From: Hypanus sabinus
Taxonomy: Eukaryota
Reading direction: 5' to 3'
NCBI RefSeq assembly: GCF_030144855.1
Contig: NC_082709.1
Coordinates: 125,240,001 to 125,304,000 of the forward strand
Length of the DNA: 64,000 bases
Translations under genes and position numbers: made by a program
Shown: positions 1 to 64,000 of the stretch, one piece after another
Layout of the letters: each line of letters begins with the position of its first letter
Position numbering within the stretch: position 1 is the first letter of the stretch
The notes under the pieces: model-generated
Told to the model about the DNA's origin: nothing
The model's input: the letters and a program-made list of their open reading frames with translations, nothing else
Database searches by the model: none

Positions 1-357
1 TTGAGGAGTTAGGGTATTTATAAAGCTTTGAAATTTGCATCACCTGGCCTTTCCTAATGATGACTGTGAACAAGCCATAGCCCTAACAAGATAATTAAGG
101 TCTGAGACCTTGGTAAAAGTTATCTGAGAGCTCAATTCTCTTGGGGTGCCCAAACTTTTGCGTGGTGCTCCTTTCCTTTTCTTCCCACTCTAAAATTGTG
201 CAAAACAAAAATAATACACTAATCTTGCTTAAAATGTTGAAAAGAATGTTTCATCTTTAACTTTATGACGTTTAGAGATCAGTTTATCTTCTACTCACTT
301 AACTAATCACAGTAACAGAAATTTTGACCGGGGCACCCAAACTTTTGCATGCCACTG
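1..357 (-). mobile_element. Tc1/mariner transposon end (IR/DR-type terminal repeat), cut by the window edge
   Basis: Ends ...ACTTTTGCATGCCACTG followed by TA (358-359). Internal direct repeat GGGG(TG/CA)CCCAAACTTTTGC at ~143 and ~330. Confidence 0.7.
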
Positions 358-713
358 TATATTGCGTACATTTCTCTGGCATTATATGTACTTACTGAAC
401 TTTAATCATTGCACAAATTTGCTCAGTCTGTGACAGAATTTGGTACACATTTTGGTACTTTCATTTGCTGAAACAATACATTTGTAAGCCTCCAAAAACA
501 GAACTGCAAATCTTAATTTTAAGCAAAATTAAGACAAATATGCATCCATCCAAACTGAATAGCCCTTCACCCTAATAAAAATGGTATGTATAAAGAAATG
601 CCAGAAATAGTAAATGTATCTCTTTGCTCCAACACTTTACTGAGTGAGTTTATAATGTGATACATGTCAATATCTGCTACAGAAAATAAGCAAAATGCAA
701 CAATAAAACATAC

Positions 714-917
714 TTTTAATTTAGTGATTGCATCCCTCTTTGACATTTTGCGCAGAACCATTCGGAAGTCAGCATCCACCAAGCTGTCCACCTCTTCGAG
801 GCCTTGGACTGCAGGGACATAAGCCAATTCATTCTGGGTGGCTCCAAATCCAATAAAGCCTGGAACTATACCCTTGTCTTTGGCTAGCAGCTCAGCTGCT
901 TTACCACTGCTCGATGG
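714..917 (-). CDS. LTN1: LTN1 (listerin E3 ubiquitin ligase) coding exon 2; gene continues beyond the left edge
   Basis: Translates [68 protein letters not shown], matching the listerin N-terminus. Acceptor ttatacag, donor AAA|gtatgt, 204 nt, phase 0/0. Confidence 0.96.
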
Positions 918-944
918 CTGTATAAAAAAAATGAACAGGAAACC

Positions 945-2830
945 AGATTTGTAGTTATGCAGATTTCATTAAGAGCAAAGATACTCCAGTAAAATATTTG
1001 ACTAGCTCATGCAACATGCTGGACTTTATAAAAACAGTCATAGATGAGTGTGTACCCTCAAAATCATTCAGTCTTCCCCAACCAGAACCCCTGGATGAAC
1101 CACGAGATCCGCAAATGCTTAGGGCCAGATCAGTGGCATTCAGGTCCGGCACCAAGAAAGAAAGAAAAGGTCCAGGAATGGTCTCCAGAAAGCCATCTCA
1201 TATGCAAAGTGGCAATTCTGGACCAAACTTGAATCACTGTAGGATGCTTTACAACTGTGGCAGGGCTTGAATTCTATCATCTCCTACAAAGTTATCGAAG
1301 TGACATAGGTGAAAACAAGGCTTCGCTCCCAGAAGTCCTCGATGCGTTTATGCTCACTTTGACTGTCAAAACATGGAGGAGCTTTCACAAACTCTCACAG
1401 CCCCCAGTGACAGTGGGATTTCAGTCTCTGAGGCTGACGTAAGAGCATCCTTCTGGAGGTTGAACCCATCGAGAGCATCCAGCCCAGATGGGGTACCTAT
1501 CCATGTACTGAAGACCTGTGCTGATTAACTGGCTGGAGTATTCACCGATATCTTTAACCTCTTGCATCAGTAGTCTGAGATACCCATCTGCTTCAAGCAG
1601 GTTTCTATTATATCATTGCCTAAGGAGAACATGGCAACCTGCCTCAATGACTATCGTCCAGTAGTACTGTGATGAAATGCTTTGAGAGGTTGGTGATGAA
1701 ACATATTAAATCCTGTCTGAGAAGTGACTTGTAACCGCTCCAATTTGCCTACTGGCACAACTGATCCACAGCAGATGCCATCTCATTGGCTCTTTACTCA
1801 ACCTTGGAACAACTGTTCAGCAAAAATCATACATCAGGATGCTCTTTATTGATTACAGCTTAGCATTCAACACTATCATCCCCTCAAAGCTAATTAATAA
1901 GCTTCAAGACCTTGGCCTCAATTCCTCTGTGTGATTGCATCCTCCATTTCCTCACTTGCAGATAACAGTCACTTTGGCTCGGCATATACAATCTCCATCA
2001 GCACAGACACACCACAAGGCTGTCCCCAGCTCCCTGCTCTACTTGGTTTGTACTTATGACTCAGTGGCTAAGCACAGCCCCAGTGCCATATTTAAGTTTG
2101 TTGATGACACTACTGTTGTAGGGTGAATCAAAGCTGGTGATGAATAGGCATGTAGGAGCAAGATTGAGAACTTGGCTGAGGGGTGCCGTATCAACAACCT
2201 CTCACTCAATAACAGCAAAACCAAGGAGCTGATTATTTACTTCAGGAGGACCAAACTGGATATCAATGAGCCAGTCATCACTAGGAGATCAGAGGTAAAG
2301 AGGGTCAGCAACTTGAAGTTCCTTCGGTTGATCATTTCAGAGGATCTGTCCTGGCCCCAGCACACAATTGACTTAACAAAAAAAAGAATGGCAGTGTCAC
2401 TACTTTTTTTTTTAAAAAGAAGTTTGCAAAGATTCCACTTGACATCTAAAACTTTAACGAACTTGTATCGATGTGTGGTGTAGAGTATATTGACTGGTTG
2501 AATCATGGCCTGGTATGGAAACACTAATGCTCTTGAATAGAAAATCCTACAAAAGTAGTGGACATGGCCCAGTCCATCAAGGGTAAAGCCATCTACATGA
2601 AGTGCTGTTGCAGGAAAGTAGCATCCATCATCAAGGACGCCAACCACTCTGGCCATGCTCTCTTCTCACTGCCACCATCTGGAAGGTGGTACAGGAGCCT
2701 CAGAACACACACCACAAGGTTTAGGAATAGTTAATGGCCCCCAACTATCAGGCTATTTAACCAGAAGGGTAACTTCACTTGCCCCATCACTGAACTCTTC
2801 CCACATCTATAGACTGTATTCAAGGACAAT
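945..2830 (+). mobile_element. Degenerate Rex1/Babar-type LINE (RT and 3' region)
   Basis: Fragments with motifs NQNPWMN, TCLNDYRPV, MKCFERLV, KFVDDTTVVG and KTKELII, broken by many stops and frameshifts. Confidence 0.75.
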
Positions 2831-3039
2831 AACGTCCTGGCATGTTCCACTTAACAGGACCTAAAATTAACATATTTACAAATTGTCAGTTAGTAATCCC
2901 TGGATTATCCAGGCACCATGTGCTAGTCAGGACAGAAATAGCAAGATAGAATAGATGAATGAGTGACTGAGATGCAAGACTTCAGCTTTTTATCATCAGA
3001 TCCTCTTCTGGAGCAGGGATAAACTGCACAAGAGGAAAT

Positions 3040-3460
3040 CACAGGGGTGTTGCCAGCTCTGGAGGACCTGAGTTATAGGGAAAGATTGAATTGGTTAGGA
3101 CTTTATTCCTTGACATGTAGATGATTGAGAGGAGATTTGACAGAGGTATACAAAATTATGCGGGGTATAGAGAAGGTAGGTGCAAACAGGCTTTTCCCAC
3201 TGAGGGTGGGTGGAGCTACAACTGGAGGTCATGGGTTAAGGGTGCAATATGAAACATTTAAGGAGAACACAAGAGGAAATTTCATTCAGAGTCATAAGAG
3301 TGTGGAATGAGGTGTGTGCACAAGTGGTACATGTGAGCTCAATTTCAACATTTAAAAGTACATGGATGGCTGTGGTCCCTGTGGGAATAGGCAGTTTAAA
3401 TAGTTTAGCACAGACTAGATGGGCCCAAGGGCCTGTTTCTGTGTTCTACTTTCCTGTTCT
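3040..3460 (+). mobile_element. CR1 LINE 3' fragment
   Basis: RGDLTEVYKIMRG...GHGLRV C-terminal CR1 motif followed by a CR1-type 3' UTR (GGGCCCAAGGGCCTGTTTCTGTG). Confidence 0.8.
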
Positions 3461-4711
3461 TGATAGTTATTGCTAATTTATTTACTTTTCTTTTGTATTC
3501 ACAGTTTGGTGCCTTTTGCACATTAGTTGTCCTGTAGGGTATGATCTTCCATTGATTCTACAGTGTTTCTTGGATTTATTGTGTATGCCCACAAGAAAAT
3601 GTATCTTGGGGTTGTATATGTACTTTGATAACAGACTTACTTTGGACTTTGAAGAATATTTACAATTGCTATATGATATTTGGCACTTACAGAGTAATCA
3701 TTTACGAAGAAGTGAAATAAAAAGGAGCTGGCATTAAAACTGATGACACAGGACATAAAATATAGCTTCAAGCACTGCCTTAATTGTGCTGTGCCAAAAT
3801 AGCAGCTAAAGATATGAGAGAAAAGCTACAAATGACATTGTCACGTCTAGCAATTTCTACACAGCAGACCAGAAAATCCTGATTTTAATTCATCCATTCA
3901 TGTTTCCACCATCACCAGTATAACTAACACTGATCAAAGCATGTAAAGACATATTATGGTTGTGAAAAATGTTCACCCTTGTGTCTAGTAATTTAAATGT
4001 GCCACCCCAATTTGCCAGTTACATTCTATCACTGAATTCAACATCAAGACCAAAGACATGGCAGATGCTTACTGGAATTCCCAACAAAGTTGTTGCAGAT
4101 TTTCAGCTACATTCACTTGAATTGTAATGATAAAGCTACAAGGAAGAAAGGTAGATAGTTTTAAATATGTCTGGGTTAATTATTTACAGAAGTTTTTAAA
4201 TCATTTAATGTGTTTGTTTCAAATCAATTGCTATTAAATTAGTTTTAAGTATTCAATCTTGAACAATTTTTTTAAAATTCTAAATTTCACAAACACAAGT
4301 ACTGAAAAACTTTAAGGCTTTGACAAATGGCAACTGTCATCTTTGCAAACTGAGAAGACTTCCAAATGAAACCTGCTGTCACTAGGTAACGCACATGATC
4401 TGATTAATTCACTTGAGGTCTGTACATAAATACTTGTAGGTAAGGTTTTAAATTGAATTGTAAATGGATAAGGGGTAGAGAATAGAAATTCAGGAACAGA
4501 CCATTTCAGATCTGGTATTATGTAATGCTCAAGTTTTAAATAAGTCATATTGTTGTTTTCAAGTCTCACACTCCCTATCTGCAATCGCATCTTCAGTCAT
4601 ACAATCCTTTTGATAGATCTATACACTTCTAATACTGGACTCTTGCTGTTCTTTATATTTAACATCTTCACCATTTGGGGGAATGCCTTCAGTTGCAAGT
4701 TGACCAAATCC

Positions 4712-6600
4712 TCACAGGTGTTTCCTGCTCTTTGCCTCCTGCCAATCAGCCACTGCTTTATCCGTGCTAGAATCCTTCCTGTAATAGCATGGGCTCGTAG
4801 CTTGTTAAGCAGCCCCATGTGTGGCACCTTGTCAAAGGCCTTCTAAAAATCCAAGTTCTGTACACAACATCAGCTGATTCCCCCTTTTCTATCCCGCTTA
4901 ATACTTCTTCAAAGAATTCCAACAGATTTTCCCTTGAGGAAACCATGCTCACTATGTCCTACTTTATCATGTGCCTCAAAGTACAATACGACCTCATACT
5001 TGATGATTAACTCCAACATCTTCTCAACCACTGAGATCAGACTAACTGACCTGTAGCTTCCTTTCTTCTGCCTTTCCCCTTGGAGTGACATTTGCAATTT
5101 TCCAGTATTCCAGAACACTTCCAGAATCTAGTGATCTTAATGCCTCCTGAATCTCTTCAGCCACCTCTTTCAGAACTCTGGGGTGTACAGCATCTGGTCC
5201 AGGTGACTTATCTACCTTCAGACCTTTCAGTTTCCCAAGAACTTCTCTCTAGTTATGGTAGCTTCACACACTTCATGCCTCCTGACACCTGGAGCTTCCA
5301 CCGCACTACTAGTGTCTTCCACAGTGAAGACTGATGCAAAATACTTATTCAGTTCGTCTGCTACTTCAATGTCCCTCATTACTACCTCTCCAGCATAGTT
5401 TTCCAGTGGTCCAATATCCACTCTCACTTCTCTTTTACATCTGAAGAAACCTTTGGTATCCTCTTTAATATTATTGTCTGGCTTACTTTTATATTCCATC
5501 TTTACCTTTTTAGTTGCCTTTTGTTGGATTTTAAAAGCTTCCCAATCCTCAAACTTTCCACTAATTTTTGCTCTATTATTACTATTACGTGCCCTCTCTT
5601 TGGCTTTTATGTTGACTTTGACTTCTCTTTGTTAGCCACGGATCAACCTTTTGATTCCTAACTTTGTCTGAGGTCTTACCAACATCTACTCCCACAACCT
5701 CTCCACTAACAATGTGGTTCCCATCCCCCTGAAACTCTAGTTTAAACCCCACCGTGCAGCATTAATAAACCTTTCCGCTAGGATATTAGGCCCCTCTAGT
5801 TCAGGTGTAAGCATTCCCTTCTGTACAGGTCCAATCTTCCCTGGAAGAGAGCTCAATGATCCAAAAATCTTATGCCCTCCCTCCTACACCAACTCCTGAG
5901 CCACATATTAAACTGCATAGCCTTCCTAGTTCTGGACTCACTAGCATGTGGCACGAGTAGCATTCCTGAGATCATAATCCTGGAGGTCCTGCCCATTAAC
6001 TTAGAACCTAACTCCCGAAACTTCCCAAGCAGAACCTCGTCACTTATCCTACCCATGTCGCTGGTACCAACATGGACCATGACCTCTGGCTGTTCACCCT
6101 CCCACTTAAGAATGCTCAGGACTCGATCCAAGATATCCTGGATCCGGACACCCGGGAGGTGATGTACTATCCGAGAATCTCACTCTCGCCCACAGAACTT
6201 CCTGCCTATTCCCCTATCACCACAGAGTGCTTTTTTTCCCCACTTCCCTTCTGAGTCACAGAGACAGACTCAGTGCCAGAGACCCAATCACTGACTTTCT
6301 CTGATAGGCACCCCACCCCCGGCAGTAATCAAAATGATAAACCTGTTGTTGAGGGGGATGGCCACAGGGGTGCTCTGCACAGGCTCCTTAGCCCCTTTCC
6401 CATTCCTGACAGTCACCCAGTTTCCTGTGTCCGGCACACTGGGTGTAACTACATATCTGTATGTCCTATCTATCACCCCCTCAGCCTCCTAAATGATCCA
6501 GAATTCATCCAGTTCCAGCTCCAACTCCTTAACGTGGTTTGTTAGAAGCTGCAGGGTAGCTCACCGTTGTCAGGGACACTGGAGGTCTCCCAGTCATCCC
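4712..6600 (-). mobile_element. Degenerate CR1 LINE with ORF1 SGNH-esterase remnant and ORF2 pieces
   Basis: ORF1 pieces GEQPEVMVHVGTSDMGR and WLRSWCRREGIRFLDH; ORF2 pieces YRSVSLISVV, NLLEFFEEV and ELNKYFASVFT. Confidence 0.8.
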
Positions 6601-7254
6601 ACGTCCCACAAGAGGAGCATCTAATTTGGCATCTCTACTGTCCTAACTGAGCAGATATAAAGAAGAAAAGTGGAAAAAATGAGTTTTTCTTTCCTCTGCT
6701 TTCTCTGACTGAAGCCTCCAAGATCACCAATCTATGTCCACTCGAACAACAGCTGCAGCGCTTGCCCCTGCTTTCCTTTCATTTGCTCTTACTAATCAAT
6801 CCCAGACACCGATTAGTTGCTGATCGAAGCTTTGTCGCAACCTGCCTTTTACCCTCAGGCAGTGGACCTGATTGAAATGCCCTCCTCGCCAAACCTTCAA
6901 TGTCCAGTTTGGCTACTGGTCAAAGCTCTGCTACAGCCATATTTTTATTGTAAACCAATAGTCAGCTCATTCAAAAGTCTTGCTTACTTTTTATAATCGG
7001 CAATGGACAAATTACAAATCCATGCATCTCTCTGGCAAAGTTTTTTTGAACCATTTTGGCTGTCGCCCATTTGCAACTATTCAGGCTACTTCAGCATCAC
7101 CTACAAAACATTCAGACATGAGCCGATAAGGGGCAATTACACCACAAGAGAGCCAGACAACAAATACCTCAAACAAGGGAGAATCTAACCAATTATTTTT
7201 TCATTCAAAATCATTACAGTTGCTAAGTCACTTCATCAATATCTTTGGAGTTAC

Positions 7255-7800
7255 CACTGACTAGAAACTAAATTACACCATCACATAAATACCATGGCTA
7301 CAGAGCAGATCAAGGCTGGGTATCCTGCTGGGTCTTTCACATCATGAGACCCCAATATTTTCCTATCTATGAATCACAAATCAGGAGGCTAGTAGAATAC
7401 TCCACTTGCCTGGATGAGTAATCAACAAAGAAGCATGATGCCATTCAGGCCAAAAGTGCTGTTTGATTGACACTCCATCAATGACCTTAAATAGTCATTC
7501 ATTTCACCACCTTGCAGAGGCCGCAGTGTGTTATATCTACAAGTTAATCTCCCCGTCATTCTTGAAAAACAAATCCCAAACCTATACCGTCAAGAAGGGC
7601 AGGACGTTTATCACCACCAGAAGGTTGCCTTCAAAACTGCACATCACACCTACTAAGGAATACAGACAATCTAAATCCTGGAACTGCGGGAAAACTATAA
7701 CAGTTCAAGAAGATGACTCATCAGCAGCTTGTCAAGGGCAAATAAAGATGGAAAACAAACACAGACTTGCCAGTGATACCCAGATACTGTAAATAAATAA
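7255..7800 (+). mobile_element. Old CR1-clade LINE 3' fragment
   Basis: 3' end CAAGGGCAAATAAAGATGG...TTGCCAGTGATACCCAGAT...AAATAAATAA; a related end occurs at ~63590-63660. Confidence 0.5.
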
Positions 7801-8882
7801 TGAATTTCTGAAGCACATTACAGAAAATGTAAGCCAATTACTGAAGTAGTGAATATGGATTCATGCTTTGAAATTCTATTCTGTTATAGAACAAATGTAA
7901 ACAAATATAATAATTTACAAGCTTATCAAGTCTGACTGGTTGCAATATGAATCACACCACCATGGCTATTAGCCTTACTACAGGCATACACAATCCTACT
8001 TACCAGGATAGTTTTATGGACTCCCTCAACCACATACTGTTTTGACATGAATGAAGATTAAACTTAGAACTGAAACACCATCCTTCACTCATTGTGAATG
8101 ACTGGAGTTTGATTCCAAGCTTTTTTTTCAACCTGAGGCTGTAGTAAACTTAAGTCTTACTCATTTAAAGCAATTTGGGCTATTGCAACAAACAATATCT
8201 AAAAAATGTATCAACTGCAGTGTGACCAACATGGGCACCATTATCCTGAAATAACTTTCTGCTTCTGACTCCTTAAAATTAAGAAAATCGACAAAGCCAA
8301 TTCTGCCTATGATAAGATTTGCACTATTTCCAGCTAAAAAGCATGCACTGTATATTGGAAAGCAAAAGTAATTGAGCCCTCTCTGCTCTCTGTGTCATTC
8401 CTGGAGAGGGATGGGCTCTGCCAGGTTTCAGATGCCCAAGACACGCCATATGATGAGCAATCACCAAAAAGATCAGTGCAAAAAGCTTGTCATGACTGCG
8501 CCCCGACGACTCCACCAGGAGTTAAGGGTGCACACACACAGACAACATGCCCTCTATGTGGATGAAGTCAAACCAGATGAGTAAAATCTCTATACAGCCC
8601 TCACTATGAAGGCTCATGTAATCAATTACATTACTTTCATACAATTCTTTAGCAGAATCCAGGCACTGTCAGTAAAATAAATCAGATAAAACAGAAACTG
8701 GAATGGTTGGATTGTAGCACTGCAGCATTGTAGACGGTGTGATTTATTCGAAAGCCAAATTTGTGTTCCACATGCAGCATCCATATTTATCTTTACTGCT
8801 TTCTGATTTTCAAGCTCACCTAAGGTAGCCAATTTTAGCTTAATCACTATCAACAGGTTATTTGCAGAACAGGTAAAATAAT

Positions 8883-9011
8883 CCTGAAGAAGCATCTCGG
8901 CCTGAAACATTGACTGTACTCCTTTCCCTAGATGCGCCTGACCTGCTGAGTTCCTCCAGCATTTTGTGTACGTTGGCTTGGATCTCCAGCACCCACAGAT
9001 TTTCTCGTGCT
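8883..9011 (+). mobile_element. Penelope-like element pLTR fragment with degenerate hammerhead motif
   Basis: CTGAAGAAGCATCTCGGCCTGAAACATTGACT...CCAGCATTTTGTGT; homologous to the terminal repeat of the GIY-YIG element at 44403-45634. Confidence 0.75.
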
Positions 9012-9049
9012 TGAAAATAATGGAAAACTTGCCATAGGGTTACAGTGTG

Positions 9050-9700
9050 ATCTGGCCCTTTGGACCACTGAGACCATGTCAAGCATGAGGTGCCCATTTT
9101 TATACTAATCCTACCTGAGCCATCTGTTCTTTCCATGCCGTCATCAACTCCCCAGATTATACTACTCAGCTACATATCGGGGTGTATTAATCTCAGATTA
9201 TACTACTCAGCTACCTACCAGGGTGTATTAATCTCAGATTATACTACTCAGCTACATATTGGGGTGTATTAATCTCAGATTATACTAAGCTACATATCGG
9301 AGTGTATTAATCTCAGATTATACTACTCAGCTACACATCAGGGTGTATTAATCTCAGATTATACTACTCAGCTACATATTGGGGTGCATTAATCTCAGAT
9401 TATACTACTCAGCTACATATCGGAGTGTATTAATCTCAGATTATACTACTCAGCTACACATCGGGGTGTATTAATCTCAGATTATACTACTCAGCTACAT
9501 ATCGGGGTGTATTAATCTCAGATTATACTCAGCTACATACTAGGGTGCATTAATCTCAAGATTATACAACTCAATTACATACTGGGGTGCATTAATCTAC
9601 CAACTCGTACATCTTTCAGATGCACAAAGGCAGCACTCAAGGTCAAGATTGAACAAAGATTGCTGGAACTCTGAACCAGGGCTCAACTAACTGCACTGCT
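9050..9700 (-). mobile_element. Degenerate tRNA-derived SINE hosting a minisatellite
   Basis: The flanks of the array match other SINE copies in the window (29450-29705, 42555-42772). Confidence 0.55.
9153..9598. repeat. Minisatellite, 11 copies of a ~41-bp unit
   Basis: Consensus CAGATTATACTACTCAGCTACATATCGGGGTGTATTAATCT. Unit lengths 41,41,41,38,41,41,41,41,41,38,42. Confidence 0.97.
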
Positions 9701-10612
9701 GTGGTATCCACTATCCAACCCAAATATTATCTGAAAGCAATGTATGCACAAACTTTAGAGTCACCAGAGGAGGAGCATGAATCCTAGTTCAAGAAAGAAG
9801 GCAACAAACCCCAACGAAAGCACCTGGACACCTGCCATTGAGGAAACTCAGCTGAACTAATGGAACAACTGTATGTTTATCTACTGAGTTATGGTGATAC
9901 TAACCATGGTGGTTTTTCATAACACAAGTGATGTGTCTCAATACCTTAGACACACCACTGTAATATTGCCCAATATACAAATCACAAAACCCAGCCTATT
10001 TAGGTCTGATCAGTCCTTTTCCAGTCAGCTGTTAGTCAAAGCCGGTACTAGCAAATGCAAAAACAGCAGGGTTTTCTTGAGTCACTAATAAGAAAAAAAC
10101 AACTCAATTTTTATTTCCCACAGCCCCTCACCAAAATAAAACAAGGTACCCTTGAGGAAGTGCTTCCCTGTTTGAAGGGATAACATCACTGGCGTGAGCA
10201 CACTGTCAGACTGACAACCCAGAGCTGCAGAGGAAGTATTCCGCTTCCTTTGCCCTCTCGAGAGTTGACTTAAGATTCCAGAGCACCATTCCAAAGGTCA
10301 GTAGCGAGTCTCCCGGGTGTCCTGGCTAGAACTTGTCCCCTCCGCCCCCAATCCGAGAAACAAGACACCAGGTCTGTAGATCTTGCCCTGTACGGAATGG
10401 TTTCTAGATTCCGTGTGTCAAAAATACTGCGCTCTTTGCATGCGCCCAGAGGTGCAAGTTTGGGGGGAAATTCAGGCCACGTTTCTGCGGCACTGGGATG
10501 GAGAAACAGCAATGAAGATTGGTGCTTCTGAGATACACAGTCTAAAACAGCTGACATTGCTGCGTGGGCCAAAGGGCTTTTACCAGCGTCGTGGCGGAAG
10601 CCAATAACTTAC

Positions 10613-10654
10613 CCGCACGTTGCCTTTGGTTCGCTGTTTGTTTTTGCCACCCAT
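10613..10654 (-). CDS. LTN1: LTN1 coding exon 1 (start codon)
   Basis: ATG GGT GGC AAA AAC AAA CAG CGA ACC AAA GGC AAC GTG CGG = MGGKNKQRTKGNVR. Strong Kozak (GTGATGG), donor CGG|gtaagt, in frame with exon 2. Confidence 0.96.
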
Positions 10655-10870
10655 CACAGGTGCCCCTCCCCCAGGCCGGGATCGGGTCCGCCGCCACCAC
10701 GCCAAACTTCGGTTACTTTCAGAGAGCCACGACTCTCCACACTGCCCAGGCGTTGCGCTTGCGCAGGTGAACGGGCTGGTTGCCGTCCCTCACTAGCCGC
10801 CGGCTGGAAACCGCAGCGCCAACAGGGAGTTCCGTCTCTGGCGTTCCCTCTTTTCTCGGGAGCAGTAGTT
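10655..10870 (-). promoter_or_regulatory. LTN1: LTN1 5' UTR / CpG-rich promoter with NRF1-like site
   Basis: CpG-dense island in an AT-rich background. TGCGCTTGCGCA at 10754-10765 is one mismatch from the NRF1 consensus. Confidence 0.7.
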
Positions 10871-11040
10871 GCGGATGGATTTGAAGGAACAGATCTTTCA
10901 CCAAACTTAAATGTGTTGAAAGTGTTGCCGGAATTCATTTGACAATGACAGATAATAAACACTACATTCGTGTCACAACTTTAATGTAGGAAACCAGTTC
11001 ACAGAAACTTCTTAAAGCAGATAAATGAGCAGAGCTAAAT

Positions 11041-11192
11041 CCCTTACTATCTCTAATTTCAGTTAGTCCTGACGAAGGGTCTCGGCCCGAAACGTCGACT
11101 GCATTTCTTCCTATAGATGCTGCCTTTCCTACCGCGTTCCACCAGCATTTTGAGTGTGTTGCTTGAATTTCCAGCATCTTCAGATTTCTTCG
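11041..11192 (+). mobile_element. Penelope-like element pLTR/tail fragment (young)
   Basis: Closely similar to 45515-45634 and to the reverse complement of 44410-44555. Confidence 0.85.
11065..11100 (+). ncRNA. Minimal type-I hammerhead ribozyme motif (PLE-associated)
   Basis: AGUC-CUGACGA-A-GGGU(CUCG)GCCC-GAAA-CGUC-GACU: helix I AGUC/GACU, both core boxes, helix II, palindromic ACGU at helix III, and a GUC cleavage triplet. Confidence 0.75.
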
Positions 11193-11454
11193 GGTAGTGA
11201 TCAAATGGTTGATTTAACGAAGGGGGATCCAAAAAGAGCTGACATTAATGGGATTAAGGTGAGCGATGTAAAAAGGAGTCCAATCACAAACAAGAGAAAA
11301 CCTGCAGATGCTGTGAGGGTCTCCGCCTGAAATGTCACCTGTACTCTTTTCCATAGATGCTGTCTGGCTCAGTGTAAAAAAGAGCCATTTGGCATTGGGA
11401 AATAAACATATAATTTATTTTCGGTGATGGAACTGGTATGCCTTTAGATACGTA

Positions 11455-12305
11455 CTGTGTCATGTCATCTGCAGAAATTCCTTGACGAGTTGACAATAGT
11501 TGAATGTATAAAGGGAGAATGAGAGGATGAATACAGGGCCCTGGTGAAGGACTTTATCAAATAGTGCAAACTGTATCATCTGTGCCTCAACATTAGTAAG
11601 ACAAAGGAGATGGTGATGGACTTTAAGACTAAGCTTGCATTGCTCTCTGTTGCTATTGATGGTGAGGACATGGATGTAGTGAGGACCTACAGCTATTTGG
11701 AAGTGTACCTGAATGACAGACTTGAGTGGAGCACCAACACAGAGGCTGTGTACAAGAAGGGCTGAAGTCACCTCTACTTCCTCAGGAGACTTAGGTTCTT
11801 TGGAATATGCAGGCCTCTCCTTCACATCTTCTACCAGTCCATTGTAATCAGTACAATCTTCTATGCAATGGTGTGCTGGAACAATGGCATAAACACAGGT
11901 GATGCCAACAGGCTCAATAAACTGATTAGAAAGGCTGGCTCTGTTATAGGAATCAAAGTGGACACACTGGAGGCTGTGGCCGAACAAAGAACCCTATGGA
12001 AAATACTGGCAATTCTGGACAATCTTTCTCACCCTCTGCATGTCTCCTTGGCTGAACAGAGGAGCACTTTTAGTAATAGACTAAGACAACTGTTCTGCTC
12101 CGAAGAGTGCTATATGAGGTCGTTCTAAACCTCAGCCGTTATGAGTCAACCTATAGTTGGGGAAGTGATGACCCCCTCCTGTTAGTTTGTGGTAACTTAT
12201 TTTTGAAATTCTTTATACTACTCTTCTAATATTTATATCTGTGCACTTGTAATACCGCTGTGATGCTGTAATTTAATTTGGGATCAATTAAGTATTGATC
12301 TATAT
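11455..12305 (+). mobile_element. Rex1/Babar-type LINE 3' fragment
   Basis: NISKTKEMVMDF and VCWNNGINTGDANRLNKLIRKAGSVIG...HPLH; ends in a GATCAAT/TATC tail. Confidence 0.8.
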
Positions 12306-12329
12306 CAATCTTTTGAATTTGAAGAGTGA

Positions 12330-13190
12330 AGGAACTAAGTGTGGGGAATTGTTTGGGAGGTGGAGAAAATAAATGTTTCAATGGGATCAAGGGCCTCAGA
12401 ACTGAAAGGAGTGGTTGAATGGAAATGGAGAGACTGAAGTCTCTAAATTTTGCCTTCCCAAAGCTTTCCAGAATTATTCCTGTGGATGGAGGGGAACAAG
12501 TGTGGCCCTCATTATCTAAGAAGGGAGGGGACTATTGATCTTTCAGATGAATACCAGTAATGGGAATGATGTTGTGGTCTTTTTTAATAACAAGAAACCT
12601 TGAAAAGAATAATTAGATTGAGCAGTTAGCAGTTATCTATGACAGAAAATTAATGTATTGAGTAATGTACAAGAGTACTTTAACTTGTGACTAGATGTAT
12701 AGTCAAGAAAATAACGGATGTGATGTGCTTAGGTTTTTAGAAAGCTTTCAGTAAAGTACCACACAGGGCTTAGATCACATGAAATGAGAATTGGTTATCA
12801 CACTAAAAGTGAAGTGGGAATAAGTTCATCTTTTTCATTTGGCAGTATGTGACTGTTGGGCATTGAAGGTATCAGTGCTTGAGATCTAACTATTCACAAT
12901 CATTGATTTGGCTATGAGGATCAAATGTCATATTTCCAAATTTGCCATGATACAAAACTAGGTGGGATTATGAGTATGAAGATGAGTGTAAAGTGGCTTC
13001 AAGGAGATATAAAGACGAAGAATAATGAAGCAAGGACATGGCAAATAGAATATAATGTGGAAATTGTAAAGTCATCCAAGCTGTGCACAAAACAGAAAAG
13101 AAGGCATTTGAAGTGACAAGGAATCTGGAATTAGGGTCATATGTTCAGTGGGCCATTTAAATTCAAAGTGAGAGATTTCTTCTCTCAGAT
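12330..13190 (+). mobile_element. Highly decayed CR1 RT fragment
   Basis: Remnants of FQKAFxKVPH and SKF..DTKLGG (ORF 12925-13116). Confidence 0.55.
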
Positions 13191-13818
13191 TTTTAATAAA
13201 CAATGTTGATGATAATTGATTGACCTGCATAAAGAAACTTCTACCCTTTTCATTTGAGGCATTGAATACCCTGGATTATAGTTTACACACTGCATTTAAC
13301 CTTAATAAAGATTGAAAACAATCATTATAAAGGTATGGATTTCATTTAGCTCTTAACAGATATGTTAATCATGTTGTACTTGTAGTAACAAAATGGCAGT
13401 TTTGTCTGTAACAAAATGGAGCCTGTATTGTACCAGGGTACTTTGCTAACAGTGTTCATGCAATATTATGCCAATAGGACCTGAGTCGTTGACAAACTGC
13501 AGACCCAGAAGTTTTGATTACTGGAAGAATGCCAGCAATGATAAGCAGATGTACAGAATGCCCATGAAATGAAGCTAACACTTGGGCATAAAGGAGTGAC
13601 AATGCTGTCTGTTTCTTCAAAGCTATCACCAGCTCTTGTGTAGTGATGGTCTTCCCTTGCAGCAAGTAAAATAACTGTGTTTATGATTAATCTACTCTAA
13701 ATTAATTGTTGTTTGCTGCAAGACGTAGCAAAAAGGTGCTCAACAATGGTAACATTATAACCTGTACTGGAAATGTCTGATCAAAAAAAGGGTTACAATT
13801 ACCACAAAAAACTCTAAA

Positions 13819-13824
13819 TTTATT
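13819..13824 (-). terminator. RWDD2B: Candidate RWDD2B polyadenylation signal AATAAA (second candidate at 14097-14102)
   Basis: AATAAA on the minus strand ~430 nt after the stop codon, followed by a U/GU-rich tract. Confidence 0.5.
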
Positions 13825-14255
13825 CAAATTTAATAACAGGTATATAAAACTGACAAGAGTACTTTTAATAACCCATTTTGAAAAATTAGATTCCCTTAAC
13901 TGTTAATCGAATACTGTTTAAAAATTAATTAGATTTCCAGCAAAGTTGGATTGTAATACAAGTATTCTTTGACTTACAAAAGTTTAACTCCACAGACTTT
14001 TTAGGCTGCATGTTGATTTACCAACTATTGTTCAGTATAATGAATAGCATGTCAGTCTCTTTGCACAGAAAAAGTGTACCAAAATTCCCATAACACTTTA
14101 TTCAGCCTTTTCAATTTATAAATCAACACCTCACAAAATGTTTTTCAGAAACAACCCTTTTGTAAATTTATGACCATCAGAGAATAACGGGGTATACTTA
14201 AACAAGTCTCTTTTTCTCTTGGTATAGTAAACAATCATTTATACCCACAATTGAT

Positions 14256-14609
<354 letters not shown>

Positions 14610-15242
14610 TCAACCTGTTTCCTGCCTTGTTGTAGAAACAAGTAAGCACCAAAGTTCAACCAGAAGCTGTACAGCCTCCACTCACCACTTGCCCAAAGTA
14701 CACAAGTTCCCTGCCCAATGTTGCAGACATTAAATATTGATACAATATCTTTTAGATTTCATATACAAATTCAAATGAAAATGCAGTATATTCATAAATC
14801 CTCTCTGATGTTTCATCCAAAAAATCAAAAGTTAAACACAATTTGCCTCTGATAAATACAAGATTTCATCTATTAACCTTTAATTTTACAAGTCTCAATT
14901 TATTTTAATCCAAATTAATGCCTTTAATTTTTCAAACATTAAGCTAAGAAGCAGAGGTATCCTAAGTAAAAACGATATAATAGCACAAACACTTAAAGCA
15001 ATATTACATCATGCATTGTGGATCCTAGTGTATGAATTGCATTAAGTCCACTAGGATATACTGCAAAGAATCAGGATAGAGAAAAAAGTAATTTTGCTAA
15101 GTGAAATTAATACAAAAGTAGGAGGCACTTATATAGAGCACTGGTGAAATCACATCTGAACTATTGTATACAGTATTGTTCTCCTTATTTAAAGAGGGGT
15201 GTGAAAGTGTTGGATGTGGTTCCTAGAAGTTTAACTAAATTA

Positions 15243-16062
15243 CAAGATGGTGGCACAATGCAGCTTGCAGCGGCCACTCCAGAGCTGATTATCTGTGAAG
15301 TGGGGTGCCATGCACAATCATAATCGATTGAAAACGGATGTGGGAGCACGGAGGAACATCTGGAAATCTCCAGGAAGACCTTCTTCGTTGCTGCTGCTGC
15401 TGTGAGGTCAGGGCCGTCTTAATACGCTCGGCAGAGGATGGTGCTTGGAGAAGCTGTGCCGGAGGGGATGGTCATCAGCTTGGAGGTTCGACAGACTCAG
15501 AGTCTGCTGCGGTCAGGTCGCTTTCGGTGTGTGCTACGTCTGCGAGGCTGGGTTTGACGGAGTATTCATAGTGTGCTGTGTCTGCGAGGCTGAGTCAGGC
15601 AGCGCTGTGGAAGTCCATAGCGGGGGTATTCCCTTCTGCCGCCGGCATGGAATGGCGAGTCTGTTGGGACCCTGGGGACTTGTGGAAACTGTGTGGTGAT
15701 TTCTTTTGAACTCATAGTCCTTTAACATCTTTGGACTATTTTTACTGTGCCCATGGTCTGCTTTTTATCAATTATGCTATTGTTTGCACTGTTGTAACTA
15801 TGTGGTTTTGTACAGGTCTTGTAGCTTTAGTTTTTGGTCTTGTTTGTCTGGTGGATTTGGAGCTCCATTCCGGGGAACGTGCTAAGACGGTAGCGTGATA
15901 TTAATACGCAGCAGTCTCTTCGGACTCTGGATTGGAGATTGCCAAACGTTATGTGGATTTTCTGTTGTAGTCTGTTTTGTCATATGCTTTTATGATATCA
16001 TTCTGGAGAACGTTGTCTTATTTTTTAACTGCATTGAATTTGTGATTTCTAAATGAATCTGA
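15243..16062 (+). mobile_element. Non-autonomous ~820-bp retroelement inserted in an old CR1 (~15090-16380)
   Basis: Starts CAAGATGG, GC/CpG-rich 5' half, AT-rich 3' half ending TGAATCTGAA like Rex-type tails. CR1 sequence resumes on both sides. Confidence 0.55.
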
Positions 16063-17319
16063 AATTGGAAAATGGGTTGTGTTATGAGGAAAGGTTGAAC
16101 AGGCTGGGTTGCTATCCAGTGAAATTTAGTATAGTGGGAGTTGATTTGATCGAAGCACAAGGTGTTGGGCGTTCTTAAGAGGGTCAATGTGGAAGTGGTA
16201 TTTATTCTTGTGGTAGAATCCAAAACTCATTGTCTCTGGTTTAAAACAAAATATTTAAATCAAAAATGGGCTGATTTTTTTCTCTGCCAGAACCCGTCTT
16301 TGGAATGCCTTTCCTTAAATGACGGTGGAAACAGAGCCCATGCATATTTAGCACTGCAGGTGGCCGGCTCCTGCTTCTAATTCATGTGTTTGATAATTGG
16401 AGGGCACGGTCAGAGTATGCACAATGTTCACCTTTTCTCGCCCAGGTGCTTTCTATCTAGAATTAGATATCTTTTTTTGTGAAAGTTGCCAACCTTGTAA
16501 CTAACTGTTGTTTTATCCTATCCAATACTGTTGTTACCAATTTCTTTACTGTTATATCATACCGCCTTTTCTCAGAAGAATATGCATACGTACGTACTTA
16601 ATTGCATTGGACCTTAACTCACTCCTTCTTTTGATTACTATTTCACTGTTTATAGATGCTCTTAAAATGTATCTTCCGTGGATATAAAACAAATGTGTTG
16701 CTTGTTTGTTATGAGATTTCAAATTTGAAATAAAAATACTCAATGATGAAAGTACTCAACAGATTAGTCAGATCCATAGACAGGGAAAATGTTCAGGTCA
16801 ATTACTTAGCATCAGAATCTTGAGAATTGGTGAGCATTCTGAAATATTTCAGATCTGTAATGTTAACTCTGTTTTTCTCTCCCCAGATGCTACCTGAACT
16901 TCGCAGCATTTTCTGTTTTTATTTCAGATTTGCATCACAATATTTTGTTTCTCAAATTCTCAATGTGGATTCCCTTTCTTTCCTCCTTGTGGAGATATAT
17001 CAAGCCTATATCTTAATCTCCCAACTTCAAATTAGTATTTAACCTGAATAACTGATTTTAGCTCACTTGCATTAGAATCATTAAATCGTTGAAATTATCT
17101 CTCCTTTAGTCAAAAGTCTCCTTCTCCTTTTCATGCTCCATGCTCCAAAACTTAATCTACCCCTGCTTTCTAACACATGAAGCTGAAAACATAATTTCAT
17201 AAAACCAGCCCATTCCTATGGATGGCAGAAGAGCGATATGGACTACTGGTTTGAATGGTGGAGAGTAAAACAGTTGAGAGAGGATTATCTTTATTTATTA
17301 TCCATTACAATCCTCATAG

Positions 17320-18022
17320 AGGGATCAGAAGAGGAGAGAGTGAACAATTTCAAATTCCTGGGTGTCAATATTTCTACATTGGTCTAATCTGGTCCTAACA
17401 TATTGATGCGGCTATAAAGAAAGCAAGGCAGTGGCTATATTTCATTAGAAGTTTGAGAAGGTTTGGTTTACCTCTAAAAACACTTGAAATCTTCTGCAGA
17501 TATTCTGTGGAGAGCATTATGACTGGTTGTATCACCGTCTGGTATGGGGGGTGAGGGTGGTGGCTACTGCACAGGATTGAAGTAAACCGCATAGAGTGGT
17601 AAAATCAGTCAGCTCCATCATGGGTACTAGCCTCCATAGTATCCAAGACATCTTCAAGGGGCAGTGCCTCAGAAAGGCAGTGTCTGTCATAAAGGACCCT
17701 CACCGCCCAAGACATGCCCCCTTCTTATTGTTACTAAGAGGAAGGAGATACAAAAGCCTGAAGGCACACACGCAACAAATCAGGAACAGCTTCTTCCCCT
17801 CTGCCATCTAATTTCTGAATGGACATTGAACCCATGAACACTACCTCACTACTTTTTAAAGTTACAGTTTTTGCACAACTTATTTTAATTTACTTAAGTA
17901 ATATACCTATAACTTAATTACAGTAAGTTTTTTCTCTCTATTATCATGTACTGCATTGTACTGCTGCTGCAAAGTTAACAAATTTCACAACACATGCCGG
18001 TGATATTAAACCTGATTCTGAT
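17320..18022 (+). mobile_element. Rex1/Babar-type LINE 3' fragment
   Basis: RVNNFKFLGV, ESIMTGCITVWYG and NSFFPSAI; tail GATATTAAACCTGATTCTGA. Confidence 0.8.
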
Positions 18023-18480
18023 TTACAAGTTGATTAATGTATGAGTAAAGATGCCATTAAGTACAGCTAATTATAGGGTTGGCCTTAAGTGTATGCACAT
18101 ATATTTGAATATAGGAATTGTGTGTTTTGTTGAAGGCTTCCCCTCCCACACCCAATGGGAAGAAGGACTAAAATTCAAGGTCTAGAGTTCTGGAAACAGT
18201 AAGAAGTACCTAGAGATAAGAAAACATATACTTTCCAATTACTAAAGTACACAATAAAAAAGTGTCACAGTAGAGTTCAACTTCAGATTTAGATTATATT
18301 AGATTAACTGTAATCTAAATATCAATATTTAACTGTTGAAAAGTTAAGGAAATGCTAATACTTAATGCTATTTTAATTATGACTTATCTATTCTGAAAAC
18401 CTATTATGAGGAATATATTTATCGATAATCATGTGCCCTGATGAACTACTCGATTAATTCCGAAGAAATAGTGTAGACTA

Positions 18481-18876
<396 letters not shown>

Positions 18877-20101
18877 TTACTTGAAATCCAAGTTACCACA
18901 TTTAAAGCACTTCAAGACATAGAACAATTAGCTGAACATATTTTCTCAATTCAGCTTCTAAAGGAAGAAAGCAACCTTTGTATGCATGTTTTACATTGCA
19001 GAGCTTTTCTCATATTGGTGAAGGAACTGCTAAGGTACTGCGTTTGTCAAAAGGTTTTTTTAAAGGAAGTAAACACTTGAATGTTGACTGCTTAACAGAG
19101 TTTATATAACTCTGAAAATCCTGTTCCTGGTTGTGAAATTTGACACAATTTTCCAGCAAATGTGTTTTTTTTTAATTCAAAGCTATCAGTTCTTTTAAAA
19201 ATATTTCCAATTGTGGTTCTCTGGTAACAAAAGCTGTATAATGGAAACCTGCAAATGTAGAGTTAGTATGGTTTCTCTACAGCAATCAAAATGTCAGACA
19301 GAAATTATTGCCCAGGCAGCAATCGACATTTTTCTAACATTGGTTCCAATGAATCATCCTCAAGAAGGGTTTAAGGCCCTATAAAGATTGTTCAGACAAT
19401 GTATGTTCTGCCAAGGTCAACCCTTTAAGGAGGAGATAGTTAAGCATCAAAACTTTGACTCTGGGAAAGTGACAACATCCACATCCATTACATGTGTTAT
19501 GCAAATTACTTGAAATTTAATATCCCTCACTCTCAACTATTTAAAATGATTAATGTTTCAAAACAATTTACACATCACATTATACTGGAATTTTTCAATT
19601 AACACATCAGCCTGCATATTTGTTAAACTGTTTCTGCATTTTGCTTAGCTTATAATTTTAATAATTGAGGGAAAGAGGTGGAATGAGTAAATTAGATTGC
19701 AGAGCAGTGCAACAATCAAAATGGTGCTGCAACTGTAATCTAATTAGTTAATTCTTGGTACGATAACTATCTGGACAATATGTAGAGCCATGAAATTCTA
19801 TGCTTTACTGATTATTCTCAGAGTTCATGATCTCAAATGTGTTTCTTAATGACACAAAAGGTCATGCACTTCTCAAAAGGGAGCAAGATATCGAGTCTAA
19901 GTATTATTTAGAGTGAGCAAGCAGTTGAGCTTACATTTCAATGACAGCTTCACCAATATAACAGTTTTCTATTTGACTGAAACATAGAGTAAGAAAGGAA
20001 CATGAAAGAGAAATGGGTAGAACAATGAAACAAATTAAATCATTAATCTGTCTCCACTACAGTTAACAAAGTAGCCTCCAGCAAAACTGACTCTACTGTA
20101 C

Positions 20102-20169
20102 CTTATTGAAATTTCTGGTAGTACAGATGGATAATTTGGGGGAAAAACACAACATAATGCACACAATAC
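20102..20169 (-). CDS. RWDD2B: RWDD2B coding exon 2
   Basis: VLCALCCVFPPNYPSVLPEISI(R), containing the RWD YPxxxP motif. 68 nt, acceptor ttttttttcag, donor AG|gtacag. Confidence 0.93.
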
Positions 20170-20274
20170 CTGAAAAAAAAGAAGACATTCATTGGAAGAA
20201 AATGTTTTATGTACAATAATCCAAAATAATCAGAAATTATCTTGTTTCATAAACATTTCTAAAGCAATACCGAC

Positions 20275-20466
20275 ATTTGGACCATCCAGATGAAGGCATA
20301 CAGTGTATTGTAGTCTTGATGTTGGTGAGCTCTGTGTCTTTCCTTGTATATAGTCTCTGAGATCGGCTAAAGCCAGCTGATCATCCACTGTAACTTCGTT
20401 AGGAAACATGCTGAAAAGAAGTTCCAGTTCAGACATCTGTGCCTCAGCATTAGCAGGACTGGACAT
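20275..20466 (-). CDS. RWDD2B: RWDD2B coding exon 1 (start codon; exon probably begins at 20498)
   Basis: MSSPANAEAQMSELELLFSMFPNEVTVDDQLALADL...HLDGPN, the start of the RWD domain. Phase-0 donor AAT|gtcggt; upstream acceptor tgttgtgcag. Confidence 0.9.
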
Positions 20467-21593
20467 TTTGAAAGAAATGTCTTCACAGAATAGGAAAGCT
20501 GCACAACAGAAGTGAATATGTTGTATGTCAAAAAAAATTATGTAATTGCAACAATCCCAATGTGAATGCACATAAATAATTGCTGGCAGGATTACAACAA
20601 CTTAGATAGTAAAATTTAAAAGTTGTTTTGTATGCTTTTAACTTGACAACTCTCTCACCAATCTTCTATTGGCAATTTATCAAAACTTTAAAGCTCTAGA
20701 TCTTCATTCATTAAAATAAACACAGTTTTAGGTTCAAATGAAATAACATTTCTCATTTCATTTTCAATCTTTTTTTTATTAATTTTCCAATGAGAAAAAA
20801 ATACAAATCAGAGGAGAAGTTTTAGCAAACACATAATACAAAAAATGTAGAAACAACAAATATATATATACTGTCAAGGTCAATTAAATATAAAGTTAAG
20901 CTATTGTATATAGTATCACAAGAAACCACAACTCCTCTTGACAAATAGTAAAGAAAAAAAAGATTGGAAATTTTATTAATAAAGAGGAAAAAAATCCCTG
21001 CTAAACTAAACTAAAAAAAAATAAAATAAGATTGGGCAGTCCATTTGAGGATAAAACAAGAAAAACAGAGAAAACATCCTTCCAGTCACCTCCGAACCTT
21101 CGCAGATAAGGAAAATTTTTTCCTTAAAAAATTTTTAAAAGAGAGAAAAAAATTAAATCATATGAAAAAATTGAATAAAAGGTCACCAGACTTGTTCAAA
21201 GTTAAAAGATGTGTCAAACGTCCGGCTTCTAATTTTCTCCAAACTTAAACAGGACATAATGGAAGAGAGCCAGTTAAAGACAATAGGTGGGTTAGAATCT
21301 TTCCAGTATAACAAGATAGCTCTCCTAGCCAGTAAAGTTGAAAAGGCTGTCACATGTTGAGCGGAAGCAGGAACTCTTCCTGTTTCCTCTGGAATAATCC
21401 CAAAGATTGCCATAAGTGAACTGGGTTGTAAATCCACACCTATAACTATAATATTCTAAACACTTCCCTCCAAAAATTATTTAACTTTACACAGGACCAA
21501 AACATATGAGTTAAAGTAGTCACCTCAGCGTTGCATTTGTCACAGGTGGGGCTTATATTAGAAAAAAATATGCGCTAATTTATCTTTTGACAT

Positions 21594-22846
21594 TTGTCTG
21601 ACGAATTTTTTGAGGATGTAAATAGTAGAGTGGATGGGGAGAACCAGTGGATGTGGTATATTTGGACTTTCAAAAGGCTTTTGACAAGGTCCTACACAGA
21701 TTAGTGTGCAAACTTAAAGCACACGGCATTGGGGGTAGGGTATTGATGTGGATGGAGAATTGGTTGGCAAACACGAAGCAAAGAGTGGGAATGAACAGGA
21801 CCTTTTCAGAATGGCAGGCAGTGACTAGTGGGGTACCACAAGCCTCAGTGCTGGGACCCCAGTTGTTTACAATATATATTAATGATTTAGACGAGGGAAT
21901 TCAATGTAGCATCTCCAAGTTTGCGGATGACACGAAGCTGGGTGGCAGTGTTAGCTGTGAGGAGGATGCTAAGAGGATGCAGGGTGACTTGGATAGGTTA
22001 GGTGAGTGGGCAAATTCATGGAAGATGCAATTTAATGTGGATAAATGTGAGGTTATCAACTTTGGTGGCAAGAACAGGAAAACAGATTATTATCTGAATG
22101 GTGGCCGATTAGCAAAAGGGGAGGTACAGTGAGACCTGGGTGTCATTGTACACCAGTGATTGAAAGTGGGCATGCAGGTACAGCAGGCGGTGAAAAAGGC
22201 GAATGGTATGTTGGCATTCATAGCAAGAGGATTCAAGTACAGGAGCAGGGAGGTTCTACTGCAGTTGTACAAGGCCTTGGTGAGACCACACCTGGAGTAT
22301 TGTGTGCAGTTTTGGTCCCCTAATCTGAGGAAAGACATTCTTGCCATAGAGGGAGTACAAAGAAGGTTCACCAGATTAATTCCTGGGATGGCAGGACTTT
22401 CATATGAAGAAAGACTGGATCGACTGGGCTTATACTCGCTGGAATTTAGAAGATTGAGGAGGGATCTTATTGAAACGTATAAAATTCTAAAGGGATTGGA
22501 CAGGCTAGATGCAGGAAGATTGTTCCCGATGTTGGGGAAGTCCAGAATGAGGGATCACAGTTTAAGGATAAAGGGGAAGCCTTTTAGGACCGAAATGAGG
22601 AGAAACTTATTTACACAGAGAGTGGTGAATCTGTAGAATTCTCTGCCACAGGAAACAGTTGAGGCCGGTTTATTGGCTATATTTAAGAGGGAGTTAGATA
22701 TGGCCCTTGTGACTAAAGGGATCGGGGGCATGGAGAGAAAGCAGGTACAGGGTTCTGAGTTAGATGATCAGCCATGATCATACTGAATGGTGGTGCAGAC
22801 TCGAAGGGCTGAATGGCCTACCCCTGCACCTATTTTCTATGTTTCT
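21594..22846 (+). mobile_element. Young 5'-truncated CR1 LINE nested in L1 ORF2
   Basis: ORFs 21647-22132 and 22160-22636 (VYLDFQKAFDKV, SKFADDTKLG, RPHLEYCVQFWSP); (TTTCTATG)n tail. L1 ORF2 rejoins across it (RAH|MSKDKLAH). Confidence 0.93.
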
Positions 22847-25800
22847 ATGGGCCCTGCGTACTATCTTAAACTGAATTAAGGAGTGACGTGCACAGATAGA
22901 TGAATTATTAACTAGATAATAAATTTTACTCCATTGATCATCTGAAAGTGAACGTTGAAGTTCTATTTCCCAAGTATGTTTAACCTACTTGGCATCATAC
23001 GTACATTCATTAACTGCTTAAAAATAATAGCTATTAATTGTTTCTGAAATGGTTTAAGCTGAAAAATAGCATAAACCAAATTTAGTGAATAAGCCAATGG
23101 ATAGTTCAGTAAAAAATCACGTAAAAAATTCCTAACTTGCAAATATCTAAAAAAATGTGTACTAGATATATCATATTTATCCATTAACTGTGAAAAAGAC
23201 ATCAAACAATCCTCTAAAAACAAATCTAAAGAAGTTTTTATTCCCTTAGTTTTCCATATTAAAAAAGCCTTATCCAGAGTTGATGGTTTAAAGAAAAGGT
23301 TAGAATAGATATTACTAGAGAGTACAAAGTTATTTAATTCAAAAAATCTACGAACTGAAACGAAATTTTTAAAGTATGTTTAACAATAGGACTAAGACCT
23401 TGTCTACCTGTCCTGGAGAACAAAAAAAAGAAGAGGAACTCCTAGTAAAGAAGCTAAAGAAAACCCCCTTACTGAATTCTCCTCCAAATGTAACCATGAA
23501 GGGCAATCCTGGTTATCTACACCATAAATCCAGAAGGTGATACAACGAATATTAATTGCCCAATAATAAAATCTAAAGTTTGGTAGCACCAGTCCTCCAT
23601 CTTTTTTTTGATTTTTGCAATAAAAATTTATTCACTCTCGAGCTTTTATTATTCCAAATGTATGACAGAATCATGGAATCTATTCTATCAAAAAACATTT
23701 TCGGGACAAATGATGGAACCCTTTGAAATATACATAAACATTTTGGTAAAATAACCATTTTTATAGCATTTATTCGACCAATTAATGACATCGACATAGG
23801 TGACCATTTAGAAAGTGCTTGTTGAGTATATTCAATTAGAGGGGAAAAAATTATACTTTTATAGGTCTTTAAAATTTTTAGTAATTTTAATACCAAGGTA
23901 AGTAAAATAGTTTTTAGCAATATTAAAAGGTATTTGATCATAATAATCAGAATAATTATTAATAGGAAATAGTTCACTTTTATGAAAGTTGAGGTTATTT
24001 CCAGAGAAAATACTAAATTCTGTAAATATAGATAACATAAAAGGAATAGACTTTCTAGTGTCTGAAGTGTAAACTAATAAATCATCCGCATATAATGAAA
24101 CCTTATGTAATTTATCCCCTCTCTTAATACCCTGCACAGAATTAGAATCCCTAAGAGCAATAGCAAGTGGTTCTAAAACCAAATTAAATAATAAAGGATT
24201 GAGAGGTCAACCCTGACGAGTTCCTCCATATAATCTAAAATAAGGAGACTTTTGATTATTAGTTATAATCGCAGCCACCGGGGCTTGATAAATCAGTTTA
24301 ATCCAGGAAATAAATCCTGGACCAAAATTAAACCTCTTCAAAACCTGAAACAGATAAGGCCACTCCACCCTATCAAAAGTTTTCTCTGCATCCGGAGACA
24401 CAATACATTCAGATTCTTTGAATGAGGGGGAATAAATGATATTTAACAGTCTTCAAATATTAAAATGTGAGTAGGCAAAATATTCTCAAGTCTATTGGCT
24501 AGAATCTTAGAGAGAATTTTAAAATCTACATTCAGCAAAGAGATAGGTCTATAGGATGCACATTCTGATAAATCTTTTCCTTTTTTAGGAATCAATGAAA
24601 TTAATGCCTCATAAAAAGTTTTCGGAAGATTCCCAGAGGGTATAGAATCAGTAAAAGTTTGACGAAGATGTGGTATAAGTATTTCATGGAAAGTCTTGTA
24701 AAATTCCACCATATAACCATCTGGTCCCGGAGCTTTCCCTAATTGCATAGAGGATATAGCTTTAGCTATTTCCACTTGTTTAATAGGTGCATCTAATATA
24801 TCAACATCCTGAGTTGAAATTTTGGGTACACTTAATTTTTGCAAAAATGTATTCATAATAATAGTATTGTCAGAGAATTCAGATTTATAAAGATTAGAGT
24901 AGAAATCCATAAATATCTTAATAATTTCATAAGGATCTAAGGTTTCAGTTCTAACTGGTCTATGAATTTTTAAAATCTGTCTTCTAACCATACCAGCCTT
25001 TAACTGACCAGCCAAAAATTTACCTGACTTATCTCCATGTATATAAAATAGTCTTTTAGATTTAAGAATTGGCTGTTCGATGGGAAAGGTCAGAAGCAAA
25101 TCATATTGTGATTGAAGTTCAACCCTTTCTTTATGTAGGCCTTCAGTAGGTTTAACTGAATACACTTTATCTATCTCTAATTTTATTAGTAAGCACTGAC
25201 AGTTCCATTTTAATTTTCTTTCTTAAAGCTACTGAGTATGAAATTATCTGTACCCTAAGAAAAGATTTCATCATGTCCCATGTAACCAAGTTTGACATTC
25301 CTTCAGTTGTATTAAATTTAAAAAATATAGAAATTTGCTCCTTAATAAAAAATAACAAAAGCTGGATCCTGTAACAACATGGGATTCAATCTCCTCTGTA
25401 ACATTTTCAAAAAGCTATCAGAAAGCTTCAGGTTTAATTTCAAAGGCACGTGATCTGACAAGGCAATGATGTCATACGCACACTCAACAACGGAGTTTAA
25501 CAAATGTGTGACTGGAAAAAAGTAATCAATTCTAGAGTATTTATGATGAACATGTGAAAAAAAATCTTTGTCGTTAGGTGTTTATATCTCCAGATATCGA
25601 CCAGGCCATATTCTAGTAAACAAGAATTAATACAAGCCGCCGCTTTATTAGGAAGCGACGGATTGGTTGATGACCTATCAATTGCCGGGTTCAGACAGCA
25701 ATTAAAGTCACTGCCCATGATCAACATATTCATTCAAATTTGGTAGCTCAGACAAAAAGCTTCTTAAAAAATTCAGGATTATCTACATTAGGTACATATA

Positions 25801-27303
25801 CACACACCAAAGCTACATTTTGATCGCATAATAAACCAGTAACAATTAAATATCTTCCAGTCGAATCAGTAATAGTATTGAAATGTACAAAAGGGATTTT
25901 GGAGTTAACAAATATAGATATTCCTCTAACTTTATTAGTCGATAAAGAGTAGAAAAAAAGGTCCTTTCCAAAATTTGAAAAAACTGTCCTCATCCTGTCT
26001 CCATATATGATTTTCTTGCGCAAAAATAATATCTGTGTTAAATGTTTTTAATTTCTTAAAAATCTTTTTACGCTTAATTGGATGATTCACACTGTTCAGA
26101 TTCCGAGATTATATTAATTTTATTAACATCCATGTTTAAAATTTAATTTAATATTCTATAAAGAAAACTATTGCACAAGCGCAGATTGATCCAAAAGGTA
26201 CGGATATGAGTCAAAGGAATGACATATTTGTGAAAAAAATTCCCATCAAAAGAACCCCCCAATCGAGAAAGAAAACCTATTCTAATAGCTCCCCCCAACA
26301 AAGCCAGAAAAACAGCAACCAATAGGCTGGTCGCATGCTAACCTAATGACCCTTGACCCTATCCTCCATTTTGCAGCTATGTATATTAAAATTAAAACAT
26401 TAATCCCATCCAATTTAGCCATAATAAAAGGGACAAACAAATTTCAAATACTGCAATGTTATGTCTAACAGTAATAAAAACATAACTGGTGATGACCATC
26501 TTAAATTCATCTAAAGTATATTAATCACATATTCAAAGACAAGTAAATCCAAGCAATTAATATTGCAACTGAAGTTCTTTCTTTCAAAACGAATAAAAAA
26601 TAAATGAATATATATAAAACAAACCTAAAACTATATTAATGTTGAAACAAACAAAAAATAATAAGAAGAATAGTTCACGGCAGTTCCTATATGGACCTCT
26701 ATAGTATAATACTCTAAGAGTTCCCTACAAAACAATTATAAGTATATACTAATTATTAATGAGTAAAAAAAAATTAATCAGCCACATCCCATACCAGAGA
26801 TTCAAAAAGCATAGAATAAACTTTATTCAGGGCATCTATAAACATCTCATACATCAGAATTACATATTCAGCAATCGGCTTAACTTTAAGATTTTTATTG
26901 TAGTCCCATCCCTCCTGGGGGGAGTAGATTCTCTGTGACTGAGACCCTTCAGGAAAGATTATCAGCCGTGCTGGATGCCACAGAGATGGATGTAAATTTA
27001 GCTTATACATTTCGCTCATAACTTCTCGGTATTTCCTTCTTTCGGCAAAAATCTCAGGAGGAAAATCTTCAACTATACGAATCTCTGTTGACTTGAAGAT
27101 TATCTTTCGTTTTCTTCTGGCCTCTCGAAGTACGACTTCTTTGGTTGTATAATAATGCAAACAAAGTACGATTGCCCGAGGATGCAATTCAGATGAACGC
27201 CGAAAACTTGGAAGTCTATGGACCCTATTGAGTAAAGGGCTAGCTTCCAGAGTCTCACTAAAAAGTGAGTACAGCATGTCTAAGAACTTTAACAGAGCAC
27301 CAG

Positions 27304-27520
27304 TGATGCACCATCAATAACTCACTCTGAGACATAAAGACGAGATATTGGCTTTTATTGACTGGAAGAAAGAACAAGCAGTGGTTGACCACCATACTGC
27401 ATCCTGGAGACTGAGAGGCCGGGCTCAGGCCTCAATCACCTTTATACCGGGGTCTGTGGGAGGAGCCACAGGAGCAGTCAGCAGGGAGCGTGTCCAGACA
27501 GGTAGATGTAGTTCACCACA
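27304..27520 (-). mobile_element. Solo LTR (217 bp) inserted in L1 ORF1
   Basis: TG...CA termini, TATAAA (27441-27446), AATAAA (27354-27359), perfect 5-bp TSD ACCAG (27299-27303 and 27521-27525). Confidence 0.88.
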
Positions 27521-28189
27521 ACCAGCTTCAGTATTTTCAGGCAATTCTAGTATACGCAAGTTCCTTCAACGTGCTCTATTATTCAAATCAATAATTTTTT
27601 CTTCGTTTTAGATAGTTCTGAGGTAATTTCATTAATTTTCTTTTCCATTGAAGACATCTTCATTCCTTGTTTTTTAACTGTTTGCCTGAATTGTTCATGT
27701 TCATTCTCAATTCGATCTGTAGTCTGCTTAAGCATCTGAAATTGAAAGTCCAAATTCTTCAGAGATTCTTGAACATTAAAGATAGATTTTTAAGCTTCCC
27801 ATTGGTATCCGTCAGCTTATCAATCTTAGTATTGAGCGATCTGAATTCAAACTTCATGTCTTGTATTGAAGAAAATATTCCTCTCATTTCTTTATTTGTT
27901 GAGTTTGCTCCGTTTCAGGAAAAGTCTTGCCGCTTCTCAATTCAATACCAGATCGACTTCCGGCCATCGTAATTAAATTGTAAATCCTTCAGCAGAAGTA
28001 ATAAATCATCAAACTTCAAAGGAATATGTCAGTGGGATGTAAAATATAAAGAAAAGTGGAGCTGCTGTAAAACACGTCTTACTCCATGCGCTGCAAAATG
28101 GCGGATCCATAAAATTTCTAAACCTACATTTGGCATCCACAGTTCTAAAGCTTCCTCAGCTGAGTTACAACTCCTTTTAATTCAAACCC

Positions 28190-28800
28190 ATTGACTGGCT
28201 CTGTTACAGGAGTCAAACTGGACACACTGGAGGCTGTGGTAGAACAAAGGACCCTACGGAAAATCCTGGCAATTCTGGACAATGTTTCCCATCCTCTGCA
28301 TGCCTCCTTGGCTGAACAGAGGAGCACTTTTAGTAACAGACTAAGACAACTGTGCTGTTCCAAAGAGCGCTCTATGAGGTCATTCGTAGCCTCGGCCATT
28401 AGGCTCTATAATGAGTCAAAGTATAGCTGGGACGTGATCACCCCTCCTCTTAGACTGTTTAGACGCAGAGCGATATGGTACAGAAACAGGCCATTTGGCC
28501 CACCAGATGCACACTGGCCATTATCCACCCATTTACACTAATCCTACATTATTCATTTTTAAAAAATTCTTCCTGCATTCTCATCAACTCAATCCAGAAT
28601 CTTATGCGCTGGGACATGCCCTCTTCTCATTACTACTATCAAGGAAGAGTTACAAGAGTTTGAAGACCCACACTCAATGATTTAGGAATAGTGTTCATTC
28701 TTCCAGTGTTTCATCCTTTCTACTTCTCTTCTAACATTTATATCTGTGAACTTGTAATGCTACCGTGATACTGTAATTACCTTTCCTGTGATTTTCTATC
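28190..28800 (+). mobile_element. Rex1/Babar-type LINE 3' fragment with nested pieces
   Basis: 28195-28455 is roughly 90% identical by eye to 11935-12185; the tail resumes after ~28700. Confidence 0.75.
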
Positions 28801-29449
28801 TATATAAAGTTACAAAGCTCAAGAGAATCCATAACTAAAGATTAAAATCTAGTTCTGGAGTCAGAACATTAACACAAACAAACTCATTTTGTTCTTAAAA
28901 TATACGCAGTTCTAAAAACTGGCACATCAAGTGTATATAAGACTTGATCTAAACATTTGGACCATTTCTGTGAGTTTCACTGAAGTTCAAACCTGAAGAC
29001 AGCACAATCCACCAGGATTTGAAAGGTTACATTTTTAGAATGCAATTATAAATTCAAGGGATGGTTTAAATTTAACTTTGAAAATATTTGGTAATTCAGC
29101 TACCGAGAAGCTATTTATTCAAGATGACAGATTCATTGACTTGGTGAATTAATGTTCGGGCAATTTTGAGAGGTTTATTGAAATGTGAAATATAATTCTT
29201 TGAGACCACAACTCCTTTTAAAAAAGCTTTCACGATGAAAGCGCTCAAGTTGTTCGTTCTACTGTTGTTTTTAAAGTGTGCCATTCTACTTAATTTTAAT
29301 TAAATAATGCTTTATATCTTCTAACAACAGAATCCTAACTGGTGGACAAATTTACAAACTTCGTAATATAAACCTGTAAGACTACAATAAATAACTATCC
29401 AATAAATTATTGATGTTGTTTCACCATTCAATAAATTAATTCATGGAGT

Positions 29450-29705
29450 TGCGGAAACAGGCCATTTGGCCCATTGAGTGAGTCCTCGGTAATCATTAAA
29501 CATCCAGTATAATTGTACACTATTCCCCCACTTTATAACAACTTCCTCTTACCTCAAATGTCTTTGGGAGGCAGGAAGAAATCGGTACACCTAGCTGAAA
29601 CCTACATGGCCAAAAATATTATCTGCAAATTCCACTCAGATAGCACTGGAAATCAGGATTGAAGCTGGGTCACTGGAATCGTGAGGTGGCAGCTTTACTG
29701 GACCG
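29450..29705 (-). mobile_element. Degenerate tRNA-derived SINE
   Basis: GAAACAGGCCATTTGGCCC...GTCTTTGGGAGGCAGGAAG...CAGGATTGAAGCTGGGTC (reverse B-box region). Confidence 0.6.
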
Positions 29706-30243
29706 TCTACTTGTTACATTACAGGCGATCATGAACAGTCATAAAGGGGTGGAACAGCCCTCTTCTGTGTCATAAGGCAAAGTGGATTTTACTTTGACTT
29801 TCGTTTCACTTTCCCCGCTTGTTCTCCAGAATCATCCACACCCTTACAGCCAAACAAAAAATTCAGTGAATTGTTTTGGTACTCGATTAATCTTTTGTGA
29901 TGGAGCTTTTTTGGCCATTGCTCTTCACGCTATCTCCGAACTTCAGTAAAGAACAAAGCATTAGCTACTCAGACCACACTACAAATTGTGATTCACAGAG
30001 GGGTTTTTTTTGAAATGTTTCGAACCTAGAGAGAAACGTTAGATCAAAATAGGAACGGTTTCTCGTCATTTCAAGAGGCAAGAGTTGAATGTTTCAACCA
30101 GATTGGAAACTGGTTTTAAGATACTGGGCGAGGAGGAGGTTGTTAAATATTATATAGAGGAAAAGTCTTTACTTGATGCGGACTCAAGAGGCAGGAAGGT
30201 GATGATTTCCACAAGACATATGTTTCACGAAGGTGTACTGTAC

Positions 30244-30486
30244 CTGCCCAACGCCAGCTGGGTCCGCCGTTACCGCTCGTAATCCATCGGGCAACGCGTA
30301 TTCTGACCTCTCTCGACCACCGTCACCTGTTCGCGCATGCGTGGTAGTCAAACGAGCGCTCAAGTGTCTCCCCCCCACCGTCCGGTGTGGCGTTGGAGCC
30401 GGCCAGGAGCCCCGAAAGGACCGGCTGAGGAGGAGGAGGAGGGTTGCGACCCTCGGCTCGGGACGTGTTCGGTCTGTGAGGTACAG
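30244..30486. promoter_or_regulatory. Bidirectional CpG-island promoter of RWDD2B (minus) and USP16 (plus), with putative non-coding first exons
   Basis: CpG-rich. GCGCATGCG NRF1 core at 30333-30341. Minus-strand donor CAG|gtacag at 30244/30243; plus-strand donors GAG|gtacag (30480) and CAG|gtaacg (30486). Full CRE TGACGTCA at 30756-30763. Confidence 0.78.
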
Positions 30487-31443
30487 GTAACGGGGCCTGG
30501 CCGCAGTCAGGTTCAGAGTGCCGTGCATCAGCCTTCTGCACATGTGTACACGTTTAAACCGGCAGGAGCGGCCGAGAACGCTGTTGTCGATCTGATCTGA
30601 CCGAGTCTTACCTTTTTAAAAGAAGTTTCATTCCGATTGCTTAGTTGGATACAACTCATGGTATTAGTATTCAAAGTGAACCGCAGATGCTGGAAATCTG
30701 AAATTTAAAAAAATGAACAGGTAGGAAATTAGGGAATACAGGCCCCAAGTGAGTTTGACGTCAGTGATAAGGAAAATGCTCGAATATATTGCAGGAATCT
30801 TAACGAAATGGTTCAATTCTTACGAAATCTTAATTATTTAAAAAATCATTATATAAGAGCACTATTATTTCTGCTGAAAATGGTCGATGGGTGTAGACAG
30901 GTTATAAATGGCTCGGCACGGACTAAATGAGCCGAAGGGCCTGTTCCTGTGCTGTACTTTTCTATGACTCTAAAATGTTCGGTTCCTAGTTAGTGCTAAA
31001 GCGAAGGAAGATGCGGCTGGTCACCCGCCTGCGCTCCCTGGTAAGTTTTAGGAGATCCAGTTCGTTCACTTGTGAATGCTGATTGGGTTCAGAGTGAGTC
31101 CATTGATTCGTAATTGACGGTTGATTCCATTTAGAATGGTAACCTGCACCCTGGATGACTGGAATTACTCCCTGTACAGCAACGTTATTACATAGGGGTT
31201 GCTCACTGCCTGATGTGATGATATTTACTTTGTTTTGTAGCTGCCTGTAAGAAGACAAACCTCAAAGTTGTATAAAATACACACACTTTGATAATAAATA
31301 TACATTGACTTTATGCCCACTGTTCTCAACAGTGGGCTTGTGGGGTGATGATGGGGTATGCATTGAGTTTATATCAGAATCAGGTTTGTTATCACTGTCT
31401 TTTATGATGTGAATTTATAAAACAAAATTACAATAAATTACAA

Positions 31444-33470
31444 CATAGAAACATGAAAATCTACAGCACATTACAGGCCCTTTGGCCCACAATGTTATGC
31501 TAACCATGTAACCTACTCAAGAAATTGCCTAGAATTTCCCTACTGCATAGCACTCTATTTTTCTAAGCTCCATGTACCTGTCTAAGAGGCTCTTAAAAGA
31601 CCCTATTGTATCCATCTCTTTCACCTTTGCTGGCAGTGCATTCCATACACTCACCATTCTCTGTGGAAAAACTTAACTCTGATATCCCCCTTGCACCTAC
31701 TTCCAAGCACCTTAAAACTATTATCCCCACATTGTACCCTTTTCAGCTGTGGGAAGAAGCCCCTGGCTATCCACACAATCAATGCCTCTCATTATCTTGT
31801 ACACCTCTATCAGGTCATCTCTCATCCTCTTTTGCTCCAAGGAGAAAAAGCCCAGTTCACTCAACCTATTCTCATAAGGCATACAACCCAATCCAGGCAA
31901 TATCTTTATAAATCTCCTCTGCACTCTAATGTAGGCTAGCTGGTGGTGCAATGGCATTAGCGCCGGACTCCGGAGCGAAGGTTCGCGAGTTCGAATCCAA
32001 GCCAGGCCACCCCCGAGCGTGCTTTCCGTCCGTGCCGGGTCGGGTGTCGAGCTAGCTGCTCGGCCTCATAAAGCAACAAGGGTCGAGTCAGGAATGTTCA
32101 TATCATGACTTGGTTAATCTGAAAGGAGACCAATCCTGACACCACGTGCCAGACTGACTGACTAGTGTGATCCGCTAAAAAAAACTAATGTATCCACATT
32201 CTTCCTGTAATGAAGTGACCAGAAGTGACACTCCAAGTTGGGTCTAACTAAGGTCTTAAATAGCTGTAACATTGCCTCACGGCTCTTGAACTCAATCTCA
32301 TTGTTGATGAAGGCCAACACACTATACACCTTCTTAACAACACTGTCAACCTGCGCAGCAGTTTTGAGTGTCCTGTTGACATGGACCCCAAGATCTCACT
32401 GGTCCTCCACACTGCCAAGAGTCTTGCCATTAATATTGTATTCTGTCTTCAAATTTGACCTACCAAAATGAAGTACTTCACACTCATCTGGTTTGAACTC
32501 CATCTGCCACTTCTCAGCCCAGTTTTGCATCCTATCCATGTACCGCTGTAACCTCTGCCAATCCTCCAGACTATTCACAACACCCCTAACTTCTGGATCA
32601 CCATTAAACTTACTAACCCACCCTTCTACTTCCTCATCCAGGTCATTTATAAAAAATCACAAAGATCCCAGAACAGATCCCTGTAGAACACCACTGGTCA
32701 CCAATCTCCATGCAGAATATGAACCATCCACAACCAACCTTTGCCTTCTGTGGGCAAGCCAATTCTGGGTCCACGAAGCAACATCTCCTTGGAACCCATG
32801 CCTCCTTACTTTCTGAATGAGCTTTGCATGGGGAACCTTATCAAATGACTTACTGAAAACCATATACACCACATAAACTGCTCGACCTTCATCAATCTGT
32901 TTTGTTACATCCTCAAAGAATTCAATCAGGCTTGTAAGGCATGACCTGTCCTTGACACAGCCATGCTGACTATCCCTAATCAGATTATGTCTCTCCAAAT
33001 GCTCATAAATCCTGCCTGTCAGGATCTCCAACAACTTGCCCACCACTGCAGTCAGACTCACTGGTCTCTAATTTCCGGGACTATCTCTACTCCCTTTGTT
33101 TGAACAAGGGAACAACATCTGCAACCTTCCAATCCTCTGGTACTTCTCCCGTTCCTATTGATGATGTAAAAATCATCGCCAGAGGCTCATAAATCTCCTC
33201 CCTTGCTTCTCACATTAGCCTGGGGTATATCTCATCCAGTCCTAGTGATTTATCTAACTTGTACCTTTTGAAAGCTCCAGCAGATTCTCTTTCATAAGTT
33301 CTGTACACTCAAGTTTTTCAGTCTGCTGTAAGACATCTGCACAATTGCCAATTTCCTTTTCACTGGTGAATACTGAATTAAAGTATTAATTAAGTACCTC
33401 TGCTACCTCCTTTGGTTCCATACACATGTTTCCACTCTCACTACTGATTTGTCCTATTCTGACACGGCTC
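31444..33470 (-). mobile_element. CR1 LINE (5'-truncated) interrupted by a SINE
   Basis: ORFs 32657-33061 (SCLTSLIEFFEDVTK, SFDKVPH) and 31721-31957 (RMRDDLIEVYKIMRG); TTTCTATG tail near 31445. Confidence 0.88.
31934..32184 (+). mobile_element. Young tRNA-derived SINE with TSD
   Basis: A box TGGTGCAATGG (31944-31954), B box GTTCGAATCC (31989-31998), short A tail, 8-bp TSD CTAATGTA (31926-31933 and 32185-32192). Confidence 0.88.
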
Positions 33471-33499
33471 AAATAGAGCCAAAAAAAAAAAAAATATGA

Positions 33500-33895
33500 T
33501 GAGGTTGTTCTCATAGATCATTCAGAATCTGATGGCCAGGAAGAAAAAGTAGTTTCCGAATGTTAAATTTGAGTCTCCAGGCTCATGTACTTCCTTCCTG
33601 ATGGTAATAGTGAGAAGAGGACATGCCCTGATAGTGAGGATCTTCAGTGATAGATGCGTGAGGTTTGCCTCTTGCAGATGTCCTCAATAGTGGAGGGGGT
33701 TTTGCCAGTGCTGGTATTGGCTGAGTCTATAACCCTCTGCAGCCTCTTGCAATCCTGTGCATTGGAGCTTCCAAACCATGCTGCGATGCAACCAGTCAGC
33801 ATGCTATCCACTGTAAATTTGCAAAAGTCTTTTGATGCACCAAATCTCCTCAACCTCCTACTGAAGTAGAGCCACTGCACAATGGCAAATAGCAG
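33500..33895 (-). mobile_element. Rex1/Babar-type LINE 3' fragment
   Basis: WLYFSRRLRRFG...LTGCIAAWFGSSNAQDCKRLQRVI. Confidence 0.75.
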
Positions 33896-34214
33896 AGAGT
33901 CCAAATGCATTTCAGGAAGTGATGCAGCATATTAACTAACATGCTGTTGTGTCAGAATTATGTTTTTTCAGACACTGCTAACCTGTAGTAAAGAAGAGGT
34001 AGAGTGATGCTTAGAAAATAAAGAATAGATTCATTAAGGAGTAATGAAAATAAAATTATGATATTTTAAGATTGTTGCAAACAGATTATCCATGTTGGAA
34101 CACTTAATAGAACACATAGTAGAAATGAAGAGTATCTGTTAAATGGTGTGATATTACATAGTGTTGATTTTCAAAGGTTCTTATTAAATTGCTGAAAGCC
34201 AGTATGCAGACTCA

Positions 34215-35205
34215 TCACCCTGCCTTGTGTAGCTGGATCCTGGACTGCCTGTCAGATCGCTGGCAGGTGGTAAGAGTGGGCTCCCTCAACTCTGCCCCTC
34301 TGACCCGCAACTCAGGTGCTCCTCAGTGCTGTGTACTATGCCCCCTCCTTTACTCTCTGTATACCCATGACTGTGTCACCACTCACAGCTCCAATATGCT
34401 AATTAAATTTGCTGATGATACTACAATTGGCCTAATCTCAAATAATAATGAGGTAGCCTACAGAGAAGAAGTCATCTCCCTGACACAGTGGTGTCAAGAA
34501 AGCAACCTGTCCCTCAATGTCGCAAAATCAAAGGAGCTGGTTGTGGACTGCAGGAGGAATGGAGACAGGCTAACCTCCATTGACATCAACGGATCTAGGT
34601 TGAGAGGGTGAACAGCTTTAAGTTCCTTGGCAGTAACATCACTGAGGATCTCACGTGGTCTGTACATACCAACTGTGTGGTGAAAAAGGCACAACAGCAC
34701 CTCTTTCACCTCAGACAGTTGAAGAACATTGGTATGGGCCCCAAATCCTAAGAACTTTCTACAGGGGCACAATTGAGAGCATCCTGACTGGCTGCATCAC
34801 TGCCTGATGTGGGAACTATAACTCCTTTAATTGCAGGATTCTGCAGAGAGTGGTGCAGATAGACCAGTGCTTCTGTAGATGTGAACTTAACACTATTCAG
34901 GACATTTACAAAGACAGGGCCCGAAAGATCATTGGGGACTCGAGTCACCCCAACCACAATCTATTCAAGCTGTTAACCATCTGGGAAATGGTACTGCTGC
35001 ATAAAAGCCAGGACCAAAAGGCTCCAGGACAGTTTTTTCCACCAGGCCATCAGACTAATTAATTCATGCTGACACAACTGTATTTCTATGTTATATTGTT
35101 GTACATACTATTTATTATAAATTACTATAAACATTTAGAGGGAGACATAACGTAAAGATTTTTGCTCATTTATTTGAAGGATGTAAGAAGTAAAGTCAAT
35201 TCAAT
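34215..35205 (+). mobile_element. Rex1/Babar-type LINE (RT to 3' tail)
   Basis: LCSWILDCLSDR...PLLYSLYTHDC...IKFADDTT...LNVAKSKELVVD; tail TAAAGTCAATTCAATT. Confidence 0.85.
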
Positions 35206-36333
35206 TGATGTGATTAAGAGGAGAAATTGATTGTTAGCTTTTACTATGAGGGGATATGAATACGGGAGCAAGCAAGTCTTTTTGCAGTTGCCCTTCAAAC
35301 TTCACATGGCACATTGTGGATGGTTTTGACATCCTTGCCTTAGAGAATAGTGCAGTAAAGATTCACTGGACTTGTTCCAGAGATGGCAGGTTTGTCATGT
35401 GAAGGGAGATTGAGAAGATTATTTTCTACTCTGGTGTTTAGAAGAATAAGTGGCTATCTGAATGGAACAAAATAATTCTTCAAAGGTCTTGGCAGGCTGA
35501 TATTAGGATGATTCTCTGGAATGGAGGTTCTAGGACTGCGGAGCATAGCCTCATGGGGGTTGCCCATTCAGTACTGAGATAATAAGTTCTCCACTTCAGT
35601 GGAGTGAATCTGGACAGCTCTGTCAGAGAAAGTTGTGGAGGCTCAGTTACTGAGTATACTCATGGGTTGATTTATGGTATTTATTCAGGAAGTGGTCATC
35701 AGTCACGATTTTTCTGAATAGGCTAACACTGTTTTTTCTTTACTCTTGTGTTCTTGTTTTCCGCAAGTCAACAGCATTTGATGTAGAAAAACAGGTCATT
35801 GACCTCAAATATTAAGTTGTCATCAGAATCATTTAAACCTGATAATCACTTGATTATTTTACTAAATGACTTATAGGAGCCCCCACCTTTTGACAAGTTG
35901 TCAGTAGGTGATGGCAAAGAACATTATTCAAAAGGTATACAGTAAACCAGCTTCTCCCTCCAATTATAATATATTTTTATTATCTGTAATTACCTTATCA
36001 TTGACAAGCAGTTGTTGCAATTCTCGGATAGGGATTTAGTGAGGAATCCATCTCTGAAGTTCTCTAAGACCTATTGGAGAAGGATATCTGAGGTACTTAG
36101 ACAACCTAAGTACAAGGAGGTGAGCATAAGGAAGCTACATAATTATGATGCTGATAATGTGAACTGAACAGTTTGGTTTGATAATCATTCATCAGAGCTG
36201 ATGGTTGACTTGATTTTTAAATACTTTTCTTCACTGAATTTTTTGAATGTTTTCAGATTTTCTTTTATTTTAAACATTTGAATAACTTTCTCTTGTTCAA
36301 GCAGAATTAACAACAAACAAGTGTTGCCTTGAG

Positions 36334-37650
36334 ATGGTGCTTTGTAAAAGTATTCAGCCCCCAATCCTTCGTGCACATAAATGTTACAACCAGGGATCTT
36401 GATCAATTTAACTGAGATTTTTTATTTGTGGATCCTTTTTTTCACATTAGAGAAAAAAACAGGGAAAATTGTGATGCATGGAAATCTAAAAATTAAAAAA
36501 CTGAAATGTCAGCAGTTCAAAAGTATTCACCCCCCCCCCCCACGCCCCACCCCCATCCTGCTTTGCTCAGTACTTAATTGAACCACTTCTTGCAGCTATT
36601 ACAGCTGTAGTCTTTTTGGATAAATCTCTATTAACTTTGTACAACGTGATGGAGCAAGATTTGCCCATTCCTCCTTTCAAAATTGCTTAAGGAGTGCCAG
36701 TTTAGTTGGGGAGTGGCAGTAGACAGCAATCGCGAGTTCTTGCCAGAGATATTCGATCAGGTTAAGATAAGAACTCCAACTGGGTCTCTCAAGGACATCA
36801 ATTTTCTTCATTCGCTATCACTCCATGGGCTGCTATGGAAGTGTGCTCTGGGTCGTTGTCCTGCTGAAAGAATAACCTCCCCAGTTTAAGCTTTCTGGCT
36901 GGTTTTTATCCAGGATATCCCTGTATTTAGCAGCGCTCATCTTCCCATCAATCCTGACCAAATTTCCAGTGCCTGCTGCTGAAAAGCATCCCCTGTAGCA
37001 TGGTGTTACCTTCACCATACTTTACAGTAGAGATGGTGTTACATGGCTGATGTGCAGTATTTGATTTACACCACACATACCACTAAGTTTAGGCCAAAAA
37101 GTTACGCTTTAGTCTCATCTGACCGCAAGACTTTTTTCCCCAGCTTCTAAGTGATGTCTTTATGGGCAAGGATATATTTTTTAAGCCGGGGTTTTTCCTT
37201 GCTACTCTTCCATAAATACCTTTTTTTAAAGTCAAGGCCATAGAGATTATGGAGCCATGAACTTCATCTACAGTTGCAACTGTTGGCATCTCAGTAGCCT
37301 CTTTTACAAGTCCCATTGTCTGGTGACTAAGTTTAGAGGGGCAGCCTGACCTAGAGAGTGTGGCTGTGGTTTCATATTTTTCCACTTTTTCACAATGGAC
37401 TGCACTGAGCTCCGAGGTATGTTCAGTGCCTTTGGGATGGTTTTGTACCCTTCTCCAGATTTGTGCTTCTCTATTGCATTTCCCTGACTTGCCTTGAATG
37501 CTCTTTTGTCTTCCTTTTGGTCTTGTCTGTTGAAAATCTATCATATTGTTCGGCCTTACAGAGAGAGGGGGCATTTATTCAGATGATCCTCCAATTTTCT
37601 ACATCACCAAATTGGGTGAGTTGATAAGATAATAGTATATTGCACTTGAG
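36334..37650 (-). mobile_element. Degenerate Tc1-type transposon
   Basis: TIR-like GTGCTTTGTAAAAGTATTCAGCCCC with an internal DR near 36520. Transposase remnants [18 protein letters not shown] and RSGCPSKLS...GIYGRVARK. Confidence 0.8.
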
Positions 37651-38039
37651 GAGAGTGAGTTGCTCCACACATAGCCACTCACACATTTTATTTTAAAAAG
37701 CCCTGCTAGCTCTTCCCCTCTGCTGCTCTAGGTGTTGCACACGAGCACACAAAAGGGGAAAAAGCAACTTTTAAAAAAGCTGCTAGCTCCTGTCCTCTGC
37801 TCCTGAGATCGCAGAGGAAACAGAATCATTGTAATAGTAAGGGTTTCAGCTATAAGGTTAGGTTGGGAAGGGGGGGGGTGGGGAATGGAGCTGAACTTTT
37901 TGTTTGAAGGGAAGTTGAGATTTGATTGAAATGTGCAAGGTGGGCTCAGAAGGAGTGAGGAGGAGCTGTTTCCATTAGTTGGTTTAAGGAGGAGGAGAGC
38001 AGATGAGTAGAGATATGTATGTTGGTAATATAGAGTCAT

Positions 38040-39470
38040 AGCATACTAGAATACAGAAATAGGCCTTTGCTTATTAGTGCATGCCGACCAGAGCTTCTGT
38101 CTCATACTACCTACCTGCATCCAGACCATAACCCTGCATACTCCTTCCATCCATGTATCTGCCGAAGTTTCTCTTAAATGTTACTATTGAACCCACATCT
38201 ACCACGTCTGCTGGCAGCTCATTCCTCATTCGCATTACCCTCTGGGTGAAGAAGTTTCCCCTCAGATTCCCCTTAAATGTTTCATCGTTTACCCTAAACC
38301 TATGACGTCTAGTTCTACTCTCAGGGGAAGCCTGCATGCGTTCTCCTGATCTACACCTTTCATAATTTTGTATACATCTATAAAATCTCCCCTATTTTCC
38401 TGCACTCCAGGGAATAAAGTTCTCATCTATTCAACATTTTCCTTTAACTCGGGTCTCCAAGTCCCGACAACATCCTTGTAAGTAAGTGTGTAGGTAGGTG
38501 ACCAGAGCTGCACACAATACTCTTAAATTTTGTCTCACCAACATCCAGTACTTTGTCAACATAACATCCCACTCCCATACTCAGTACCTTGATTTATTAA
38601 AGCAGTATACTAAAATCTCTTTCTAACCCTATTTACTTGTGATGCCACCTTCAAATTTTAAATCTGTAATCCCAGGTCCCTTTGTCCTACTGTACACTGC
38701 ATTCACAGTTTAAGACTTACCCTGTTTTGTCCTCATGAAGTGCATCTCCTCACAATTGTCTGCATTAAATTCCATCGGCCTTTTTTAAAAAATTTAAGCC
38801 CATTTTCTCAGCTGGATAGCGCAAAGATCGGAGGCTTAGTGGACAGTGAGAAAACTACAAGCTTTAACGGCCTTTTTTGCTGTCCACTATGCTCCTAGTA
38901 TTTGTGTCATTCACAAATTTGCTGGTTGCATTTATCATGTTATAATCTGAATCCTACAGATGATAAATAACAACAAGACCCAGCACTGATACCTGTGGCA
39001 CTCCGCTGGTCACAGGCCTCCAAACAGAGAGACCACCATCTACTATTATTCTCTGGCTTCTGCCGGTAATCCGATGTTGGATACAGTTGGCTGCTTCATC
39101 CCACATCCTGTTGAACCTTCTGGGTTAGCCTGCCATGCAGGACTTTTTTTTAAAAGGCCTTGCTAAAATCCGCCACCTTTCCTTCAACAACCTTCTTGTT
39201 AACCTCCTCGGAAACTTCCTCAAAAAATTCTTGAGATTGGTTAGAAATGATCTACCATTCCCAAAGCCATGTTGACTGTTTCTAATCACATCCTGCCTAT
39301 CTAAATACTTATCCTGCCCCTTAGAATTATTTTGAATAATTTACCCATTATTGGTGTCAGGCTCACAAGCCTGCAATTTTTTGGTGTACTCACTGAGGTT
39401 TTCTTGAACAACAGAACAATGTTCAAGTAGCTCATCCTATAGCTAAGGATATCTCTACCAGGGCTCCTGT
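38040..39470 (-). mobile_element. Degenerate CR1 LINE fragment
   Basis: ESRTRRHRFRV...RGNFFTQRV and further RT remnants. Confidence 0.75.
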
Positions 39471-41130
39471 GATATGATGGTGGGGGAGCAAGGCAGTACG
39501 GTTATTGGAAATGTGAAATAAAACAGAAAATTTTGGAACACCAAGTCAGATATCATCTGGGGAAGGAGATGGTTAAGGCTTCAAGTCAAGCTTCTGATAA
39601 AAGTTTGTTGGCCTGAAATGTTACCTGTGCTTCCCTTTCCAAAGGTATTGCCTGAAGGAAAGTGAGGCAAATCCTTTTTGTAGATGGATTTTAATTGGGA
39701 ACTGGCTACCTACAGAGGCAGGATCACCGAGACTTCTGAAAAGGAAATTACAGTATATAAGTGAGGGAAAATAAATTCAGTGGAGTTGGACTACAAGGAT
39801 AACTTCACAAGAGTCAAAGTTGACTTGATCTACCTTCTCTGCTGTGACTATTTTGTTAACTCTACACTTATTCTGTGGTGGGATTGTAACAAAGTACCAA
39901 ATGGATCACAACCACATAGGTTGGTCCAGCAAGCAAATACCGTAGATTGTGATCTATTTGGTTACAATCAGATAAATTGTCCAACCAAAATTTTCACCAG
40001 GTACTGAAATAGTTTATAACTGAATAATTATGACCAAATAGACTGCAACCAAAGTTTTCACAGCTGTTTTTAAATAGCAACGTAGCAGTTCTTGTTCCCT
40101 GATTTCCATCCAGTATTCAAAGCCAGAACTCTTTTTTTTCCCCCTCTCAGACAAAAGAGGAGCATGCCAAAAATTCACCCTTTGTCTTCAAGTTGATAAA
40201 AGTTCTAAATAGCTGTAATATCCTGCTGACTACACTTGATGGATTCTGGTGTTTATATCCAGGGTTCTTTTAGAAGTCAGGAAAGAGGCACAAGATTTGT
40301 TGCTTCACAATTGTTTTATTAAGAGTTGATAGAACAGGAACAGACAGTGAGGAAGTGGGCTCTACTCGATGATGGAGACAAAGGAACAAAGATGGTGCCT
40401 AGCACCTAGCATATAACAGCCACTTTTATACCGCAGAGTTTAGAAAAATTCCATTCAAAGCTGTGGATAAGAGGCAGCCAATTAGAAAGTACTCATTTGA
40501 ACACTGCCATACCAAGTTAACTAATGAGAAACCACTTATTCAAGTAATGCAGATTAAAGAAACTTCAAGAGCTTTCCAGTATTATACTTTCTATAGTCAC
40601 TAGAGGCGTGTTAAACTAGTGTGCATGTAACTTGCTGCCCATTACACCGCGGGCATTTAGGGCAGCAATGAAGGAGCTACACATGTATGTATAAGAACTA
40701 CTTAAAATACAAGCAGATAATTGTTAAACTGCAAAGAAAATAACAAACTGCCAGTTGTATTGTTCTGATACAATGAAAATTGTTTGTTAGAAAAAATATT
40801 AATTTAAAAATTATTAAAATAAATAGTTGAAAACATAAAAGTATGTTTGAAAAACTTACTTTTCCATGATCTCCCATTCATAAATGAAGATTCCAATTTC
40901 TTTGCAGAATGGAGACAAGTGATAGACATAGCAACATCTTGAGTTGTTTATTTTGGGATTCCAGCAGGATCAGAAAGTGTAAGCAGTTGATTGTTATCAG
41001 TCCCCTTTGCAACCTGGCTACAGATAATTTAATTCCGCCGATTACCTTCAGTTGTACATTTTTTCAGATGCTTCGTCTTACAAGTTTTTCTTTTTTTTAA
41101 GGTTATTGAAACCTAGTAAACAGCATTGGA

Positions 41131-41191
41131 ATGGGGAAGAAGAAGGAAAGACTGAGTTCTGCTCAGGATGATGAGGCGTCTGATAATCATG
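41131..41191 (+). CDS. USP16: USP16 first coding exon (exon probably starts at 41102)
   Basis: MGKKKERLSSAQDDEASDNH plus G. Acceptor ttttttttaag, donor G|gtaata, phase 1 fits the next exon. Confidence 0.88.
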
Positions 41192-41209
41192 GTAATAAAA
41201 TGCTTTGTT

Positions 41210-43460
41210 TCATAGAACAGTACAGTTCTATGTACTGTTGTGCCAACCTTTTAATCTACTCAAAATCAAACACTTCCCTCCCACCATTTTGCTTTCATCT
41301 ATGTACCTGTCTGATAGTCTCAAAAGTCCCTAATGCACCTGCTCTACCAACAGACCTGGCAATGTATTCAGTCCACGTACCACTCCCTGATACTTTTCTC
41401 CTCTCACCTTATGATTACAATTATGCCCTCTCATATTAGCCATATTATGCTACTCTGGGAAGAAAGGCACTCTCTCTGCTTCTTATCATCTTAATGATCT
41501 CTAATCAATTCACCTCTCATCCTCCTCTGCAAAGAGAAAAGCCCTACCTTGCTCAACCTTTACTCAAGACATGCTTTCTAATCCAGGTAGCATCCCGGTA
41601 TAGCTCCTCTGTGCCCCCTCTCTCAAACTTCCACATCCTTCCTATATGAGGTGACCAGAACTAAACACAGTACCCCAAGTGTGGTCTAAACAGAGTTTTA
41701 TAGGGTGGCAATATTACCTTGTGGCTCCTGAACTCAGTCTCCCGACTAATGAAGGTCAACACACAATACGCCGCCTTAACCATCCTATCAACTTGTGTGG
41801 CAACTTTGAGGGATCTACAGACATGGACCACAAGATCCTTCTGCTTCTCCACGCTGCTAAGAATCTGCCATTAGCCTTGTACTCTGCCTTCAGGCTTTAC
41901 CTTCCAAAATGAATCACTTCACACTTTTCAGCACTGAACTCCATCTGCCAGTTTTCAGCCCAGCTCAGCATCCTATCAATGTCTAGTTGTAACACACAAT
42001 AACCTTTTACACTATCCAGAACACCACCAGTCTTTGTGTCATCTTCAAACTTACTAACCCACCCTTTCACTTCTTCATCTAGGTCATTTATAAAAATCAC
42101 AAAGAGCAGGGATCCCTCACAGAACTTTGTGGGAACCACTAGTCACTGACCTTCAGACAGAATACATTCCATCTACTACAAATCTCTTTCTTCTGTGGGC
42201 AAGCCAATTCTGAAACCACGCAGCCAAGTTTCCATGGATCCCATGCCTTCTAATTTTCTAAGTAAGCCTACCATGGGGAACCTTATTGAACACCTTACTA
42301 AAATCCTTATATACCACATCTACTGATCCTCGTTCAGCAATTTATTTGGTCATGTCCTCAAAGAGTTCAGCTAGGCTTGTGAGACATGACTTGCCCCTCA
42401 CAAAACTGTTCTATCCCTAGTCAGATTATGCTTCTCCAAATGCTAGTAAATCCTTTCTCTAAGAATCCTCCCAAATAGTTTGCCCACCACTGATGTAAGA
42501 GTCACTGGTCTGTAATTCCCAGGGTTATTCCTATTACCTTTCTGAACAAAGACTAGATTTAGAAATACAGCACGGTAGCAGGGCCTTCTGGCTCAATGAG
42601 CATGTGCCACCCAATGACAAATTTACCTACTGATCCATTCATCTTTAGAATGTAGGAGGAAACCAAAGCACCTGGAGGAAACACACATGGTCACAGGGAC
42701 AATGTACAAACTTACAGAAAGTGGTGGATTTGGACTGGGTTCCTGGAGTTGTAATAGCATTATGCTAACTACAGGAAATAACCCCCCCCTTCCCTCCCCC
42801 CCCCCCCCCCCCCCCAATCTTCTGGTACTACTCTCATGGGCAGCGAGGATGCAAGGATAATTTCTAAAGGAGCAGCGATCTTTTTCCCTTGCTTCCTGTA
42901 GAATCCGGTTATACGCTGATCTCATATTCATAAAGGTCCCTCTATCATACTCGCAGGCCTTCTCATGTCGCCTTAAGCTCCTTCTTGATGACCTTATAGC
43001 TCTCAAACCCTGTCTGATCTTTTCTTCCTAAACCTTAAGTATGCTTCCTTTTTCTTGACTATAAGTTCTACTTGTCAACCATGTTTCCTTCACCCGACCA
43101 TCCTTTCCCTGCCTCATAGGGACAAGCCAATCCAGAACCCCATGCGAGTGCTCCCTAAGCAGCCTCACATTTCTGTGGTTTATTTCTCTTGAGTTACATC
43201 TGCCCCACATTCATCTGCCAAATCATCCTTTTCTTACCCTCAATGGCTCATGGTACAGAGATTACTACATTTGAGGTCCTGCCTTTTAGCTTCTTACCTA
43301 GCTGCTCCCTATATTCACTCTGCAGGACTTCATCCCTTTTCCTCCCTATATTGTTGGTACGAATATGTTCCATAACTTCTGGCTGCTGTCCCTCCCCATT
43401 AAAAGTGCTGAGGACCTGATGTGAGGCCCTGGTACCTGGGAGACTTCTTACCACTCAAAT
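41210..43460 (-). mobile_element. Degenerate CR1 LINE with ORF1 remnant; SINE nested at ~42555-42772
   Basis: LFVIFINDLDEEV...SKFEDDTK, RPHLGYCV; ORF1 GEGQQPEVMEHIRTNNIGRKRDEVL. Confidence 0.8.
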
Positions 43461-44402
43461 TTCTTACCACAGGAGCCTAGGTTGTACCTCATCAGGCCCT
43501 GTCAACTTACTGTAATACCACCTTTCTAATGGTAACTTGTTCCAGATTTTCCAGGTCCAATGTATTTCTCCTCAGTGAACAAAGATGTGAAATATTTATT
43601 TAGGAACTCACCTGTGTTCTGTGACTCCATTTTATTCTCAAGGGTTCTACTCTTTCCTTGGTTACTTTTTAAAGTTTAATCTATTTACATTATATTTTGC
43701 AATTTTTTTTTAATGTCATTTTTCCTTCTGTTGTTCCTGTATGTTTTTAAATGCCCTCCTAAGCTTTCTATGCTCCTATTCGGCCTTTCCATTTTCAGTT
43801 CTCTATTACCAGCACCATACTCCCTTCCAGCTCTTGATATCCCGTAACATCAAAGGTTCCTTAGACTTGCTGTCCTTGAAGTTTTTCTACCTTCACTTCT
43901 GATTGACTTCCAGTTCAGAGTTGCTGCTCCTGATCTACTTTTGCCAGATTTTGTCATATTTAGTTCTTCCCCTAATTCAGGATCTAAATCTCTGAGTCAT
44001 CCGTATCCTTTCCTCATAACTGCATTGAAGCTTTACAGTTACAGTCACCATGACCAAAATACTCTTCTACTGTCAGTACCTCACCCTATATTCCCAAAGA
44101 TTAGATCTAGCACTGCCCTTTTGTTGGACAGAATGTATGTTGACTCCAAAAGTCTCGCCTCAATCCACTTGAATAATTCCACCCTCTCTCATCCCATTTG
44201 ATATTGGGGAAGTTGAAAACCTGTTATAGTAACCTTATTCTTACATTGTATACTTTGTTAAATCATGCTCTCTCCTGATTAATACCATCAGGTAGGATGG
44301 GCAGGAGCATGAAGACCCACAGTAAGCATTTAGGTAACATAATCTTCCCCTCAGTTATCAGGTTTTTGAACAGTCCATGAACACCAGTTCAGAATTCTTT
44401 TG

Positions 44403-45634
44403 AAAAGGAAACACGAGGAAATCTGCAGATGCTGGAAATTCAAGCAACACACACAAATGCTGGTGGAACACAGCAGGCCAGGCAGCATCTATAGGAAGAA
44501 GCACTGTCGACATTTCAGACCGAGACCCTTCGTCAGGACTAAGGAAAGATAGTAAGAGATTTGAAAGTAGGAGGGGGGGAATACGAAATGATAGGAGAAG
44601 ACCGGAGGGGGGTGGGGTGAAGTTGAGAGCCGGAAAGGTGATTGGCAAAAGGGATACAGAGCTGGAGAAGGGAAAGGATCATGGGACGGGAGGCCTAGGG
44701 AGAAAGAAAGTTTGGGGGGGAGCACCAGAGGGAGATGGAGAACAGGCAGTGATGGGATGAGACAGAGGAAAAAAATAGGAGGGGGGAAAACTAAATATAC
44801 CAGGGATGGGGTAAGAAGGGGAGGAAGGGCATTAATGGAAGTTAGAGAAGTCAATGTTCATGCCATCAGGTTGGAGGCTACCCAGCTGGTATATAAGGTG
44901 TTGTTCCTCCAACCTGAGTATGGCTTCATCTTGCCAGTAGAGGCCATGGATAGACATATCAGAATGGGGATGGGGCGTGGAATTAAAATGTGTGGCCACT
45001 GGGAGATCCTGCTTTCTCTGGCAGACAGAGCGTAGGTGTTCAGCGAAACGGTCTCCCAGTCTGCGTCGGGTCTCACCAATATATAAAAGGCCACATCGGG
45101 AGCACCGGACGCAGTAAACCACACCAGCTGACTCACAAGTGAAGTGTCGTCTCACCTGGATGGACTGTCTGCGGCCCTGAATGGCAGTGAGGGAGGAAGT
45201 GTAAGGGCAGGTGTAGCTCTTGTTCCGCTTACAAGGATAAGTGCTAGAAGGGAGATTGGTGGGAAGGGATGGGGGGGGGGGACGAATGGTCAAGGGAGTC
45301 GCGTAGGGAGCAATCCCTGCGGAAAGCAGAAAAGGGGGAGGGAAAGATGTGCTTGGTCGTGGGATCCCGTTGGAGGTGGGCCCGTCCCATGATCCTTTCC
45401 CTTCTCAGCTCTGTATCCCTTTTGCCAATCACCTTTCCAGCTCTCAGTTTCACCCCACCCCCTCCGGTCTTCTTTCATTTTGCATTTGCCCCTCCCCCTC
45501 CTACTTTTAAATCTCTTACTATTTTTCCTTTCAGTTAGTCCTGACGAAGAGTCTCGGCCCGAAACGTTGACAGTGCTTCTTCCTATAGATGCTGCCTGGC
45601 CTGCTGTGTTCCACCAGCATTTTGTGTGTGTTGC
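44403..45634 (-). mobile_element. Penelope-like element (5'-truncated) with GIY-YIG endonuclease and inverted pLTR
   Basis: ORF 44832-45293: FTCESAGVVYCVRCSRCGLLYIGETRRRLGDRFAEH...EQHLIYQLGSLQPDGMN. Inverted repeat 44444-44690 / 45381-45634. 14-bp TSD TCAGAATTCTTTTG (44389-44402 and 45635-45648). Confidence 0.93.
45537..45572 (+). ncRNA. Minimal hammerhead motif in the inverted pLTR (a second copy lies on the minus strand at 44506-44540)
   Basis: AGTC CTGACGA AGAGTCTCGGCCC GAAA CGTT GAC; one helix II mismatch. Confidence 0.6.
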
Positions 45635-45689
45635 TCAGAATTCTTTTGTACTCTTTATTTACTTGTTATAACTTATGGTAATTTTTAAG

Positions 45690-46400
45690 TTGAAGTTCAA
45701 GTTTACTTGTCGTACAACCATACACAAATACCCATAAATCGAGACAAATACTGGGTTACTCTAGGGCCAAGGTGCAAAACACAGTACCACCAGTCATACA
45801 CAGCACATATAAGGCAACAACAGTAAAATAGTAACACAACAAAGTATAGTCCAAGTTCCTGAGCCTATAAATGTTGCAGCAGTCTGCAATCAAACACCCT
45901 ACATCTTGTCTTCTGCCAAGCAAATACTGAAGGGCTGCACTGACTCCAGCACGAACACCGCGCCACACCCACTCCACCTCTCCTGGTTGGCTGCAAACAG
46001 GCGACATAGCAGTTTGAGCTCTAGTCCTCACTGTGACCAAGGCCATGCAGCTCCCCTGCCGTCCGCACCCACCATTCACCAATTAAAGTGAATTGGACTT
46101 GCAGCATTCTACATTACCAGTGTCCAGTAGGGTCTTGAAATCACAAGAAAAGCGACTAAGATGATCATTTGCTGATAAACTGCACACTGACTCTGCCGCA
46201 GGCAGCAGCACGGTTCACATCAAGTCCAGCTCCGTCAGTTTCTCCATTAGGCAAGTCGCTGTTGGGGTAGGCCTGCAGTTCTTAATGTCCAGCAGGATCT
46301 TGCAATCATAAAGAAAAATGCATTTAAAATAAAACCAGTAACACCTTTGGTTGGCACTGTAGAAGCCGCTATGTCCGAGTGTGCTGCTATCTTACCAGAA
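45690..46400 (-). mobile_element. Probable non-autonomous retroelement
   Basis: Minus-strand 5' TTCTGGTAAGATAGCAGC; 3' tail TAAACTTGAACTT; internal ~45-bp duplication. Interrupts a LINE tail. Confidence 0.45.
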
Positions 46401-46789
46401 CCAGCTTATGTTCTTGCACTGTCACAAAACCACAAATTTCACAACATATGTCAGTGGTAGTGAACCTAATTCTGATTTTAATTCACTTCTGTGATTTAGC
46501 TCTCTGCTGTTGACTTATCAGGTCAATAGCAAACTCAGGCAAATGATTTCATTTGAATAACTTTTTGAGAATATCCTCCCTCATTACTGCAGAAATGGAG
46601 TACTTAATTAATATTGTAATGTGACCTCCTGTTTTATATTCACCCCATCATGTCTAAAAATTCTACACCTGGAATGTTGATAGTCTCTGACAGGAATAAA
46701 ATCATATTCCCAACAACTAAGTTATTCTGTGTGTTTTGGTCTCCTTGCATTAGAATAGAAGCAGTTTAGAATTGTATTCTATTTGCCTT

Positions 46790-47400
46790 ATCACACCTGT
46801 GCATGTTCTGTAGACTCTATTGGCTTAATTTTGTTTCTATATTTGACTGTAGCTTCCCTCTCCTGCCAAGTTTAAATCCTTTCCAACAATGGCTAGCAAA
46901 CCTCCACCTAAGGACATTAGGCCTATTCCAATACAGGTTCAACTTGCTTACCTTATTTAACCTGTTTGGTTTTGCATAAAATGGTCCCAGTGACCCAGAA
47001 ATCTGAAACCCTCCTGCACCCTCCTTTAGCTGCATGATCGCCTTATTTGTCTTCTCATACTTGCTGCCACATGGAACTGTGTAGTTCAGGGATTGCAAAT
47101 TTAGAGGTCCTTTACTTTAATCTGCTAATTAGGTCCTTAAATGGTACAAGACCCTTTGTGTCTGTTACTGATATTGATGCAAGAGCATTTCATTCATGTG
47201 GTTTTCTCAACACCTTTAGAATACCATGCAACCAATTTATCAACTCTATCGGGATTTGCGTTTACATCAGCACCAGTGCCTGTCTGTTCTCACAATTGAG
47301 TTTCTGACCATTAATCGCTTTAGAACACCTCCTGCTCCTTTTATGCATCTGAGCGATCCACAGTGCCATGATCTTAGTTCTGCCTCTTCTCCCTGGATAT
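46790..47400 (-). mobile_element. Old CR1 ORF1 (esterase region) remnant
   Basis: EGAGGFQISGSLG...LNLYWNRPNVLRWRFA and VLLEVSTND-like remnants. Confidence 0.55.
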
Positions 47401-47629
47401 ACAATTCCAAAATAGAGGAATAGTTTTGGAACAAGATAAAGATTTAGGTTCAAGATTCCAGGATTCAAGATTGTTTCATGTTACTTCCAGTACATAAGCA
47501 TAAATGAGAACAAATAATTGTTACTTTGGATAAGACGCATCACCAAAAAAAAACACAAAATGAAAAAGTATACCATAATATAAAACAATAAATATACATA
47601 AGATTGGTTCTTTACATTGATTGTATGTA

Positions 47630-49223
47630 TAGTGCCTTTGAAAAGTATTCAGCCCTCTTGGAAGTTTTCATGCTTTATTATTTTACAGTTTTGAATCACT
47701 GTAGATTTAATTTGGCTTTTTTGACCCTGATCAACAAAAAAATACTCTTTCGTTTTGAAGTAAAACATTTCTACAAATTGGTCTAAATTTATTTGTTATT
47801 AAACACAAAATAATTGATTGCAAAATTATTCATCCCCATCAAGTCACTGTTTAGTAGATGCACCTTTGGCAACAATTACAGCCTTGAGTCTGTGTGGATA
47901 GGTCTCTAACAGCTTTGCACATGTGGACAGTGTAATTTTTCCTCATTTTTTCTTTACAAAACCGCTCAAGCTCTGTCAGATTGCACAGGAATTGTAAGTG
48001 AACAGCCCTTTCAAATCTAGCCACAAATTCTCAATTGGATTGAAGTCTGGACTCTGACTTAGCCATTTCTGGACATTAACTTTGTTGTTTTTAAGCCATT
48101 CCTGTGGAGCTTTGGCTTTATACTTGGGGGTCATTGTCTTGCAGGAAGACAGATCTTCTCCCAGGTCACAATTCTTTGCAGACTGCACCAGGATTTCCCT
48201 GTATTTTGCTGCATTCATTTTACCGTCTACCTTCCAAGCCTCCCAGGACTTGCTGCAGTGAAGCATTCCCACAGCTTGATGCAGCCACCAGTGTGCTTCA
48301 CAGTCGGGATGGTGTGTTTTTGATGATGTGCAGTGTTTGGCTTACACCAAACATAGCTTTTAATCTGATGTTCAAAAAGCTCAATTTTGGTTTCATCAGA
48401 TCGTAGAACCTTTTTCCAGCTGATTTCAGGATCTCCCATGTGCCTTCTGGCAAACTCTAGCCAAGATTTCATGTGAGTGTTTTCTCAACGGTGTCTTTCT
48501 CTTTGCTACTCTCCCATAAAGCTGTGACTGGTGAAGCACCTGGGCAACAATAATTGTATGTGCAGTCTCTCCCATCTCAGCCATTGAAGCTTGCAACTCC
48601 TCCAGAGTTGGCAAAGGTCTCCTGGTGGCTTCCCTCACTAGTCCCCTTCTTGCACAGTTACTCAGTTTTTGAGGACAGCCTGCTCTAGGCAGATTTACAG
48701 CTGTGCCAGCCATATTCTTTCTATTTCTTTACAATTGACTTAACTGTATTCCAAGGAATATTCAGTGACTTGAAAATTTTTTTGTGTCCATCTTCTGACA
48801 TGTGCATTTTAATAACCTTGTCTTCTTGGTGTAGTTTTTGCCAGGATACTGTCTGACCAGCAGTTGGCCCTTCCAGATAGAGCTGTATTTTTACTCCAAT
48901 CAATTGAAACATCTTGATTGTACACAGTGATCTCCATTAACTAATTATGTGACTTCTAAAACCAATTGGCTGCACTAGTGATGATTTGGTGTGTCATCTT
49001 AAAGGGGGATGAATATTTGTTGAATCAAATATTTTGTGTTTTATATTTGTAATTAAGTTAGATCACTTTATAGAGATCTGTTTTCACTTTGATATGAAGG
49101 GGTCTTTTTCTGATAATCAGTGTCAAGAAAAGCCAAATTCAATGTGAATCAAAAGTGATTCAGTGTTGTAAAACAATACAACATGAAAACTTCCAAGGGA
49201 GGTGAACACTTTCATAGGCACTA
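47630..49223 (-). mobile_element. Full-length Tc1-type transposon with a frameshifted transposase
   Basis: TIRs TAGTGCCTTTGAAAAGTATTCA / TGAACACTTTCATAGGCACTA, ~200-bp IR/DR arms, TA TSD. Motifs IPWNTVKSIVKK, SDETKIELF, QSPDFNPIENLW. Confidence 0.93.
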
Positions 49224-49649
49224 TACATAATGTGATGCTAGGTACAGGAGTGTTTGTATACAAGGTGACTGACAGGAAATGATAAAATAGGATGGTGGGA
49301 ATGTGTTGTGTTGGGGTTTATCAGCATTACTGCTTAGTAACTGATTTTGAGACTGTTAGTCCTGGTGTGGATGCTGCATCCTCTCTGATGGGAGTGGGAC
49401 ATACAGTCCATGATCAGGTTGGTTGGTATCCTTCATGACATTGCTGGCCTTTTTCCAGGATCTTTCTGTATATTAGTCCTTTGTGCTGGATAGGCTAGTG
49501 CCAGTGATGTGTTTGGCAGTTTTGACTACCTGTTGTAGAGCCTTCCTGTCCACCGCTGTGTAGTTTCTGTACCCTGCAATGACACAGCATATTAGGATGC
49601 CCTCTACTGCACATCTGTAGAAAATACTGAGTATTGATGTGCAAAGATG

Positions 49650-49961
49650 AAAATTAGCTTTATTAGTCACGTGTATTGAAATATGCAGTGAAATGCATCA
49701 TGTGCTTCAAAGACCAGCATAGTCCATGTATTTGCTGGGGGCTGCCCACAAATGTTGCCATCCTTTCGGCACCAACCTAGCATGACCCTGACTTACTAAC
49801 CCTAACCTGTAGTCTTTGGAGTGTGAGAGGAAACAGGAGCACCTGGAGTAAACCCGCACAGTTACAGAGCGAACGTACAAACTCCTTTCAGATGGCAGCA
49901 AGACTTCAACCCAGACTGCTGATGCTGTGGTAGTGTTACACTATTATGCTACTATGGTGCC
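49650..49961 (-). mobile_element. tRNA-derived SINE
   Basis: Minus-strand head GGGCACCATAGTAGCATAATAG...CTGGGTTGAAGTC with a V-SINE-like core (GGGTTTACTCCAGGTGCTCCTGTTTCCTC). Confidence 0.7.
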
Positions 49962-50472
49962 CTGTGAAATTTATGTAACTACCTGACCTCTTTTTCTACC
50001 TAATGGTTACTAATTTGTTCTCTGGCCAGCCTTCCTTCAGGTTTGAGGTCACCGCTTCTTCTTGCAGTGTGCTGTTTAAGTAACTGTCAGTGTTCTGGAT
50101 GAACTGTGGTGCTTCCATCTGCTGCTCAAGCCTCAAAACCTTGCACTTAAGTTGGCCAAGCTACAGTCATTTTCTGCATATGTGGTCATCTAGAAAGCAA
50201 ACAGCATCTCGGAATTTCCACATACTACGTCACACCACACGTGGAACTATATTCTCCAATCCTTTTTATTTAGAAACAGCTCCATAAAATGTATTCAGCA
50301 GTTGCTGTATTCACACAATTTGAACAATAAAAAAGTAAAAATATTCATTGAGAGTCTCAATTGTGTTTGTGCCCTTTTCCGTGATGTAATACTAAGACAC
50401 AAGTTAGGTTTGTATCATTGAGTGTTGCAAGGACTTCTACTGAGTATTTTCAATTTTTATCATTCAAATTGT

Positions 50473-50700
50473 GGGGCGGCACAGTAGCATAGTGGTTAGC
50501 ACAATGCTATTACCGTGCCAACGGCCTGGGTTCAATTCCCGCTGTTTTCTGTAAGGAGTTTGTATGTTCCCCATGACTGTGTGGGGTTTCCTCCCGCATT
50601 ACAAAGACATACAGATGAGTTATTAGGTTAATTGGTCACATGGGTGTAATTGGGCCAGCATGGGCTCGTTGGGTCGAAATAAACTGTTATGTACCTATAT
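50473..50700 (+). mobile_element. tRNA-derived V-SINE/HE1-like element
   Basis: GGGGCGGCACAGTAGCATAGTGGTTAGC (A box)...GGGTTCAATTCC (B box)...GGGTTTCCTCCC. Confidence 0.8.
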
Positions 50701-50830
50701 TGAATATTAACAGTAGACCAATTTATTTTAAAATTTGCACAACTTTAGAGAAAAAATATGTAACTAATGAAACCAATGATTAGGCAACATTTGTATGCCT
50801 AACTAAATTTTGAATTTCCCATTATTTTAG

Positions 50831-51006
50831 TGCCTCAATGTACTCACTTTCATAAGGGATTGAACCAACGCAAGGTTAAGAAAGTTTTTGACCAGGATTG
50901 GTGCGATGCTTGTGATGTCTGCAAAGCTGAGGACAAAACCAAGAGCAAATGTGAGGAAACTGATGAAACGCCAACCATCTGGTTATGCTTAAAATGTGGG
51001 CATAAG
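50831..51006 (+). CDS. USP16: USP16 coding exon 2 (ZnF-UBP)
   Basis: PQCTHFHKGL...CDVCK...IWLCLKCGHK; acceptor attttag, donor AAG|gtaaat. Confidence 0.95.
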
Positions 51007-51479
51007 GTAAATGGCTGTAAGAATCACAGTAATTTGCTTGCAACCTTGAGTAAAGTTTGGCTTTAAATATTAAAAGACAATGTGTGATACTTGGTTAAAG
51101 GAGCTGAAATGTGTCTCATGACTGGCAAATGATTTAGCATATTATGATGGTTTGAATGTCTGAGGAAAAATATCTTCATTAAAATATTTCTTGATCTTTT
51201 GGTCAAAAACTGATGTCAGACCACAAGATCAAGTTGAGAATCTGTATGAAAATGGTTCCCCACCATTCAGTGAATATATGTGAGCTCAGAGATTACAAAA
51301 TTTCTACGTCCACATTCCCATTTATTTTGTCATATATGCCAGATTTTGTTGTTTCCTAACTTTTTATCTGCTGTAACTGCTATATACTTACCTACAAGTT
51401 TAATTTTTTTTACCTTTAACAAACCTGCATTGAGTGAACCTTTTTATTTGCATAAAAAGAATGAAATAATGTGCTTGAC

Positions 51480-54150
51480 TCTGATATTCATAGTCAATGC
51501 AGACACCAAAGCAGAAGTTAGAAAAGGGAAAAGATTGGAGTGGAGTACAAAAGAGCCGAGTTCAAAAAGCACAAAGATTACTAGATTCTAAAAGGACCAC
51601 TAGTGTGAGGGTATTTTATCTAAATGCTGCAATACTCAAAGCAAGGCCCGTAAAGTTGTGGCACAAATCAGTACAACAGGGTATGATTTTATGGTGTTTT
51701 CAGAAACATGGTTGCAGGGTGGAGATGTTTGGCAATTAAATATGCAAAGATATCAGATACTATTGAAGGACAGGCAGAAAGGCAAAAGAGGTGGGATGGT
51801 GCTTTTAATTAAAATGAGATCAGGGCATACTGAGAGGCTGTATAAGATCTATGGAGCTAAATGTTGAATCTATTTGGGTAGAAATTAGGAATAGTAAAGG
51901 GAAGCAGTCATTGGTGTGAGTTGTCTATAGGCCACCAGATAATGACATTACAGTGGTACAAGAAATAAACTTAAATATCTGATGCCTATAAGAATGGAAA
52001 GGCTGCGGTCATGGTGTATTAAACATGCATATAGATTGTGCGAATCAAGTTGGTCCAGACAGATTCAGGAGGATTTCATAGAATGCATCCTTTATTAGTA
52101 GCTTTCTTGAACAGCATATTACTGAACCTATAAGGGAACGTGCTGTCTTGTATCTCGTCCTGTGCAATGAGATGGGTAAAATTAATGATGTTGTAGTTAG
52201 AGATCCTCTTGGAAAGAGTGATTACAGCATAATTGAATTTCTCATACAAATGGAGGAGGTAGTGGTTCCATCTAAACCAGTGTATTGTGACTAAATAAGG
52301 AAGACAACTTAGGATCACGAAGAAATTGGTTAGTGTAGACTGCAAACACAGAATATATGGTAGAACAGTTGAACAAATTTTTTATGGTTCTCAACAAAGT
52401 TATATTCCAGTTAAAAGCAATGATGGTAAGGGAAGGGAGAGCCAGCCTTAGATAACTTGGGAAATAAAAAGTAAGGCATCAAACTAAAGTTCATGCACAC
52501 AAAATCACCAAGAAAGAAAAGGAAGATGGATTGTGAAACTAAACTAGCACAAAATGTAAAAATGGATAGTAAAAGCTTTTATAGTTGTGTATAAGGAGGG
52601 CAGTTAAAGTGAACATTTGTCCCTTAGAAGGTGGAAATAAAATTTTATGATGCAGAACTGGGCAAGGCTTTGAACAACTATTATGTAAGTCTTCACAGTG
52701 GAGGACTCTCCTAACATCCCAAAATGTGATCTAAGTTGAAGTCCTCAATACAATTACTGTTGCTGAAGAAATAGTGCCAAGCAAGCTAGTGGGCTCAAGG
52801 ATGGATGTTTCCTAGTCTTGATGGAATGCATCCCTGGGTACTGAAAGAAATGTCAGAGTATTCAGAAGATGGTTTTGTAATAATTTACCAAGATTTCCTG
52901 GATTTTGGGCAGGTACTGGTGGATTAGAAGGCAACGAATGTCATGACACTTTTTAAAAAAAACTATGTTAAGCAAAATGTAGGTAACTATAGACCAGCTC
53001 CTAAATGTCTGTAGTCAGGAGAATGTTTGATGCTATCACTAAGGATGAAATAGTGTGATATCCAGGTAGAAATGGTTCCATCAGGCAGATATAACATGGA
53101 TTCAGGAAGGGCAGGTTCTTTTTGACAGATTTAGTGGAGTTCTTTTAAGGATATTATGAATGCAGTGGATGAAGTGGAACAGGTGGATTTTAGAATGCAA
53201 TGGATTCTGATTCATTGGGTCACAACAGGATCCAGTACATTTCAGTCCAATTAGCTGGTTTCATGGAAATAGTTAAAAATATATGAAAAAGACAAACTAC
53301 CGTTTAACTGAGTAACAAATTACGTATTCAAATGAAATACAGAACAAATTGGAACACTACAGATACCATTACAGTACTATGAAACTGCAGGAGTTCAGAA
53401 TGATTAATGACAGATGTACTTCATCCAGTGTACATTGACTGTAAATAAACAAAATTAATGCAGAGAATGGACTGCTTTCATACAATGCTTTCACAGATTG
53501 CATTCTTTAAATTTTGATTTTCATTGTAACATTCAAGATGATTGTAGATACTTTCAAATTCTTCATTGTTCCCAACTTGTTGAAGTTGTGAAATCATTTC
53601 TTTTTCATTCCTGGCTGTTCCTGGCATCTCCAAGCCTGAATGCTTACAACCACAGTGAGCAAAACAGTTCCAAATTGTCTTACTACTTATTTCTTGCCAA
53701 CTACCAGTGACAGAATTTACTGCTCTTTGCATGGAATTGATGCTATTTTAGAAACTTCACTCTAAACACAGTGTAGTGTCTAATGGCCACAGAGGTATAC
53801 ACAACTGAAGTACATTAGAAGATGTTCAGCAACAGTCTGCTGTCCTAATTAAGTGGCATAGTGTCCCACTTAAATGAAGGAAAACACAGCTATTTTCTTG
53901 GATTTGTTTTTATTCTTCAAGTTGTCCCAGATAAGCAGCTGCCCTAATTAACCAATGGCGCAATTAACTGGAATCCACTGTACTTGGATTTCCAGAAGGC
54001 ATTCGACTAGGTGTCACATAAAAGACATCCAAAAGATAAGGATGCATGGAGTTGGGTGTAATCTATTATTATGGATAGAGGATTTGTTAATCAATAGAAG
54101 GCAGAGAGTTGGGATAAATTGTTGGTGGAAATTGTTGGTTAAAGTTTGAA
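51480..54150 (+). mobile_element. Degenerate CR1 LINE ORF2 (endonuclease to RT), interrupted by a DNA transposon
   Basis: RVFYLNA, FSETWLQ, KDRQKGKRGG, RDPLGKSDY and YLDFQKAFD remnants. Confidence 0.8.
53198..53980 (-). mobile_element. pogo/Tigger-type DNA transposon deletion derivative
   Basis: TIRs CAATGGATTCTGATTCATTG / CAATTAACTGGAATCCACTG plus TA. ORF 53478-53732 SWQEISSKTIWNCFAHCG resembles the Tigger C-terminus. Splits a CR1 RT motif. Confidence 0.75.
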
Positions 54151-54169
54151 CATAAAACATTAAGCAAGC

Positions 54170-55585
54170 AACTCAGGACTAGTCCATGGTGTGTGTGCCG
54201 ACCATGATAACAGACTACAATAACCACCCCATTTCCTGCCTGTTTATGTGTGAACCTAAATGCCTTTTTAAACATTGTTCTACCTACTTTCATCATCTCC
54301 CCTGACATGTGTTCCAAGCACAATTCTTTGTACAAACAAAATAAAACTTGCTTTGTAAATTGTTTAGACTTTCCCATTCTCTCTTTAAAGCTATGCCCTC
54401 TGATGTTTGATATTTCCACTCTGGTAGAAAGACACAGACTCTTCCCTTTTTGTGCTTTTCATAATTTTATGCGCTTTCATCAGGTCACCCCTCAGCCTCT
54501 GGTGCTCCAGAACAAAAAGTTCAGGTTTGTCCAACTTCACCTTCTAGATTATAACACTTTAAACATCCCAGTGAACCTCTTCTGCACCCTCCCCAAAGCC
54601 TCCATATCCTTCCTGTAATGCAGCAACAAGAACTCCATGCAAAGCTCCAAATGTGGCTGAATCAGTTCTTGTTATACCTGCAACGTGACTTTGCTGATTT
54701 TTGTACTGGGACCAATGAAAGCAAGCATGCCCTATGCTGCTTTTAACACGCTATCTACTTGTGTTACTACTTTTGAGGAAGTATGAACTTGTGCCCAAAA
54801 ATTCCTTTGTACTTACTACTCCGAATCGTCCTGCTATTTATTGCATAGTTTCTTTATGTATTTGACTTTGCAAAGTGCAATACTTCACATTTGACTCTGC
54901 CATTGTTCTGCCCATATTTTCAAGTGATCTATATACTGCTAGTTCCTTTAACAATCTTCCTAACTAGTCATGATGCTGCAGTTTTTTGTGCCATTTCCAG
55001 ACTTGCTAATCAGCTATCTTACATTTTATCTAAATCATAAATATCCTGAAACAAAGGGTTCCGGACTGATTACCACAGAGTATCACAGATCTTTGACCAA
55101 CAATAAGAATAATGCCCCTCCACTACCACTCTCTGTTTTCTACAGCCAAACCAACTTGAATCTATTCTACCAAATCTCCATGGACCCATGTGACTAAACC
55201 TTTTGGATCAGCGTACCATGAGATTCCTTTTCAAATGATTTAGTAATGGCCCTGCTACCCACGCAGCCTTGCCCCCAACATAACCTAATCAGCTTCATAA
55301 GAAATGCTGTCCTCTACACAAAGCCATGCTGACTAATAATTCCATGCTTTTCTACATCTAAGCCCAAAGAATCAACTCTAATAATTTCCCTACCACTGTT
55401 GTGAAACTCACTGACCTATAATTTTTTATTATCCCTACTGCGCTTAAATGAAGGAACAGCATTGGCTGTTCTTCAATGCTCCAGGACTCAAAGGCCCCAG
55501 CAATCTCCTCTCTTGTCTCCCTCAATAACCTGAGAGAGATCCCATCAGGCCATAGGTGCCTATCCAGTTTAATGTTTGTCAAAGG
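54170..55585 (-). mobile_element. Degenerate CR1 LINE fragment
   Basis: PDGISLRLLRETREEIAG...NYRSVSFTTVVGKLLE; ISNIRGHSFK. Confidence 0.7.
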
Positions 55586-55702
55586 ACCTGGCGCCGCCGC
55601 CTCCTTCTGGGCAAAGGCGTGCTTCCAATGGCCATTTTGTGTAATATAAACTGTTTTCTCAGCATTGTGTAATTATGTCATGGCTTACTTTATATTTTTC
55701 AG

Positions 55703-55806
55703 GGTTGTGGGAGGAATTCAGAAGGACAACATGCTCTTAAACATTACAAGGGGCCACATTCAGATACACATTCTGTGGCTCTTTGTTTGGACAACTGGAG
55801 CACCTG
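55703..55806 (+). CDS. USP16: USP16 coding exon 3 (ZnF-UBP)
   Basis: GCGRNSEGQHALKHYKGPHSDTHSVALCLDNWST(W); acceptor tttttcag, donor TG|gtatgt; 104 nt. Confidence 0.96.
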
Positions 55807-56409
55807 GTATGTTGACTTGTGTAGGGCAGATATTCATTTATATATGATTGACTGCTATTTTGATAGTCGATTTGTTGTGGGATCCTGATTAACCAATTAT
55901 GATGAATACACAAATAGTTTCCAGAATGATCAAAAAATATTTTTGATACAGTTTTAATGCGTTTTTACCAGTTAGTGACTGCATGGGACTGGGTACCAGA
56001 GAGGATCCACTGGAGTTGAAAATTGAGTTTCTGAATTACCTATCATAGAATTATTTTCCACTAGCAAGTGTACCCTAAAGGCTGTAGAAAAGTTCACCAT
56101 ATCACCTTCTGAACTCTTTAGGAAAAATGTGATTAAGCTAGAGTTGGTGCAGAAAACATTTGCATGAGTTGCTTAGATTGGAGAGCTTGAATTTCAAGAA
56201 GAACTGGGATAGATTAGATCTATTTTTCCAGGAAGTGACTTGCTGTATAAAATTGAGAGGCAAAGGTTGGGTAGGTTGCTAGTGTCTGCTTCCCATGTTT
56301 AGAGGTGTCTAAAACTAGAGATTTTGGGAAAATTTGCATTTCCAATAAATTGGTCTCTTTATTAAAGGAGTGTGGGGGAGGGGAATTTGGATAATTACTG
56401 CAAACGAGA

Positions 56410-59350
56410 TACCATATGATACAAGATCAGAATTAGACCATTTGGCCCATTAAGTCTGCTGCACCATTTTGATTGATTATTTTTCCTCCCAACCCCATAG
56501 TTTCACCTTCTCCCTGTACCATTTGATGCCCAGATTAGTCAGGAGCCTTTCAACCTCTGCTTTAAATATATCCAATGACTTGGCCTCCACAGGTTTACCA
56601 CCATCTAGCTAAAGAAAATTTTCCTTATCTCTGTTCATAAAGGGACATCCATCTATACTGAGGCTGTACCCTCTTGTGCTATACTTTCCTACTATTGAAA
56701 ACATCACCTCATGTCCACTCTGTACGGGCCTTCAGTGAAATCCCCCACTCATTCTATAATCTCCAGCCACATACAGCCTCACCAATGTCTTATACAATTT
56801 CAATGTAACATCCCAATTCTTGTACCCAGAACTGATTTATGAAGGCTATGGGCTGAAAAGCACTTTTTTTTTCACAACCTTGTCTACCTGTGATGACAGT
56901 TTCAAGGGAATATGGACCTGTATACCCAGATTCCTCTGCTCGACCTCACTCATTGGTCTCCTACAATTCACTGTGTAAGTCCTACCCTAGTTTGTTCTTG
57001 CAAAGTGCAACACCTCACAATTGTCTACATTAAATTCTATCTGCTATTTTACCAGCTGTAGCAGATCCTGCTGCAAGCTTTCTCGAGCCCTACACCCCCC
57101 CCCCCCCCCAATCTTGGCATCTTCTGCAAATTTGCTGATTCAGTTTATCACATTATCATCCAGATTGTTTGATATAAAGTAGGTGATTAGCAAGAACGGA
57201 CTAAGCACTAATGCCTGTGGCACATCACTGGTCACAAGCCTTCATTCAGAGAGGCAACCATCTACTGCTACCCTCTGGCTTCTCCAACAAAGCCAATGTC
57301 TAATCGAATTTACCAGTTCATCCTGAATACCAAGTGACTGAATTTTCTTGACCAGTCTTCCATGTGGGACCTTGTCAAGGGCCTTGCTAAAGTCCGCGTA
57401 ATCAACATCCACTGCTATTCATTCCTGGTAACCTCCTTGAATATCTATCCCAATATTTTATATCTGATTCCTTAGAATACCTTCCAATAATTTACCAACT
57501 ACTGATGTCTGACTCACCAGACATAATTTCTGGACTTATTCTTGAACAACGGAACAGAATTAGCTACCTCCATTTCTCCGGCACCTTACCTGTGGCTAAG
57601 GACATTTTTAATACTTCTGCTAGGGCCCCTGTGATTTCTGCACTAGTCTCCCACGAGGGTCAAAGGAACACCTTGTCAGTCCTTGGGGATTTATTCACCC
57701 TAATTTGCCTCTGGACAGCAAGCACCTCCTCCTGTCCAAGCATATAAAGTCCACAACCTCTCTGCTGCTTTACCTCAGTTCTATAGGCAGTGTGACCATC
57801 TCCCAAGTAAATACAGATGCAAAAAAAACATTTAAGATCTCCCACATTTTTTTCAGCTCCATGCATAGATGGCGACTCAGTGCTTCAACAGGAGCAATTT
57901 TGTCCCTTGCTCTTGCTATACCTGAGGAAGTCTTGCAGATTCTCCTTTACCTTGTCTGCTGGAGCAACGTCATTCTTTCCTCCTGATTTCCTTCTTGCAC
58001 CCCCCCCCCCCCGGGGGCCCCATCAAATTATTTACATTATTTATTTATTTATTCATTGAGATATTTATTGATTTGTTATGCTCCACTGTATCTAATTTGT
58101 TGTGCTGCCTGTACCTGCTATGTACCTCCTTGACCAGAGCTTCAATATCTGTTGAAAACCATGGTGCCGTAAAAGTGTTAACTTTGCCTTTTATTCTGAC
58201 AGGAACACACAAAACCTAATCTCAAAATTTCACTTTTCAACCCCTCCCCCACTTACCAGATATCCCTTTTCCAGAACCAAGCTTTTCCAATCCGCACTTG
58301 TCAGATCCTTTCCGATATCATCAAAATTGGTCTTCCTCCAACTTAGATTTTCAACCCAAGGATATAACCTATCTTCATAATTATCCAGAATCTAATGAAA
58401 TTATTATCACTAGATACGAAGTGTTTCGCACACATCCTTCTGACACCTGCTCTGTCTCATTTCCTAAAGGAAGATCCAGTATCACACTCTCTGCGGCTTT
58501 TACACGTTGATTAAATAAACTTTCATGAACCCATTTGACAAACTCTATCCCATACAATTCTGTTACAGTATGGGAGTCCCAGTCAATATGTGGTAAGTTA
58601 AAGTCATCTACTATCACCATCTTGTTTCTCTTGCAAATGTCTGCTATATTTCTGATATTTTATACCACCCATGTAGCCTCAGTAGACAAGACTTCCAATC
58701 TGTCCAGCACCCAAACTGCTCACAATATTACAAATATGGTCTGACCAACACCATATAAAGCCTCAGCATTACATCCTTGCTTTTGTATGCTGGTCTTCTC
58801 AAAGTGAATGTAACATTGCATTTATCTTCCTTGCTAGCAACTCAATCTGTAAGTTAACTGTGAGGAAATCATGCAATATAACTCCCAAGTCCCTTTGCAA
58901 CTCCAATTTCTGAATTTGCTCCCCATTTTAAAAAAAATACTTTATGCCTTATTACTTCCACCAAAGTACATGCCCATGCACTTCCCTATGACATATTCTG
59001 TCTGCTACCTCTTTGCCCATTCTCCTAATCTGTCATATCCTTATGCAAATTACGTGTCCCTCCACCTAATTTTTTATCATCTGCAAACTTGGTCACAATG
59101 CTATTAACTCTGACATCCAGATCATTAACATATCACATGAAAAGTAATAAACCCAATACCAATCCCTGCATAACACAACTAGTGGCAGCCAACCAGCAAG
59201 CCTCTACCTTTATTCTCACTCTTTGCCTTCTGCCAGTCAGTTAATCTTCTGTCCATGCTAGTATCTTTCCTGTAATACCATGGGTACTCATTTTGTTTCC
59301 AGCCTCGTGTGGCATCTTGTCTAATGCTTTCTGTAATTTACGTCCACAGA
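56410..59350 (-). mobile_element. Cluster of nested degenerate CR1 fragments
   Basis: VIVDDFNLPHIDW, VILDLPLGNE and several partial RT and 3'-UTR segments. Confidence 0.65.
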
Positions 59351-59592
59351 CTCTTTTGTCTATCCTGCCAGTTATTTAGTTAGTAATGCAGTACAGAAAC
59401 AGGCCCTTCAGTCCATTCAGTCCCTGCTGAATTATTGTTCTACCTAGTCCCATTGACCTGCATATGACCGGAAGCCCTCCATACCCCTCCCATTCATGTA
59501 CTTAGCCAAATTACTCTTGTATGTGAAATTGAACCTGCATCCACTACCGCTGGCAGCACAGTCCAAACTCTCGCCACCTCATGTTTTCCTAA

Positions 59593-60428
59593 ATAAGTAG
59601 TAGGCAGCCTTCGATCCCAGAGGATGATGGGTTTGTGCCTCTGGTGGACTGTGTCCTCTCCGGGTGCAAGCCTGGGTGGGAAGATTTGAAGAACCGGCTG
59701 TTGTCCAAACAGCAGGTTCCCCCTCTCCACGTCACTGATGTAGTCCAAGGGAAGGACAAGTGCCGATACACCTTAGCACCAGTATTGTCACAGAGATTGC
59801 CAGAGTGGAGTTATAAACAACATCGAACTGCCTTAGGGACCCCAGCTCCGGATTTCTTCCTTGGTTTTTACTCCCGAAGCCTTTCCCATGGGTGGGTATG
59901 GCTGCAAGGCAGTGGAGGTTTAAAATCGGAAACTTCCTTCTCCTCAGCGAGCTGCCGTCCAAGGCTGATGAGCACCACCTGCCTGAAGCATCTGGTTTTG
60001 AGGCGCCAGTGGTCCGCCTTTGCCCCTTTTCTTGTCAGTAGAAACAGTTCCACCAGACCTAGTAGCTAAGCCACATGTGAAGGCCAAGAGTTGGACTAGG
60101 TGGTCAGAAGCTGTCAAAAGACGCACACCATTAGGAGCACTTTATAGTTAGTGGGACCTTATCCCCACTACCACCCCCAGCTATGACAACCTTAGGAATC
60201 TCCCATAAGTAACTCACTTCCTACAGTAGCTTGTCCTCTGTCAAATTGTGCCCAGGTGCAGCCCGTTTTGCCTTCTAGATGAAGATCTTCCCTCCTCCAG
60301 GGATGAGGTGATTGGAGCTTCTGTTGGCATTTCAGTCGCACTGAATTTTTACAGGATAGGGTTGCTAGCCCCATGTCCAACCTTCCTCTTTTCACAGCTG
60401 GGCTTGGGACCATTCATGGTGGAGTTAC
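59593..60428 (-). mobile_element. Internally deleted RTE-clade retroelement inserted in a CR1 3' end (~59375-61310)
   Basis: RTE-like 5' motif GGTCCCAAGCCC...GGTTGGACATGGGGCTAGCAACCCTATCCTGTAAAA, and RTE-like 3' end GGGATCGAAGGCTGCCTACTACT. No RT domain between them; CR1 sequence is continuous on both sides. Confidence 0.65.
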
Positions 60429-61489
60429 AAATATTTCACCATTCACCTTGACCCATGACCTCGAGTTCTAGTTTCACCCAACCTCAGTGCAAAAAGACTG
60501 CTTGCCCTATCTATACCGTTCATAATTTTGTTTACCTCTTATATAATCTCCTCTCAATCTTTTACATTCCAAGGAATAAAGTCCTAAATCTATTCAACTT
60601 TTCCCCATAACTCAGCTCCTCAAATTCTAACAGCATCTTTAAATTTTCTCTGCACTCTTTGAATTTTCTTGATATTTTATCCTTAATGATGGATACTGAT
60701 GTTTTACCAACCACTGAAGTCAGGCCAATTAGACTAAAATTTCCAGTCCTTTGCCTCCTGCCACATCCCTTAAATAGTGGACCAATATTTGTGATTTTTC
60801 AGTCTTCCAGAACCTTTCCAGAATCCTGTGATGCTTGAAAGATCACTGCTATTGCCTCTACAATCTTTTCAGCAATCTCTTTCAGAACCCTATGGTGTAG
60901 TCCATCTGGTCTACCTAGCTACCTAGCTACCTTCAGACCTCGCACCCTCCCAAGCACCTTCTCCTTAGTAATAGCAACTACACTCACTTCTGTTCCCTGA
61001 CCCACTCAAATTTTAGCTGGTGTCTTCCACGGTAAAGATGACACAAAGTACTTTCAGTTTGCCGGCTATTTTTGTTTCCCATTACTAGTATCCAGTATCA
61101 TTTTCCAATGGTCTGGTGTCTACTTTTGCCCCCCTTTTACTTTGCGTGTATCTGTAAATATTTCTGGTATCCTCTTTTGTAATTGATGAGCTTACCTTTA
61201 TATTTCACCTTTTCTCTCCTTACTGGTTTTTTTAGTTGCATTCTGTTGTTTTTTGAAAGCTTCCTAATCCTTTAGTTTCCCTGTAACTTTTGCCATATTG
61301 TATGCCTTCTGTTTTTCTCATAAGACAAAAGGTGAAGGCAATCTTTTAGTAGTGTACTAAAAAAAAAGACCAATGGATTAAAGTTATAAAAGAAAAAACA
61401 AATCGGGGAAAGAAAGATTGATTAAGGTACAATGAAATGTTCACATTGTATGTGGTTGATTTCATTAACTTTTAGTTACTTCATCGCAG

Positions 61490-61593
61490 GTGCTATTTGT
61501 GTGATAATGCAGTACATTATGAACCCACGGACCAGTTAGGACAACTTGTAAGCCTTGTCAAAAAAATGGTTGCTGGCAAATCCACTAAAGAAG
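61490..61593 (+). CDS. USP16: USP16 coding exon 4
   Basis: (W)CYLCDNAVHYEPTDQLGQLVSLVKKMVAGKSTKE; acceptor catcgcag, donor G|gtgagt; 104 nt. Confidence 0.95.
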
Positions 61594-61886
61594 GTGAGTT
61601 GTCCAGAGGTCTTTAAAATAATTGCAGTTTGTAATCTTGTACACCTGCAAAACTTTCTGCACAAGCAGCCTGCTGAAAATTGCTTTTGCTAGCATTACAA
61701 TCCATTTAAGGACTGCAGAAAATCAGTTGACTGCCTTTCTGATAAAGTAATTAGATGCATGTCTACAATCTGCATTACTACTGAATTATGGATGTTGTAG
61801 TTGTTTTGATGGCAGTAGCTGAAGGGACAGATTAATGCAATTTGAAAATGTATTGAGTTTAATTTGCTCCATATTTCTTGTTACAG

Positions 61887-62047
61887 CTACATTCCCTCTG
61901 TCACATGAAAATGATAATGATAAGGGAAGACAAGACAATGAAACAGATGCTGAGAAAGAAAGCAGTTGGGAAGAGAAGAACCAGCAAATATCAGTGAAAG
62001 GACTTAGCAATCTTGGGAATACATGTTTTTTCAATGCTGTCATACAG
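61887..62047 (+). CDS. USP16: USP16 coding exon 5 (catalytic Cys box)
   Basis: ...QISVKGLSNLGNTCFFNAVIQ; acceptor tgttacag, donor CAG|gtgact. Confidence 0.96.
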
Positions 62048-62349
62048 GTGACTAACATGAAACACCAACCATGCTATCTTAAAAACATTAGATAGTTAGT
62101 TCTCATTTTGTTTAGGTGATATTTTATACCTTATTTCAAAAATTGCTTTTAACGGGTAAATGTCAAGCTAATTTCACTCAGAAGCAACTGCGTGCCGCAG
62201 GACTTGGACAGTATCCTTGCAAATAGCAATTGCTTCACAAAGGTGCTACCTATCCTTGATAACCAATGGCATTATCATTGCTGAGTTCCGCACCACCAGT
62301 GTCCTGGATTGGCCATGTATGTACCATGATTACTACAGCAAGTCAGGGC

Positions 62350-62880
62350 ATAAGACCATAAGATTTAGGAGCAGAAGTAGGCCATTCGGCCCATTGAGTC
62401 TGCTCCGCCATTCAATCATGGGCTGATCCAGTCATCCCCACTCCACTGCTTTCACCCCATACCTTTTGATGCCCTGGCTAATCAAGAACCTATCTATCTC
62501 TGCCTTAAATACACCCAATGACTTGGCCTCCACAGCTGCTTGTGGCAACAAATTCCACAGATTTACCACCCTCTGACTAAAGTAATTTCTCTGCATCTCA
62601 GTTCTGAAAGGATGTTCTTCAATCCTGAAGTCGTGCCCTCTTGTCCTAGAATCCCCTACCATGGGAAATAACTTTGCCATATCTAATCTGTTCAGGCTTT
62701 TTAACATTTGGAATGTTTTTATGAGATCTTCCCTCATTCTCCTGAACTCCAGGGAATACAGCCCAAGAGCTGCCAGACATTCCTCATATGGTAACCCTCT
62801 CATTCTTAGAATCATTCTCGTGAATCTTCACTGAACCCTTTCCAATGTCAGTATATCCTTTCTAAAATAAGGTGCCCAAA
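62350..62880 (-). mobile_element. CR1 3' fragment (relatively young)
   Basis: ORF 62432-62815 LGLYSLEFRRMREDLI...FSQRVVNLWNLLP; (TCTTATGG)-type tail. Confidence 0.85.
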
Positions 62881-63054
62881 TTTATCTCTTGACAGACTCT
62901 GCCTTCCCAGCGTCTACAAGGCCCAAATCAGGGTCCTAATGAAGCACTTTCCACTTGCCTTGATGTGCACTGTTAACAGCTCTTTAAGAATTTTGATGCC
63001 ATCTAGAATAAGGCAAACTTCTTAATTGACTCCTCCTCCACCAAGTTAAATGAA

Positions 63055-63335
63055 CACATACAAACACGCTGGATGAACTCAGCAGGTCGGACAGCATCCG
63101 TTGAAAAGAGCAGTCAACGTTTTGGGCCAAGACCCTTTGTCAGGACTGAAGAAGGAGGGGGCAGGGACCCTATAAAGAAGGTGGGGGGAGGGGAAGGTGC
63201 AGGTGAAAAATCAGTCAGAGGAAAGATCAAGGGGTGGGAGAGGGGAAGCAAGGAAGGGATAGGCAGGAGAGAGGTGAAGAAGGAATGTAAAAGGAAAGGA
63301 CTATGGGTAGTAGAAGAAGGCAGAGTCATGAGAGA
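63055..63335 (-). mobile_element. Penelope-like pLTR fragment with a mutated hammerhead core
   Basis: Minus strand CAGTC CTGACAA AGGGTCTTGGCCC AAAA CGTT GACTG (core G>A changes) plus a purine-rich pLTR body. Confidence 0.75.
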
Positions 63336-63852
63336 GTTAAATGTGCAGTTCCTTCAGCACTGGTACACAGTGGTTGAACTGTGTAGCGTTCACAAAATGT
63401 GCTGTACTCGTGTAGGTTACTTACACAGCAGGTGGTTAAACAAATTACCTTTACACCAAGAAGGACAAGGCAATAAGCAGATGAAAACACCATTCCTCCA
63501 AATTTCACTTCTTTAGGAAATATATCACCAGTCAATCCTGGAACTCTCAGTACTATGGGAGCACATTCATCAGAATGGGGTCATCACTACTTTCTAAGGA
63601 GCAGGTAGGAATCAGCAAAAAATGCTGGCCTTGCTGGGAATACCCAGATCCCAAAAAATGAAACTAGTTTGAACAATGATATAATTGCAATACAATCTCC
63701 AGCAACTCAGTTAACCTGATTTTGTAAAGTTAGAGTACATTTTTTGTTTCCTTACCCCTGTAGTTTAAGAACTTTGTGGCCATTTTATATAGGGATTTTT
63801 TTTAATAACTTTTAATATTTGACAAACGCTATTCTTTATTTTTTAAACCTAG

Positions 63853-63948
63853 ATCTTGTCGCAGACCTATGTGCTGAATGAGATGATTCGTGGAACAAAA
63901 ATGAATGGAAATACATTGACAATTATAACTCCTAATTCTTCAGACCTG
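63853..63948 (+). CDS. USP16: USP16 coding exon 6; gene continues beyond the right edge
   Basis: ILSQTYVLNEMIRGTKMNGNTLTIITPNSSDL; acceptor aaacctag, donor CTG|gtgggt; 96 nt, phase 0/0. Confidence 0.9.
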
Positions 63949-64000
63949 GTGGGTGTTTGGAAAGCTTATGTTCATTCATTTGAATTATAGATAATGACCA

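What the first reader, a model, noticed from the sequence alone, without database searches (positions are those of the whole stretch)
11065..11100. Intact-looking minimal hammerhead ribozyme just upstream of the LTN1 promoter, on the divergent strand
Seen: AGUC CUGACGA A GGGU-CUCG-GCCC GAAA CGUC GACU, with both conserved boxes, a 4-bp helix I, helix II, a GUC triplet and a palindromic ACGU in place of a full helix III. It lies in a Penelope pLTR fragment ~410 bp upstream of the LTN1 ATG. Known: Penelope-like elements carry minimal type-I hammerheads thought to cleave efficiently as dimers. Inference: this is the best-preserved copy in the window, and it is oriented to be transcribed in any upstream-antisense RNA from the LTN1 CpG promoter, where it could act as a self-cleaving 3' end.
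Basis: partly seen in the sequence, partly recalled or inferred. Interest (0 to 1): 0.7.

Follow-up and report, generated by a model that had tools for sequence, protein, structure and literature searches.

The report
Penelope retrotransposon tail with hammerhead motif
The hammerhead-ribozyme motif is really there and complete, but it sits in a 162-base dead tail of a Penelope-like jumping gene, a known kind of motif, and as a lone copy it probably cannot cut itself or affect the neighbouring LTN1 gene.

Summary
Window 11064-11101 (+) reads as a complete minimal type-I hammerhead: 5-bp helix I, CUGACGA, an unpaired A, a 4-bp helix II, GAAA, a palindromic ACGU and C17 at 11096. It is the only complete copy among seven family copies in the window. 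About 0.05 such motifs are expected by chance.

It lies in a 5'-truncated 3' tail (11035-11198) of a Penelope-like element (PLE). A fuller copy at 44404-45293 carries the same tail downstream of a GIY-YIG endonuclease ORF. All four hallmarks of the published PLE "min-HHR" are met (Cervera & de la Pena 2014).

The geometry is as stated: the LTN1 ATG is at 10654 (-), 411 bp away on the other strand.

The functional inference is not supported:
- A lone motif cannot form helix III, because its loop would be 2 nt.
- The predicted monomer fold pairs the catalytic box with the cleavage site.
- The only nearby copy (11315) has lost its box and helix I.
- An AAUAAA lies between the CpG island and the motif.
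- Published single min-HHRs showed no cleavage in vitro.

The other copies are broken mainly by CpG decay, and this one sits on a CpG-island shore, so its preservation may need no selection. Earlier reports of this scan judged the same motif ordinary elsewhere in this genome. Verdict: a known kind and a passive relic.

The parts
11035..11198 (+). 5'-truncated 3'-terminal (pLTR/tail) fragment of a Penelope-like element, sense on the + strand
   Evidence: nhmmer with the family alignment A2 matches 11035-11196, E 8.5e-49. It aligns with the tail downstream of the GIY-YIG ORF at 44404-44570(-). The solo copies share about the same 3' end and start at different 5' points.
11064..11101 (+). Complete minimal type-I hammerhead motif
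11064..11068 (+). Helix I, 5' strand (UAGUC), pairs with 11097-11101
   Evidence: 5/5 pairs, including one U-G
11069..11075 (+). Catalytic box CUGACGA (C3-A9)
11076..11076 (+). Unpaired A between position 9 and 10.1, a hallmark of PLE min-HHRs
   Evidence: bulge = 1; feature listed in PMC4209133
11077..11088 (+). Helix II hairpin GGGU-CUCG-GCCC, with G10.1-C11.1 = G11077-C11088
11089..11092 (+). GAAA box (G12 A13 A14 A15.1)
11092..11095 (+). Palindromic ACGU replacing helix III/loop 3. It can pair only with the same tetranucleotide of a second copy.
11096..11096 (+). C17; the predicted scissile bond is 3' of this base
   Evidence: hammerhead numbering applied
11097..11101 (+). Helix I, 3' strand (GACUG)
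10613..10654 (-). LTN1 exon 1 coding part (MGGKNKQRTKGNVR), followed by a GTAAGT donor site
   Evidence: Calling it LTN1 rests on my recollection of the listerin N-terminus and on synteny with RWDD2B-like and USP16 (note s1-213532).
10300..10880 (.). CpG island over the LTN1 start (CpG o/e 0.67-0.87; window background 0.28)
10954..10959 (+). AATAAA poly(A)-signal hexamer on the ribozyme's strand, between the CpG island and the motif
11315..11375 (+). Second, degenerate fragment of the same family: CUGANGA box and helix I lost, 0 of 5 CpGs kept. It is not a tandem unit.
44404..45293 (-). Reference PLE copy: GIY-YIG endonuclease ORF end (44832-45293), then a 3' tail with the hammerhead at 44504-44541

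Best explanation
A Penelope-like retrotransposon inserted about 380 bp upstream of the LTN1 start and was truncated at its 5' end. It left a 162-164-bp 3' tail (11035-11198, sense on +). That tail carries the family's own minimal type-I hammerhead, which in active elements is thought to process element transcripts by pairing two copies into a double hammerhead. Here the motif is a lone copy. A15.1 and U16.1 enclose only two nucleotides, so helix III cannot form within one molecule. The catalytic-box bases GACG can instead pair with CGUC at the cleavage site, locking an inactive rod. The motif is therefore most likely a catalytically silent relic with no role in LTN1 expression. Its intact state needs no selection. 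All five lesion-prone sites in the motif are CpGs, and this copy sits on the shore of a CpG island, where CpG loss is attenuated. It may also simply be young. Shown: the motif, its family, its PLE origin, the geometry, the fold predictions and the CpG pattern. Inferred: inactivity in vivo and the reason for preservation.
For: The motif is complete and unique in the window. Family copies lie at 8848-9011, 11315-11375, 44410-44569, 45502-45642 and 63046-63150. The copy at 44404-45293 (-) places the same tail about 290 nt downstream of the stop of an ORF reading CSRCGLLYIGETRRRLGDRFAEH. Pfam GIY-YIG scores E 3.8e-4 on that ORF. Its nearest ESM Atlas clusters are animal GIY-YIG and RT+GIY-YIG proteins, score 0.96. 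All four extra hallmarks of PLE min-HHRs are present: an unpaired nt after A9, G10.1-C11.1, palindromic 15.2-16.2, and location in the PLE terminal region (checked). The monomer MFE is -13.6 kcal/mol and pairs GACG with CGUC. The hammerhead-like fold with helices I and II only is -9.6. The double-hammerhead dimer is -18.1, against -27.2 for two free monomers. In the other four full-length copies, 10 of 19 differences from this 38-mer are CpG transitions. They keep 4, 3, 1 and 1 of the 5 CpGs, against 5 of 5 here. CpG o/e is 0.43-0.48 in the fragment's flanks, 0.28 in the whole window and 0.13 in the adjacent 11460-12130 repeat. In the literature, a single min-HHR gave no detectable cleavage and dimers only low cleavage (PMC4209133). 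The review PMC6765202 agrees. Axolotl type-I hammerheads are weak as monomers and much better as dimers (PMC7229834).
Against: Nearest-neighbour energies ignore tertiary contacts and protein chaperones. The authors of PMC4209133 suspect that host factors raise activity in vivo. The HHR core differs from the inferred ancestor of the 44512/45541 pair at about 1 of 36 positions, and the rest of the tail at about 12 of 97. This could hint at constraint, but the numbers are small and subfamily differences confound them. The CpG-shore argument is only partly supported, because the immediate flanks are intermediate (0.43-0.48), not island-like. No transcription data or orthologous loci were available.
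Confidence: 0.9

Rival explanations
1. Exapted ribozyme: upstream-antisense transcripts from the LTN1 CpG promoter run through the motif, which cleaves after C11096 and defines their 3' end.
For: The motif's sense strand points away from LTN1. It lies about 185 bp beyond the CpG island edge and 411 bp from the ATG. It is the only fully intact copy in the window. No plus-strand gene lies next door, since the next gene is RWDD2B-like on the minus strand at about 18.5 kb. Any plus-strand RNA here would therefore be a promoter-upstream transcript.
Against: A lone copy has no intramolecular helix III, and the predicted inactive fold is 4 kcal/mol more stable. The nearest family copy, 11315-11375, lacks the box and helix I, so it can neither donate a core nor be a substrate. 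The self-dimer in the hammerhead fold is 9 kcal/mol worse than two monomers. AAUAAA at 10954 with a downstream GU-rich stretch would, by the established PAS-dependent termination of upstream-antisense RNAs (my knowledge: Almada 2013, Ntini 2013), end most transcripts before 11065. Single min-HHRs are inactive in vitro.
Confidence: 0.03
2. Relic of a tandem non-LTR retrozyme: the copies at 11069 and 11315 would be two units of a ~245-bp repeat that once produced circular RNAs through a dimeric hammerhead.
For: Two same-strand family fragments lie about 245 bp apart. Vertebrate retrozymes derive from PLE pLTRs and have units of 170-400 nt.
Against: Tandem Repeats Finder reports no repeat with a ~245-bp period here. 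The sequences between and around the two fragments do not align; only about 60 nt of the second copy matches the family. The second copy is much more decayed (21/38 identity, 0/5 CpGs), which implies a different age.
Confidence: 0.04
3. Chance resemblance: a hammerhead-like string with no relation to ribozymes.
For: No Rfam model matches it. The fold z-score of the 56-nt stretch is only -0.88.
Against: Only 0.05 descriptor hits are expected per window. The string is the conserved core of a seven-copy repeat family tied to a GIY-YIG element. It shows four family hallmarks that the descriptor did not demand.
Confidence: 0.01

Closest known systems
Minimal hammerheads (min-HHRs) of metazoan Penelope-like elements (Cervera & de la Pena 2014, PMC4209133; Lunse, Weinberg & Breaker 2016, cited in PMC6765202)
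   Same: Type-I topology, short helix I (5 bp), an unpaired nucleotide between A9 and 10.1, a G10.1-C11.1 pair, a palindromic 15.2-16.2 with no real helix III, a location in the PLE terminal repeat/tail, and frequent occurrence as single motifs in truncated elements or as inverted pairs.
   Different: Nothing of kind. Helix II is 4 bp, against 6-8 bp in the Schistosoma and Drosophila examples. The only local particular is the position next to a CpG-island promoter.
Double-hammerhead self-cleavage of newt satellite 2 and ASBVd RNAs (Forster et al. 1988, cited)
   Same: An unstable helix III with a palindromic loop, so that two copies must pair to build two active sites.
   Different: Those RNAs are made as tandem multimers, so a partner is always present in cis. 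This copy has no intact partner within reach.
Metazoan non-LTR retrozymes (Cervera & de la Pena 2020, PMC7229834; Li et al. 2026 preprint, 10.64898/2026.07.22.740005)
   Same: PLE-pLTR-related sequence carrying a type-I hammerhead. Vertebrate versions need dimers.
   Different: Retrozymes are head-to-tail arrays expressed as circular RNAs. Here there is one truncated tail and no tandem structure.
Conserved intronic hammerheads of amniotes (Rfam HH9/HH10; de la Pena & Garcia-Robles 2010, as cited in PMC4209133 and PMC7229834)
   Same: A vertebrate hammerhead at a gene locus. This is the precedent for host exaptation of a retroelement ribozyme.
   Different: By my recollection, HH9/HH10 have a stable helix III, cleave as monomers and are conserved across species. 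This motif meets none of the three, and no Rfam model matches it.

Membership tests
Hammerhead ribozyme (catalytic core) | Conserved boxes C3-U4-G5-A6-N7-G8-A9 and G12-A13-A14 | tested here: met
   CUGACGA at 11069-11075 and GAA(A) at 11089-11092
Hammerhead ribozyme (catalytic core) | A15.1/U16.1 followed by H17 (not G) at the cleavage site | tested here: met
   A11092, U11095, C11096
Hammerhead ribozyme (catalytic core) | Three helices around the core within one molecule | tested here: not met
   Helix I (5 bp) and helix II (4 bp) are present. Helix III would enclose a 2-nt loop and cannot form; only an intermolecular ACGU/ACGU helix is possible.
Hammerhead ribozyme (catalytic core) | Match to a curated covariance model (Rfam hammerhead families) | tested here: not met
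   No hit at the gathering score, nor at E<=10 in 601-nt and 66-nt stretches. This is expected, because min-HHRs were found with a custom RNAmotif descriptor.
Hammerhead ribozyme (catalytic core) | Site-specific self-cleavage | not testable with these tools
   Needs in vitro transcription. Published single min-HHRs are inactive and dimers weakly active.
PLE minimal hammerhead (min-HHR) | [quoted passage not shown] | tested here: met
   A11076
PLE minimal hammerhead (min-HHR) | G10.1-C11.1 closing pair of helix II | tested here: met
   G11077-C11088
PLE minimal hammerhead (min-HHR) | Palindromic positions 15.2-16.2 / loop 3 | tested here: met
   ACGU at 11092-11095 (palindrome = True)
PLE minimal hammerhead (min-HHR) | Located in the terminal repeat/tail of an element encoding RT + GIY-YIG | tested here: met
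   The homologous tail follows a GIY-YIG ORF at 44832-45293(-). The Pfam score of 21.2 is just under the 22.6 cut-off, and no RT part survives in that copy. The link therefore rests on GIY-YIG plus Atlas neighbours with RVT_1+GIY-YIG.
Non-LTR retrozyme | Head-to-tail tandem repeats of a 170-400-nt unit, each with a hammerhead | tested here: not met
   No tandem repeat of that period. Sequence outside about 60 nt does not align between 11035-11198 and 11225-11445.

The most novel reading that the evidence does not exclude
The lone min-HHR has been co-opted. With help from host chaperones, or by trans-pairing with abundant transcripts of the same PLE family, it would cleave LTN1 upstream-antisense RNA after C11096. 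That would be a ribozyme-defined 3' end at a vertebrate CpG promoter, and the motif's five intact CpGs would reflect selection, not hypomethylation.
Probability: 0.02. Interest if true: 0.6.

Novelty: already known. Interest (0 to 1): 0.08.

Why it matters
It matters little as it stands. Minimal hammerheads in Penelope-like elements have been described since 2014 and occur in thousands of copies in non-mammalian vertebrate genomes. Earlier reports of this scan reached the same verdict for the same motif elsewhere in this genome.

One point is mildly useful. The motif's integrity hinges on five CpG dinucleotides, so intact copies should be over-represented near hypomethylated promoters for purely mutational reasons. 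Anyone screening for exapted ribozymes near promoters should control for that bias.

Tried and rejected
- **Rfam 15 covariance models.** Run on the whole window at gathering score, and on 601-nt and 66-nt stretches at E<=10. No hammerhead hit. The only hits were a weak snoU54-like match (17.8 bits against a cut-off of 35) and an S4-leader fragment, both taken as chance.
- **Tandem-repeat test for a retrozyme.** Negative.
- **Public metagenome contigs.** One scan with a 24-specified-base version of the motif that tolerated helix II and CpG variation gave 0 matches, so no outside copies were available for covariation.
- **The search of earlier findings by sequence.** Blank.
- **Lunse et al. 2016 (PMC5785218).** Not held, so it is cited only through the review PMC6765202.
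- **Pfam on the ORF pieces at 11610-12128.** Nothing useful, so my impression that they are a LINE reverse-transcriptase tail is unverified.
- **Target-site duplication around 11035-11198.** None convincing; only AAATG is shared at 11025 and 11203.
- **Covariation among the window's copies.** Not informative, because the variants are decay products rather than compensated changes.

Full report
**The observation**

One more wobble pair, U11064-G11101, extends helix I to 5 bp. In standard hammerhead numbering:
- C3-A9 = 11069-11075.
- A11076 is unpaired.
- Helix II is G11077-U11080 paired with G11085-C11088, capped by CUCG.
- G12-A14 = 11089-11091.
- A15.1 = 11092, U16.1 = 11095 and C17 = 11096.

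The predicted cut after C11096 is therefore correct.

I wrote a structural descriptor: box, 0-1 unpaired nt, helix II of at least 3 bp, GAAA, U-H, and helix I of at least 4 bp. It returns exactly one hit on both strands of the 64-kb window, this one. Across 200 second-order Markov shuffles the mean was 0.05 hits, and 0.01 with a palindromic helix III.

Rfam 15 gives no hammerhead match. That holds at gathering score on the whole window and at E<=10 on 601-nt and 66-nt stretches. It is expected, because this class was discovered with a custom RNAmotif descriptor: it lacks a helix III (PMC4209133).

**What the motif sits in**

A relaxed pattern search and alignments show a repeat family. An nhmmer profile of that alignment finds copies at these positions:
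- 8848-9011 (+)
- 11035-11196 (+)
- 11315-11375 (+)
- 44410-44569 (-)
- 45502-45642 (+)
- 63046-63150 (-)
- a weak trace near 39601

The 44-45 kb pair are inverted arms around a minus-strand ORF. Its translation contains CSRCGLLYIGETRRRLGDRFAEH. Pfam GIY-YIG scores E 3.8e-4 and 21.2 bits, just under the 22.6 cut-off. The nearest named ESM Atlas clusters are animal GIY-YIG proteins, and by structure include RVT_1 + HTH_animal + GIY-YIG proteins.

According to PMC4209133, reverse transcriptase plus a GIY-YIG endonuclease is the Penelope-like element (PLE) architecture. In that copy the hammerhead lies about 290 nt after the stop codon and about 100 nt from the element's 3' end, on the ORF's strand.

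The copy under study covers only the last ~162 nt of that tail. The solo copies share about the same 3' end (CAGATTTyyTCG...) and start at different 5' points, about 8879 and 11037. That pattern fits 5'-truncated retrotransposition.

**Membership**

Cervera & de la Pena list four features that emerged beyond their descriptor: covarying consensus families, a nucleotide between 9 and 10.1, G10.1-C11.1, and palindromic 15.2-16.2. The last three can be read directly here, and all are met. They also report that most motifs are single, in truncated PLEs, and that some occur as inverted pairs 100-700 bp apart. The window shows both arrangements. This is a plain member of a published class.

**Geometry relative to LTN1**

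The minus strand reads ATG GGT GGC AAA AAC AAA CAG CGA ACC AAA GGC AAC GTG CGG | GTAAGT, with the ATG at 10654. The peptide MGGKNKQRTKGN matches my recollection of the listerin N-terminus.

An exon with RWD + Prp3_C domains lies at 18478-18876 (-) and looks like RWDD2B. A note from this scan places USP16 at about 44 kb (s1-213532). Together these reproduce the LTN1-RWDD2B-USP16 order that I recall from human chromosome 21.

A CpG island spans about 10300-10880, with o/e 0.67-0.87. The motif starts 411 bp from the ATG on the opposite strand, and no plus-strand gene follows it.

**Would it work there?**

Several lines say probably not.

1. A15.1 and U16.1 enclose only C and G. A 2-nt hairpin loop is impossible, so a lone molecule has no helix III.
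2. The minimum-energy monomer fold (-13.6 kcal/mol) pairs G5-A6-C7-G8 of the box with C15.2-G16.2-U16.1-C17, giving a continuous inactive rod. The fold with only helices I and II costs 4 kcal/mol more, at -9.6.
3. The domain-swapped double hammerhead of two such RNAs evaluates to -18.1 kcal/mol. Two free monomers give -27.2, and an extended non-catalytic duplex gives -35.5. These energies ignore tertiary contacts and proteins.
4. The only nearby copy (11315-11375) has lost the CUGANGA box and all but one helix I pair. It can neither lend a core nor accept one. It is also not a tandem unit.
5. AATAAA at 10954-10959, followed by a GU-containing stretch, lies between the CpG island and the motif on the same strand. 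By established knowledge of promoter-upstream transcripts, which terminate at promoter-proximal poly(A) sites (my recollection: Almada 2013, Ntini 2013), many antisense transcripts would end before 11065.
6. Experimentally, a single min-HHR gave no detectable cleavage, and dimers or trimers gave only low cleavage. A review concurs. Axolotl type-I motifs are weak as monomers and much better as dimers.

**Why is this copy intact?**

The 38-mer holds five CpGs: N7-G8, loop 2, C11.1-G12, C15.2-G16.2 and C17-G1.1. The other copies keep 4, 3, 1, 1, 0 and 0 of them. In the four full-length copies, 10 of 19 differences from this 38-mer are CpG-to-TpG/CpA transitions. The 63-kb copy, for example, is broken only by such changes.

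The fragment's flanks have CpG o/e 0.43-0.48. The whole window has 0.28, and the neighbouring repeat at 11460-12130 has 0.13. A position on the shore of a presumably hypomethylated promoter island, or recent insertion, is enough to explain the preservation.

The shore values are intermediate, so I hold this explanation at moderate strength. By my hand count on the alignments, the core differs from the inferred ancestor of the 44/45-kb pair at about 1 of 36 positions, and the rest of the tail at about 12 of 97. That contrast is too small, and too confounded by subfamily, to argue for selection.

**Comparison and verdict**

The object works like, and is a member of, the PLE min-HHR class. It resembles the double-hammerhead systems of newt satellite 2 and ASBVd, but it lacks a partner. 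It is not a retrozyme array. It shares none of the properties I recall for the exapted amniote HH9/HH10 ribozymes: a stable helix III, monomeric activity and conservation across species.

Earlier reports of this scan on other pieces of the same genome reached the same conclusion for the same motif (s1-187801, s1-231685, s1-187794). Their figure of thousands of identical copies was not tested here.

I rate the passive-relic reading at about 0.9 and the upstream-antisense terminator reading at about 0.03. Novelty: already known. Interest: low.

Noticed in passing
window 9153-9598: A minisatellite with an 11-copy 41-bp unit (higher-order periods 120 and 161 bp, about 90% matches). It lies about 1 kb inside the LTN1 transcription unit, presumably in intron 1.
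   Followed up: no
window 44389-45648: A PLE insertion made of a GIY-YIG ORF end plus tail on the minus strand, with an inverted, 3'-truncated copy of the tail upstream (arms 94-95% complementary). It is flanked by a direct repeat, cagaattcttttg, at about 44390 and about 45636. This was already noted by the scan (s1-213532).
   Followed up: partly
window 63046-63150 (-): Another solo PLE tail. Its hammerhead is broken solely by CpG decay: CUGACAA, UCUUGG, CCCAAAA, GUUGAC.
   Followed up: yes
window 18478-18876 (-): An exon-sized ORF with RWD (E 8.5e-4) and Prp3_C (E 7.9e-15) domains, the RWDD2A/B architecture. This suggests conserved LTN1-RWDD2B-USP16 synteny.
   Followed up: no
window 11460-12130 (+): ORF pieces (…DRLEWSTNTEAVYKKG…, …DANRLNKLIRKAGSVIG…) that look to me like the C-terminal end of a LINE reverse transcriptase. 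Pfam gave no hit. CpG o/e is only 0.13, a sharp contrast with the PLE fragment 260 bp away.
   Followed up: partly
window 21647-22132 (+), 24443-25165 (-), 32657-33061 (-), 34189-34611 (+): Four reverse-transcriptase (RVT_1) ORF fragments, so the RWDD2B-USP16 interval is dense in retroelement debris.
   Followed up: no
window 11390-11446 (+): A weak snoU54-like C/D-box match (17.8 bits against a gathering score of 35, E 0.7 in a 601-nt search), most likely chance.
   Followed up: no
window 11298-11314 (+): Just before the degenerate copy, the string AAAACCTGCAGATGCTG resembles the reverse complement of the PLE 3' end (CCAGCATCTGCAGATTT). This hints at a small inverted junction like the one at 44-45 kb.
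   Followed up: no
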